Source: Candidatus Hodarchaeota archaeon (lineage in GTDB: Archaea > Asgardarchaeota > Lokiarchaeia > Sigyniarchaeales > SOKP01). From it: a stretch of 47,999 nt of DNA. Made by a program: the position numbers and the translations under genes. The notes beneath the pieces are model-generated. The model ran no database searches. It saw only the letters and a program-made list of their open reading frames with translations, and had not been told where the DNA came from. The stretch spans positions 1-47,999 of the forward strand of contig JBHLJY010000018.1 of assembly GCA_048887225.1 (NCBI GenBank), in the 5' to 3' direction. Shown here one piece after another: positions 1 to 47,999 of the stretch (the first letter of the stretch is position 1; each line of letters begins with the position of its first letter).

Positions 1-66
1 CAACATGAGAGACATCTTAGGGAAGTTCAAGAAAAAATTGGGATCAAACCTAAGAAGTTAAAATAA
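1..66 (+). CDS. 3' end of a truncated upstream gene (QHERHLREVQEKIGIKPKKLK*)
   Basis: Frame 1 is open from base 1 to TAA at 64-66 and is followed by T-rich sequence; co-oriented with iolN. Confidence 0.5.
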   Translation, partial: QHERHLREVQEKIGIKPKKLK

Positions 67-182
67 CTATTTTTTAACTAAACTTTAATTTTCCTTTCTA
101 ATTTTTTTGTATCTAAAAATTTAAGATCCATGCGATATTAAACTAAATAATAACAATTAATTTTAGATGTGAAATTGGAAAA

Positions 183-1148
183 ATGAGTAAATGGGATTTG
201 CCACCAAAGGGAGGGCACATGGATATACCAGATGGAATTTATCTTCAAAATATGACTATAACAGAAATGCAAGAGAGAGTTATAAAAAATGATTTAATTA
301 TTATTCCAGTCGGATCAACAGAAAATCATGGAGCTGCAGCCTGCATTGGAGAGGATACTTTTCTTGTAACTCGAATGGCTGAATTAATTGCACAAAAAAC
401 TGGTTGTACTGTAGCTCAACCAATTTGGTATGGTTCACACCCATATCATCATATTGGAATGCCTGGAACGATTGTTGTACCAGAAGAAATTTTCAAAGGT
501 GTATTGCGAGCAGTTATTGCGGGGCTCTGGAATATGGGTTTCAGAAAACAAATTCTTTTAAATGGACACGGCCAGGAATATGTAATACCAAGTGCTATCC
601 ATGAATGGGCTAAAAATTATCAGTTACCCGCTGTAATATGCAATATTAATTGGTACCATGCAATCCCTCAATATTGTATGGATAAAGAACATGGTGGTCC
701 GTTTGAAACGCCTTTTATCCATGCTGATGAAGCAGAAACGTCTTTTTCAATGGCACTTTTTCCTGAAATGATTAAAGTAGAAAATGCCTGCGATACTGAA
801 CCAACAGGTTGGATAACTGAGGGGCACGTCGATAAGGCGGGAAATATTTATCAAAGACCAATAAAATGGTATGGACAAGTCGGATTTGGGCCCATCGAAT
901 TATCCGCCTATCCTGAAGGCGCTGTCGGCTGTCCGAGTAAAGCAACCTTCGAAAAAGCTAAACCTGGTATTGAAGCGCTCCTTGATTATTTAGAAAAATT
1001 AGTCAACGACATATTAAAGGCTTTCCCCCCTGGAAAATTGCCTCCAGTTGAAGGTATAACACAGAGAGATCCTAAAGAAGTGGAACAATATATCAAAGGC
1101 CCTCTAAATGGGGGAAAAAGCATTTACGAACTCAGATATCCCCCTTAA
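183..1148 (+). CDS. iolN: Creatininase-family hydrolase, 3-dehydro-scyllo-inosose hydrolase-like
   Basis: Motifs IIPVGSTENHG, GEDTFLVTRMAE, NGHGQE and FIHADEAETS; closely resembles Thermotoga IolN as recalled. Confidence 0.85.
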   Translation: MSKWDLPPKGGHMDIPDGIYLQNMTITEMQERVIKNDLIIIPVGSTENHGAAACIGEDTFLVTRMAELIAQKTGCTVAQPIWYGSHPYHHIGMPGTIVVPEEIFKGVLRAVIAGLWNMGFRKQILLNGHGQEYVIPSAIHEWAKNYQLPAVICNINWYHAIPQYCMDKEHGGPFETPFIHADEAETSFSMALFPEMIKVENACDTEPTGWITEGHVDKAGNIYQRPIKWYGQVGFGPIELSAYPEGAVGCPSKATFEKAKPGIEALLDYLEKLVNDILKAFPPGKLPPVEGITQRDPKEVEQYIKGPLNGGKSIYELRYPP

Positions 1149-1225
1149 TCTCCTTTTTTATTTTATTACGAATCCAAGCTTCTATTATAGTCTCTTATAA
1201 AAAATAAAAAAAAAGAGTTAATTCT

Positions 1226-1393
1226 TTAATAACCGAAGAAGTGCGTAATGTATGGGTAACGGCCAAAATAATCCCAGAAACTTCTCTTTTTTTTTTTCTT
1301 GTCTTCTTCTTTTAACTTAGATCCCTCATCTTCTTCAGTGATGGTAATTTCTTCCACAATCAAATCAATTTTTCTTTCCTTTACTTCTGTCAT
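1226..1393 (-). CDS. Unannotated 55-aa small protein MTEVKERKIDLIVEEITITEEDEGSKLKEEDKKKKKRSFWDYFGRYPYITHFFGY
   Basis: Hand translation; ATG with GAGGT SD 7 nt upstream; T-tract after the stop on the minus strand; below the ORF-track cutoff. Confidence 0.7.
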   Translation of the reverse strand: MTEVKERKIDLIVEEITITEEDEGSKLKEEDKKKKKRSFWDYFGRYPYITHFFGY

Positions 1394-1612
1394 GTTAAAA
1401 ACCTCATTAAATTAATTTTGGATATTTATTAGAAAAATAAGTTATTCCTAAGTTGGATTTCTAAATTGCAATTACTAAATAATAAATTTAAAAATTAGCA
1501 CTAAGAAAATTAAAATTTAGCAACTTTATAATTATAAAAATTAAGTAATTTAACGTATATTCAATTAAAAAAAACCTTCTCAATATCAAATTCTAAGAAA
1601 AAAAGAAATTCC

Positions 1613-2020
1613 TTAACTAGGGCTTGTACATTGGTTAATAATCTCAAAAACTTGATTAACATCGATTTGATCTTCAGTCAAAAGAATAATAATTCTTTCC
1701 AAAATTTTTATTGAAAGCACGTAAAAATTATCAGAATGAATAATATTAAAATCTGGTTCGTGAATTCCGATTTCACCAGTTACTTCTACAGCAGACTCGT
1801 AAAGTTGAGAAATGTTTAAACTGATGCCCTCTTTATTGAATTCTTTTTCATTTATATAAGATTTCATGACTACTCCATGTAAAGAAGTAATTATTACGAA
1901 ATAGATTTTCGATCCTAGTTCTTTTACTAATTTATTCATAATTAGGTTGAGATCTAGGGTCATAGACATTATTAAATCAATATTGATAAAATAATTATTA
2001 TTTATAATTATAAATTCCAA
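1613..2020 (-). CDS. Roadblock/LC7- or profilin-like small protein (true start probably MSMTLD, ~1969)
   Basis: About 120 aa with a helix-beta-hairpin pattern (YFVIITSLHGVVMKS) and terminal strands plus helix. Confidence 0.55.
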   Translation of the reverse strand: MEFIIINNNYFINIDLIMSMTLDLNLIMNKLVKELGSKIYFVIITSLHGVVMKSYINEKEFNKEGISLNISQLYESAVEVTGEIGIHEPDFNIIHSDNFYVLSIKILERIIILLTEDQIDVNQVFEIINQCTSPS

Positions 2021-2074
2021 TTAATAAATAATTTTAGGTTAAAGTTGCATAATTCAAAATGAAGAGAAATAAAC

Positions 2075-2917
2075 ATGTACAAATACGGTGTCAATTTACT
2101 TTTATGGACTAGTAATTTTACAAATAACGATTTATATTTGTTAAAAAAAGTAAAAGAATACGGATATGACGTTGTAGAGATTCCAATTGTCAATCCCGAA
2201 GTTTTTCCTTCTGAGGATGTTAAAAACGAGTTGGAAAAAAATGATCTTGAGGTATTTGTATGCTATGGTTGTGAAAAAAATTCTGATATCGCTTCTTTAG
2301 ACGAGAATATAAGAGAAACAGGGATTAACCGCTTTAAACAAGCAATTGATCACGCATATGCTATAGGAGCTAAAAAAATTGGAGGTGTAGTATATAAAGC
2401 AGGTGGAATTTTTACAGGAAAGGCTCCTACGAAAGATGAATGGGAGTACTCAATTGCATCTATGAGAAAAGTGGCTAAATATGCTAAAAAATTCGGAATA
2501 TCTATAGGAGTGGAGCAAATTAATCGATATGAAACTTATTTTATTAACTCCGCTGAAGATGCAGTAAAGTATTGTAAAGACGTGGGTGTGCCCAATATGT
2601 TTGTATTGTTAGATACACATCATTTAATATTAGAAGAATTAAATTTATATAACGCAATTGTAAATACAGGAAAATATCTTGGTCATTTTCACACTTCTGA
2701 GAACAATCGAGGGATACCTGGTACAGGCTTAGTGGACTGGATGAATGTATACAGGGCTTTAAGAGATATAAATTATTCTGGTTGGTTGGTTATTGAATCT
2801 TTTTATATTGGTTTTGGAAACGTGTGGAAGCCGTTAGCACACACTCCCGAACAGCTAATCACCCAAGGATTAAATAACTTAAAATATATTGAAGAAAAGG
2901 TCGCAAATGAAAATTGA
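2075..2917 (+). CDS. D-psicose/D-tagatose 3-epimerase family (AP-endonuclease-2 TIM barrel)
   Basis: EQINRYETYFIN, LDTHH, GHFHTSENNRGIPGTG and IESF metal/catalytic motifs. Confidence 0.85.
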   Translation: MYKYGVNLLLWTSNFTNNDLYLLKKVKEYGYDVVEIPIVNPEVFPSEDVKNELEKNDLEVFVCYGCEKNSDIASLDENIRETGINRFKQAIDHAYAIGAKKIGGVVYKAGGIFTGKAPTKDEWEYSIASMRKVAKYAKKFGISIGVEQINRYETYFINSAEDAVKYCKDVGVPNMFVLLDTHHLILEELNLYNAIVNTGKYLGHFHTSENNRGIPGTGLVDWMNVYRALRDINYSGWLVIESFYIGFGNVWKPLAHTPEQLITQGLNNLKYIEEKVANEN

Positions 2918-3030
2918 ACAGTTAAATACTTAAACGATGAATTAATATTCCTACCAAACTTATACTAAACTCAAGGACTATTAATACAGTTTTATTTGGA
3001 TAATTTGCGTTTAAATTATGTGATTTTAGA

Positions 3031-3693
3031 ATGATAAAAGAAAAAGAAGCTACTCTTGATGAACAAATTAGAGAAATTTCTATAATATGTCCTGAGTGTA
3101 AAAATTCTAATAAAATAACCATTCCCGTAAAAATCATTAATCAAAGTAAACAATTAACCACAGTTTCAGTTCCTTCTGGACTAGTATGCGAGCATGGATT
3201 TCAAGCTTTTGTAGATAAAAATTTTAAAATAAGAGGATATCAGAAAGTGGATTATACTTTATCTCAAATGGAATTTCTTGAGGGAGGAAATGAAAATTTA
3301 GAAGGAGTTGAGAAAAAAACAGAGCAAGAAAATATTCTAAGTTCAATTCCTCTATTTCAAGACATAATTAACCTTTTGAGGAGCTCTCTAGATGATAAAG
3401 ATATATTAGGCGCTGGTCTTTTTACAATACAAGGACGCGTTTTATATTCTTCTCTTCCTCAAAATACATTATTTAGTACGATTAGAGAATTGGAAGTTAG
3501 AGATGAGAAAAAACTCACTGGCGTTAAAAGATTATTTCTTCAATTAGAAAACGATCAAATAGTGTGTTCACAATATATGGAAATTTATGGTACTAGATTT
3601 ATTTTAGTTTTATTTTTTAGTTCTCTTTTGAAATTAGGAATGGGAAATATGATTTTAAGAAAATTGGCACAAAAAATTGAAAAGCTAATTTAA
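3031..3693 (+). CDS. Zn-ribbon (CPEC...CEH) fused to a C-terminal roadblock/longin-like domain
   Basis: CPEC and CEHGFQAFVDKNFKIRGYQKVD N-terminal module; C-terminal GAGLFTIQGRVLYSSLP pattern. Confidence 0.6.
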   Translation: MIKEKEATLDEQIREISIICPECKNSNKITIPVKIINQSKQLTTVSVPSGLVCEHGFQAFVDKNFKIRGYQKVDYTLSQMEFLEGGNENLEGVEKKTEQENILSSIPLFQDIINLLRSSLDDKDILGAGLFTIQGRVLYSSLPQNTLFSTIRELEVRDEKKLTGVKRLFLQLENDQIVCSQYMEIYGTRFILVLFFSSLLKLGMGNMILRKLAQKIEKLI

Positions 3694-3721
3694 GTTTCAT
3701 TATCTTTCTTGTAGTATTTAG

Positions 3722-3825
3722 CGGGCCTGGCAGGATTCGAACCTGCGACGTCGGGTTTGGCAGAAATTCTCACCAAAAATCCCAGTCCGAAGCCGGGCAC
3801 CCTATCCAGACTAGATTACAGGCCC
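3722..3825 (-). tRNA. tRNA-Arg(TCG) with a 29-nt intron in the variable region (~45/46; 3750-3778)
   Basis: Acceptor GGGCCTG/CAGGCCC; anticodon arm CCCGG-CTTCGGA-CTGGG; T-arm GCAGG-TTCGAAT-CCTGC; extra 29 nt forms a relaxed BHB; no encoded CCA. Confidence 0.9.
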
Positions 3826-4067
3826 AAGAATATTTCTGCTAATTCTATCTAATTTTTTTGAATTGAATTAGCGTTAATTAGAAAATGTTAGCTAATTATA
3901 TTTTTATTTACTATTTCTAAAAAATTTTCTTATAAGCATTGAGGTCTTTTGAGATATTTCTATTTAAATTTATAAATTATTTAGTCGAATAGAAATTCAG
4001 AGAATAAAATTTTTATAGTTGTTATTACTTCTTTTGTTATAAATTTTGCTTTCGCTTAACTTAAAAA

Positions 4068-4172
4068 GCCCACATAGTGTAGCACGGTCTAGCATTCGGG
4101 ACTGTCACTCCTGCGACGCGGGTTCAAATTGTAAAGTGAGCTCCACGCATTATGAAACTCCCGCTGTGGGCG
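4068..4172 (+). tRNA. tRNA-Asp(GTC) with a 30-nt intron in the T-loop (59/60; 4129-4158)
   Basis: Acceptor GCCCACA/TGTGGGC; anticodon arm CGGGA-CTGTCAC-TCCTG; T-arm GCGGG-TTCAAA[intron]T-CCCGC; no encoded CCA. Confidence 0.92.
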
Positions 4173-4180
4173 CTTTTATA

Positions 4181-5380
4181 TTAAATATCGTAGCGACATA
4201 TTTTTCGTGTAAAAATTAATACTGCTATTAAGAATATAACAAATACTAATGATAATGTATAGAAAGCAAGATTAATATTTATACTAGCTATGATTGCCGT
4301 AAAAATAGGTGCTATTAAGAATGTCAAACCAATCATACTTTCAAATATACTTGAATATTTTGAAGTGTTTTTTTTAATATTGAGAGTTAAAACCAATTTT
4401 AAGCTAGATCCATAGAGTATACCCGTAAAAAATCCCAAGAATAGAAACAAGAGAATAAATAGTAAAAAATTTGAATTAATCGCAAGAAATATTGAAGTAA
4501 TTATTTGAGCAATTAAAGAAATTACTGTGATTCTCTTTAAATTTTTCATGGATAAATAACTTGAAAGAGTTATTGAAATTATTTGTGTTGAGAATCCAAA
4601 AAATGCAAGTAAATAAACAGTATATGCTTCAAATCCTAAGATTTCTGATTTAAGAGGATATAAAAAATTTGCATTAACTCGTCCTAAACAATATGCTATG
4701 ATGAGAAAGAAAGGTAAAATTATCGGAATTGAATATTTTGCAAAGTCTGCAAAATTATCATTATTACCTTCATTGATTTCATTAGTTATTGTACGTGCTT
4801 TTGTATTTACATTAGTAGACTCTTGCAAAAACAAAATCGCTATAACTGAATTTAAAATCATAATTGCAGGAGCAATATAGAAGATATATCCTAGAACGTC
4901 AACAAAATACAAAAGAACTAATCCAAATAAAAATCCTGAAAGAATTCCAAAATTCCAAGAAAAATTGTATCTCGCTATATATTTAGTATGATCGTGCTCA
5001 GTATTATCGCTTATACTCGATTGAAGGTTTGCCCATATAAATCCCATCATAAAACCTTCAAACATCCTCGAAATCAAGAATGGAATAGGTTCTAAAGTAA
5101 TAAAATATACAAACTGAGCACAGCATACTCCCACTACACCTAGAATAACACTTCTCCTTCGATTAATTCGATCAGAAATTTTATTTAACAAAATCGGAGA
5201 GAATGAATAAGTAAATGCTTGACCTGCGGCTATAAATCCAATCATTTCAATATTCACACCTTTTCTATAAAAAAATATTGGAATTGCCAGTCCAACCATT
5301 GCATTATTTAGAGGATATAAAAATGCTATGCAAACAATTGGCCAGAACCGCCAATAGTTATACTTTTCAATGTTTTTCAT
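4181..5380 (-). CDS. MFS transporter
   Basis: About 12 hydrophobic segments; motif A-like KISDRINRRR; SRMFEG. Confidence 0.85.
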   Translation of the reverse strand: MKNIEKYNYWRFWPIVCIAFLYPLNNAMVGLAIPIFFYRKGVNIEMIGFIAAGQAFTYSFSPILLNKISDRINRRRSVILGVVGVCCAQFVYFITLEPIPFLISRMFEGFMMGFIWANLQSSISDNTEHDHTKYIARYNFSWNFGILSGFLFGLVLLYFVDVLGYIFYIAPAIMILNSVIAILFLQESTNVNTKARTITNEINEGNNDNFADFAKYSIPIILPFFLIIAYCLGRVNANFLYPLKSEILGFEAYTVYLLAFFGFSTQIISITLSSYLSMKNLKRITVISLIAQIITSIFLAINSNFLLFILLFLFLGFFTGILYGSSLKLVLTLNIKKNTSKYSSIFESMIGLTFLIAPIFTAIIASININLAFYTLSLVFVIFLIAVLIFTRKICRYDI

Positions 5381-5670
5381 AAGTAGTTAGGAAAAAGTAT
5401 TCATTCAGAAAAAGTTTTTGAAAATTTAGATTTATGATTAAATGACTCCTACTCTAAAAAAATAAAGAGGAATTGCTAAACTAATAAGAGCCATATTCAT
5501 AGGATTAAATAAATTTTCTGTAAACGAGTTTTAATATAATGTTTAAAATATAATTCTTCGAAATAAACCTTTTTATATATTAAAGAGTTATTATAAATTA
5601 CAATTAAATCAATTTAACAAATTAACTAATTCAAACAAATATAGTTAAAAATTAAAATATAGGTGAATTT

Positions 5671-6102
5671 TTGATGGTTGATGAGGGTTTAGTCTCTGAG
5701 ATTAAAGGTATGATGGATGCTGGCGCAGATAGCGTAGGTCCAGAAGCAGTCTTAAAGGTAATGGAATTCTTTAAGCAGATTTCAAAAGAAAATGAAGATC
5801 TTGCTGAAGAATTAGAGGATATGGACATTTCCGTCCAGATGGTTGTAACTGATATTGATAAAAAATTCTGGATAAAAGCGACAGAGGGAGATATCTCTTA
5901 TGGTGAAGGAGCTATTGATAATCCTTCATTCACTTTCTCTTGTACGAAGCAAGTAGGTGTAGGAATGTTATTTGGCGAAGTAGATGCTACTTCAGCATAT
6001 ATGGCTGGCGATATTACGGTTGAGGGAAATCTTCAAGATGCTATGGCATTTCAAGAAATTATTGAATTAGCTATGGAAGCCTTTGAAGATTTAACGGAAT
6101 AA
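5671..6102 (+). CDS. SCP2 sterol/lipid-binding domain protein
   Basis: GEVDATSAYMAGDITVEGNLQDAM SCP2 signature; GGTGA SD upstream. Confidence 0.85.
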   Translation: MMVDEGLVSEIKGMMDAGADSVGPEAVLKVMEFFKQISKENEDLAEELEDMDISVQMVVTDIDKKFWIKATEGDISYGEGAIDNPSFTFSCTKQVGVGMLFGEVDATSAYMAGDITVEGNLQDAMAFQEIIELAMEAFEDLTE

Positions 6103-6199
6103 TCTTATTAGAAAATAAATCTTTTGATTAAAATAATTTATTAATTTATTTTTTTTTCTTTTCTTGATTTTACCTTTATTTAAGAAAAAGGTTTAAAAC

Positions 6200-7933
6200 T
6201 TAAAATAACATAAAAAGGTTAAATCCTGTTATTTGGATCCATAAGAAAAATATAAAGAACCCAATTATGAAGGCAATTATCGCCCAAATATATGATGCTT
6301 GCTTTCTGTAATTCTTATTTCTCCGTCCAGATGAAGATTCAATCATTTTAATCTCAAAATATGGTGAAGGTCCTCTTCTATACCAGCCGATTACTCTTAC
6401 CTTGGTTCCAATATATTTTTTAATTGTTCTCATCGCAAAAATTAAATTGCCAAATATAGGGAATAGTGATTCATAATCGACATATATTAAACCCGTTTCG
6501 TCCTGTAATAGCATATCTTCTCCAAAATAATATCCTGGGACACCTCGTCCGACAATTGTACCTTTTAAAATTGCTGGAACTGTTCGAATAGGTGAAGCCT
6601 TTACATACTTAACAAGTTCAACAACTTTAGTTGGTCCAAATCCACTTTTATATTTAAAAGCAACCTTAACAAGAACACCAAAACCTATTAAATAAAATCC
6701 TATTGCCCAAAATAGTAGAAGATTTGAGATCATATTATCCAACATGGTTCCAGAGCTACTATCATATAATCCAGCTAAAGTGAATATCCATACTATTGTT
6801 AAGGCAATTAATGCTACAAAAATGAGAATTGGTAGATAAATCATCGTTATATCCGTAAGAAATTCAGGGATCATTGATTTTCCTGCTTGTTCCTCTTTGA
6901 TTTTATTAGCATATGAAAAATCAATATCAGGTTTTATTCCATATATTTCACATTGTTCATTTAGACGCATTATCCTTTTTGCTGGCAAAGGATGTGTGCT
7001 AAATATTTGAAAGTATTTTGCCCATGGATTGAATAAGTCCCATGCTGCGGCTGCTTGAATAGCATCTTTTGAGTATTTTCCATTTCCTCCTGTGCTTGAA
7101 ACAGTAAATGCAGCAGCACCTCTAGAATCAAAAATTCCAAGTCCTTTCAAAGCTCGAACTCGAGAACTTCTATTTTCGTGAATATTTCGCTCCATTAACA
7201 ATCCATAAGCAATTGTTACAAGCGCTGATGATAAAACATTAGGGTTTTCCGTCAATTCTGCGGCATGTTCATCTGCGTAATATTCTCTTATTCTACTTAT
7301 TATCAAAGATACTAAATAGCTAATGTAATAGGCTACATAAGATAATGCAGCAATAATAGTTAATGCTATTGCTATAGCCACACTTACACCTTCTTCGTCA
7401 CTACTTTGGAAAAAACCACGACTTGCGTAATAACACCATCGAGCAATTGTTAATAAAATAAGAGGAATTGCGAAAACAATGGTCATTAAAATGAAATCGT
7501 TATGTACAACATGGCCTAATTCATGAGCTACTACAGCTTCTTGTTCATCTTTGTTTAAATATTCAAGTATACCTTGAGTGATTACTATCCTTGCGCTATT
7601 TTTTGTCCAACCAAACGTAAATGCATTAGGGTTCTTATCAGGAATGATCCCTATTCGAGGGATTTTAATACCTCTTACTGTTACCACTTTATCGACAGCT
7701 TTAGCTAAATGGGGGTAATATCTTTGAAAATCTTCATATGGAATCCACTCAATATTATAAATCCAATTAATAATGTAAGGGCCTAACCAATATTGTAGTA
7801 GAATAATTCCTATAGTTAATCCGATCATCAACCAGAGACTCCAATTATACCAGATTCCGATGGCAAAGACTATAGCATAAATTAGTCCAAATAACACAAT
7901 CACGCAAAAAAAAGAACTCAATCTTAGTCCTAT
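6200..7933 (-). CDS. htpX: HtpX-like M48 zinc metalloprotease with extended C-terminal membrane/OB-like region (start may be ATA at 7933 rather than TTG at 7921)
   Basis: PNAFTFG, HELGH, SRIREYYAD and FSTHP motifs. Confidence 0.85.
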   Translation of the reverse strand: MGLRLSSFFCVIVLFGLIYAIVFAIGIWYNWSLWLMIGLTIGIILLQYWLGPYIINWIYNIEWIPYEDFQRYYPHLAKAVDKVVTVRGIKIPRIGIIPDKNPNAFTFGWTKNSARIVITQGILEYLNKDEQEAVVAHELGHVVHNDFILMTIVFAIPLILLTIARWCYYASRGFFQSSDEEGVSVAIAIALTIIAALSYVAYYISYLVSLIISRIREYYADEHAAELTENPNVLSSALVTIAYGLLMERNIHENRSSRVRALKGLGIFDSRGAAAFTVSSTGGNGKYSKDAIQAAAAWDLFNPWAKYFQIFSTHPLPAKRIMRLNEQCEIYGIKPDIDFSYANKIKEEQAGKSMIPEFLTDITMIYLPILIFVALIALTIVWIFTLAGLYDSSSGTMLDNMISNLLLFWAIGFYLIGFGVLVKVAFKYKSGFGPTKVVELVKYVKASPIRTVPAILKGTIVGRGVPGYYFGEDMLLQDETGLIYVDYESLFPIFGNLIFAMRTIKKYIGTKVRVIGWYRRGPSPYFEIKMIESSSGRRNKNYRKQASYIWAIIAFIIGFFIFFLWIQITGFNLFMLF

Positions 7934-8131
7934 AACTATTCACCTTAAGATTTTTAATTTTATTTCGAGGGCTTTATAGGAAAAATCAAAATATTCGTTT
8001 TATGTATATTAATTTCATTTAAAATTAAATTCTTTACTGTTTTTTTTAAAAAATAAAAAGCAAAAAAAATATAACTTTGATTATTTATATATTATTTAAA
8101 ATAAATACTGTATATTTTAACCAGTAGTGTC

Positions 8132-8770
8132 ATGGTCGTGCAACAGGAGATCCGAAAATTATATAACGCAACGGATAATCTTGTCAACCAACAATTTTAT
8201 GAAGGAGGGAACGATACAATTATTGGTAGAACTCCTAAAGTTAGTGTTAAAATAAAACAAAGTGGGCAAATAATTAAAAAATTTAAAGATCTATTTAATC
8301 AAAATTTAAATTCTTTTTTAGAAGGTAATTATTTAAATTTTCTACGTTCCTTTAAAAAAATTAAGGGTTTAGACGACCAACACATCAAAGAAATTTACAA
8401 CGAATTGAAAGAGAAACTTGAGGTTTTAAGGGAAAATGCAGCTGATGAAGAGATTGTAATTTCATATACCATTGTTTTAAGCGGTTTAATTTCAAAAATT
8501 AGAGATCTTCATTTTAACAATTCAATAGCGGAAGTAAAAAAGCGTATAAAAGGTAAATCAAATAATATTAGCGATAACGACATACAAACAGAATTAAACA
8601 ACCTTTTCATGCGAAACAATGATAATATTTCGCTTTTATATAATCTTTCTTATTTAGATGCGTTAGCATCAAGTTTTAATTATTCTAAAGTTGCAAGAGT
8701 TTGCAAAATTCAGAAAGGAAAATATATTAATCGGATTGTAAAAATAATTTTATCTAATGTTAATATTTAA
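8132..8770 (+). CDS. Hypothetical helical protein
   Basis: 212-aa ORF; no recognisable motif. Confidence 0.7.
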   Translation: MVVQQEIRKLYNATDNLVNQQFYEGGNDTIIGRTPKVSVKIKQSGQIIKKFKDLFNQNLNSFLEGNYLNFLRSFKKIKGLDDQHIKEIYNELKEKLEVLRENAADEEIVISYTIVLSGLISKIRDLHFNNSIAEVKKRIKGKSNNISDNDIQTELNNLFMRNNDNISLLYNLSYLDALASSFNYSKVARVCKIQKGKYINRIVKIILSNVNI

Positions 8771-8794
8771 TCCTATTTTTTCTTTAGCATTAGT

Positions 8795-9712
8795 TTAGGA
8801 GAAATACTCCTCAATATTGTCTGGCATTATTAATATTTCAGAAATAATTTGAGAGAACTCAATCTTAGAAAGCCCATCTTTACTCATTATTAGCTTTGCT
8901 AGATCGTTATATTTTTTTTGAATGGGAGATTTTGCCATGTTTTTAAGTTTTGTACTAAAAGAGTAGAGATTTAAATAGGCCTCTTTATAATTCTTTTCTT
9001 TCAAAGCTTCTTTTGTCTTACCCAGATAATATTTTAATTTAATCTGTCTATCTTTAACCTCATCTTTTACTTCTTTTGATATTTTTTGATATTTGAGAAG
9101 TTCATCTGTCTCATTTAGTTTCTCTAAAATATCTAATAATCTGTCGTGGATCCTTGATTTTATTAATAAATTGTCCTCACTTTCTAAATTTGTTTCCAAA
9201 TCTTCTTTTTCCTCTATTAATTGCCCTCTTAAATTTGCCGAAATTTCTCCTCTTTGGGCCCATATGGATTTAAAAACATTCGCTTTTTGTTCTAATAGAG
9301 TAGCATCAATTACTTTTGTACTTGAACGAATTAAATCATTTACATCATCATCAAATTGTTTAAATTGTTCAGATGTGCGTTCAGATTCAATAAATAAATC
9401 TTTATTATTTATAATAATTCCTTTTATTTGCTGTAATATTCTACTGGATGCCTTATCATCCTCCTCATCCATAACCATAACCAATTCTGAATTAGTATCA
9501 GTAATGTGAGTAAGTACAACGTGATATTCTCCTAAATTAATTGCCTTTAATGTACTAGAGCCATCGAATTGCATTCTCGCAATAATGGTCTTTAAAGCAA
9601 TTAAAAAACTCTGAAAGATTTCCAGTTTTTCGTCATCCATTTCTAGAAAAAAGACTTTATCGTATAAGAGAGTTCCAGTTTCACTCTGAAAAATAAAAAA
9701 ACCGTTTAGCAT
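8795..9712 (-). CDS. Longin-like N-terminal domain plus helical/coiled-coil C-terminus
   Basis: N-terminal MLNGFFIFQSETGTLLYDKVF matches the longin beta-hairpin start. Confidence 0.6.
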   Translation of the reverse strand: MLNGFFIFQSETGTLLYDKVFFLEMDDEKLEIFQSFLIALKTIIARMQFDGSSTLKAINLGEYHVVLTHITDTNSELVMVMDEEDDKASSRILQQIKGIIINNKDLFIESERTSEQFKQFDDDVNDLIRSSTKVIDATLLEQKANVFKSIWAQRGEISANLRGQLIEEKEDLETNLESEDNLLIKSRIHDRLLDILEKLNETDELLKYQKISKEVKDEVKDRQIKLKYYLGKTKEALKEKNYKEAYLNLYSFSTKLKNMAKSPIQKKYNDLAKLIMSKDGLSKIEFSQIISEILIMPDNIEEYFS

Positions 9713-9919
9713 TCTTCTGGATCCCTAATCGCTTTTAATATCAAAATTCAGATTAATTTGAATAATTAAAATAAATAATAATACACTTTTTATAATGAAA
9801 TAGAATTCATTTTTAAATATATTTATTTGTTTTCCCTTTTAATAATTTATAGGGGTTATGTTTAAAATAACCTAATTCCATTATATTGTGTTAAGTTGAC
9901 GCTTCCTTAGGTGATTATT

Positions 9920-11830
9920 ATGTCCATTAAGTTAAGTGATGAAATAAAGTCTATATTAAAAAGATATAGCAAAAAGCGAGTTTCGCTTGAAAATGCCATT
10001 AGTAATTTTGTAAACCCCGGCAATAGAATTTTTATTGATTCTGGATGTGCTGAGCCAATTGATCTCACAAAAAAATTAATTGAGTTAGGTCCAGAATTAC
10101 CAGATGTAGAAATTTTGCATTTTTTAAGTCTTTCTGACCTTGACTACTATGAAACTGCTGGTGGACTTGAAGATCTCTTTAGACATAATGCATTTTTCAT
10201 TGGAAAATCTCTTAGAAAATATGTAAAAGCTGGACAGGCAGATTACACACCTATGCTTTTATCGGAAATACCTATGTTTTTTAAGCGTGGTCAAATGCAT
10301 GTAGATACTACATTAATACAAGTCAGTCCTCCAGATAAATATGGTTTTTGTAGTTATGGAATAAATGTTGATATTGTTAAATCGATTGCAGAAGCAGCAG
10401 AATGTGTAGTAGCAGAAATAAATCCAAACATGCCGCGAACATTAGGAGATTCATTCATTCATATGGATGATATTGACGCTTTTATTATATCTAACCACGA
10501 TATAATCGAATTTTTATATGGAGAACCTGATAACGTGGCAAAAAAAATTGCTAAATACGTAGCTTCTTTAATTGAAGACGAATCCACTATTCAAATGGGA
10601 ATAGGCCAAATTCCAAACGCCGTAACAGCCGAACTTATAGAAAAAAAGGATCTTGGTATCCATAGTGAAGTGTTTTCGGAGGGAATAGTCGATTTAGTTG
10701 AAAAAGGCGTTGTAACATGTAAAAAAAAGACTATTCATAGGGATAAAATTATTTGCTCCTTTGTTATGGGCTCAAGAAGACTATATGATTTTGTTGATGA
10801 TAATCCAATGGTAGAATTTCATCCCTCAGAATATTGTAACGATCCTTATATAATTAGCCAAAATAATAAACAAATAGCTATAAACGCTGCACTTACGGTT
10901 GATTTAACAGGACAAGTAAATTCAGATTCCCTTGGACATCGATTTTATAGTGGTATAGGAGGTCAAGTTGATTTTATTAGAGGTGCTGGTCGTGCAAAAG
11001 ATGGAAAACCCATAATGGTTGTTCCAAGCACTGCTATTTTAGAAGATGGAACGGTTGTTTCTCGTATAGTCCCTCACCTTCAACTTGGCTCTGGGGTTGT
11101 CATTACTCGTGGTGATGTCCATTATGTTGTAACAGAATGGGGCATAGCTTATCTATACGGAAAAAATATACGCGAGAGGGTTTTACAAATGATAAATATT
11201 GCCCATCCAAAATTTCGAGCAGAATTATTAGAACATGCGAAAAAATGGAATTACGTTTATTCAGATCAAAAGTTATCCGTTTCGGTTGATGGGAGAATCT
11301 GTCTTTACCCAAATAAATATGAAACCATCCTTACTTTAAAAAATGGCAAAAAAATCCTAATCCGTCCTGTGAAACCAACTGATGAGCGAATGATTCAAGA
11401 GCTTCATTATTCATTAGATGAACATGACAGATATTTTCGATTTTTTTCGCCAGTTCGAGATTTTCGTCATAAAAATATACAACCTATGGTCATTATTAAT
11501 TATACCAAAGATATGATATTAGTAGGAGAAATTACAGAAGAAGGAGAACAAAAAATTATTGCGTTAGCTGGATATTTTAAAACATTTAATCCATCAATTG
11601 CTGAATTATCGTTTGTAGTTCACAAGGATTGGCGGGGGTGTGGAATTACAAAATTTCTATTGAATTATCTTGTAAAAATTGCAAGAGAACATAATTATAA
11701 GTCATTTAGTGGGAGTATTTTACTTGAAAATAAAGCTATGTTGCATATCATAAATAATGCTGGATACAACTTTACATTTAAAAACATCGAAGGTGGAGTT
11801 ATAGAATTTGCAATAGACATTTCATTATAA
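9920..11830 (+). CDS. Acetyl-CoA hydrolase/CoA-transferase fused to a C-terminal GNAT domain
   Basis: QMGIGQIP, GIHSE, SGIGGQVDF and VVTEWG motifs; GNAT motif A VHKDWRGCGIT; the GTG at 9911 overlaps the SD, so ATG 9920 is preferred. Confidence 0.9.
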   Translation: MSIKLSDEIKSILKRYSKKRVSLENAISNFVNPGNRIFIDSGCAEPIDLTKKLIELGPELPDVEILHFLSLSDLDYYETAGGLEDLFRHNAFFIGKSLRKYVKAGQADYTPMLLSEIPMFFKRGQMHVDTTLIQVSPPDKYGFCSYGINVDIVKSIAEAAECVVAEINPNMPRTLGDSFIHMDDIDAFIISNHDIIEFLYGEPDNVAKKIAKYVASLIEDESTIQMGIGQIPNAVTAELIEKKDLGIHSEVFSEGIVDLVEKGVVTCKKKTIHRDKIICSFVMGSRRLYDFVDDNPMVEFHPSEYCNDPYIISQNNKQIAINAALTVDLTGQVNSDSLGHRFYSGIGGQVDFIRGAGRAKDGKPIMVVPSTAILEDGTVVSRIVPHLQLGSGVVITRGDVHYVVTEWGIAYLYGKNIRERVLQMINIAHPKFRAELLEHAKKWNYVYSDQKLSVSVDGRICLYPNKYETILTLKNGKKILIRPVKPTDERMIQELHYSLDEHDRYFRFFSPVRDFRHKNIQPMVIINYTKDMILVGEITEEGEQKIIALAGYFKTFNPSIAELSFVVHKDWRGCGITKFLLNYLVKIAREHNYKSFSGSILLENKAMLHIINNAGYNFTFKNIEGGVIEFAIDISL

Positions 11831-11881
11831 TTTAATCATTAGCAAATAACTGATTAGATATATTAATCAAATATAAGAAAG

Positions 11882-12739
11882 ATGCTCATTACTGAATTTC
11901 ATAAATTATATGATACGAAAGGATTAAAATCTGAAATTATTCATTCATTTCAGAAAATAATTTATTCATATTTTAAACAAAATAGACGAGATTTCCCGTT
12001 TAGGAAAGGCATAACACCATATAAAGTGGTTATTTCAGAAATGATGTTGCAACAAACCCAAACGGGGAGAGTTTCCGAAAAATTTGTTAAATTTATTAGA
12101 CAATTTCCAGATTTTCAGACACTTTCAAAAGCGCCTTTAGAAAAAGTATTAAAAGCCTGGCAGGGATTAGGATATAACCGTAGAGCAAAGGCTTTGAAAG
12201 AAATTGCTGAAAAAATTATTAATGAATATAGTGGAAAGCTTCCTAAAACTGTTCAAACCTTAAAAACATTTCCACAGATCGGACACAACACAGCGTCATC
12301 AATTTCGACATTTGCATTTAATAAACCAAATATTTTTATCGAAACTAATATAAGAAGAGTGTTTCTTTACTTTTTTTTTCCAACAAAAACCAGAGTTAAA
12401 GATAGCGAAATTTTACCTATTGTAGAAAAAACAATTGATAAAAATAATCCTCGAGAATGGTATTATGCCCTTATGGATTATGGATTCATGCTTTCAAAGA
12501 AACATCCCGAATTAAATAAAAAAAGTGCTCATTATCGAAAACAATCACCATTTAAAGGATCTAATAGAGAAATCCGTGGATTAATTTTAAAGCTTTTAAT
12601 TGATAATAGAGCTTTAGCTAAATCTGAAATTATTAAAAATTTAGATTACCCCCCTGAAAGAATACAAAAAGTCATTTCACAATTGAAAAAAGAGGGTTTT
12701 ATAAGACGCAGAAATAATGTATTAACCCTTGCTAAATAA
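11882..12739 (+). CDS. mutY: A/G-specific adenine glycosylase (Fe-S-less MutY type, C-terminal wHTH)
   Basis: VISEMMLQQTQ, WQGLGYNRRA, HhH and ALMDYG motifs; no Cys cluster motif. Confidence 0.85.
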   Translation: MLITEFHKLYDTKGLKSEIIHSFQKIIYSYFKQNRRDFPFRKGITPYKVVISEMMLQQTQTGRVSEKFVKFIRQFPDFQTLSKAPLEKVLKAWQGLGYNRRAKALKEIAEKIINEYSGKLPKTVQTLKTFPQIGHNTASSISTFAFNKPNIFIETNIRRVFLYFFFPTKTRVKDSEILPIVEKTIDKNNPREWYYALMDYGFMLSKKHPELNKKSAHYRKQSPFKGSNREIRGLILKLLIDNRALAKSEIIKNLDYPPERIQKVISQLKKEGFIRRRNNVLTLAK

Positions 12740-12744
12740 AATAT

Positions 12745-14025
12745 TTACTTAATTTTTTTAGTTTTTAAATACTTAGCGATTTTTAGAGCAACTTTTTCTT
12801 GTTTTCTCCAATCTCCAAACGCAAATCCCTTCAATGTCATTCTTTTAATTTTTTCTTGCAACTCTTTATCAATTCTTTCAGCTGGTTCTTTACCAAATGG
12901 TGTTTGTGGTAATGGTATAAAAGAGTGAGTATGAATTCTTGCTCCCTTTTTAGATAATGTGTCCATCATATTTATTGTAAGCTTAATATCTTCTACATTT
13001 TCATAAGGCAGACCAAAAATAAAATCGACATTTGGCTGTAATCTTGCTTTTAAAGATAATTCGACTGCTTTATAAATGTCTTCAACTGTATGACCTCTAT
13101 GGCATAAATCTAACACTCTCTGGCTTCCTGATTGTGCTCCAATAATGATATTATCATTAGAACCGTAAGTAGTTACCAGTTTTAAAGTTTCTATTGTTAC
13201 ATGTTCAGGCCTTACTTCTGAAGGAAAAGAGCCTATAAAAATTCTTCCTTTTGGGACCATTTCATTTATTTTAACGAATAATTCTTTTAATTTGGGCAAA
13301 TTAATTGTTTTACCATCTAAAGAGCCATACGAAAAAGCATTCGGAGTTATAAATCTTATATCAGTAAGATTTTTACTTTTCATTATTCGAATGTATTTAG
13401 ATATTGAATCAATATTTCTATGTCTTGGATAACCGCCCAAGATATAAGGCGTTTGACAGAAATAACAAAAGTAAGGACACCCCCGTGTGATTTCAATTGG
13501 ACCAAATTTATTATGCTTGACAGGGAACGGTGAATATTTATCTAAATTAATAGGAGCCCTTTTTCCAGTAAAACATATTTCATTATCATCGTTCATATAA
13601 GCAATACCATTTATATCTTTGTAATCTTCATTGTTTCTTATTGATTGGAAAAACTCTATTAAAGTTTCTTCTCCTTCACCAATAAAGATTACGTCAAATC
13701 CTATTTTAAGTGTTCCTAAAGGATCTCCAGTAGGATGGGGTCCGCCAGCTAAATACATTAAATTCTTGCTATACTTTTTTATGAGTTCTTTGATTAATCC
13801 ACTAATCTCCCAAAGTTGTGTTGTAAAAAAAGAAACGCCTAAAATAACTTTATCATATTTTCTTAATAAATCTCTTAAAATAGTGATAAGATTTTCTTTA
13901 GTTTTTATAAAAAAAATATCAATATCATAAATACTATCATCTGACTCTAAAGCTCCAATTAAAGCGTTGAAACTATATTTGTTGTTTTTATGGTAATATA
14001 CAACAAAGGCAATGTTTTTATGCAA
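12745..14025 (-). CDS. B12-binding domain/radical SAM protein (TIGR04013-like)
   Basis: AGGPHPTG, GEGE, EITRGCPYFCYFCQTP, RFITPNAFSYGS and FPSEVRPE. Confidence 0.88.
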   Translation of the reverse strand: MHKNIAFVVYYHKNNKYSFNALIGALESDDSIYDIDIFFIKTKENLITILRDLLRKYDKVILGVSFFTTQLWEISGLIKELIKKYSKNLMYLAGGPHPTGDPLGTLKIGFDVIFIGEGEETLIEFFQSIRNNEDYKDINGIAYMNDDNEICFTGKRAPINLDKYSPFPVKHNKFGPIEITRGCPYFCYFCQTPYILGGYPRHRNIDSISKYIRIMKSKNLTDIRFITPNAFSYGSLDGKTINLPKLKELFVKINEMVPKGRIFIGSFPSEVRPEHVTIETLKLVTTYGSNDNIIIGAQSGSQRVLDLCHRGHTVEDIYKAVELSLKARLQPNVDFIFGLPYENVEDIKLTINMMDTLSKKGARIHTHSFIPLPQTPFGKEPAERIDKELQEKIKRMTLKGFAFGDWRKQEKVALKIAKYLKTKKIK

Positions 14026-14170
14026 ATTATGACTCTCTATTACTATTTTAACTCCTTTGAGAATAATAATTTATTATTAAATCTAAATTAAATTAAATAT
14101 TGGTATCAAAAAGATTTATAAACTAAACTAAAAATAAACTATTTAATTAAGAATTAAAAAAAAAATAAAG

Positions 14171-14659
14171 TTGAAAAATTTAATGCTATTTAACGAGATT
14201 ATTGCTACAACCACAGAGGAGGTTTGTGTCAGTTGGTTCGATTTTTACTCAATAGGTCATATTTGCTTCGGAATAGGTGCTTTTCTGCTTATATCGTTAT
14301 TCTACACAATACCTAAAGCTAAAGGAAAAATTCCATTATTTTCCTTATTATTTGTCTTTATTATTTCTGTAATAATTTTCATTGGTTGGGAGGTTTTAGA
14401 AAATTACTTGTTTTTCTGGTTTGGAATGGATCATCTTAAATTTGAGGGAAGGCCCGATAGCTTGCAAAATATGGCAACTGATATTATTTTAGGAGCCGTT
14501 GGTGCACTTGGAACTTGGCTCTTTGCTTATATGACTTTTGAAAAGGATAAGAAAATTTGGCCATATTACACATTTGGAACAATAAGTTTTTGCTTGTGGT
14601 TAGGCATTTTCATTGTTCTTCGCTATTTGACTCTTATGAATTCCCCAGTAATTGCTTAA
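14171..14659 (+). CDS. Membrane protein with H/WE/DS/D conserved residues (possible intramembrane metal site)
   Basis: Four TM segments; DFYSIGH, WEVLEN and DSLQNMATDI. Confidence 0.65.
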   Translation: MKNLMLFNEIIATTTEEVCVSWFDFYSIGHICFGIGAFLLISLFYTIPKAKGKIPLFSLLFVFIISVIIFIGWEVLENYLFFWFGMDHLKFEGRPDSLQNMATDIILGAVGALGTWLFAYMTFEKDKKIWPYYTFGTISFCLWLGIFIVLRYLTLMNSPVIA

Positions 14660-14697
14660 TTTCTTTTTTTTAATTTTTATTTCAATGCACTCTTAAT

Positions 14698-15471
14698 ATG
14701 TCTAATCTAAAAAAATTTTTAGAATTTGAAATAGGCGCTATCCCTTTAATAATCTCAGTTCCTCATGGTGGCACATTAGAGTATAGAAACATTCCTATAA
14801 GGTCTAAAGGCGTTTTGGGAATTGACAAAGCTACAATTGAATTAGCAAAGGAATTCATTTTTTATTTAAAACATAAGTCCAGAAAAATTACTTCTGATCA
14901 ACATTCTCCTTCTTACATACTATCAAAAATAAGGCGCAGTAAAATAGATTTAAATAGAATCGAATCAGAAGCATATGATTCTAATTCAGCTTTAGCGAGA
15001 AAAATTTTTCAGGTTTATCACAAAAAAATTAAGGAAATTATAACACAGAATTTAAGTAAGTTTAGCTATTCGCTCTTGATTGATATCCACGGTTTTGAAA
15101 AACATAAGCGACCACCAGGATTTCGAGACGTTGAGCTTATTTTAGGTACGGATAACTTGGTCTCACTTTTTTCAGAATCTGTTCCTAAAAAAGATTGGGA
15201 TAAAAATATTCGGGGCAAGATAATAAAGAAATTCTTAAAATTAGGCATTCCAATAGCGCCGGGTCATCCAAGAAGGAGAGAGTATGTTTTAACAGGAGGT
15301 TATATTATTAAACAATATGGAGCTGCTCAAATTCCAAGAAGTCAAGCAATACAAATAGAATTTTCAGATCGAATACGGTTTCATGATAAGGAACTACGAG
15401 ATAAAGTTTTAAAAGCTCTCACTGAAGTTATTTTACCCAATGTGTTAGAGAAAAATAATAATATTATGTAA
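14698..15471 (+). CDS. N-formylglutamate amidohydrolase family
   Basis: ISVPHGG, IDLNR, YH, LIDIHG, LILGT, GGYII and AIQIE. Confidence 0.8.
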   Translation: MSNLKKFLEFEIGAIPLIISVPHGGTLEYRNIPIRSKGVLGIDKATIELAKEFIFYLKHKSRKITSDQHSPSYILSKIRRSKIDLNRIESEAYDSNSALARKIFQVYHKKIKEIITQNLSKFSYSLLIDIHGFEKHKRPPGFRDVELILGTDNLVSLFSESVPKKDWDKNIRGKIIKKFLKLGIPIAPGHPRRREYVLTGGYIIKQYGAAQIPRSQAIQIEFSDRIRFHDKELRDKVLKALTEVILPNVLEKNNNIM

Positions 15472-15589
15472 AACTATTTTTTTTTTAATAGAATCTTTTA
15501 TTTCTGAGAAAGGAACATATTCTTTTATAAATTTTTGAATATTTAGATTTATCATAGAATTTTCTGAAAAATGGGTTTTTTTAAGAACG

Positions 15590-15937
15590 ATGAATGACCA
15601 CGATTCGTATGATATTGAAGATATAGAAGCATTTATAAAAGGTTTAAAAGATACACTCGATGCTTTAGACGAAAAGGATCTAAAAAATTCTCAAGGATTA
15701 CAAATACAGTTTGCAAAAGCAATATCTCTCCTTCGTCAAAAAAAAACTGCTAAAATTGAAAAGATTCCTGTTCTTGATTTTAAAACTCCAGCTTCTAGAG
15801 AAATTTTAAAGAACTTTTTATTAAATAAATTAGAATTTTTAAAAAATCACTTGGATTCTGAAGAGATACCAATCTCTAAAAAATTTAACCTTGTCATGCA
15901 AATTGCAAAATTGAGAGAAAAAATTAATAGTTTATGA
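15590..15937 (+). CDS. Hypothetical protein
   Basis: 115-aa helical ORF. Confidence 0.6.
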   Translation: MNDHDSYDIEDIEAFIKGLKDTLDALDEKDLKNSQGLQIQFAKAISLLRQKKTAKIEKIPVLDFKTPASREILKNFLLNKLEFLKNHLDSEEIPISKKFNLVMQIAKLREKINSL

Positions 15938-16009
15938 ACAAAATTTTCATATTTCTGAATTTTTCATAATTAAACTTGAAATTTAAATAAAAAATCTGAA
16001 TTTCTTAAA

Positions 16010-16768
16010 ATGTTAATTGATATACACTGTCATTGTAATCTCTATTTAAATTTGAATGAGATAATTAAAGAAGCTAAAGATGTTGGTGTCCAAAAAATTA
16101 TATCTGTTGGAATGTCTGCGTTAGGTTTAGAAAGAGTTGTAGACATCTCAACTAAAGATAAGTCAATATATCCTGCACTTGGAATTCATCCTGAAGAAGT
16201 ACAGATGAACAAGGATATTGAAGGACAGTTAGATTCTGTGATAAAATATATCCAAAGGAATAAAAAGAAAATAGTAGCAATTGGTGAAATTGGTCTAGAT
16301 CATTATTTTGTTAAGGACAAGAAGCTTTATCCATTACAGAAGCAAATTTTTGACAAAATGCTTTTACTTGCGCAAAAATTAGAATTACCAGTCAATATAC
16401 ATACTAAAGGAGCAGAACAAATTGTTTTTGATTCATTACCTTCGTATAACATTCCTGATATAAATATTCACTGGTATTCAGGACCAGAGCATTTATTAAA
16501 GTTAGGCATTGAAAGAGGATATTATTTTTCTATTACTCCCGCCATCTCCTATTCTCCAGCAGTTAAAAAGACTGTAATGATGGTTAATAAAGACCATCTC
16601 TTATTAGAAAGTGATGGCCCCGTTAAATATTCAGGAAATATTGGCACGCCAGCAATGATTAGAGATGTTTTAAACATAATTTCTAAACTTAAGGATATTC
16701 ATCAAGACGAATTGGAAGAACAAATATTTGAAAATACAAAAAAAGTTTTTCCCTTGATTTTTAAATAA
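16010..16768 (+). CDS. tatD: TatD family nuclease
   Basis: IDIHCH, GIHP, AIGEIGLD, H-W-Y-S-G and LLESDGP. Confidence 0.92.
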   Translation: MLIDIHCHCNLYLNLNEIIKEAKDVGVQKIISVGMSALGLERVVDISTKDKSIYPALGIHPEEVQMNKDIEGQLDSVIKYIQRNKKKIVAIGEIGLDHYFVKDKKLYPLQKQIFDKMLLLAQKLELPVNIHTKGAEQIVFDSLPSYNIPDINIHWYSGPEHLLKLGIERGYYFSITPAISYSPAVKKTVMMVNKDHLLLESDGPVKYSGNIGTPAMIRDVLNIISKLKDIHQDELEEQIFENTKKVFPLIFK

Positions 16769-16893
16769 TAAATTTATTCTAATATTCTAAATGAAGTATA
16801 AGTATACGAATTATTATATATTAGAATATCAAAGTCTATACAACTTTTGAAAAAATAAATTTCATTTGATATATATAGGTGATATTAAATAAA

Positions 16894-18183
16894 ATGGTTA
16901 AAAAACAGCCAGCTTGGTATGAAGCTGATATGATCAAGGAATTGATGCCCCTTAGGGGTGCCAAAGCCATGATTGGTATAACATCTAATTTTTTCTCATC
17001 GAGGATATATAAAGGTAAAACAAGTCTAATTCAAGCTATTAGATATTTAGAGGCGATACTCGAAAGTGAAGATAGAAGAGCATTAATTATCACAGATTCT
17101 TTTACTCAAAAATTTGCTGAAAAAGTTACAGAAAACCTTGATCTTATTGATATGGAATATAAAATATGGTCAGGTGCGATACCAGAAGTGCCACTTCATA
17201 GTATTGATGAGGGCGCAAAAATTTGCGAAGAATTTAAACCAAAAATAATTATTGCTATTGGAGGCGGCAGTGTTTTGGATACAGCTAAAATGGTTATGAT
17301 AAAATATGAAAAACCACAACAAAATCTTTTCATGATTTTGCCAATTGGACCTTTAGGATTACGTAAAAAATTAAAATATTTTATCGCAATCCCTACCACA
17401 TCAGGAACAGGTTCCGAAGTTACCCAATTTGCAGTAATTTCAGATACAAATAGAGATCCTCCCAAAAAATTAGTGGTTATGAGTAACGAGTTGTTTTCGG
17501 ATATAACTATTTTAGATACTGATTTTGTAAAAGATATGCCACCTTTTTTGACAATGGCAACAGGTCTAGATGCGCTTGCACATGCGGTTGGATGTTATAT
17601 TTCAAATTATGGAACTCCTTACATTGACGCATTAACTTCAACTGCAATAAAAGAAATAGTAAAATATCTCCCACGAGCCTATAAATATGGCGCAAAAGAT
17701 ATAGAAGCGCGGGATCACATGCAAATGGCATCATTGATGGCAGGAATAGGATTTGGGAATACAGTAGCCGGAATTGAACATTCATTAGGACATAGTTTTG
17801 GAAAAGTGTTTAATTTACATCATGGCCTATGTGTAGGTTTGTTTCTGCCTTATTCTGTCGCTTTCCAGGCAAAAGTTACTGATAATTGGAAGCTATTGTG
17901 TCCAATTTTTAATATTGAAATTGAAAATAAGAACAGAGAAGATGTTTTAAATGAATTTCTTCAAGCTCTTAAAGATTTTTTATACTCTATTGATGCCCCT
18001 GCATGTATAAAAGATTTAAAAGATCCAGTGATAAGTAAAGAAGAATTTATGGAAAAACTAGATTTATTAGCTGAATATGCTGATGATGATGCTTCTAGTC
18101 TCGCTTCTAATCGTTCAGTTAATCTCACACTGTTTAAAAAAATATTTGAATACGCATGGGATGGAAAAAATATTGATTTTTAA
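16894..18183 (+). CDS. Iron-containing alcohol dehydrogenase
   Basis: GGGSVLDTAK, IPTTSGTGSE, GLDALAHA and HSLGH...HG; the GTG at 16879 overlaps the SD, so ATG 16894 is preferred. Confidence 0.9.
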   Translation: MVKKQPAWYEADMIKELMPLRGAKAMIGITSNFFSSRIYKGKTSLIQAIRYLEAILESEDRRALIITDSFTQKFAEKVTENLDLIDMEYKIWSGAIPEVPLHSIDEGAKICEEFKPKIIIAIGGGSVLDTAKMVMIKYEKPQQNLFMILPIGPLGLRKKLKYFIAIPTTSGTGSEVTQFAVISDTNRDPPKKLVVMSNELFSDITILDTDFVKDMPPFLTMATGLDALAHAVGCYISNYGTPYIDALTSTAIKEIVKYLPRAYKYGAKDIEARDHMQMASLMAGIGFGNTVAGIEHSLGHSFGKVFNLHHGLCVGLFLPYSVAFQAKVTDNWKLLCPIFNIEIENKNREDVLNEFLQALKDFLYSIDAPACIKDLKDPVISKEEFMEKLDLLAEYADDDASSLASNRSVNLTLFKKIFEYAWDGKNIDF

Positions 18184-18207
18184 TAATATAAAAGTTGAGA
18201 GAAAAAG

Positions 18208-20088
18208 ATGAGTGAAAAATTATTTGGTTATAATGAAAAAATCGCTTATGTTAATCTAAGCGATCAAAAGATTGATGTTAAAGATTTAGATCCCCAAATT
18301 GCAAAAAAATTTCTTGGAGGGGCTGGATTAAGTGCTAAACTAACTTACGATTTATTATCAAATGATAGTTATGAGATTTTAAAAAAGGATCCTTATTCAG
18401 AGGTCAATCCACTTATATTTGCTACTGGACCTATAACGGGAACAATCAGACCATCTTCAGGAAGATATACTGTAACAGGAATTTCTCCACTTACGGGGAT
18501 TTGGGGTGAAGGCTCATCAGGAGGCTACTTTTGTATTTCCTTACGCAACAGTGGTTTTGACGCTATTGTTATTATCGGAAAGTCTAAACATCCCATCTAT
18601 TTATATATTCATAATGAGATCATTGAATTCAAGGATGCTAGTAATTTATGGGGTAAAGATACCTATGAAACTCAAATGCTTATAAAAAATGAGTTAAAAA
18701 ATGATAAAATAAAAGTTGCTACTATAGGATCTGCTGGTGAAAACCTAGTGAAATACGCAGGAATTATTAACGACGAAGGAAGAGCCGTTGGAAGATGTGG
18801 ACTAGGTGCTCTCATGGGATCTAAAAATTTAAAAGCATTAGCAATTCACGGAACTAATAGAATTCAAATAGCGGATAGTAAAATAGGTAAAGAATTATTA
18901 ATACAAGCAGAAGAAGCAAAGGAAGGAGATCTTATGAAGAATATCGTCCCATATTTGTTTTCTTTATATGGAACGAATTGCTATCTTGATATTGGAATGG
19001 TAATGGGTGATACTCCAGGATATTATTTTACTGAAACGGAATTTTTCGCAGAGAAATTAACGGGTCAAACTTTAAAAGAAGAGTATCCTGTGCTTGATTA
19101 TGGATGTGCAGGGTGTACATTGAAATGTGGTAAAACAACAATTATAGAGGACAATGGTAAGGAAATAAAAGTAGATGGTCCCGAATATGAAACTGTTGCG
19201 GCCTTTGGGCCTTTATGTGGTGTTTTTAATTCAAAAGATGTGATTTTAGCAAACCATAAGTGTAATGTCTACGGAATAGATACGATTTCTGGAGGAGTAA
19301 ATATAGCTTTTTTAATTTATTTGGTTGAAAATGGTCTAGGAATTGAAAATATAATACGATACTTAGATGACATTAGAATTGAGGATATAAAATGGGGTAA
19401 TGGTAATTTATTATTAAAATTAATTGAAAAAATTTCTAAAAGAGAAGGTATAGGTAACATACTTGCTGAAGGTGTAAGAGTCATGGCAGAAAAATTAAAT
19501 GTCAATCCAGAATTAGCCGCTCACGTAAAAGGTTTAGAAATGCCTATGCATGATCCACGCGCATTTGTAGGACAAGCTTTAAGTTATATTACCTCTCCTA
19601 CAGGAGCAAATCATAACAAATGTGATTGGTTCAGTGCTGAACTTGGAATTGCATCATATCCACGATTTCGTATAAAACGTGGTAAATCTCGATATTCTAT
19701 AAAAGGTAGAGAAAAAGGAGTCATTGCTTTACAAAATATTAGGGCCATCGATGATTCCGCTGTAAACTGCAATTTTATACAAGCCGAATTTGAACATATC
19801 ATCGGACATATTAATGCTGGAACAGGATTTAATTATGATAAAAAATCATTAATGGTGGTCGGGGAGCGCATTAACACTATAAAGAGAGTCATAAATTGCA
19901 ATTTAGGAATATCAAGAAAAGATGATAAATTACCAAATCATCTAAAAAAGGTGTTAAAATCTGGAAAAACGGGGGATGTGAAGATAGAATTAGAAGAAAA
20001 TTTAAAAAGATATTATCAAGAGCGTAAATGGGATTGGGAAACCGGTAGGCCAACTGAAGAAAGGTTAAAAGAGTTAGGGATTTTATAA
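18208..20088 (+). CDS. aor: Tungsten-dependent aldehyde:ferredoxin oxidoreductase family
   Basis: SPLTG, GRCGLGALMGSKNLKA, CAGCTLKC, GPEYET, GIDTIS and HDPR. Confidence 0.92.
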   Translation: MSEKLFGYNEKIAYVNLSDQKIDVKDLDPQIAKKFLGGAGLSAKLTYDLLSNDSYEILKKDPYSEVNPLIFATGPITGTIRPSSGRYTVTGISPLTGIWGEGSSGGYFCISLRNSGFDAIVIIGKSKHPIYLYIHNEIIEFKDASNLWGKDTYETQMLIKNELKNDKIKVATIGSAGENLVKYAGIINDEGRAVGRCGLGALMGSKNLKALAIHGTNRIQIADSKIGKELLIQAEEAKEGDLMKNIVPYLFSLYGTNCYLDIGMVMGDTPGYYFTETEFFAEKLTGQTLKEEYPVLDYGCAGCTLKCGKTTIIEDNGKEIKVDGPEYETVAAFGPLCGVFNSKDVILANHKCNVYGIDTISGGVNIAFLIYLVENGLGIENIIRYLDDIRIEDIKWGNGNLLLKLIEKISKREGIGNILAEGVRVMAEKLNVNPELAAHVKGLEMPMHDPRAFVGQALSYITSPTGANHNKCDWFSAELGIASYPRFRIKRGKSRYSIKGREKGVIALQNIRAIDDSAVNCNFIQAEFEHIIGHINAGTGFNYDKKSLMVVGERINTIKRVINCNLGISRKDDKLPNHLKKVLKSGKTGDVKIELEENLKRYYQERKWDWETGRPTEERLKELGIL

Positions 20089-20091
20089 AAT

Positions 20092-21114
20092 TTATATAAA
20101 TTCATTTTTATTCATAAGATCAAGGATTTCTTCAGGAAATGGTTCTCCTCTATTTTTCATTCGGTTTAACATATCCTTTACTTCTGATATCGTATTTCCA
20201 TAGATATGTAGGGAATTACTAAAGTCCAAATAATGTCCCATCTCCACACCGAGCTGATCTGCAACGTTTTTTTGTATTTTAATCATGCCATTCACATTCG
20301 CTTCCCACGCTCGAAAAAGATCTCGGCTTCTCCATGTCGTTTGCATAATTAATTTTCCATTCTTAACTCGCATATATATTCTTTGAAGGCAGGGTGGATC
20401 ATGATGGTAAGGATCAACGAGTGGCCTCCATGTTATTGCTTGAGCTCTACGACTATAAGGTTTGTCTTTTAGTTTTTGAACAATAAATTCAATTTGATTA
20501 ATTTTTGGAAAGTTGATCACACCCATAGGGATTTTCTCAACACCGATTTGATCTGAAATCTTTTTATCTAAATCAAATTCAACACCATTTTTTAGTTTCC
20601 AAATGTTAGATTCTGGTGTACTTTCAATTTTTTCTGCTTGTATCAATTTTTGATGCTTTTTTACAAATTCATTATCTACATATTCTAAATTGTAATTTAT
20701 GTGGGTTGTATCTTCCAGAGAGAATGGAGTGTAATTAAAGATACGATCGTGATATGAATAAGGAAAGCTTAAACCAGAATCCCAGATGTAGTGATCATTC
20801 ACACCATCCATAATTTCTTCGATATAACCACTTTGAATAGACCCAATAAGATAAGTATCTGCTATACACCCATAGACTTCGTAAGAATTTCCATATTTAG
20901 ACTGAATTTTCATTATTTTATCCTTTCTCATTATAGGATTGCTTAGGGGATCCTTTATTTTAATTAATACCGTTGCATCTTTTGAGGGAGAATCTTCAAA
21001 TTTATCGTATTCGGTTTTAATATCATCTCCATTGAATAAAACTAGCCCTATAGCAGATAACCAAGCATCACGAACATTACTTTTTGAAATAAAAAAAACT
21101 TTAGCCATTTTCAA
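20092..21114 (-). CDS. thyA: Archaeal thymidylate synthase-like protein with internal insertions
   Basis: YSYHDR, SRRAQAITW, PPCLQ, WRSRD and SLHIY. Confidence 0.75.
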   Translation of the reverse strand: MKMAKVFFISKSNVRDAWLSAIGLVLFNGDDIKTEYDKFEDSPSKDATVLIKIKDPLSNPIMRKDKIMKIQSKYGNSYEVYGCIADTYLIGSIQSGYIEEIMDGVNDHYIWDSGLSFPYSYHDRIFNYTPFSLEDTTHINYNLEYVDNEFVKKHQKLIQAEKIESTPESNIWKLKNGVEFDLDKKISDQIGVEKIPMGVINFPKINQIEFIVQKLKDKPYSRRAQAITWRPLVDPYHHDPPCLQRIYMRVKNGKLIMQTTWRSRDLFRAWEANVNGMIKIQKNVADQLGVEMGHYLDFSNSLHIYGNTISEVKDMLNRMKNRGEPFPEEILDLMNKNEFI

Positions 21115-21301
21115 ACCATCTTAATTTCTATAGAGATTAGAAAACCTCTCGTATTTTATAATTTAATTGTTAAAACTCTAAATTAATTTTTCTTTTCTTT
21201 CCGAAAATTCTATTTATATTATGAAAAATTAACAAAAAAATTTTATATTGTTGTTATTATTTAATATTAAGAAGAATCAATAAAAGAGAAGAATAATTAA
21301 A

Positions 21302-21595
21302 ATGATATATCTTAACGTTCATTTTGAACCTCCTTTTAATGAATTGACAAAAGAGCTCCACAAAAAAATGGAATTTGACAAGGAACTAACGTTAAAAGAA
21401 TTATTAGACTATTTCTATAAAAAATATGGTATTAAATTTAAAGAATTAATCTGGGATAAAAATAAAAAAGGAATATTTAGCTCGTTTCTGTCGATAATAA
21501 TAAATGGAAGAAGTTATAGACACGACGGATTTTTACAAACAGTTCTAAAAAATGGAGACGATATTACTTTCTTGTATCTATATTTCGGGGGTTAA
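21302..21595 (+). CDS. MoaD/ThiS/SAMP ubiquitin-like sulfur carrier
   Basis: Beta-grasp pattern IIINGR...LKNGDDITF and C-terminal GG. Confidence 0.85.
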   Translation: MIYLNVHFEPPFNELTKELHKKMEFDKELTLKELLDYFYKKYGIKFKELIWDKNKKGIFSSFLSIIINGRSYRHDGFLQTVLKNGDDITFLYLYFGG

Positions 21596-21843
21596 TTCGA
21601 GAATAGCATTGCCTTCCTTTCCCGATTCATCAATATATTTCGATTATTCAATTATTTTTCATCTTCGATCCTTATAAATATTTGCGCGATAACGACACCC
21701 AATCATCGCGCAGTAGTTTAAAATTACAACTGAGAAAGATCTATAAATTTCTCATGTTTTATGGATACATTTAAATAATGTAAATTCTTCATATTTCATG
21801 GTTGAGGTGCTATTATGATTGATCATTATTGCGTATCATTAGT

Positions 21844-21862
21844 GCGAAAGCTTTTTAAGTAT
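21844..21862 (+). promoter_or_regulatory. BRE-TATA-like promoter of surface operon copy 1
   Basis: GCGAAAG-CTTTTTAAGT; conserved in the duplicate at ~29658-29677. Confidence 0.6.
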
Positions 21863-21940
21863 TAATAGTTAGAACTTAATTAATTAAAATTTTCTTATAA
21901 AAATTTTTCGATTGAAATATATAAAAAAAGGTGAAATACG

Positions 21941-22786
21941 ATGAAAACAAAACAAATTTTAATTAGTTTTTTGCTTTTTGCAACATTTATTATCGGATTA
22001 ACAACTAATACTATAGCTAACGACGATGATGATGAAGATTACGAAATTGGGCTCGATGAAGGAGATGAATACATTTGGATTTGTAACACATTTGAAGAGC
22101 AAAAAATGAAGGAGTCCTGGGGAAATCATTATGATGATGTTAAGATATTTGAGGGCATAGAAGAAGGAAAAAAAATGAAATGGGAGATTACGGATGTTAA
22201 TGATGAAGATAAAATGAATTCAACCAAGACCAGAGCTATAGAAGATGCTTATAGCGTCAAATATGATATCTGGCTTTGGACGGATGAAGCTAAATTTGGA
22301 GATGCGGATCACGAAGACGAAAGCTTTTCTTGGTTCGCAGATCCAGAAGATATTGAGACAGAGAAAGCTATTGAAGAAGCATATGTGCCGTGGATTCCAA
22401 TTAATGTGGAAGACTATTTAGATCATATGGAATTGTATAAGTGGTGGAACGTTGATGAAAATAAATTAATATACGAAAGATTCGGAAGAGAAACGCGAAA
22501 TTGGTATAATGGTGAAGTTCACAGAAAAGATGTTATAGTTGAAATGGAATTCAACGAAGATGGCATTTTATCCACTTATACGGTTATGAATGAAGATGAG
22601 GAAGTCGTCTTAGAATTCTCCCTTGAAGATCCAATGGTCTATATAATTCCAATTATAATCGTAGTTATACTTATTATAGCTGCTCTTACGATTATCTACG
22701 TGATAATGAGAAAAAAAGGGATAAAACTTAAAGATATTAAAAATAAAATAAGGAGGACAAAAGTAAATGAGAAAATTAAAGATTAG
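21941..22786 (+). CDS. Acidic secreted, C-terminally membrane-anchored protein (operon gene 1, copy A)
   Basis: Signal peptide, DDDDEDY acidic domain, C-terminal TM and basic tail. Confidence 0.85.
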   Translation: MKTKQILISFLLFATFIIGLTTNTIANDDDDEDYEIGLDEGDEYIWICNTFEEQKMKESWGNHYDDVKIFEGIEEGKKMKWEITDVNDEDKMNSTKTRAIEDAYSVKYDIWLWTDEAKFGDADHEDESFSWFADPEDIETEKAIEEAYVPWIPINVEDYLDHMELYKWWNVDENKLIYERFGRETRNWYNGEVHRKDVIVEMEFNEDGILSTYTVMNEDEEVVLEFSLEDPMVYIIPIIIVVILIIAALTIIYVIMRKKGIKLKDIKNKIRRTKVNEKIKD

Positions 22787-24902
22787 TCTCATTATAATCT
22801 TACTTGGATCAATTTTTATGTTCTTTTTAATTTCGCCACTATTTAATAAGATTCCTTATGATTCTTCGGGAACGCAGCTTCAAACCAAAGATTATGATGA
22901 AGTTAACTACGATGAAGATCCCATCTCACCTCCAAAACCTTCGAGTGGAATTCGCTATGCAAAAGTTTTTAACATAAGTGCGCAGGCGGATGATGCTTGG
23001 ACTGATTCTTCAGCAATACCTCGTACTTTTCCAAATGCTACTACTTTACATCTAGGAGGTTATAACGGTTTAGCCAATGCTGCTAATAGAAAAATTTGCT
23101 TAAGGTGGAATGTATCGATTCCAGTAAATACTTCTGTCATTAGTGCATATTTGAATCTTACACTCCAAGGTCGTAATAATTATAATGGATTTACGGCAAC
23201 TATTTTACCGTTTAATAGCTCTAATACACCAAACTTTTCAGATCCTAATGAGAACATTAGATTAACGCGACCTCGAAGTACTCCAGGAGTTTCATGGTCG
23301 ATGCCAGTTCCTATTACCAATAATGAAACTTATACATCTCCAAATATCGCATCTCTAATGAATCGTATAATAGATCGCGCAGATTGGAAAAACAACAGCA
23401 TTTTTGGGTTATACATACAAGCGTATACTGGACTTAATGAGCGCCTTTTTTTCCATTCCTTTGATGGCCCAAATCCAGACTATATCCCTAAACTAATTGT
23501 TGAATGGGAGGCAAATCCCGGTTTTAGGGTTGTACCATCAGATCTGACCATTCAAAATCAAACTAGAGGATACCATCTAGATTGGATTGCTGCCGACGAC
23601 AATCCAAAGGACTATACTATCTTCGGAAATGAAACGATTGGTGAATCAACTAAACAAGTTCAAAATGGTAATTGGACATCGGAAGTTGAGATTAGATATA
23701 ATATACCAAAAATCGATATTAAAAATTATGATTTCGTCATTATTAACTATACAATTACTATTTACGATGAAGATGGAAAATTTGATAAGGATACAGTTCT
23801 TGTCACCGTGGACGATATATACCCTATTATCGACATATTCTTCAATCAAAGCCAAAGCGACAAAGCATATTCTTATTTAGACAGGAATTATCTCGATACT
23901 GATAAAGGACCATTTACCTTACGAATTTATAATAATACTCCGTGTGTACCTTCGTTTAGCCTTTATGCTTTTTATCCAGAGAATAACTTGGAACTTAATA
24001 CAATATTAATGATATTAGGGCTCTTCCCAGTTCTTGGAATTGTCTCTATTGATGAGTGGACATATTATACTGCAATATATACCATTATTAACACGTATTC
24101 TGGAGGTCATTCACCACCATCTTCCGGATCTGTTGTAACTTACAACGACGAATTGGGCTGTTGGCAATTAACACCAAACGTTGGGCTTGAGAGTGGCAGG
24201 TTTGCTCATAATCATACGTTCCAACTCTCTATATATTTACCCGCTCTGCCGGCTTTTTCTATATATGAATATTATGGTTTGCCTGTTCAAAAGCTTTATT
24301 ACGATCTTACGAACTACTTTTCAATTGGTATCTCATCGGCACTGGGAACGGAATTCATTTATAATCAGACAGTTTATGGCGGTACTTGGGGCGATTTAAT
24401 AATAGATGTAAAAAATAAGGATTTATCACCACCAAGATATGGAGAACCTGAATTTATTGAACCAGACGAACCAGACCTACATTATGAGATAAATATATAT
24501 ACATATCCCGAAGAAAAGGGTGCGGAGATTGATGAGGTTTATCTTTATTATAAAATTGATGATGGCGCCTGGAAAAAAACAGAGATGGTAAGAAATCCTC
24601 CCGCAGGGGAGGAATATAAATATTACGGTGAAATTCCTCCACAAGAGGGGGGTGCTAAAATCACTTATTATATAGAAATGGTGGATATAGCAGGCAATAT
24701 CGCCACAACTGATGAATTTGAAGAGACAGCGGTTATCTTTGAAGAAATATCTCCAATTATCCCAATATTAGGTATCCTCTTAGCATTCCTTGGAGCGCTT
24801 TCACTTGTGGTGATCTTCCGTTATAAAAGCAAGAAAGCATTTGAAAAAGCTCGGGCTGAGAAAATGCTAAAGAAACCCAAGAAAGGGGTGATAAAGAAAT
24901 AA
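22767..24902 (+). CDS. Surface glycoprotein with DNRLRE/CBM96-like and Ig-like domains and TM anchors (gene 2, copy A)
   Basis: DDAW...LRWNVSIP...ISAYLNLT...PKLIVEW module; YYKIDDGAW...GEIPPQ...YYIEMVDIAGN; many NxS/T sequons. Confidence 0.8.
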   Translation: MRKLKISLIIILLGSIFMFFLISPLFNKIPYDSSGTQLQTKDYDEVNYDEDPISPPKPSSGIRYAKVFNISAQADDAWTDSSAIPRTFPNATTLHLGGYNGLANAANRKICLRWNVSIPVNTSVISAYLNLTLQGRNNYNGFTATILPFNSSNTPNFSDPNENIRLTRPRSTPGVSWSMPVPITNNETYTSPNIASLMNRIIDRADWKNNSIFGLYIQAYTGLNERLFFHSFDGPNPDYIPKLIVEWEANPGFRVVPSDLTIQNQTRGYHLDWIAADDNPKDYTIFGNETIGESTKQVQNGNWTSEVEIRYNIPKIDIKNYDFVIINYTITIYDEDGKFDKDTVLVTVDDIYPIIDIFFNQSQSDKAYSYLDRNYLDTDKGPFTLRIYNNTPCVPSFSLYAFYPENNLELNTILMILGLFPVLGIVSIDEWTYYTAIYTIINTYSGGHSPPSSGSVVTYNDELGCWQLTPNVGLESGRFAHNHTFQLSIYLPALPAFSIYEYYGLPVQKLYYDLTNYFSIGISSALGTEFIYNQTVYGGTWGDLIIDVKNKDLSPPRYGEPEFIEPDEPDLHYEINIYTYPEEKGAEIDEVYLYYKIDDGAWKKTEMVRNPPAGEEYKYYGEIPPQEGGAKITYYIEMVDIAGNIATTDEFEETAVIFEEISPIIPILGILLAFLGALSLVVIFRYKSKKAFEKARAEKMLKKPKKGVIKK

Positions 24903-27900
24903 TGAGATTAAGAAGATTGAAAAAGTTCGCGCCCCATATAATTATCTTAGCAGCACTCATAGGAGCCACCGTTCCTACTTTAGGAGCACAATTACTTAAA
25001 GAATTTACTCCAACTTTAAATTTAATAGATGTTTTGTCAAAGCCCGAAGCTGTTAGTTTAGAAGCTATGGAAATTGTAGACAAATCATACGAAGATGAAG
25101 CAGTAGAACCACTTATTTCCTCTAATGACGAGATCTATACTACCTATCCTATCTGGGACATAAATGGATTATATAAGAGAGAAGAATACGCCACAATAAG
25201 AAATCCACCCAACTATTATAATCCATTAGTACGTGTTGATGATAACCGTATCGATCTATCCTTCTCTCCCGTGACTCGGCCTATTGAGAACGAGCCAAAA
25301 CAGTCACAATTTGTCTCGGTTTATAAAGAATTAACTTTTGATATCACTCAATCTGAGGATGATGCTTGGAATCGCTATGATCCACTTCCTCGTATGGATT
25401 ACACATCTGATACACTTCTTTTAGGAGGTCATATAGGACAAACCAATAACCTTCAAAGAAGAATCGGCTTACGATGGAACGCAACGATTCCTAAAGAGGC
25501 TATTATCACAGAAGCTTACGTTACGTTTACTTTCGCTGCAAGAAACAACTATGACGGTTTTAATATAAGAATTCAGGGATTTTTAGATGGCAACACGACC
25601 GATTTTTCAGATACTAGCGAAAGGCTTTTGACGACAGGTTCGAGACCCAAAACATCATCCTTTGTAAATTGGATTAGCCCTACCATGCCAGGAGTTAACG
25701 ATACTCTTCAGTCCCCAAATATTAAAAACATTTTACAAGAAGTCATAGATACACCCGAATGGGAAGGAAATTACAGTTTCGGCATTGTGGTTTTTCCATA
25801 TCTGAATGTAAACTCATTGTTTGGTGAAAGGGTTGAATTCTGGTCTTATGATGGTGCGTTAGCAACTGGGAATCCAGATTACGTGCCCCAATTATATGTA
25901 AAATGGGAAAAAGCTCCTGCAAATAACTATTCTCTTGCAGACTTCGTTGATCCAGATTTTACAATTGAACGGAGATTAGAATCCATCAACGTCTCACAAT
26001 TAAAGGGAGTGATTGGAGTGTGGAACACTTCAGACCACGTAAACCAAAACTTATATGATGCATCGCAAGGAGATTCGTTCACAGGGGATGATATAACCCT
26101 AATCGTCCGAACTCCTTTTGAGAATCAAACTGATGTATGGGTAACATATCTTACAAATTTCGAAGTTCCTGTTGTTGTTGATTATGTAGTTCACGAATGG
26201 ACAACATTGACATGGGTTCTGGGTTTAGAGTTTGATAATCGAGGCGATGATACTATAGTTGTTCCAAGAGCTAATCTCACTTTGAATTTCTTAGAAGAGA
26301 CGCTCGGAGAAGGATGGATTAGTAAAGAATATAAGATTAAGGGCCATACCAGGAAAGAAGTTAAAGCATATTTAGTAATGGAGAATGATAGAGAGACAGC
26401 TACATTTGTAACAGCCGTGCTGCTTGGAGAACCGATAGAATTTAAGTTAGGATTTGAAGCATACATTCTTGCTGAAGATCAGAATGGTGAACCTATGCTT
26501 CCCGTTATTTATAGTATTGAATTAGATTTTCCATTTCCTTCGGCAAGTAGGGGTCCCGCACCATTCATGCATTCAATAACTAGGGGGCCCGTAATTGCTA
26601 ATCAGCCAGTACAGATAAACGTAAGTGCTACTGATGATGGAACTGGAATTTCAAATTGTACATATATATATTACTCTAGTAACGGGGGCGCCTCATGGGA
26701 TAGGACTTCATTTACCAATCCGCCGTGGCAGAATATATATTTAGGTGAACTATTAGCAGATCGTTTTCCAATAAATTCAACTTTCGAACAACAACTATTT
26801 GAAGGAGAGATTCCTGCTGAGATAAATAAACCAGGTAGAGAGATTCTTTTTAAAGTATATATGGAAGATTATGCTGATAATATCGATCATACAAACAAAG
26901 GAAATTGGGTTTGGTCGCAGGTTTATTCGTATGTAGTCCCTGTAAGTGGAGAATTACCTGCAAATACGGAATCATTTAACGAAGTAACTGAAAAAGAATT
27001 CTTTGACAAATTTTTAGACTTCATTGAATTAAACGGGTTGATTTTATCGAATTTCTTATTTCTTAGGGGAATAACTACAGATGCTTTAATTCCTCTATTG
27101 CCATCAATGTCTGAATTTTTCTACGACAATTATATAGATGCGTCTTATATACTTGCGATGATTGTTACTGACTTTGATTTTGGAGTTGATATAATGGGTG
27201 ATTCTGGAGTATCAGTTGGTTATTTGCTAAATCTTTTTGGTGTATCGTTTCCAGATATTTTTGGTTATTTAGTCGATCATGCGTTTGTGCCATTAGATCT
27301 GCCACAAACTCAAACTTTGCATACGGTTGCAAATGATTATTTCGAAGAGATTACTTTAATTGACCGATTGGAAACAAATTTATTGACATATTGGACTTCG
27401 ACTCCTTCTGGTACGGTGTTTAGAAATCCGTTCAATCCTTTAACAATTAATGGCAATAATATCGGTACATACGCTTTAAAATGGAAGGTATCGAATTCTT
27501 CGGTTCTAAGTGGAGATTTTAGTAGCGCTCCGATTGATCTTTCAAAAAACGATAGAATAGTTTTTTACATTGATTCCAATAACCATACAAGACTTAATGG
27601 TAATCTCGCAATGACACTCATAGATGGAAATAATAAGATAATGAATTCAACCCAAATAGAAATAGATGAAAATGCAGCTGATTTGCAAGAAATAGTCATA
27701 CCTCTAGGTGAATCCACGAAAGAACCAGGATTTGATATTGCTAACATCACTCAAATTGACTTCACATATAGCGGAAACGAAGCAGTAAAGATTATATTCG
27801 ACTATATATGCGCTTATTCTGGTCGTGCTCATGAACTCCATGATTACCTTATAAATACTATAAAATTAAAAAATAGAGGAACAAATTCAATCCAACAATT

Positions 27901-28381
27901 CCTTAATAACGAATTTCAAGGTATGGGTGCTTCTTTAAATCCATTGGCTCCTGCCTATGATCCTATCATGCCAGATTGGGGGATTATAGGTTCCCCTCAA
28001 AAAACTGTTACCATAAGCAATAATTTTATGCCTAGCTATCATTTTATGGACTTGATAGCAACAAACGGTACATACAATTATATTGATGGTCCAGGTCCAA
28101 ACCATCACATGGTAGCTGCAGAATTGCTTTTAGAATACATAGGTATGCCAGATCCTTATAAAACAATGGTTGAATTGTATGGCATAGAAATTGAACCACC
28201 ACCTGATGCCTTTACTAAGGCTGAAATCTATCCTTACACGAACAACTTAGGAAAATATATGGTTTACATTCCTTTCGCAGGTGTTGCAGCTCTCGCAATC
28301 GTACTACAAACGCGGAGGTACCTATCCAAGAAAAAAGGTATAGGCATACGAGAAAAATATAAAAAAATAATAAAGCGGTGA
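24902..28381 (+). CDS. Large surface glycoprotein with LEA_2/WHy-like, DNRLRE-like, Ig-like and CBM-like domains and C-terminal TM (gene 3, copy A)
   Basis: LEFDNRGDDTIVVPRANLTL...LGEGW (LEA_2-like); shares the DDAW module with gene 2; IDLSKNDRIVFYID...ITQIDF jelly-roll-like segment. Confidence 0.8.
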   Translation: MRLRRLKKFAPHIIILAALIGATVPTLGAQLLKEFTPTLNLIDVLSKPEAVSLEAMEIVDKSYEDEAVEPLISSNDEIYTTYPIWDINGLYKREEYATIRNPPNYYNPLVRVDDNRIDLSFSPVTRPIENEPKQSQFVSVYKELTFDITQSEDDAWNRYDPLPRMDYTSDTLLLGGHIGQTNNLQRRIGLRWNATIPKEAIITEAYVTFTFAARNNYDGFNIRIQGFLDGNTTDFSDTSERLLTTGSRPKTSSFVNWISPTMPGVNDTLQSPNIKNILQEVIDTPEWEGNYSFGIVVFPYLNVNSLFGERVEFWSYDGALATGNPDYVPQLYVKWEKAPANNYSLADFVDPDFTIERRLESINVSQLKGVIGVWNTSDHVNQNLYDASQGDSFTGDDITLIVRTPFENQTDVWVTYLTNFEVPVVVDYVVHEWTTLTWVLGLEFDNRGDDTIVVPRANLTLNFLEETLGEGWISKEYKIKGHTRKEVKAYLVMENDRETATFVTAVLLGEPIEFKLGFEAYILAEDQNGEPMLPVIYSIELDFPFPSASRGPAPFMHSITRGPVIANQPVQINVSATDDGTGISNCTYIYYSSNGGASWDRTSFTNPPWQNIYLGELLADRFPINSTFEQQLFEGEIPAEINKPGREILFKVYMEDYADNIDHTNKGNWVWSQVYSYVVPVSGELPANTESFNEVTEKEFFDKFLDFIELNGLILSNFLFLRGITTDALIPLLPSMSEFFYDNYIDASYILAMIVTDFDFGVDIMGDSGVSVGYLLNLFGVSFPDIFGYLVDHAFVPLDLPQTQTLHTVANDYFEEITLIDRLETNLLTYWTSTPSGTVFRNPFNPLTINGNNIGTYALKWKVSNSSVLSGDFSSAPIDLSKNDRIVFYIDSNNHTRLNGNLAMTLIDGNNKIMNSTQIEIDENAADLQEIVIPLGESTKEPGFDIANITQIDFTYSGNEAVKIIFDYICAYSGRAHELHDYLINTIKLKNRGTNSIQQFLNNEFQGMGASLNPLAPAYDPIMPDWGIIGSPQKTVTISNNFMPSYHFMDLIATNGTYNYIDGPGPNHHMVAAELLLEYIGMPDPYKTMVELYGIEIEPPPDAFTKAEIYPYTNNLGKYMVYIPFAGVAALAIVLQTRRYLSKKKGIGIREKYKKIIKR

Positions 28382-28387
28382 GAATAA

Positions 28388-29503
28388 ATGGGAAAATACA
28401 AATATAGTTCTTCTGCAGTAGGAGAGATTATGGGAAATGTAGCCCAGAGTTTAAAGAGAAATTATACCACGATAATTTCATTAGCTATAGCAATTGTGTT
28501 GCCTTGGATTTTAACCTTAATTTTTATCCATTATTTAGTATTAGCACGTGGTTTGACTTACGAGCTAGCTGCAGATCCTTCCCTTTGGTTTAGAATAACT
28601 ATCTTTTATACATTGAATTTATCATATGAAATGCCCATCTTGGGATTTGGATATTCGCTTTGCATGATAGTGTGGGCAGCTATTGGATTTTTTATTGGAC
28701 TCTATACTCGAAAAATGGGAAAAAGTTTAATTATAGCATTGATAGGTATTGGTACTACGTATTTCCTATATCTTCCATTAGTCTACCTTGGTGGAAAAAC
28801 GTTTCCTGAAGATATGATTATCAATCCATTGATTTTCACGAGACTTTACGAAGATTTCACTTTGGAAACACCAATTTTTCTATTATACCATATTACTTTT
28901 CATTCGTTTGCGTTGCCTGTCTTAATAATGTTCACACTACTAGGAAGCATGTTAAATTCGCCAAGAGAATTTGAAGCACCTCCAGTTGAAGTTGTACCTA
29001 AAAAAGCCCCACCAAAAGTTATTGCAGAACCAGAAATCAAAGCCAAGCCAGAAGAAATCGCAGAAAAACCTGTGGTATTGGAACCAGCTGTAGTGCCAGA
29101 AGTAGAAATTAAGGAAAAAAAAAAATTGAGAGGATTTGCCGGGATTGTTTATAAACAATTCCAACCTTTAAACGCTAATGAAGAATTTAAAGAAGAATTT
29201 AAAAATACCTCTCTTAAATTTCTTTTGAATCCGATTGATCAATTAGTAGCAGCAATGGTAATTTTCGATAAAGGAACTGTAGATGTAGAGGAGTACAAAA
29301 AATTTGATCCTCTTATGACAATGGATAAGAAGAAAATTGGATTTGACGCCTTACTACAAGTTACAACCGAAATGCTATTTGACATTGCTGCGGGAAAAAT
29401 GTCCATAGGGCGATTATTGAAGGCAGCAAAACAGAACGAGAATATAAAAGTTAAGGGAAAGCTAAAACTTTTAAAATTGTTAAAAGCTCTTAAATTACTA
29501 TAG
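28388..29503 (+). CDS. Four-TM membrane protein, Pro/Glu/Lys linker and C-terminal SCP2-like domain (gene 4, copy A)
   Basis: Hydrophobic segments; C-terminal DALLQVTTEMLFDIAAGKMS...IKVKGKLKLLKL is SCP2-like. Confidence 0.75.
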   Translation: MGKYKYSSSAVGEIMGNVAQSLKRNYTTIISLAIAIVLPWILTLIFIHYLVLARGLTYELAADPSLWFRITIFYTLNLSYEMPILGFGYSLCMIVWAAIGFFIGLYTRKMGKSLIIALIGIGTTYFLYLPLVYLGGKTFPEDMIINPLIFTRLYEDFTLETPIFLLYHITFHSFALPVLIMFTLLGSMLNSPREFEAPPVEVVPKKAPPKVIAEPEIKAKPEEIAEKPVVLEPAVVPEVEIKEKKKLRGFAGIVYKQFQPLNANEEFKEEFKNTSLKFLLNPIDQLVAAMVIFDKGTVDVEEYKKFDPLMTMDKKKIGFDALLQVTTEMLFDIAAGKMSIGRLLKAAKQNENIKVKGKLKLLKLLKALKLL

Positions 29504-29536
29504 CAAAAAGTTAAAAAATCATAATAAAATTTAATA

Positions 29537-29549
29537 ATTTTTTTTTTTT
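29537..29549 (+). terminator. Oligo-T terminator after operon copy A
   Basis: Run of ~13 T about 35 nt after the stop. Confidence 0.55.
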
Positions 29550-29753
29550 CCACTATATAATATTTTGCAATGATTTAATTGATTGAAATGAATTCTCAAT
29601 TAATTTACTTTTTTGTCTATTGACCAATATTAATCATCAATAATTAATATCACCAACGCGATAAGCTTTTTAAGTATTAATACTGAACCTTAATTAATCA
29701 AAATTTTCTTATAAAAAATTTTCGATCGAAATACTAAAAAAAGTTGAAAAACG

Positions 29754-30578
29754 ATGAAAATAAAACTAATTTTAATTAGTTTTTTGCTTTTTGCAACAAT
29801 TATTATCGGATTCACAGCTAATACTATTGCTAACGATGATGACGATGAAGATTATGAAATTGGGCTTGATGAAGGAGATGAATACGTTTGGATTTGTAAC
29901 ACATTTGATGAGCAAAAAATGAAGGAATCTTGGGGAAACCACTATGACGGTGTTAAGATTTTTGAGGGTATAGAAGAAGGAAAAAAAATGAAATGGGAGA
30001 TTACGGATGTTAATGATGAAGATAGAATGAATTCGACAAAGACCAGAGTTGAAGAAGATGCTTATACCGTCGAATACGATATCTGGCTGTGGACGGATGA
30101 AGCCGAATTTGGAGATGCAGATTACGAAGATGAGGCATTTACTTGGTTTGCGGATCCCATAGATCATATAACAGATACCCCTATTGAGGACAATTATGTA
30201 CCATGGGTTCCAATTAATGTAGAGGATTATTTAGATCATTTAGAATTGTATAAGTGGTGGAATATTGATGAAAATAAATTAATATATGAAAGATTCGGAA
30301 GTGAAACATCTTATTGGTATAATGGTGATGTTCATAGAAAAGATGTTATAATTGAAATGGAATTCAACGAAGATGGCATTTTGTCCTCTTATACGGTTAA
30401 GAATGAAGATGAGGAAGTTGTCTTAGAATTTGCCCTAGAAGATCCAATGGCCTATATCATTCCAATTATAATCGTAGTTGTACTTATTGTTGCTGCTCTT
30501 ACAATTATCTACGTGGTAATGAGAAAAAAAGGGATAAAACTTAAAGATATTAAAAATAAAATAAGGAGGAAAAAGTAA
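29754..30578 (+). CDS. Acidic secreted, membrane-anchored protein (gene 1, copy B)
   Basis: Close paralog of 21941-22786. Confidence 0.85.
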   Translation: MKIKLILISFLLFATIIIGFTANTIANDDDDEDYEIGLDEGDEYVWICNTFDEQKMKESWGNHYDGVKIFEGIEEGKKMKWEITDVNDEDRMNSTKTRVEEDAYTVEYDIWLWTDEAEFGDADYEDEAFTWFADPIDHITDTPIEDNYVPWVPINVEDYLDHLELYKWWNIDENKLIYERFGSETSYWYNGDVHRKDVIIEMEFNEDGILSSYTVKNEDEEVVLEFALEDPMAYIIPIIIVVVLIVAALTIIYVVMRKKGIKLKDIKNKIRRKK

Positions 30579-32759
30579 ATGAGGAAATTAGCGATTAGTA
30601 TAGCGATGCTTTTACTTGGATCGATTATTATCTCTTTTTTGATTCCGCCTAACTTTAATAATATGACCATTTCTACATCAGAGCAAAAATCTCCAACTCA
30701 GGAAAATATCACACCAGACCAAATATCTCCAATCCAGGACGATATTTTACCTAAACTATCAGCTCCTGCTGGTGTATTTAATCAGACTTTCAATATAACT
30801 CAGTCTGAGGACGATGCTTCTAGTCATCGTTTTACCTTGGCACAACCCATAACCCGTCATGATGCTACAAATATTACTTTGGGTGTCGCTGATAAAGATG
30901 CCCCCAGCCCTGATTTTTATTTTAGCACTGCATTAGCTCTCCGATGGAATATTACAGTTCCAAAATATGCTCACATTACTAAAGCCTATATTAATCTCAC
31001 TGTCACAAATCTTACTTATTGGGGTGAGCCATGGACTGGACTTAACACCTCCATTAGTGCATTTAATCAAGCCACGACAAATGATTTTTCGGTTGGCACT
31101 GAAAACCTTTGGGATAGACCACAGATAGGCGATCTTAATTGGGAGCTTGATGGTACCGAAAGCATTAATCAAACCATTCAATCTATTAATATTGCAAGTT
31201 TAATAGAGCAAATTATAATTCTGGATGGTTGGGACGGAAAATTTGGAGCTTTTATTAAGGCTGGAGTAGGTACGACGTGGTTAGAAGCTATTCAATTTTG
31301 GGCTTATGACTTTGGCAAACCCGAATATTATCCTAAATTATTTGTCGAATGGGACTATTCTCCTCGTTTTATATCTATACCCGCAAATTTGACAGTTAAT
31401 AATCAAACTCTAGGGTATCATTTAGATTGGACTGCTGTAGACCAAGACAACAATCCAACGATCTATACTATATTCGGAAATGAAACGATTGGCGAATCAA
31501 CTAAACAAGTTCAAAGTGGCACTTGGACATCGGGTGTTGTGATTAGATATGATATGCCAAGAATCAATATAGAAAATTATCCGTTTGTTATTGTTAAATA
31601 TAATATCACTATTTACGATGATGATGGAAAATTTAATTGGAACGTTGTTGATATCAATGTAACCGATAAAGGACTCCCTACTATCGATGTTAAATTTGTT
31701 CAAGAAGACAAAGAATTTTCTTATGAAAAACAAAATTATTTTGAAACTGATAAAGGACCTTTTACCATACAGATCTACAATAAGACTCCGATAAATCCAG
31801 TCGTGACGTTTAGTGCTTATTATCCATTAAATCGTTTGAATATTTGGTCAGGATTAATGTTGTTGGGATTTATACCAGCTGTGGGTAATATATTTTGTAC
31901 AGAGAGGACGTATGGTCCTGCATATTGTATTGAAGATTGGGCATTATCAATTCAATGGGGCACTGAGGGGATTCCGCCCGCTTATGCCTGGACCCCACTC
32001 GATTTTAATTATACCGACGCAGCTGGCTGTTGGCAATTAACACCCACCGTTGGGCTTGAGAGTGGCAGGTTTGCTCTTAATCATACATTCCAACTCGCTA
32101 TATATTTGCCAATTCTGCCGGCTTTATCTATATATGAATATTATGGTTTTCCTATTCAAGATCTTTTATATGGTCTTACAAACTATATTAATATCAATTT
32201 GGGAGGAGAATTTATTTATTTAAATCAGACAGTTTCTACAGTTAAAGGTGGGATGTGGGACCCATTAAACTTTTCCATGTTAAATAAGGATACGTCGCCA
32301 CCATTTTTCTGTGAACCAATATTCAATGAACCAAAAGAGCCGGACTTGCATTATGAGATAAGAATATTAGTATACACCGAAGAACATGGTGCGGATATTG
32401 ATGAGGTTTATCTTTATTATAATATTGATGATGGTGCTTGGAAAAGAACGGAAATGGCTTTACAATACGGAAATTATTACGGTGAAATTCCTCCACAAGA
32501 GGGGGGTGCTAAAATAACATATTATATAGAAATGGTGGATATAGAAGGCAATATCATTGCAACTGATGAATATGAAGAGACAGCAGTTACATTCGAAGGA
32601 CCATCTCCACTCGTGCCAATATTAGGGGTCCTTCTAGCATTCCTTGGAGCACTTTCACTTGTGGTGATCTTGCGTTATAGAAGTAAGAGAGCATTTAAGA
32701 AAGCTAGTGCAGAAAAACTAATAAAGAAACCTAAGAAAGGGGTGATAGAGAAAGAATGA
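30579..32759 (+). CDS. Surface glycoprotein with DNRLRE-like and Ig-like domains (gene 2, copy B)
   Basis: Paralog of 22767-24902 with a strongly diverged N-terminal domain. Confidence 0.8.
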   Translation: MRKLAISIAMLLLGSIIISFLIPPNFNNMTISTSEQKSPTQENITPDQISPIQDDILPKLSAPAGVFNQTFNITQSEDDASSHRFTLAQPITRHDATNITLGVADKDAPSPDFYFSTALALRWNITVPKYAHITKAYINLTVTNLTYWGEPWTGLNTSISAFNQATTNDFSVGTENLWDRPQIGDLNWELDGTESINQTIQSINIASLIEQIIILDGWDGKFGAFIKAGVGTTWLEAIQFWAYDFGKPEYYPKLFVEWDYSPRFISIPANLTVNNQTLGYHLDWTAVDQDNNPTIYTIFGNETIGESTKQVQSGTWTSGVVIRYDMPRINIENYPFVIVKYNITIYDDDGKFNWNVVDINVTDKGLPTIDVKFVQEDKEFSYEKQNYFETDKGPFTIQIYNKTPINPVVTFSAYYPLNRLNIWSGLMLLGFIPAVGNIFCTERTYGPAYCIEDWALSIQWGTEGIPPAYAWTPLDFNYTDAAGCWQLTPTVGLESGRFALNHTFQLAIYLPILPALSIYEYYGFPIQDLLYGLTNYININLGGEFIYLNQTVSTVKGGMWDPLNFSMLNKDTSPPFFCEPIFNEPKEPDLHYEIRILVYTEEHGADIDEVYLYYNIDDGAWKRTEMALQYGNYYGEIPPQEGGAKITYYIEMVDIEGNIIATDEYEETAVTFEGPSPLVPILGVLLAFLGALSLVVILRYRSKRAFKKASAEKLIKKPKKGVIEKE

Positions 32760-35700
32760 GACTAAGAAGATTGAAAAAGTTCGCTCCACATATTATTATA
32801 TTAGCAGCACTCATAGGGACCACCGTTCCTACTTTAGGAGCACAATTACTTAAAGAGTTTACTCCAACTTTAAATTTAATCGATGTTTTGTCAAAGCCCG
32901 AAGCTGTTAGTTTAGAAGCTATGGAAATTGTAGACAAATCATACGATAAAGAGGCAGCAGAACTTCTTATTTCCTCTAATGATAAGATCTATACAAACTA
33001 TCCTATCTGGGACATTCAGGGGATATATAAGCCAGGCGAGCCTTACAACTATTATACCTCGACGGTATTTTTCAATGATAAAACAATCGATTTATCCCGA
33101 GCTCCCTTGAGGCGGACTGTTGAAAACGAGATAATACAGTCGCAATTTGTTGCGATTCATGAAAATACCTTTAATATCACCCAATCTGAGGATGATGCGT
33201 GGAATCGACATACTACGTTTCCACGTATGGATTACACATCTGATACGCTTCTTTTAGGAGGACATAATCTAGCAGGCCAAGACGCTCAAAGAAGAATCGC
33301 TTTACGATGGAACGCAACAATTCCAAAAGATGCTACCCTCATAGAAGCTTATATTTATCTTACTTACGCTACATCGAACAACTATAATGGTTTTAGAAAG
33401 AGAATTTATGGATTTTTAAATGGCAGCACGCCCGATTTTTCCGATACTAGCGAGACTCTTTGGGGTGCTGGTTCGAGGCCAAAAACAAGCTATCTTAATT
33501 GGCTTACTTACCAGGAAACGGGTTTTGTCTTGCCAGCAGATAACGAGACTATTCAGACTATAGATATCAAATATATCTTATCACAAGTTATAAATACGCC
33601 CGAATGGGAAGGAAATTACAGTTTCGGTGTTATGATTATGCCATATCAAGAAGTACAAAATCTCAATTCTGAAATGGTTGAATACTGGTCATATGATGGT
33701 GCTATAGCTGCTGGAAGGCCTGAATTCGTTCCCAAATTATATGTAAAATGGGAAGAAGCTCCCGCAAATAACTATTCTCTTTCAGATTTTGCTGATTCGA
33801 CCATTACTATTGAACGGAGATTAGAATCCACGGCATGTGCATTAAGAGGAGTAGAAGGAGTATGGAATACTTCAGACCACTTCGGTGGAAATTTATATGA
33901 TGAGTCACAAGGGGATTCGTACACGGGAGATGACATAACAATGATCGTCCGAACTCCTTTTGAGAATGTAACTGGTGTATATGTGACATATCTCACAAAT
34001 GAAGAAATTCCTGTTGCAGTTTATTATACTGTTAAGGATTGGACAACACTTACGTGGCTCCTTGGTTTGGAGTTTGATAATAGAGGCGATGAGACTATAA
34101 TTGTTCCTAGGGCCAATCTTACTCTGAATTTCTTAGAAGAAACGCTTGGTGAGGGTTGGATTCCTAAAGAATATGAGATTAAAGGCCATTCCAGGAAAAT
34201 GGTTGATGCATATTTAGTAATGGAGAATGATAGAGAGACAGCTACATTTATAACAGCTGTGCTCGCTGGAGAACCGATTGAATTTAAGTTAGGATTTGAA
34301 GCATATATTCTTGCTGAAGATCAGAACGGTGAACCCATGCTTCCCGTTGTTTATACCGTTGAATTAGATTTTCCATTTCCATCTACAACGAGGGGACCCT
34401 TTCCGTTCATTCATTCAATAACAAGATCTCCAGTTAGCCCTAATCAACCAGTTACGATAAGTGTGAATGCCAGTGATGAAGGAACTGGAATTTCAAATCG
34501 TACCTACCTTTATTACTCCATAAATCAAGGAGCTACATGGGATAGGGTTGATATGACAGGGGGTACTTGGTGGGGAAGTTATCTGGGAACTCCATTAGGA
34601 GGTTATTTTCCAATACCATCAACTACCGGTGAGGAGAAATTTGAAGGAGAAATTCCTGCTAGTGCGAATAAGCCAGGCAGAGAGATTCTTTTTAAAGTAT
34701 ACATTGAAGACTATGCTGATGATGTCGATCACGAGGGTAAAGGGAATTGGATTTGGTCTCAGGTTTATTCATATGTCGTCCCTGGAGCTGGAGAATTACC
34801 CGCGGAGACGAAAACATTTCAAAAATCAACTGAAAAAGCCTTCTTTAGTAAATTTTTAGATTTCATTGAATTAAACGGGTTGATTTTATCGCACTTTTTG
34901 TTCCTTAGGGGAATTACTACAGATGCATTAATCCCTTTATTGCCATCCATGGGTGAATTTTTTTACGACAATGATATAGATTCGAGTTATATACTTGCTA
35001 TGATTATTGTTCATTTTGATTTTGGAGTAGATATAATGTCTGATTCTGGCGTATCAGTTGGCTATTTACTAGAGCTTTTTGGAGTTGACTTTCAAGATAT
35101 TTTTGAATATTTAATCGATCATGCGTTTCTGCCATTAGATCTGCGACCAGATCAAAGTTTACATACGGTTGCGAGTGATTATTTCGAAGAGATTACGCTA
35201 GTTGACACATTGACTACATACACAATACCCCTTTGGAATTCAACCGCAAATGGAACAGTTCAAGAAGAGACGAGTAATGTATTAAATATTAATGGTGAAA
35301 AAATTGGTTCAGCATCTTTAAATTGGGCATTATCGGGTCCAGCGATTCTAAGTAGTAATTATAGTCTTTTGACTCAGTTATTTGGCCCGATTGATCTTTC
35401 AAAAAACCATTTAATAGATTTTTACATTGATTATGATAACTATACAAGACTTAATGGTAATCTCGCAATGACACTCATAGATGGAAATAATAGAACAATG
35501 ACTTCGAGCCAAATAAGTTTCGGTGAGACAGCATCCGGAACGTTTCAGGAAATAAACATACCTCTCAGTGAATTTACGCAAGAACCAGGATTTAATATTG
35601 CTGACATCCATAATATAACCTTCACATATAGTGGAAACGAAGCAGTAAATGTTTATATCGACTATATAAGCGCTTATTCTACTCGTGCTTATAATTACCA

Positions 35701-36244
35701 TGTCTACTTTACAAATACTATAGCAATAAGGAATAATGCGGCAACAAATTCATTCAAAGCTTTCCTCAATAACATATTTCAAGGTATGGGTGCTAATTTG
35801 AATCCCATGGCTAGATCTTGGGATCCTATAATCCCAGATTGGGGAAGTATAGGCTATCCTTCAGCGATTGTTACCGTACCGGGTGACCGCATGCCCAGCT
35901 ATAACTTCGTACATTTACTATCCACAAATGGTACATACAATTATATTGATGGTCCAGGTCCAAACCATCACATGGTAGCTGCCGAATTGCTTTTGGAATA
36001 TGTTGGTGTGGCAGATCCTTATAGAACAATGTGCAGTATGTTTGGCATAGAAATTGAACCACCACCTGATGCCTTTACTAAGGCTGAAATCTATCCTTAC
36101 ACGAACAACTTAGGAAAATATATGGTTTACATTCCTTTCGCAGGTGTTGCAGCTCTCGCAATCGTACTACAAACGCGGAGGTACCTATCCAAGAAAAAAG
36201 GTATAGGCATACGAGAAAAATATAAAAAAATAATAAAGCGGTGA
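32756..36244 (+). CDS. Large surface glycoprotein (gene 3, copy B)
   Basis: Paralog of 24902-28381. Confidence 0.8.
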   Translation: MRLRRLKKFAPHIIILAALIGTTVPTLGAQLLKEFTPTLNLIDVLSKPEAVSLEAMEIVDKSYDKEAAELLISSNDKIYTNYPIWDIQGIYKPGEPYNYYTSTVFFNDKTIDLSRAPLRRTVENEIIQSQFVAIHENTFNITQSEDDAWNRHTTFPRMDYTSDTLLLGGHNLAGQDAQRRIALRWNATIPKDATLIEAYIYLTYATSNNYNGFRKRIYGFLNGSTPDFSDTSETLWGAGSRPKTSYLNWLTYQETGFVLPADNETIQTIDIKYILSQVINTPEWEGNYSFGVMIMPYQEVQNLNSEMVEYWSYDGAIAAGRPEFVPKLYVKWEEAPANNYSLSDFADSTITIERRLESTACALRGVEGVWNTSDHFGGNLYDESQGDSYTGDDITMIVRTPFENVTGVYVTYLTNEEIPVAVYYTVKDWTTLTWLLGLEFDNRGDETIIVPRANLTLNFLEETLGEGWIPKEYEIKGHSRKMVDAYLVMENDRETATFITAVLAGEPIEFKLGFEAYILAEDQNGEPMLPVVYTVELDFPFPSTTRGPFPFIHSITRSPVSPNQPVTISVNASDEGTGISNRTYLYYSINQGATWDRVDMTGGTWWGSYLGTPLGGYFPIPSTTGEEKFEGEIPASANKPGREILFKVYIEDYADDVDHEGKGNWIWSQVYSYVVPGAGELPAETKTFQKSTEKAFFSKFLDFIELNGLILSHFLFLRGITTDALIPLLPSMGEFFYDNDIDSSYILAMIIVHFDFGVDIMSDSGVSVGYLLELFGVDFQDIFEYLIDHAFLPLDLRPDQSLHTVASDYFEEITLVDTLTTYTIPLWNSTANGTVQEETSNVLNINGEKIGSASLNWALSGPAILSSNYSLLTQLFGPIDLSKNHLIDFYIDYDNYTRLNGNLAMTLIDGNNRTMTSSQISFGETASGTFQEINIPLSEFTQEPGFNIADIHNITFTYSGNEAVNVYIDYISAYSTRAYNYHVYFTNTIAIRNNAATNSFKAFLNNIFQGMGANLNPMARSWDPIIPDWGSIGYPSAIVTVPGDRMPSYNFVHLLSTNGTYNYIDGPGPNHHMVAAELLLEYVGVADPYRTMCSMFGIEIEPPPDAFTKAEIYPYTNNLGKYMVYIPFAGVAALAIVLQTRRYLSKKKGIGIREKYKKIIKR

Positions 36245-36250
36245 GAATAA

Positions 36251-36967
36251 ATGGGAAAATACAAATATAGTTCTTCTGCAGTAGGAGAGATTATGGGAAA
36301 TGTAGCCCAGAGTTTAAAGAGAAATTATACCACGATAATTTCATTAGCTATAGCAATTGTGTTGCCTTGGATTTTAACCTTAATTTTTATCCATTATTTA
36401 GTATTAGCACGTGGTTTGACTTACGAGCTAGCTGCAGATCCTTCCCTTTGGTTTAGAATAACTATCTTTTATACATTGAATTTATCATATGAAATGCCCA
36501 TCTTGGGATTTGGATATTCGCTTTGCATGATAGTGTGGGCAGCTATTGGATTTTTTATTGGACTCTATACTCGAAAAATGGGAAAAAGTTTAATTATAGC
36601 ATTGATAGGTATTGGTACTACGTATTTCCTATATCTTCCATTAGTCTACCTTGGTGGAAAAACGTTTCCTGAAGATATGATTATCAATCCATTGATTTTC
36701 ACGAGACTTTACGAAGATTTCACTTTGGAAACACCAATTTTTCTATTATACCATATTACTTTTCATTCGTTTGCGTTGCCTGTCTTAATAATGTTCACAC
36801 TACTAGGAAGCATGTTAAATTCGCCAAGAGAATTTGAAGCACCTCCTGCTGAAGTTGTACCTAAAAAAGCCCCACCCAAAGTTATTAAAGAACCGGAAGT
36901 CAAAGCCAAGCCAGAAGAAATCGTAGAAAATCCAGCTAAAACTTTAGAAATTGATAAAAGCTCTTAA
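36251..36967 (+). CDS. Four-TM membrane protein with SCP2 domain deleted (gene 4, copy B)
   Basis: Identical to copy A over ~198 aa, then ends after the linker. Confidence 0.8.
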   Translation: MGKYKYSSSAVGEIMGNVAQSLKRNYTTIISLAIAIVLPWILTLIFIHYLVLARGLTYELAADPSLWFRITIFYTLNLSYEMPILGFGYSLCMIVWAAIGFFIGLYTRKMGKSLIIALIGIGTTYFLYLPLVYLGGKTFPEDMIINPLIFTRLYEDFTLETPIFLLYHITFHSFALPVLIMFTLLGSMLNSPREFEAPPAEVVPKKAPPKVIKEPEVKAKPEEIVENPAKTLEIDKSS

Positions 36968-37072
36968 ACTACTTTAGCAAAAAGTCAAAAAATCATAATA
37001 AAACCTAATAAAATCTTTTTTTTTATTTTTTATTTTTTGAATGCTTTATTCAAAAAAATGATGTTAATTAGA

Positions 37073-38101
37073 CTAAAAAATAGAAATATTTACACTAATG
37101 AGTAGCAAAATAGCAACAAGTCCAGTAATAAAAGGATTTAAATAATTATCTGACAACTTTACCTTGCTTGTTATAATGTCAATTAAGACAAAAATAATTG
37201 AAAGAATTAAACCAAGATAGAATGCTAGTTCTATTGACCAATTAGAGAATCCAAAAAAGTTAGAAAACATTATTCCAAATAACGTACTTATAAAAGTAAA
37301 TATAAATCCCCCTATATAACCTTCAATGGATTTGTCTGTACTTTTTGGAAAACGATGTTTTTTATCTGAAGCTAAAAGGCCGATAATTGAAGCCATTGCA
37401 TCAGATATAGAAGTTACGAGAAGCACTACAAAGAATATAGGAAAACTAAGAAACATGAAAGGTCCAAAAGAGAAAACCATGACAGCAGTACTTGAAAATG
37501 TATCTAATTCGTCTGGAATTAATCCTGCATAACACATTTTTATTGCGCTGGGGGGCATATAACTAAAATCGAATAATCGAATTAAATCTTCAGCTATAAA
37601 CGTAAAACCAAAATCAATACCAATAATAACTATGAAAAATAAAGCGTAACTGCTCCAAGCATCACCTAAAAGATCTTTAAAGAAAAAATAAAAAATGATA
37701 ATGCATAAAGTAACTACAGCACTAGGAAGAATATGAGTAATTCTTCTTTGTAATTTATTTCTTTGGTGATATTCCTCTAAAAGCTTCTTACAAAAAAAAT
37801 CGTAATTATTTTGTTCTTTTAAGAGCTCAGGATTTCTGATTGTCCTTAATTTAGCAGAAATTCCCCAAGCTGCTATACACATCATAACTCCAACGATGAA
37901 AATATTACCTAAGAGTGTAAATTCGTCCACAGCGTTTGATAAAAAAACACCCTTCTTATTGCCCGCAAGTTTTAATATTAAAAACGGATAATAAATTCCA
38001 AATGCTAATGGTAATAATGTGTATATAATTTCATTAATTTTTTTATATTTATCCTTATTTTCTGAGTTCCAAGTTCTAACAATGTGTATGAACATAACCA
38101 C
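37073..38101 (-). CDS. SEC59/DGK1/VTE5 (dolichol/phytol/DAG kinase, cytidylyltransferase-like) family membrane protein; true start likely upstream
   Basis: RRITHIL, SISDAMASIIG, KSIEGYIGG and SDNYLNP. Confidence 0.8.
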   Translation of the reverse strand: MVMFIHIVRTWNSENKDKYKKINEIIYTLLPLAFGIYYPFLILKLAGNKKGVFLSNAVDEFTLLGNIFIVGVMMCIAAWGISAKLRTIRNPELLKEQNNYDFFCKKLLEEYHQRNKLQRRITHILPSAVVTLCIIIFYFFFKDLLGDAWSSYALFFIVIIGIDFGFTFIAEDLIRLFDFSYMPPSAIKMCYAGLIPDELDTFSSTAVMVFSFGPFMFLSFPIFFVVLLVTSISDAMASIIGLLASDKKHRFPKSTDKSIEGYIGGFIFTFISTLFGIMFSNFFGFSNWSIELAFYLGLILSIIFVLIDIITSKVKLSDNYLNPFITGLVAILLLISVNISIF

Positions 38102-38244
38102 GACAATCGCAAAACATAAAATAGAAACTGGTAAAAATAAAATAGATCTTCACTATAATAATAATAATTTAAAGATATTACACCTCGAATTAATAAAAAG
38201 TTTGCGATTATTATGATTTTCTTTAGTGCTTAAGAGCAAGTCTT

Positions 38245-39363
38245 TTACAACAATTCTAAAATGATTGGATCGTAAGTAAAATCGAAATAAAATCTAATGA
38301 ATAAAAATACAAGAGCACATCCTATTGGTATTAGCAGATTATCTGATACATCTAAAGGTTTTCTTGTAAATAAATCAATACACATAAAGGATACAGCAAA
38401 AATAAATGCATAAATAAATCCTACAAAGAAATAACATAAAATAAAAGAAATTACCGTGCCAGAAAAGGTTCCTTCCCATGTCTTTTTATTATTCCATGGA
38501 ATATGGAATTTTCCATATCTCATCCCAATCTGGCTTGGAATCAAATCTCCAATTGAACTCATTGCTAAAATAGCGAATAAGGCCATAGGAGGACAAATGA
38601 AGGCTGCAAACATATGACCAATTGCAAAATATAAATATGTACCATATTTTTCTTTTTCTTCTTCTGAGAGTAATAATGTGGTTATAAAATTAAGTGGAAA
38701 ACCTAAATATCTCGTCTTTCTAGTAAATTCATTAATTAACATTATTAAACAAAAAATATAGAAAAAGAAAAACAACACATAATAGAACCATTCTAAACTA
38801 AAAAGAACATTTTCAATAGAATTTGGTTTAGTTAATATCCGAATATATAAATAAAGCATATTCGTTGTTTTTGGATCAATTTTAGGTTTTTTTCTCCTAC
38901 TCAAATAGTTAAATACATAATCATAGCTAATAAACCAAATAATAAACAAACCTATAAATGTTAAGATATGCCATATTTTTCTATAGAGATCTTTTCTAGT
39001 TTTACTAATGCTCTGTAATTTAATTGAAATCTTTTTTTCAACAGCAGTAAAATTCTTTGATTTAAAAAAAAGTTTAAAAACAAATAAGAAAATTGTAGAA
39101 AATAACATTGCAAAACCGATTAAGAGTATTGGTAATAGTAACGAATCTAAAAAAATTGGTAAGGTAAATTTATGTAGATCTCTATCTTGAAACATTAGTA
39201 AAAGAAACATAGGAATTTGTACTAAAACAAAAAATAAAGCACCAAACCCTAATATATTATTTAATGTATCTTCTTTAGTTGAAAAGTAAGTATATAAGAA
39301 AAGAATACTAAAATGTGAAACTAATATGATTAAAAACCAAATATAGAAATAATATATCTCCAT
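38245..39363 (-). CDS. SEC59/DGK1/VTE5 family membrane kinase
   Basis: RKIWHIL, SIGDLIPSQIG, KKTWEGTFSG and SDNLLIP. Confidence 0.82.
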   Translation of the reverse strand: MEIYYFYIWFLIILVSHFSILFLYTYFSTKEDTLNNILGFGALFFVLVQIPMFLLLMFQDRDLHKFTLPIFLDSLLLPILLIGFAMLFSTIFLFVFKLFFKSKNFTAVEKKISIKLQSISKTRKDLYRKIWHILTFIGLFIIWFISYDYVFNYLSRRKKPKIDPKTTNMLYLYIRILTKPNSIENVLFSLEWFYYVLFFFFYIFCLIMLINEFTRKTRYLGFPLNFITTLLLSEEEKEKYGTYLYFAIGHMFAAFICPPMALFAILAMSSIGDLIPSQIGMRYGKFHIPWNNKKTWEGTFSGTVISFILCYFFVGFIYAFIFAVSFMCIDLFTRKPLDVSDNLLIPIGCALVFLFIRFYFDFTYDPIILELL

Positions 39364-39409
39364 TTGTAAAATAATATTGTTTTTTTATTAATAAAGGTTT
39401 AGAGATGAA

Positions 39410-40015
39410 ATGAAAAATATTGTATTGGCATCAAAATCCATTGATCGTAGGTTATTATTTAGATTAGCGAAATTTCCTTTTGAAGTTATAATAACTATAA
39501 TTGACGAAGATAAATTTAAGGCACAAATATCAAATCCGATTGAATTAGCTAAAAAGTTAGCTGAAGAGAAAGCATTAAACGCAAAAGAATCATTAAATAG
39601 GGAAGGCAAGGATGCTATCATTATTGCAGCAGACACGATCGTTGAATTTAAAGGAGAAATTATTGGTAAGGCTAAAAATGAAAATCAAGCTTTTCAAATC
39701 TTAAAAAGATTAGCGGGAAATGAGCATAATCTTGTAACTGGCTTTGCAATAACGGAGGCTGATAATTCTAAATTAATATTGGATCACGACAGCACCTCAG
39801 TAAAAATTTTACCTTTAACAGACAAGGAAATTTGGGATTATATTAAATCGGAGGAATGGATAGGAAGAGCGGGTGCTTATTCTATAAGAGAAAAAGCAAG
39901 TTTATTTATAGAGTCGATTCAAGGTTCATCATCAACCGTTATTGGATTGCCAATGCATAAAATATATAAAATTTTAAAGATGGAGTTTAATGTAGATTTG
40001 CTTCAAAATTTATAA
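39410..40015 (+). CDS. maf: Maf family nucleotide pyrophosphatase
   Basis: IVLASKSIDRR, LAEEKA, AADTIV, GRAGAY and VIGLP. Confidence 0.92.
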   Translation: MKNIVLASKSIDRRLLFRLAKFPFEVIITIIDEDKFKAQISNPIELAKKLAEEKALNAKESLNREGKDAIIIAADTIVEFKGEIIGKAKNENQAFQILKRLAGNEHNLVTGFAITEADNSKLILDHDSTSVKILPLTDKEIWDYIKSEEWIGRAGAYSIREKASLFIESIQGSSSTVIGLPMHKIYKILKMEFNVDLLQNL

Positions 40016-40167
40016 AAGAAAAGATTATTGATTGAGTAATAATCACTCAGAGTAATTGTTTATAAAGATCAAAGTCAAAATATAAATAACTAAAAATAAA
40101 TTAATAATTTATATTGAATATGGCAATTTTGTATAAATTATAAAATATATATAAGTGAAAATATAAA

Positions 40168-40869
40168 ATGGTTTCTGTAATTGGTTGGCTGGATGGTATA
40201 TCTGCTGGTGGTATTGTTGTATCCGCGGTTTTTTTCGGATTATTGTCCTTTTACAAGGCTAGAAAGTTAGAAGCAAAGCTCCTAGGCATTGCTGGTTTAA
40301 TGATGGTTTTTGTTGGGTTTTTATGGCTAGGTCCATTTTCTGATTTTTTATCTATATTGATTTTTCAAAAAAATCTAACACCAAATTACATCTATGCATA
40401 TTTAAGTTATATGTGGGTAGCTCCAGCTATTATTGTTGGTATGTATCTTGGTGGTGAACTTATTGCACCTAAAAAAAAATGGACTATAGTAATTATCTTT
40501 GCAATATTAGGTGTTATTTTTGAGTTATTTCTTTTTCTTGATACAAAGAATACATTTGAGGAATTCATTATAGCAAATCCGGGTCAAGATCTAATTGATG
40601 CTAAATTTAACAGAACATCTCCAACATTTATATTAATTGCCATATTTCTGATATCTGTAATAATCTTTCTAGGAATAGGATTTGCAGTAAAAGCAAAACA
40701 AGCAACTGGTGAGTTAAGAAAAAAATTCTTATTTTTGTTTACCAGTATTATGGTTTTTGTTTTTGCAGCAGCTTTAGATACTATAATCCCTGTAGGTATT
40801 GCTATAGGGTTCATAAGGGCAGTAGGAATGACAGCCGCATTATGGATGTATTTAGGTTTAAAGACCTAA
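40168..40869 (+). CDS. Stand-alone ~7-TM membrane protein (HisKA_7TM-like sensor family)
   Basis: About seven hydrophobic segments; no cytoplasmic output domain. Confidence 0.6.
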   Translation: MVSVIGWLDGISAGGIVVSAVFFGLLSFYKARKLEAKLLGIAGLMMVFVGFLWLGPFSDFLSILIFQKNLTPNYIYAYLSYMWVAPAIIVGMYLGGELIAPKKKWTIVIIFAILGVIFELFLFLDTKNTFEEFIIANPGQDLIDAKFNRTSPTFILIAIFLISVIIFLGIGFAVKAKQATGELRKKFLFLFTSIMVFVFAAALDTIIPVGIAIGFIRAVGMTAALWMYLGLKT

Positions 40870-40929
40870 ATTTTTTATTTATTATTAAGTGTTAAGTCTA
40901 GTTCTGCTTTATATTTTTTTTATAACATT

Positions 40930-41916
40930 TTATCTTGTATTTTTTAAATTATTTATTGCTATTTTGAGTTCCTCGTAGAGTTGGGGATATAATTTTCTGA
41001 ATAACCTTAGCCAATCTCTTCCAATGAATCCTCCAGCGATAAAACTTGTTAAATAACCTAAAAGAATAATTGTTTCGTTTTCAAGATTAAAAATCTCTTT
41101 TGGTAAAAAAATCGTACCATAGATTATTGTATTTAAAGAAAAAATAGTTAAAATTATTCCAAATGGATAATATGTTAATCTGGGGAATTCAAAAAAGGGA
41201 ATATCGTCTTGGGTAATTCGATTAAAAATAGAAGACTGATTAACTGAAGATTTATTGTTATCAATGTCTTTTTTATCTATAAATCTGAACTTTCTAACGT
41301 CGTACCAATCTCTAAAGATTAAAAAACTCCCTATGTATAAAAAAATAAATAATAATACCTGTAATAGTAATAAAATTATGCTAAATCTTTTCCATAAGAT
41401 ATCACTCAAAAAAAGTAGGGAAGAACGCAATATCAATAGAATTAAAGCAATCACAATAAAAAGAACACCAAAAAAGCCTTCGTGTAGATGATATCTGCCA
41501 AAAACTTTAGATTCACTATATTTTGCAGTGCTCTCATTAATATAATATATTATATAGATAATTAATCCTTGACCTATTATAGAAAAAGAGATAAAATTTA
41601 ATATTTCCCAGAAAGTCCCATATATAAGAGAAATGGGGATAATATTTAAGTAAGCCCATGATAGAAGTTCAAATAACCATATTGAGGCAATAACAATCAA
41701 GACAATTTTGAAAACTTGTGTATAATAATCAATATTAATCAAAAATATAAGAGAATAAAAAAAGAGATTGAATGAGATTAGTATTAAAATCCTACTAAAA
41801 AATATTTCAAGGGAATAATAATTGTAAGTTCTTTTACAATAAAGATATAATAGAAGTGAAAAACAACTAAAACAAAATAAAACTAATAATAATATCAATC
41901 TATAACTTTTTTTCAT
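40930..41916 (-). CDS. Multi-pass membrane protein
   Basis: Hydrophobic segments; YHLHEGFFG motif. Confidence 0.7.
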   Translation of the reverse strand: MKKSYRLILLLVLFCFSCFSLLLYLYCKRTYNYYSLEIFFSRILILISFNLFFYSLIFLINIDYYTQVFKIVLIVIASIWLFELLSWAYLNIIPISLIYGTFWEILNFISFSIIGQGLIIYIIYYINESTAKYSESKVFGRYHLHEGFFGVLFIVIALILLILRSSLLFLSDILWKRFSIILLLLQVLLFIFLYIGSFLIFRDWYDVRKFRFIDKKDIDNNKSSVNQSSIFNRITQDDIPFFEFPRLTYYPFGIILTIFSLNTIIYGTIFLPKEIFNLENETIILLGYLTSFIAGGFIGRDWLRLFRKLYPQLYEELKIAINNLKNTR

Positions 41917-41945
41917 TTCTTTTTAATAATAATTAAAATTAATTA

Positions 41946-42809
41946 TTATTCACTCTCCAAAAAATATCTTATAATTTTTTCAGCAATATTAATATCTGTA
42001 ACTTTTTGTAGTGCTGTAAATCCTGGAATTGAATTCACCTCTAGAACATAAAGCCCTTTTTCACTTTCTATAATATCAACTCCTGCAATTTCGGTCTTAA
42101 CTGCTTTTGCAGCGTTAATAGCCAGTTTTTTTAATTCAGTTGTTAGTTCTATAGGCTCCATTCGTGCTCCAGCGTGAATATTAGTTTTCCAGTTATCACT
42201 TACTCTGTACATACCAGCAATCGCATTATCTCCAATAATTAAAATTCTAATATCTTGATTGTAATGTTCGATAAATTCCTGCAAATAAAAGATTTCATTC
42301 AAATGTCCTAGACTATATATAACATTTTCAGCAAAAGATTTGTCGTTCAATCGAGTTATACCAATTCCTTTTGAACCGAAAAGTGGCTTTAAAACAGCAT
42401 CGCCTCCAAGTTCCTCGAAAGATTCTATAGCTTCTTGAGGATCTTCACAAATTATTGTTTTAGGTGTAGGAATATTGTTTTTTTCCAAAATTATAGATGT
42501 TAAAAATTTATCACTTGCCAATTCTAAAGCTTCTCGTGAATTTATTAATCTTATACCGTATTCTTCTATAGATCTTAAGATATCAAGTCTAAAGAATATT
42601 TTTTGTGCAGCACAAGCTCCAAAACCTCTAACAAGGGCTCTTTTTGGTTCAAGATCTTTAAACTGCTTTTCAAATTTGTCTATATTGACTTTAACTTTAA
42701 TGCTTGAGGGAATAAAATAATTTACCTTATATCCCCTTTTATTTAATTCATTAGTCAAAGTTTCTACTTCAGGGTCATCTGGTTTAGGAGTTATAATCAT
42801 TGACGGCAT
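41946..42809 (-). CDS. RimK-family ATP-grasp alpha-L-glutamate ligase (MptN/CofF-like)
   Basis: DKFLT, VLKPLFGSKGIG, LQEFI, DIR, WKTNIHAG, GVDII and LEVNSIPG. Confidence 0.88.
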   Translation of the reverse strand: MPSMIITPKPDDPEVETLTNELNKRGYKVNYFIPSSIKVKVNIDKFEKQFKDLEPKRALVRGFGACAAQKIFFRLDILRSIEEYGIRLINSREALELASDKFLTSIILEKNNIPTPKTIICEDPQEAIESFEELGGDAVLKPLFGSKGIGITRLNDKSFAENVIYSLGHLNEIFYLQEFIEHYNQDIRILIIGDNAIAGMYRVSDNWKTNIHAGARMEPIELTTELKKLAINAAKAVKTEIAGVDIIESEKGLYVLEVNSIPGFTALQKVTDINIAEKIIRYFLESE

Positions 42810-42910
42810 TTTAAATCCATCTAATAAAAAAATCAGTTAATTTCTTGAGATTGAATTTTTAAATAATATAAAGGTTAATATAAATATATTTAATTTCAAT
42901 TAAAACATAT

Positions 42911-43534
42911 ATGAATTCAATGAATAGTAGTGAAAAAGATTCAGAAATAGAGAAATTGACAAAAATTCTTAGCACAATTCAAAACCTATACTATAAGAAA
43001 AAAGAACAGATTGAAGAACTGCAATTAGAAATATCTGAATTAAAAAGTGTCTTAAATTATATCAGTCCTATGGTTTCAAACAGATCCTTTCAAAGCGCAG
43101 ACAAAATATATCATAAAGCTTTGGATAAAATAAAAAATGTTTCGATCGACGAGCTATCTAAAGAGGAAATTCAAGAAGAGAAATTTAAAGGAACAAAAAT
43201 CAAACGAAAAATATTTTCTGAGGATAACCAAGAGTTATTATGTGTTTTAAATTTCATTGATTTCAATTCAGTTACAATTAAATTTATCAATCCTGACCAA
43301 AAATCAATTAAAGAAACTTCCGTAGATTTTATAGAAATTTTTTTAAGAGGCGCGTTAATTAAAATTAAAGAAAAAAATCCTGATATGAAATTAAGTTATA
43401 AGTACTTCAAAAATACTAATATAATCGAAAATATTGAAATTTCAAATTTAAAATCGATTAACGATTACGATTTAATTACTTCAAAAATAAGACAGCTTTT
43501 ATCGCGTGAAATCTCCTCAAATTCAAAAGATTAG
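42911..43534 (+). CDS. Hypothetical protein with N-terminal coiled coil
   Basis: Heptad-like pattern over residues ~10-50. Confidence 0.7.
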   Translation: MNSMNSSEKDSEIEKLTKILSTIQNLYYKKKEQIEELQLEISELKSVLNYISPMVSNRSFQSADKIYHKALDKIKNVSIDELSKEEIQEEKFKGTKIKRKIFSEDNQELLCVLNFIDFNSVTIKFINPDQKSIKETSVDFIEIFLRGALIKIKEKNPDMKLSYKYFKNTNIIENIEISNLKSINDYDLITSKIRQLLSREISSNSKD

Positions 43535-43678
43535 CATGGAATATTAATGTTATTCTAATCGCTAAAATCTTTTGCAAAATAATATATTTAGATAATATAT
43601 TGATTAATTATAACACGAAAAATTAATATTTCAGCGATTTTTATTAATTGTATTAAAATAAATGGAGTGGAGTAAATA

Positions 43679-44511
43679 TTGGCAAAAAAACAAAAATGGC
43701 TTATAATGCCTAAAATTCACTCAAAATTCAACGATCACCAATTACAAGAGGCGTTAATAGCTAAAGCATCTCAGTTTTTATCCTCTGCTAAAAGAGAGGC
43801 ACCTTCTTTTATATTCTTATCAGGGCAATTCTTCGATGTAAAAAAGTGCAGTATAATGCTGGACTTTGCATAAAAGGATTTGCCTATTCTGCCTTACGAG
43901 CTTGGAGAGGTGCTGTTAAACCTTCGGATAGCAGAAGAAGACCGCTTTTAGAAGCAACTTTTGCATCATTGTCAGTATATTTAAGTTCATTGTTATCTTT
44001 ACAATCAGATTTCTATTTTGCTTATGATGAAATTGAAGAGATTTTAAAAACCAAAGAGAGAGAAGATCTATGGGCAATTGTGGAGGAGAAATTACCGTTC
44101 ATATCTCTACCTCCAAAAGAAATGTATGGAAACCAAGTATCTCCTATATCACCATATTTCGTAATTAATCAAGATGACGATTTGATTTTAGGTGAAATTT
44201 ATCCGAGCGTTTATTTAACAGAGATTATTAATTCGATTAAGTCGAGATTTTTTGTTTTTTTTCAACATCAAGGATATTCAGCATTTGGATTTTTTAACTC
44301 CTTACCTGAAAGAAAGAAATTCGGTTTTGAACAAAAAGCTAAAGAATTTTCTAGTGATCCTACGCCAGAAAATCTATTAAAATATGCTAAAACTACTCAA
44401 AATTTGAAAGAAGTGATGATAGCACTTATTCACTCTCATAACAACGCTTTTCTCGAGCAATTTTTAATTGATGATTATGAAATACTTTTAAATAAATTGT
44501 TGGAGGGATAA
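43679..44511 (+). CDS. Single helical protein split by a -1 frame change at A_AAA_AAG (43840-43846); programmed frameshift, pseudogene or sequencing error
   Basis: ORF 43679-43873 has a GGAG SD; ORF 43846-44511 is in the -1 frame with no SD, and its start lies exactly at the heptamer. Confidence 0.6.
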
Positions 44512-44513
44512 CA

Positions 44514-45149
44514 ATGGTTAATATTGGTTTGCTTGGGGATATAAGTGTTGGAAAAACTTCCATATTACGTTTATTTGTCAAATATTTAAATAAGGGAGAT
44601 ATTGAAAAAGTAGAAGGCGGAAAGAAGTGTACCGTTGTTAAAACTGACTTTAGTGGAGAAGCTACGGTCCCAGGAGGTAAAAAAGAAGACACACTCAACG
44701 AAAAAGAAACGAAAACTATTCATCCAAACCGAGTCGTTTTCCGTGAAGATGATTCTAATAAGGCTCACACCTTATTCGCCCCAGGAGGGGATGCTAGACG
44801 TGCAGTCGTTAAAATGGGTATTATAACAATCTCTAGAATAGCTACTCAAATCATAGCTGTGTTTTCAATGGATCGCAAATTAACTACTCAACTTGAATTT
44901 TTCAATAATGTTAGATTCTTTCCAAGAAAAATTTATGCATGTATTAATAAAATTGATTTACTTGAAGGAAATAAAGCTCAAAAAGAGAAGAAAATCGCTG
45001 AAATAAAAAAAAAAATTACAGATTCGTTCCAAAAAAGGAAAATAGATATAGAGGAGATTTTTATAACATGCGGAGAAACTATTGAAGGATTTTCTGATAA
45101 CAATGATGCAGTGGCTCAAATGATATTAAAAATTTGTACAAGTGCTTAA
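44514..45149 (+). CDS. Atypical small GTPase (Ras/Arf/MglA-like)
   Basis: G1 GDISVGKTS, G4 NKID, G5-like TCG; G3 reads FAPGG instead of DxxG. Confidence 0.8.
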   Translation: MVNIGLLGDISVGKTSILRLFVKYLNKGDIEKVEGGKKCTVVKTDFSGEATVPGGKKEDTLNEKETKTIHPNRVVFREDDSNKAHTLFAPGGDARRAVVKMGIITISRIATQIIAVFSMDRKLTTQLEFFNNVRFFPRKIYACINKIDLLEGNKAQKEKKIAEIKKKITDSFQKRKIDIEEIFITCGETIEGFSDNNDAVAQMILKICTSA

Positions 45150-45367
45150 AATCGGTTTATTGCTTCAATGGATTATATAATTCCGCCAAAAATCATTAAA
45201 TTTAAATAGCGATATTTTACAAGTTACTATTTAAATTATAGGTGAAATCTTTTATCTCTAATTTTATAAACGACAAAACGAAAAATTTTGAGTCTTTTAT
45301 GATATTTATATTATCTTTTGTTATTGATTATTATCTTAATTAAGAAGATCTTATTTAGAAAAACAAG

Positions 45368-45787
45368 GTGAATAAAGAATTGTACAATACTCTTAAAACT
45401 TACAATAATAAAATATACACAGGTATGAAGATTGGTAATTCTCATTATTGGAATTACAATAATGGTAAATGGTTTGAAATCAAAAAAGCTCCTGATAAAT
45501 GGAGTTTCAAATTTGATTGTTTAAAGACTAGAATAAAATCTGCCCCTGTTAATACAGGCGCTAGCATTAATACACAATTTCATTGGTATATAATCGCAGA
45601 TCAAATAGCTACAAAAATCGATAATAATTCTTACATGACATCCATGAAAGGAGTTAAATTTAAAGTAGGTCACAAGCGTCCTTATTGGCGAGTGTTTTCT
45701 TATGCTTATCCTAATCAAATTGGATACAAGGAACGTGTTATAAAAATATTAGAGGAAATAATCAAAAGATTAAAATCTGAAAGATAA
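45368..45787 (+). CDS. Conserved hypothetical, Trp/Tyr-rich basic beta protein (start probably TTG 45380)
   Basis: YTGMKIG.SH.W.Y..G.W, HWYI.A.Q and KFKVGHKR pattern recalled from bacterial hypothetical proteins. Confidence 0.7.
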   Translation: MNKELYNTLKTYNNKIYTGMKIGNSHYWNYNNGKWFEIKKAPDKWSFKFDCLKTRIKSAPVNTGASINTQFHWYIIADQIATKIDNNSYMTSMKGVKFKVGHKRPYWRVFSYAYPNQIGYKERVIKILEEIIKRLKSER

Positions 45788-45873
45788 AGTAATAAATGCT
45801 ACAAATAAAAAAAATAGGAAAAAAAAAGAATTAGTTTTAATTTATTTCTAATTTAATCCGTTATTTGTTCAAC

Positions 45874-45996
45874 TTATTTTTCCTTGACTTTGGAGTGCGC
45901 AATTCTTCCATGTTCCATTAGTTTTCGCTTAATTTCTTCTTCAGTTTCGCCGCTAAATTCCTTACCACAAGATGGACATGACATTATTTTTCCCAT
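45874..45996 (-). CDS. 40-aa DUF1059-like C2H2 metal-binding protein MGKIMSCPSCGKEFSGETEEEIKRKLMEHGRIAHSKVKEK
   Basis: Hand translation; CxxC...G.TEEE...HxxxxH; AGGT SD; missed by the ORF track. Confidence 0.8.
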   Translation of the reverse strand: MGKIMSCPSCGKEFSGETEEEIKRKLMEHGRIAHSKVKEK

Positions 45997-46170
45997 AATT
46001 TTTACCTTTTATTATAATTAGGTATTAATGGTTATTCAAATACATAAATGAGATCCTTAATTGATATAAAGGATTTTTAGAATTGAAGTAAACCAATTAA
46101 TTGTTTGTAAAAAAAATTATGACAAATAAATTGAATCCTATTGGTAATTTTTAAATGTATGTTCTTCTTT

Positions 46171-46575
46171 TTAGGAGTCAATTTTAAATTCGCTCTCTAA
46201 CAATTCCAAAATTTTATTAAATTGTTCATTAATAATACCATAATATGTAAACTTCCCTTTTTTCCACCCTCGAATTAAACTGGCTCCTTCAAGAATCCTT
46301 AAATGATGGGAAATCGAGGATTGAGATTTATCCAAAGCTGCTTCAAGTTCACAAACACATCTATCTTTTATTTTTAATATTTCAATTATTTTTAAACGCT
46401 CTTCGTTGCCTAAAGCATTAAAAAATTCAAATTTTTTTATAAAATTCCCTTGGAACTTTAAATTTTTTCCTAATTCATGTAAATTCTTGTAATATACATT
46501 CTCATCCGAGCATTCATCACAGCTACATAACATTTTTTTAATCTTTTCTAGACGTTTAGCTTTAATAAAAACCAC
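46171..46575 (-). CDS. ArsR/SmtB family transcriptional regulator
   Basis: ALGNEERLKI, CVCEL (alpha3 Cys pair) and SQSSISHHLRIL; extra N-terminal CSCDEC. Confidence 0.9.
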   Translation of the reverse strand: MVFIKAKRLEKIKKMLCSCDECSDENVYYKNLHELGKNLKFQGNFIKKFEFFNALGNEERLKIIEILKIKDRCVCELEAALDKSQSSISHHLRILEGASLIRGWKKGKFTYYGIINEQFNKILELLESEFKIDS

Positions 46576-46728
46576 CTATTATAATCAAAATATGACATAT
46601 CTACAAATTTCTATTTATTCAATATCATAGTATGCTCCTATATATTAAAATTTATTTATTTAGATTCAAATCGAAAAAATTAAATATGATTTAATATATT
46701 AATATCTCGTACGCTATTAATTAAAAAT

Positions 46729-47466
46729 ATGAATTTTTTAAAAGTGATTTGCATCATAAAAAATAAAAAATTAAAAGTAGGAGTAATTACAGATGGGAAA
46801 TATGGGGAGAGAGCTTTCACAAATATAAATAAAGTCTTTGATACCGAATGGATTGTAGTTCCAGAAATTCCCTCAAATATAATTCTTGATGACGAAATTG
46901 AGCTTGAAGTTCCTGAATGCGATGTTTATATATCTTATGTTCGACATCCTGATATTATTTTACAATTAGCAGAACTTGAAAAGCCATTAATATTGGGCGT
47001 CCTGCCTGGTGATGGGCTCCTTAGACAAGCCTTAAATATAAATCCTAACGTTGTTCATGCTCAGACAATGTGTTCTTTAGAAAATAATTCTGGAATACCT
47101 GAAATTGACGAATTTACGAAGTTTTTTGGCAAACCTATATACGTGCCAAATATAAGTAAGGAATTAATTATTAAAGATATTAGAGTTAAACGCTCTTCGC
47201 TATGCGGGTCATCTGAAGCCGGTGCAAAATTTTTATTAAATAAATCCTTGAACACCGAGATTCTTCAGAATTTTGCTTTAAGCGTATGTCACGAATGCCG
47301 AGCTCCTCGATTTGGTCGTACATGTGATAAAGAGGTTGCGGGAATTATTCACCTTAATTCTCTTTTTAATAGCTTTCCTCAAGAATTAACTAAAAAATTT
47401 GACCAGAATTTATTAACTTTCATTGAAAATATGAAAAATGAATATATAAGAAGAAAAAATAATTAA
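46729..47466 (+). CDS. DUF166-like Cys-containing protein
   Basis: GKYGERA, HPD, CSL, EF...FGKP, V.RSSLCGSS and C.ECRAPR...CDK...G.IH. Confidence 0.7.
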   Translation: MNFLKVICIIKNKKLKVGVITDGKYGERAFTNINKVFDTEWIVVPEIPSNIILDDEIELEVPECDVYISYVRHPDIILQLAELEKPLILGVLPGDGLLRQALNINPNVVHAQTMCSLENNSGIPEIDEFTKFFGKPIYVPNISKELIIKDIRVKRSSLCGSSEAGAKFLLNKSLNTEILQNFALSVCHECRAPRFGRTCDKEVAGIIHLNSLFNSFPQELTKKFDQNLLTFIENMKNEYIRRKNN

Positions 47467-47487
47467 AAAAAGGAGGTTGGAATTAAT

Positions 47488-47745
47488 ATGGATGATAGAA
47501 TCAGGGTATTAATAGGTTTGGCTACTGCTTATGTAGCAAAGTGTAAGCCTTGATTTAGTCATTTTGCAAATCAAGCTAAAGAAATCGGAATTAGAGATCA
47601 AGAAATCATAGATGTTGTAGAATTAGCAAAAAGAGTGAGGCAAGGGGCAATGAACCAAATGGATCAGTTTTTAACAAAAAAGATTAGCCTTATTAATAAC
47701 TCTGCTGATAACAATTCACAAACCAGGTGTGGATGTAGCCAATAA
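47488..47745 (+). CDS. AhpD/carboxymuconolactone decarboxylase-like selenoprotein candidate (CKPU; UGA at 47551-47553), 85 aa
   Basis: AGGAGGT SD; LIGLATAYVAKCKP-UGA-FSHFANQAKEIGIRDQEIIDVVELAKRVR fits the CMD pattern across the UGA; downstream SECIS. Confidence 0.85.
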
Positions 47746-47768
47746 ATTGGAAAAAACTTATAAAAATA

Positions 47769-47812
47769 TTTGAATGATATCTTTTAAAAAATGTTAGTAA
47801 AAGATTGACAAA
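47769..47812 (+). promoter_or_regulatory. Eukaryote-like SECIS element in the 3' UTR
   Basis: TTTG-A-ATGAT-ATCTTTTA-(AAAAATGTTAG)-TAAAAGAT-TGA-CAAA: AUGA/GA core, 8-bp upper helix, A-rich loop. Confidence 0.75.
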
Positions 47813-47999
47813 AGGATCGCATCCTATTAAAACTTTTAACAAAAAAAATTAAAAAAATCAAAAAGAAAAACTAAATATTAAATTAGGTTACTCTAAATGA
47901 ATGAATCTGAAATTGGAAAAAGTTCAGAAAGTAAAGATGTAGGAAGAAAAATTAGTTTTTTTGAGAAATTTCTTCCTGTATGGATTATATTATGCATGG

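Follow-up and report, generated by a model that had tools for sequence, protein, structure and literature searches.

A predicted AhpD/CMD-type selenoprotein with a eukaryote-like SECIS element in an arsenic gene cluster of an Asgard archaeon

Is an in-frame TGA at codon 22 of a small reading frame in an Asgard archaeon read as selenocysteine (Sec), and what might the resulting protein do among the genes that surround it? The frame lies near the end of the window, by which we mean the whole stretch of 47,999 nucleotides that was analysed (contig C18 of genome G000, which has 3.27 Mb in 49 contigs, 30% GC and an estimated completeness of 98%), and the initial annotation had described it as a hidden AhpD/CMD-like selenoprotein missed by gene callers. 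The features on which that description was built were all seen, namely ATG at 47488–47490, TGA at 47551–47553 within C-K-P-TGA, 63 sense codons and TAA at 47743–47745, and the read-through translation came out exactly as first written. By chance, 63 open codons past a stop would be expected in ∼0.5% of cases, an estimate that takes ∼8% stops per random codon at 30% GC. A standard ORF listing of 47488–47745 gives solely a 36-aa GTG fragment that starts at 47635, and therefore gene callers would miss the following arrangement (the end coordinate 47745 counts the stop codon in):

47471–47477, + strand: Shine-Dalgarno-like AGGAGGT, 10 nt before the ATG, read from the sequence
47488–47745, + strand: predicted AhpD-like selenoprotein gene, 85 codons plus TAA, with a minimal CMD/AhpD fold, C19-K-P-U22 and a C-terminal CGCSQ
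47551–47553, + strand: UGA, predicted Sec codon 22, opposite the second Cys of CxxC in homologs

Sequence comparisons make it very probable that this interval encodes an 85-residue Sec protein, decoded through a SECIS element in its 3′ UTR and consisting of a minimal CMD/AhpD core, for which we propose a redox role in the surrounding arsenic cluster. The hidden selenoprotein of the initial annotation is thereby upheld by a conserved TGA, a Cys column opposite it, purifying selection, a SECIS found in TGA forms only, and the presence of Sec machinery.

The TGA is conserved at codon 22 in 16 of 16 further loci, which come from sediment metagenomes and one NCBI Promethearchaeota MAG and are 55–89% identical. 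Among 5.8 billion proteins searched, five full-length homologs were found (55–88% identity), all of them with CKPW at the motif, together with one ‘hypothetical protein’ of 59 residues, from a Promethearchaeota MAG at NCBI, that starts after the motif; the DNA of all the CKPW homologs and of the 59-aa call has TGA at codon 22. The five public CKPW proteins are flagged ‘with_TGA=W’, and their W is the work of gene callers that picked a TGA=Trp code on short contigs, while the NCBI 59-aa call is a truncation. Misannotated members of the family are thus L054 (GCA_048938425.1, JBHLMF010000373.1, 1355–1612), of which the NCBI call covers the last 59 residues only, and L051–L053 and L057–L059, where metagenome pipelines give the Sec codon as Trp. 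Searching metagenomes with the family alignment brought in 7 more loci from sediment, all with TGA at codon 22; the same alignment found none in species-representative genomes, and a single-protein search for related loci in genomes and metagenomes found none either. The orthologs carry GAAGG or AGGAGG at the same place as the Shine-Dalgarno sequence of the window. Among 60 related genomes the Sec form is present in G000 only, and therefore the gene is patchy.

The initial annotation had pointed to Cys-containing homologs aligning at the UGA, with conservation 3′ of it, as the support to look for, and these exist. Three full-length, stop-free relatives with an invariant CxxC were found in the 60 related genomes, with Cys opposite the TGA, and in two of the three the MDQF block further on and the CGCS(Q) at the end are shared as well, so that conservation runs through MDQF and CGCSQ. 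L025, L026 and L027 all have Cys in column 22, as do most members of the wider family. Moreover, pairwise dN/dS (dS from 0.2 to saturation) was 0.07–0.59 for codons 23–85, similar to the 0.04–0.63 of codons 1–21, and therefore the sequence past the TGA is kept as protein. These data bear on the possibility of a pseudogene or of an assembly or sequencing error, in which a Cys codon TGT or TGC has turned into TGA and nothing is made beyond codon 21. Such a change would need one base, and Cys forms do occur in related genomes, but a base-calling error is implausible when 16 further loci, drawn from several independent metagenomes and one NCBI MAG, carry the TGA as well, and a decayed gene would not be expected to show purifying selection past the TGA or a dedicated SECIS conserved downstream in TGA forms only; we regard this explanation as extremely improbable. 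In the tree, which was rooted at the midpoint and built on 87 columns, the 10 Sec forms make up one group (100/95 support) beside Asgard Cys forms of the same genus, and this points to a single origin of the predicted Sec form from Cys forms inside the Asgard archaea.

Downstream of the stop codon, the following elements were found:

47762–47838, + strand: full extent of the SECIS covariance-model match in the 3′ UTR, 53.4 bits, E about 7e-10
47769–47812, + strand: eSECIS-like K-turn element, 28 nt past the stop codon and 220 nt past the UGA
47813–47825, + strand: small hairpin AGGAT-cgc-ATCCT directly 3′ of the SECIS, seen in alignments

The covariance model (R1) was made from the seven other SECIS elements of genome G000 with the AhpD-like locus left out, and its next-best match in the 48-kb window scored 13.9 bits. 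The element has a lower stem TTTG/CAAA (47769–72 with 47809–12), a core of AUGA (47774–77) and GA (47807–08), an upper helix of 8 bp (47779–86 with 47798–805) and an apical loop of 11 nt (AAAAATGTTAG, 47787–97). Only the covariance model and a strict geometry (AUGA, N, 8-bp helix, 11-nt A-rich loop, 8-bp helix, N, GA) discriminate, as a loose SECIS pattern was unspecific (77 matches vs 47 in a shuffle); the strict genome scan gave 8 elements vs about 1.2 in shuffles. Of the eight sites, one follows SelD, two follow HdrA/FrhD clusters, one a VhuU-like peptide, three unannotated TGA-containing ORFs and one the AhpD-like gene (47774–47808), and the loop of this last site is one base off the SelD SECIS loop of the same genome. 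Most of the eight share traits that the scan did not demand: AUGA is preceded by (T)TGA and GA is followed by C, the two forming a short lower stem of the kind seen in K-turns, and a small hairpin lies directly on the 3′ side. That hairpin after GA-C is seen in 7 of the 8 genome elements and in orthologs, with none evident after the HdrA/FrhD element on contig C8, and no description of it was found in the available text of the Asgard SECIS paper (PMC11227280).

Wherever orthologs have enough 3′ sequence, the R1 model finds a match of 40–54 bits just past the stop codon, and on three Cys-form loci, a natural negative control, it finds no SECIS match. In a model-fitted alignment of 19 distinct elements, pairing in the upper helix is 100% and compensatory changes occur at 8 of 8 pairs. 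The element thus combines the AUGA_GA core, A-rich loop, 3′ UTR position and covarying helix of an Asgard type I eSECIS-like element, and according to the available text of Huang 2024 (PMC11227280) Lokiarchaeial SECIS have an AUGA_GA core, an AAAAA apical loop and a position in the 3′ UTR. The neighbouring DUF166 and ACR3 genes were considered as users of this element and rejected, and because neither has an in-frame TGA the SECIS at 47769–47812 can only serve the AhpD-like gene.

A further possibility is that translation stops at UGA-22 and that a separate protein of ∼59 residues is made downstream (cf. ACFFAN_17340). The NCBI 59-aa ORF, which begins at an internal Met in L054, and the GTG-initiated 36-aa ORF at 47635 of the window would fit two such products. 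The internal start is unconserved, however, and the window has no Met there; codons 1–21 are themselves under purifying selection and form helix 1 and the first Cys of the CMD motif, the split would cut the CxxU motif in two, and the SECIS would be left without a purpose. Hence we consider two products very unlikely.

The Sec machinery, which the initial annotation had wanted confirmed in the genome, was located in G000 as SelD, SepSecS, EFSec, a PSTK candidate and tRNA-Sec. SelD has one in-frame TGA of its own, SepSecS scored 490 bits, and EFSec/SelB scored 249 bits and lies 5 kb from SepSecS; the PSTK-like gene is of full length but scored 156 bits vs a curated cutoff of 290, and is a candidate for this reason. 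The tRNA-Sec gene of G000 was missed by Rfam RF01852, by ARAGORN in default and relaxed modes, by a GC-island scan and by two cloverleaf scans. Clear tRNA-Sec genes were found in 13 of 25 genomes of the same family, and these, used as BLAST queries, led to a gene on contig C4:

C4:44554–44702 (outside the window): tRNA-Sec, 74 nt upstream of SepSecS, with two 30-nt inserts

The inserts are placed in the D-arm (44571–44600) and the T-loop (44659–44688), with boundaries inferred from the alignment, and without them the tRNA is 89 nt long, identical to a relative's at 81 of 89 positions, and folds as a 9/4 cloverleaf with anticodon UCA. A search of three genus-mates yielded no tRNA-Sec, for which inserts may be the cause as well. 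Because a tRNA-Sec with two inserts escapes Rfam and ARAGORN, the Sec trait is under-counted in these genomes by standard tRNA-Sec finders as well as by homology-seeded selenoprotein searches. As a side observation on tRNAs, a match of 104 nt (Rfam, 48 bits) at 3722–3825 on the − strand of the window exceeds the normal length and probably contains an intron, and the ARAGORN total for the whole genome was 32 tRNAs.

The machinery is also relevant to the idea that TGA now codes for a standard amino acid, Trp or Gly, as in codes 4/25. Its one support is the set of five database proteins with W at position 22, which are calls on contigs of 0.6–1.6 kb, where the choice of code is unreliable. Genome-wide, 299 of 2,110 long frames (at least 200 codons) end in TGA; past it, the median frame stays open for 7 codons and only 13 of the 299 do so for at least 60, and frames in the standard code cover 80% of the genome DNA; genome-wide recoding was rejected on these numbers, and TGA is a normal stop. 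Moreover, the homologs have Cys, not Trp or Gly, in this column, and the locus has a SECIS and the genome a full Sec machinery, which leaves reassignment with almost no probability. We therefore return to Sec insertion, in which UGA-22 would be decoded by machinery of the archaeal/eukaryotic type (tRNA-Sec, PSTK, SepSecS, SelD and EFSec) under the direction of the eukaryote-like kink-turn SECIS at 47769–47812.

What kind of protein would be made in this way? Taken alone, the AhpD-like protein scored 22.9 bits against Pfam CMD (PF02627) vs a cutoff of 23, and 8 of 10 family members matched the same model (E 0.01 or better; best E 3.3e-12); the match to the CMD/AhpD pattern claimed in the initial annotation is real. 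Compared with the PDB, the family profile matched 7y4r at 4e-8 and also 3bey, 1vke, 2cwq and 5dik, CxxC falling on CxxC, and C19 and U22 align to the CxxC of 7y4r and 3bey. The AlphaFold model (mean pLDDT 82, and >93 for residues 1–50) has three helices, places C19 and U22 at the N-terminus of helix 2 (helix 20–32) and leaves CGCSQ on a disordered tail; the top 26 Foldseek hits were all CMD/AhpD proteins (TMq 0.50–0.72 overall; TM 0.57–0.72 and rmsd 1.5–2.2 Å for the best), with modest E values (6.7e-3) for this short model. The domain is incomplete, covering profile positions 21–66 of 84 with the N-terminal helices absent, and the proton-relay His of CxxCxxxH is out of register, as His25 stands at +3, not +4, and is Asn in L054. 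Thus, from the initial annotation of an AhpD/CMD-like thiol reductase, the selenoprotein and the CMD fold are retained, but a full AhpD is replaced by a minimal three-helix CMD core, and a generic thiol reductase is probably too broad a description for a gene whose fixed context is an arsenic cluster.

The compared CMD/AhpD structures were M. thermautotrophicum O27018 (3bey), TTHA0727 (2cwq), RclX (7y4r), TM1620 (1vke/1p8c) and M. tuberculosis AhpD (1knc). With these solved proteins the predicted protein shares the helical core and a CxxC position at the start of the same helix, in residue-for-residue alignment. The solved proteins are Cys proteins of 92–177 aa with extra N-terminal helices and CxxCxxxH, whereas here the N-terminal part is missing, the His is off register and a disordered Cys-Gly-Cys tail has been added. 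The CGC tail is conserved. An exhaustive profile search gave 1,806 representatives, for the most part CxxC proteins of ∼85 residues or tandem forms, and a Cys-rich tail is present in over half of them. The nearest are either unnamed proteins of Promethearchaeota or entries with the generic call ‘AhpD family’, and no curated equivalog cutoff is reached by any of these.

The weak NCBIfam matches point to families with an AhpD domain, and several of these are selenoproteins of bacteria, where AhpD-like CxxU selenoproteins have been described (PMC13188914). One is the GSU3128 family of Deltaproteobacteria, a ‘distant AhpD homolog’ and CxxU selenoprotein (NF041047; PMC13188914), which resembles the present protein as a stand-alone protein of ∼84 residues with an AhpD core, a CxxU with Sec in second place and existing Cys homologs. 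GSU3128 is bacterial and has an in-frame SECIS, whereas here a 3′-UTR kink-turn SECIS, a CGCSQ tail and an ars cluster were found, and at 16 bits vs a cutoff of 110 the protein is a non-member (the nearest Cys relatives scored 21–28 bits). The bacterial ArsM/AhpD-domain families, which are tied to arsenite methyltransferase, are among the best curated matches for both the AhpD-like protein and its Cys relatives. In NF041537, the ArsM/AhpD-domain selenoprotein, the C-terminal AhpD domain is matched by residues 2–51 with CxxU at the same site (18 bits vs 510, covering the AhpD domain only and not the methyltransferase domain); in that family methyltransferase and AhpD domain form one fusion protein, whereas here the AhpD-like protein has a gene of its own, with ArsM two genes downstream. 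TIGR04169, an arsenosugar-associated peroxidase-like family, gave 22.2 bits vs a cutoff of 120.

Seven Asgard selenoproteins with eSECIS-like elements, SelD, FrhA, HdrA, FrhD, Prx-like, an AhpF-N homolog and DsbA-like, are given in the available text of Huang 2024 (PMC11227280); a 2026 review repeats the seven-family list (PMC13188914), and Sun et al. 2021 had HdrA, Prx and MvhD only. The claim that no AhpD type is among the known archaeal selenoproteins agrees with what is available of both the Huang paper (PMC11227280) and the review (PMC13188914), and full-text literature searches found no report of an archaeal AhpD/CMD selenoprotein. As far as these sources go, the present case shares with the Huang 2024 families the decoding system and the SECIS type (AUGA_GA core, AAAAA loop, 3′ UTR), and differs in belonging to another protein family and in being linked to arsenic resistance, not to energy metabolism or general redox (PMC11227280). 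Like the AhpF-N and DsbA-like proteins, it appears to have arisen recently from Cys homologs by gaining a SECIS that resembles the resident ones. By these sources, the predicted protein is the first archaeal selenoprotein of AhpD/CMD type, with a eukaryote-like SECIS and an arsenic context, and it would add an eighth, unannotated Asgard family to the seven published ones, which in the available text belong mostly to hydrogenase/heterodisulfide energy metabolism and general redox. It also offers a clean natural case in which a recent Cys-to-Sec change is coupled to the gain of a eukaryote-like SECIS, and is useful for the question of how SECIS elements spread.

The role of the protein has to be considered from its neighbours, which in the window are the following:

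46171–46575, − strand: ArsR/SmtB-family metalloregulator, divergent and first gene of the cluster (HTH_5 5.9e-14; NF033788 78 bits)
46729–47466, + strand: DUF166 protein of 245 aa (PF02593 100.7 bits; weak match to NF041372, ‘DUF166 family (seleno)protein DfsP’)
47897–47999, + strand: start of the ACR3 arsenite efflux gene, which runs off the window to C21:1048 (TIGR00832 262 bits, cutoff 282.8)

Contigs C18 and C21 join by an exact overlap of 77 nt (window 47923–47999 = C21:1–77) through which the ACR3 frame continues, and an ArsM gene (NF008823 357 bits) follows ACR3 on C21. The cluster reads ArsR (−), DUF166, the AhpD-like gene with its SECIS, ACR3, ArsM, a Sec-Sec ORF with a SECIS, and a GDCCVxC (seleno)protein with a SECIS. 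The assembly break lies inside this ars cluster, within the ACR3 gene, and possibly reflects strain variation. DUF166 precedes the Sec gene in 10 of 10 loci with upstream sequence (gap 21–47 nt). L054 and L065 likewise have ArsR, which is again upstream, ACR3 and a methyltransferase, and L065 adds a Ras-family GTPase. The DUF166 protein has five invariant Cys, in MCSLE, SSLCGSS, C-[HY]-[ED]-C and TCDKE; it is all-Cys here, and a Sec form (DfsP) exists in bacteria. Although ArsR, ACR3 and ArsM are present, no Grx-type ArsC (PF03960) was found in the whole genome, and for the low-MW-phosphatase type of ArsC the whole genome gave weak matches only (≤36 bits vs a cutoff of 174). The closest Cys homologs keep the CGCSQ tail and lie in a MarR/hotdog-protein context, not in ars clusters, so the fold and the tail are not specific to arsenic.

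The CxxC of AhpD acts as a thioredoxin-like disulfide reductase, and turnover of ArsM produces a disulfide that needs re-reduction. In bacteria, ArsM is fused to a CxxU AhpD domain (NF041537), and this Rosetta-stone hint suggests that the domain works with the methylase. Taking fusion, AhpD chemistry and ArsM disulfide together, we infer a role as a selenol/thiol oxidoreductase; its arsenic side is drawn entirely from gene order and bacterial domain fusions. In the proposed mechanism, C19-x-x-U22 at the N-terminus of helix 2 would occupy the position of the redox-active CxxC of AhpD, and the protein would cycle between a selenol/thiol and a selenenylsulfide as a small disulfide (or arsenical) oxidoreductase for the ArsR/DUF166/ACR3/ArsM cluster. 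The likeliest roles would be that it re-reduces the catalytic disulfide of ArsM, or that it reduces arsenicals and hands them over for methylation or export. DUF166 would be the probable redox partner, and the flexible CGC tail may serve as a mobile shuttle or as an As(III) ligand. For this whole proposal, an oxidoreductase that serves arsenic methylation or reduction with DUF166 as partner and the tail as shuttle or ligand, we see about an even chance.

The protein may instead be a true selenoprotein with a general antioxidant function, as an AhpD-type partner of a peroxiredoxin or as a hydroperoxidase, in which case its place in the ars cluster would be coincidence or would reflect co-regulation under oxidative stress. 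The CMD/AhpD fold and the conserved CxxC position are consistent with such a function, some sources call the family alkylhydroperoxidase, the nearest Cys homologs lie outside ars clusters, and arsenic itself causes thiol and oxidative stress. However, the DUF166/ACR3 neighbourhood is found in all Sec-form loci with enough flank, no peroxiredoxin adjoins the gene, and among curated families the nearest relatives are AhpD domains that are either fused to arsenite methyltransferase or linked to arsenosugar synthesis. These observations make a general antioxidant rather unlikely, though a good deal more credible than a stop or a recoded TGA at codon 22. In a wider and more tentative version of the arsenic role, which we think somewhat doubtful, the cluster would be an Asgard selenium-dependent arsenic module, in which the CxxU protein and DUF166 supply the missing reductase (for arsenate, for methylarsenate or for the ArsM disulfide) together with the downstream Sec-Sec and multi-Sec GDCCVxC proteins, and in which selenols bind and pass on As(III). 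If true, this would be a pathway-level use of Sec that has not been described in archaea.

Additional TGA-containing frames were observed downstream on C21 and elsewhere in the genome. At C21:∼1903–2355 (L049) an unannotated ORF has two adjacent TGA codons (HAD-U-U-ADN...), and its ortholog at L065:9223–∼9652 reads SDA-U-G-U-U-AK...; conservation extends past the TGAs, a SECIS lies a few nt after the stop codon, and the ORF had no match in Pfam or NCBIfam. It is a candidate for a new Sec-Sec protein family in the ars cluster. At C21:2444–2620 (L049), a small Zn-ribbon-like ORF with several in-frame TGAs is followed by a SECIS at C21:2665–2699, and it scored 40.5 bits vs a cutoff of 40 against NF041374, ‘GDCCVxC domain-containing (seleno)protein’. 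Finally, a small membrane-anchored ORF with GGG-U-G-C-S is present at C14:29931–30200 (L047:1932–2201) with a SECIS at C14:30222–30256, and its UGCS is similar to the CGCS in the tail of the AhpD-like protein.

Follow-up and report, generated by a model that had tools for sequence, protein, structure and literature searches.

A lokiSECIS-type element as the probable selenocysteine insertion sequence of an AhpD-like gene in a Candidatus Hodarchaeota archaeon

Introduction

In a 47,999-nt stretch of contig JBHLJY010000018.1 from a Candidatus Hodarchaeota archaeon (assembly GCA_048887225.1), hereafter referred to as the window, a hairpin at positions 47769-47812 very probably acts as the selenocysteine insertion sequence (SECIS) of the AhpD-like gene 47488-47745, with a fold that, accessory hairpin included, would reach to about position 47825; the probability of this reading, which is drawn from sequence comparison, is put at roughly 0.93. 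The element is of the type I 'lokiSECIS', or Asgard eSECIS-like, class of Lokiarchaeia-type Asgard archaea, a kind that has already been published, and it leaves the published picture of that class unchanged. What the locus adds is an unlisted host gene and a possible three-armed fold. The element would certify UGA 47551 as a sense codon and thereby yield an intact 85-residue redox protein, where routine annotation would split the gene or leave it out.

Position and fold of the element

The coordinates of the gene, the element and its parts, together with those of related elements elsewhere in the genome, are collected in Table 1. The element starts 24 nt past the TAA codon of the AhpD-like gene (about 25 nt in the initial annotation), and 221 nt lie between the in-frame TGA and the SECIS core. 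The gene that bounds the spacer downstream is represented by a fragment of 34 residues, for which no Pfam family was found.

Table 1. Coordinates of the gene, the element and related features (window positions unless a contig of this genome, G000, is named)
Feature	Position	Strand	Basis or remark
AhpD/CMD-like gene, 85 codons, C-K-P-U, C-terminal CGCS, TAA stop	47488-47745	+	translation with TGA=U
UGA as putative selenocysteine, codon 22	47551-47553	+	ortholog alignment
151-nt spacer holding the element	bounded by next gene, 47897-47998	+	ORF list; next gene truncated by contig end
lokiSECIS-type element	47769-47812	+	sequence reading of 46800-47999
C-stem, 5' strand UUUG	47769-47772	+	pairs with 47809-47812
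3-nt bulge A-A-U (A47773, A47774, U47775)	47773-47775	+	last two are the 'AU' of AUGA
Core, 5' half G-A-U	47776-47778	+	opposite 47808, 47807, 47806
Helix II, 5' strand AUCUUUUA	47779-47786	+	8/8 Watson-Crick pairs
Apical loop AAAAAUGUUAG, 11 nt	47787-47797	+	A-run first, AG last
Helix II, 3' strand UAAAAGAU	47798-47805	+	pairs with AUCUUUUA
Core, 3' half U-G-A	47806-47808	+	sequence reading
C-stem, 3' strand CAAA	47809-47812	+	covariation of innermost pairs
Accessory 3' hairpin (A)GGAU-CGC-AUCC(U)	47813-47825	+	directly after C-stem; predicted fold
Possible closing helix AAUA/UAUU	47765-47768 with 47825-47828	+	putative; four A-U pairs
selD element	L016 (G000:C2) 1425-1473		plain type I, 11-nt loop, no apical ministem
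hdrA-vhuD element	G000:C1:229417-229465	-
hdrA-vhuD element	G000:C1:307376-307424	-
hdrA-vhuD element	G000:C16:31028-31076	+
vhuU element	G000:C35:7752-7800		terminal UGA stop is the UGA of core AUGA
vhuU element	G000:C12:74511-74560		terminal UGA stop is the UGA of core AUGA
Sec-Sec ORF, 151 codons, HADUUAD	L017 (G000:C21) 1900-2355		SECIS 2354-2402
GDCCVxC-family ORF, at least 3 in-frame UGAs	L017 (G000:C21) 2444-2617		SECIS 2658-2706; NF041374, 40.5 bits

In the initial annotation, AUGAU (47774-47778) and UGAC (47806-47809) were read as the two sides of a UGAN/NGAN core, beneath a perfect 8-bp helix closing an 11-nt loop that starts with AAAAA and above a possible lower helix TTTG/CAAA. All of these coordinates, including those of the two lower strands, match the sequence, and eight of eight helix positions pair. 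The positions of the core and its tandem G-A pattern likewise stand. If UUUG/CAAA is formed, the partner of C47809 is G47772 and not U47775, which leaves a bulge of three nucleotides before G.A, A.G and U.U, and this is the canonical kink-turn layout instead of a four-pair 'quartet'. The kink-turn sequence pattern (C-stem, 3-nt bulge, tandem G.A/A.G) is matched exactly, and the C-stem pairs covary. Kink-turn rules, applied to the sequence, would make G47776.A47808 and A47777.G47807 sheared pairs, accompanied by U47778.U47806. AUGA is invariant across every alignment made of these elements, as are the core G and A of 47776-47778 in alignments that include 19 classical elements (see below); in the 3' half of the core, the A never varies among the 19 and the G seldom does, some hdrA-vhuD copies having AA instead.

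Thermodynamic prediction contributes little to the detection of the element. The unconstrained minimum free energy fold of 47746-47840 prefers other pairings and misses the hairpin (z -0.24), which in isolation is weak, at -2.8 kcal/mol (z -2.6). Folding energy is not a usable detector in a genome of approximately 30% G+C, and the hairpin is considered to lie beyond chance because of comparative evidence, not thermodynamics.

Recognition by covariance models

Two covariance models were employed. Model R1 was seeded with five elements taken from a simple hairpin scan through a perfect-helix filter, and R2 with 19 elements located behind SelD, VhuU, VhuD, PrxL and HdrA-VhuD genes of this and related genomes (the 19 classical elements), a seed that leaves out the window element and all its look-alikes. 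Because the R1 seed had been picked with the perfect-helix filter, R2 and its 19-element alignment were used for statistics. With filters off and both strands of the window (48 kb) searched, R2 yielded a single significant match, 47767-47815 (+), at 47.2 bits (E 4e-9); the runner-up reached 15.5 bits (E 0.28).

A search of the whole 3.27-Mb genome, which is 98% complete, with R1 gave 11 matches at E <= 0.016, followed by a gap to E of about 2. Each of the 11 is found at the 3' end of an open reading frame in which TGA occurs in frame at known Sec positions; placement relative to the end of the frame ranges from 20 nt inside it to 11 nt beyond, and the window match starts 21 nt past the stop. 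They follow selD, the AhpD-like gene, a Prx-like gene (GNWUAHC), two vhuU genes, one vhuD gene, three hdrA-vhuD pairs and, on contig C21, a Sec-Sec ORF and a GDCCVxC-family ORF; one model recovered every known family and three unlisted ones in the genome. The same architecture is shared by elements whose sequences differ, as behind selD, where the 3' region reads AUGA-A-UUUUAUGU-AAAAAUAUUAG-ACAUAAGA-U-GAC, with a loop equal to that of the window element and a helix that differs yet is complementary. In the hdrA-vhuD pairs, which carry two to four UGAs in hdrA and two in vhuD, a single element is present, located after vhuD and some 440-480 nt downstream of the hdrA stop, and one copy has the core variant AUGA_AA. 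In the vhuU copy on C12 the helix is 9 bp long, with one additional A, and the Sec-Sec ORF has neither a Pfam or NCBIfam family nor a canonical start codon. All 61 genomes sampled from the same family gave R1 matches, related genomes being non-independent samples.

A loose hairpin descriptor scan of the genome returned 331 matches, hundreds of them AU-rich hairpins; its top candidates outside the model matches (C13:4879, C9:20907 and C9:53144) are not located behind UGA-containing genes and were rejected. In another genome of the same genus (L057), the selD element is likewise plain type I, its 11-nt loop lacking an apical ministem.

The host gene, its orthologs and covariation

The frame that runs from ATG 47488 to TAA 47743-47745 contains a single in-frame TGA, and its product, MDDRIRV...AKCKPUFSHF...RCGCSQ (85 residues), matches Pfam CMD (PF02627, E 8.5e-5) and, weakly, several NCBIfam AhpD-type selenoprotein families. 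Clear homologs are few, with just three in 151 genomes of the same order, in Promethearchaeota and Hermodarchaeota MAGs; one carries the motif C-Q-P-U, and the others C-Q-Q-C and C-Q-N-C. The aligned proteins are conserved on either side of U and all end in CGCS or GCCS; opposite UGA 47551-47553, two orthologs have Cys and a third has UGA. The sole bacterial homolog recovered, from a Binatia bacterium MAG (L046, approximately 2001-2258), is a CxxC form that ends in CGCS.

In these orthologs, presence of the element goes with the selenocysteine codon. The CQPU ortholog, in a related Promethearchaeota MAG, is followed 31 nt past its stop by an R1 match of 41.3 bits, with the helix AUCCUUCA/UGAGGGAU, and no R1 match was found at the corresponding place of the CQQC and CQNC orthologs. 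With two Sec and two Cys archaeal orthologs in all, the element is kept in the Sec ortholog and gone from both Cys orthologs, a contrast of small numbers.

The helices of the element covary. Across the 19 classical elements, pairing holds in 97.9% of cells, against 34-44% in slid controls, and double changes are seen at each of the ten pairs; within helix II, double changes affect eight of eight pairs, with 98% paired, and helix II is 100% paired in 27 close relatives. The two innermost pairs of the C-stem also covary, as GC/UA/UG and as AU/CG/UA with one non-pair. Three comparisons that the initial annotation had proposed, namely with the 3' ends of the genome's other Sec genes (selD, hdrA-vhuD pairs, vhuD and vhuU), of covariation, and between Sec and Cys orthologs, have all come out in favor of its reading, and together with the models and the Sec machinery described below they support the suggestion that a 3' element recodes the UGA some 220 nt upstream.

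Selenocysteine machinery and a proposed mechanism

The genome encodes SepSecS (490 bits), a PSTK-like gene, SelD, with a UGA at the usual site, and SelB (aSelB, 249 bits; G000:C4:38949-39836). A tRNA-Sec with anticodon UCA was located by BLAST with the tRNA-Sec of a family member, at G000:C4:44554-44702 (+), approximately 75 nt upstream of SepSecS. It carries insertions of 29 nt in the D-arm (44571-44599) and of 30 nt in the T-loop (44659-44688), and their removal leaves a 90-nt UCA tRNA with a 9-bp acceptor stem that ARAGORN calls as tRNA-SeC; what has been published for the tRNA-Sec of Lokiarchaeota is a T-arm intron only. Neither the Rfam tRNA-Sec model nor ARAGORN at default settings detects a tRNA-Sec in this genome, and the Rfam cut-off is passed by none of ten genomes of the genus, probably because of the tRNA-Sec insertions. 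Two further searches were set aside: ARAGORN with lowered thresholds produced noise, such as the false call C4:48378-48472, and a scan for G+C islands was too noisy. Open reading frames with an L7Ae domain number only two in the genome, of 123 and 135 codons, neither of which is SBP2-like, and no SBP2-like protein is encoded.

In the mechanism proposed here, the mRNA element would fold as a kink-turn, with a short C-stem, a 3-nt bulge and G.A, A.G and U.U pairs, the G.A pairs presumably forming the kink, and this would be topped by the 8-bp helix and the A-rich 11-nt loop. Such a fold could mark the message for aSelB loaded with Sec-tRNASec, in such a way that UGA 47551-47553 would be decoded as selenocysteine and translation would terminate at the unambiguous UAA 47743-47745. 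SelB may be recruited directly or through a kink-turn binder; in a genome that lacks an SBP2-like protein, the one obvious candidate for the latter role is L7Ae.

Relationship to known SECIS types

As described by Mariotti et al. in 2016 (PMC4989117), lokiSECIS elements consist of AUGA, a 9-bp stem, an 11-nt loop and GA past the stem; the loop opens with five adenines and closes with an ultraconserved G that usually has an A before it (PMC4989117). Huang, Xiao & Zhang subsequently widened the class into two eSECIS-like models, type I and type II (2024, PMC11227280), for which a stem of 7-15 bp with at most two mismatches, an apical loop of 8-20 nt and GA or AA on the 3' side are required (PMC11227280). 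In the window element, AUGA occupies 47774-47777, and GA, which comes after the U.U position, occupies 47807-47808; eight Watson-Crick pairs and U.U amount to nine stem positions with one mismatch, and the 11-nt loop AAAAAUGUUAG starts with AAAAA and ends in AG. Like the published elements, which follow the stop at a distance of a few to tens of nucleotides, it lies shortly past a gene with a UGA at a Cys/Sec position, in a genome with archaeal Sec machinery, and is recognised by the leave-out model R2 with the score given above. Membership in the lokiSECIS class is also in keeping with features published in 2016, when hdrA-vhuD pairs with one common element, many genes with terminal UGA stops and the lack of SBP2 were described (PMC4989117), as was the overlap by which the vhuU stop UGA doubles as the core UGA (PMC4989117); single elements in hdrA-vhuD pairs and the vhuU overlap recur in the present genome. 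Three differences can be listed. The first stem position is U.U here rather than a Watson-Crick pair; selD is followed here by a type I element, whereas the usual published form for Asgard selD is type II; and the host gene, AhpD-like CxxU, falls outside the Asgard selenoprotein families, seven in number, that were listed in 2024 and again in a 2026 review. AhpD-like and GDCCVxC selenoproteins appear only as bacterial families in the 2024 survey and the 2026 review.

The initial annotation had called the element a eukaryote-type SECIS, and here resemblance has to be separated from membership. The resemblance holds: the AUGA...GA core, with tandem G.A pairs that would be sheared as in a kink-turn, the unpaired adenines atop helix II, and a position 3' of the coding sequence from which a UGA would be acted upon at a distance are all common to both. 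Membership in the eukaryotic family does not, as cmscan of 47300-47999 against Rfam returned no SECIS family at E <= 10. The helix comprises 8-9 positions, as compared with approximately 12-15 bp in eukaryotes, a shortness that the initial annotation had recognised and that is also stated by Mariotti et al. (PMC4989117); SBP2, the L7Ae-domain protein by which eukaryotic SECIS elements are read and for which the genome has no counterpart, has not been reported in the literature for any Asgard archaeon. A further difference concerns the base of the element, where a 3-nt bulge and a C-stem of 2-4 bp take the place of the larger internal loop and long helix I of eukaryotic elements. For these reasons, namely a helix of insufficient length, the lack of an Rfam match and the presence of no more than two small L7Ae-domain ORFs, the element falls outside the eukaryotic SECIS family (SECIS_1, RF00031), to which it bears resemblance only.

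The distinction that had been drawn from the methanococcal and bacterial types is borne out. SECIS elements of Methanococcales and Methanopyrus share with the window element the 3'-untranslated position and the archaeal machinery of PSTK, SepSecS and aSelB, but the element here is A+U-rich with a kink-turn core, and a GAA_A bulge between a G+C-rich stem of about 10 bp and a 3-bp G-C stem was not found in 47746-47896. The bacterial type has a SelB-binding hairpin in the coding sequence closely following the UGA, and the fold of 47548-47610 (z -0.74) shows none locally at such a distance. The kink-turns of box C/D RNAs comprise a C-stem, a 3-nt bulge, G.A and A.G pairs, and U.U at the third position. 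By its sequence, the core in the window would show the same order of C-stem, bulge, G.A, A.G and U.U as these and Kt-7-type kink-turns; it differs from box C/D RNAs in having no C'/D' boxes or guide regions, in its conserved A-rich loop, and in its occurrence only behind genes that contain a UGA.

Alternative explanations

This similarity leads to the alternative that survives best, improbable as it is: the hairpin could be a general L7Ae-binding kink-turn, or another 3'-end element involved in mRNA stability, termination or processing, which would do no more than tend to accompany such genes, with the UGA being recoded by other means. The core is indeed the generic motif of box C/D RNAs, with its G.A, A.G and U.U pairs, a homolog of L7Ae is encoded in the genome, at G000:C2:129701-129937, and archaeal L7Ae binds many kink-turns. 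A binding partner is known for no archaeal SECIS (PMC4989117). All 11 genome-wide matches, however, follow UGA-containing genes, with none behind ordinary genes; Cys orthologs of the AhpD-like gene are without it, no alternative recoding structure is seen past the UGA (z -0.74), and the A-rich loop and terminal AG are conserved beyond the needs of a bare kink-turn.

Less probable still is a SECIS of bacterial type, located in the coding sequence just past the UGA and inherited with a bacterial AhpD-like gene, which would render the 3' hairpin irrelevant. That AhpD-like CxxU selenoproteins are otherwise listed for bacteria only, and that the nearest NCBIfam families are bacterial, speaks for such an origin, but the 60 nt past the UGA fold no better than shuffled sequences and offer no hairpin at the bacterial position, SelB, SepSecS, the PSTK-like gene and tRNA-Sec are all of archaeal type, and the one bacterial homolog recovered has CxxC. 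The idea of a chance inverted repeat in an AT-rich spacer beside a pseudogene broken by a stop codon, to which the low G+C content, the 331 loose descriptor matches and the unremarkable energy z-score of the region might lend some color, is barely credible in view of the R2 E-value of the window element, its 73-90% identity, with compensatory changes, to elements behind unrelated selenoprotein genes elsewhere, and a reading frame that is conserved across the UGA in orthologs.

An accessory hairpin and a possible origin by copying

The SECIS reading of the element can be extended to its 3' flank. In folds with helix II constrained, each of 12 elements examined is predicted to have a hairpin of 4-6 bp that starts a few nucleotides past the C-stem's 3' strand, and in nine of the 12 a closing helix surrounds both arms to form a three-way junction; the closing helix of the window copy was not formed in the constrained fold. 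Among 27 aligned close relatives, four core pairs of the accessory hairpin are paired in at least 93%, and one of them exchanges AU, GC and UA. The best hairpin score in the 3' flank of 34 distinct elements from relatives is 12.1, as compared with 7.1 +/- 3.6 for shuffles. The accessory stems differ by gene type and are unrelated in sequence (AGGA/UCCU, AGGG/CCCU, AUGG/CCAU and ACC/GGU), and behind vhuD, selD and vhuU unrelated sequences fold a hairpin at the same place. Neither the accessory 3' hairpin nor the closing helix is mentioned in the text of PMC4989117 and PMC11227280. The small hairpin may stack on the very short C-stem and stabilise it.

The window element also belongs to a sequence subfamily. 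Over 59 nt, it is 73-90% identical (mean 81%) to the elements of Sec-Sec and GDCCVxC genes in this and related genomes, and 35-69% identical (mean 53%) to those behind classical genes; the exact AUCUUUUA/UAAAAGAU helix variant is also present in some relatives. These observations suggest a tentative proposal, to which somewhat less than an even chance is given: that the working unit is a three-armed RNA in place of the published hairpin, in which the hairpin on a C-stem of 2-4 bp is joined by the accessory arm and mostly by a closing helix, and that such a SECIS cassette was copied behind a Cys gene to create a new selenoprotein. Copying behind a Cys gene is suggested because the element subfamily is common to the Sec-Sec and GDCCVxC genes, and the route would be one that Huang et al. 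proposed in 2024 for other new families, whereby a former Cys gene takes up a SECIS that already existed (PMC11227280). If true, the locus would represent a datable example of the birth of a selenoprotein gene, with Cys orthologs still present in sister genomes.

Implications

Homology-driven surveys of the Asgard selenoproteome miss families that are easily found by a SECIS-first search. With regard to the evolution of the eukaryotic Sec system, the locus contributes a clean contrast between Sec and Cys orthologs, as well as evidence for the spread of Asgard SECIS elements, in near-identical copies, among genes that are not related.

Genomic surroundings

The AhpD-like gene is preceded by a divergent gene for an ArsR-family regulator (46171-46575, -) and, directly upstream, by a DUF166 gene in Cys form (46729-47466, +), which has a weak match to the NCBIfam 'DUF166 family (seleno)protein DfsP'. 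A conserved arsenic context for the AhpD-like gene is not claimed, as no arsenic genes were found within 2 kb of the Sec ortholog in the related MAG. In the Binatia bacterium MAG, the CxxC homolog is located approximately 0.7 kb downstream of a cation-diffusion-facilitator-like ORF, a neighbor that hints at a metal-related role for the family. On C21, the Sec-Sec and GDCCVxC ORFs come after an arsenite methyltransferase gene. Many related genomes also contain the Sec-Sec family together with its SECIS, and in one related genome (L066, G141:C53) three elements at 578-626, 1147-1195 and 1501-1549, all within 1 kb, are found behind two Sec-Sec-family genes, one of them with an AUGUU variant, and a GDCCVxC gene, in a dense selenoprotein operon.
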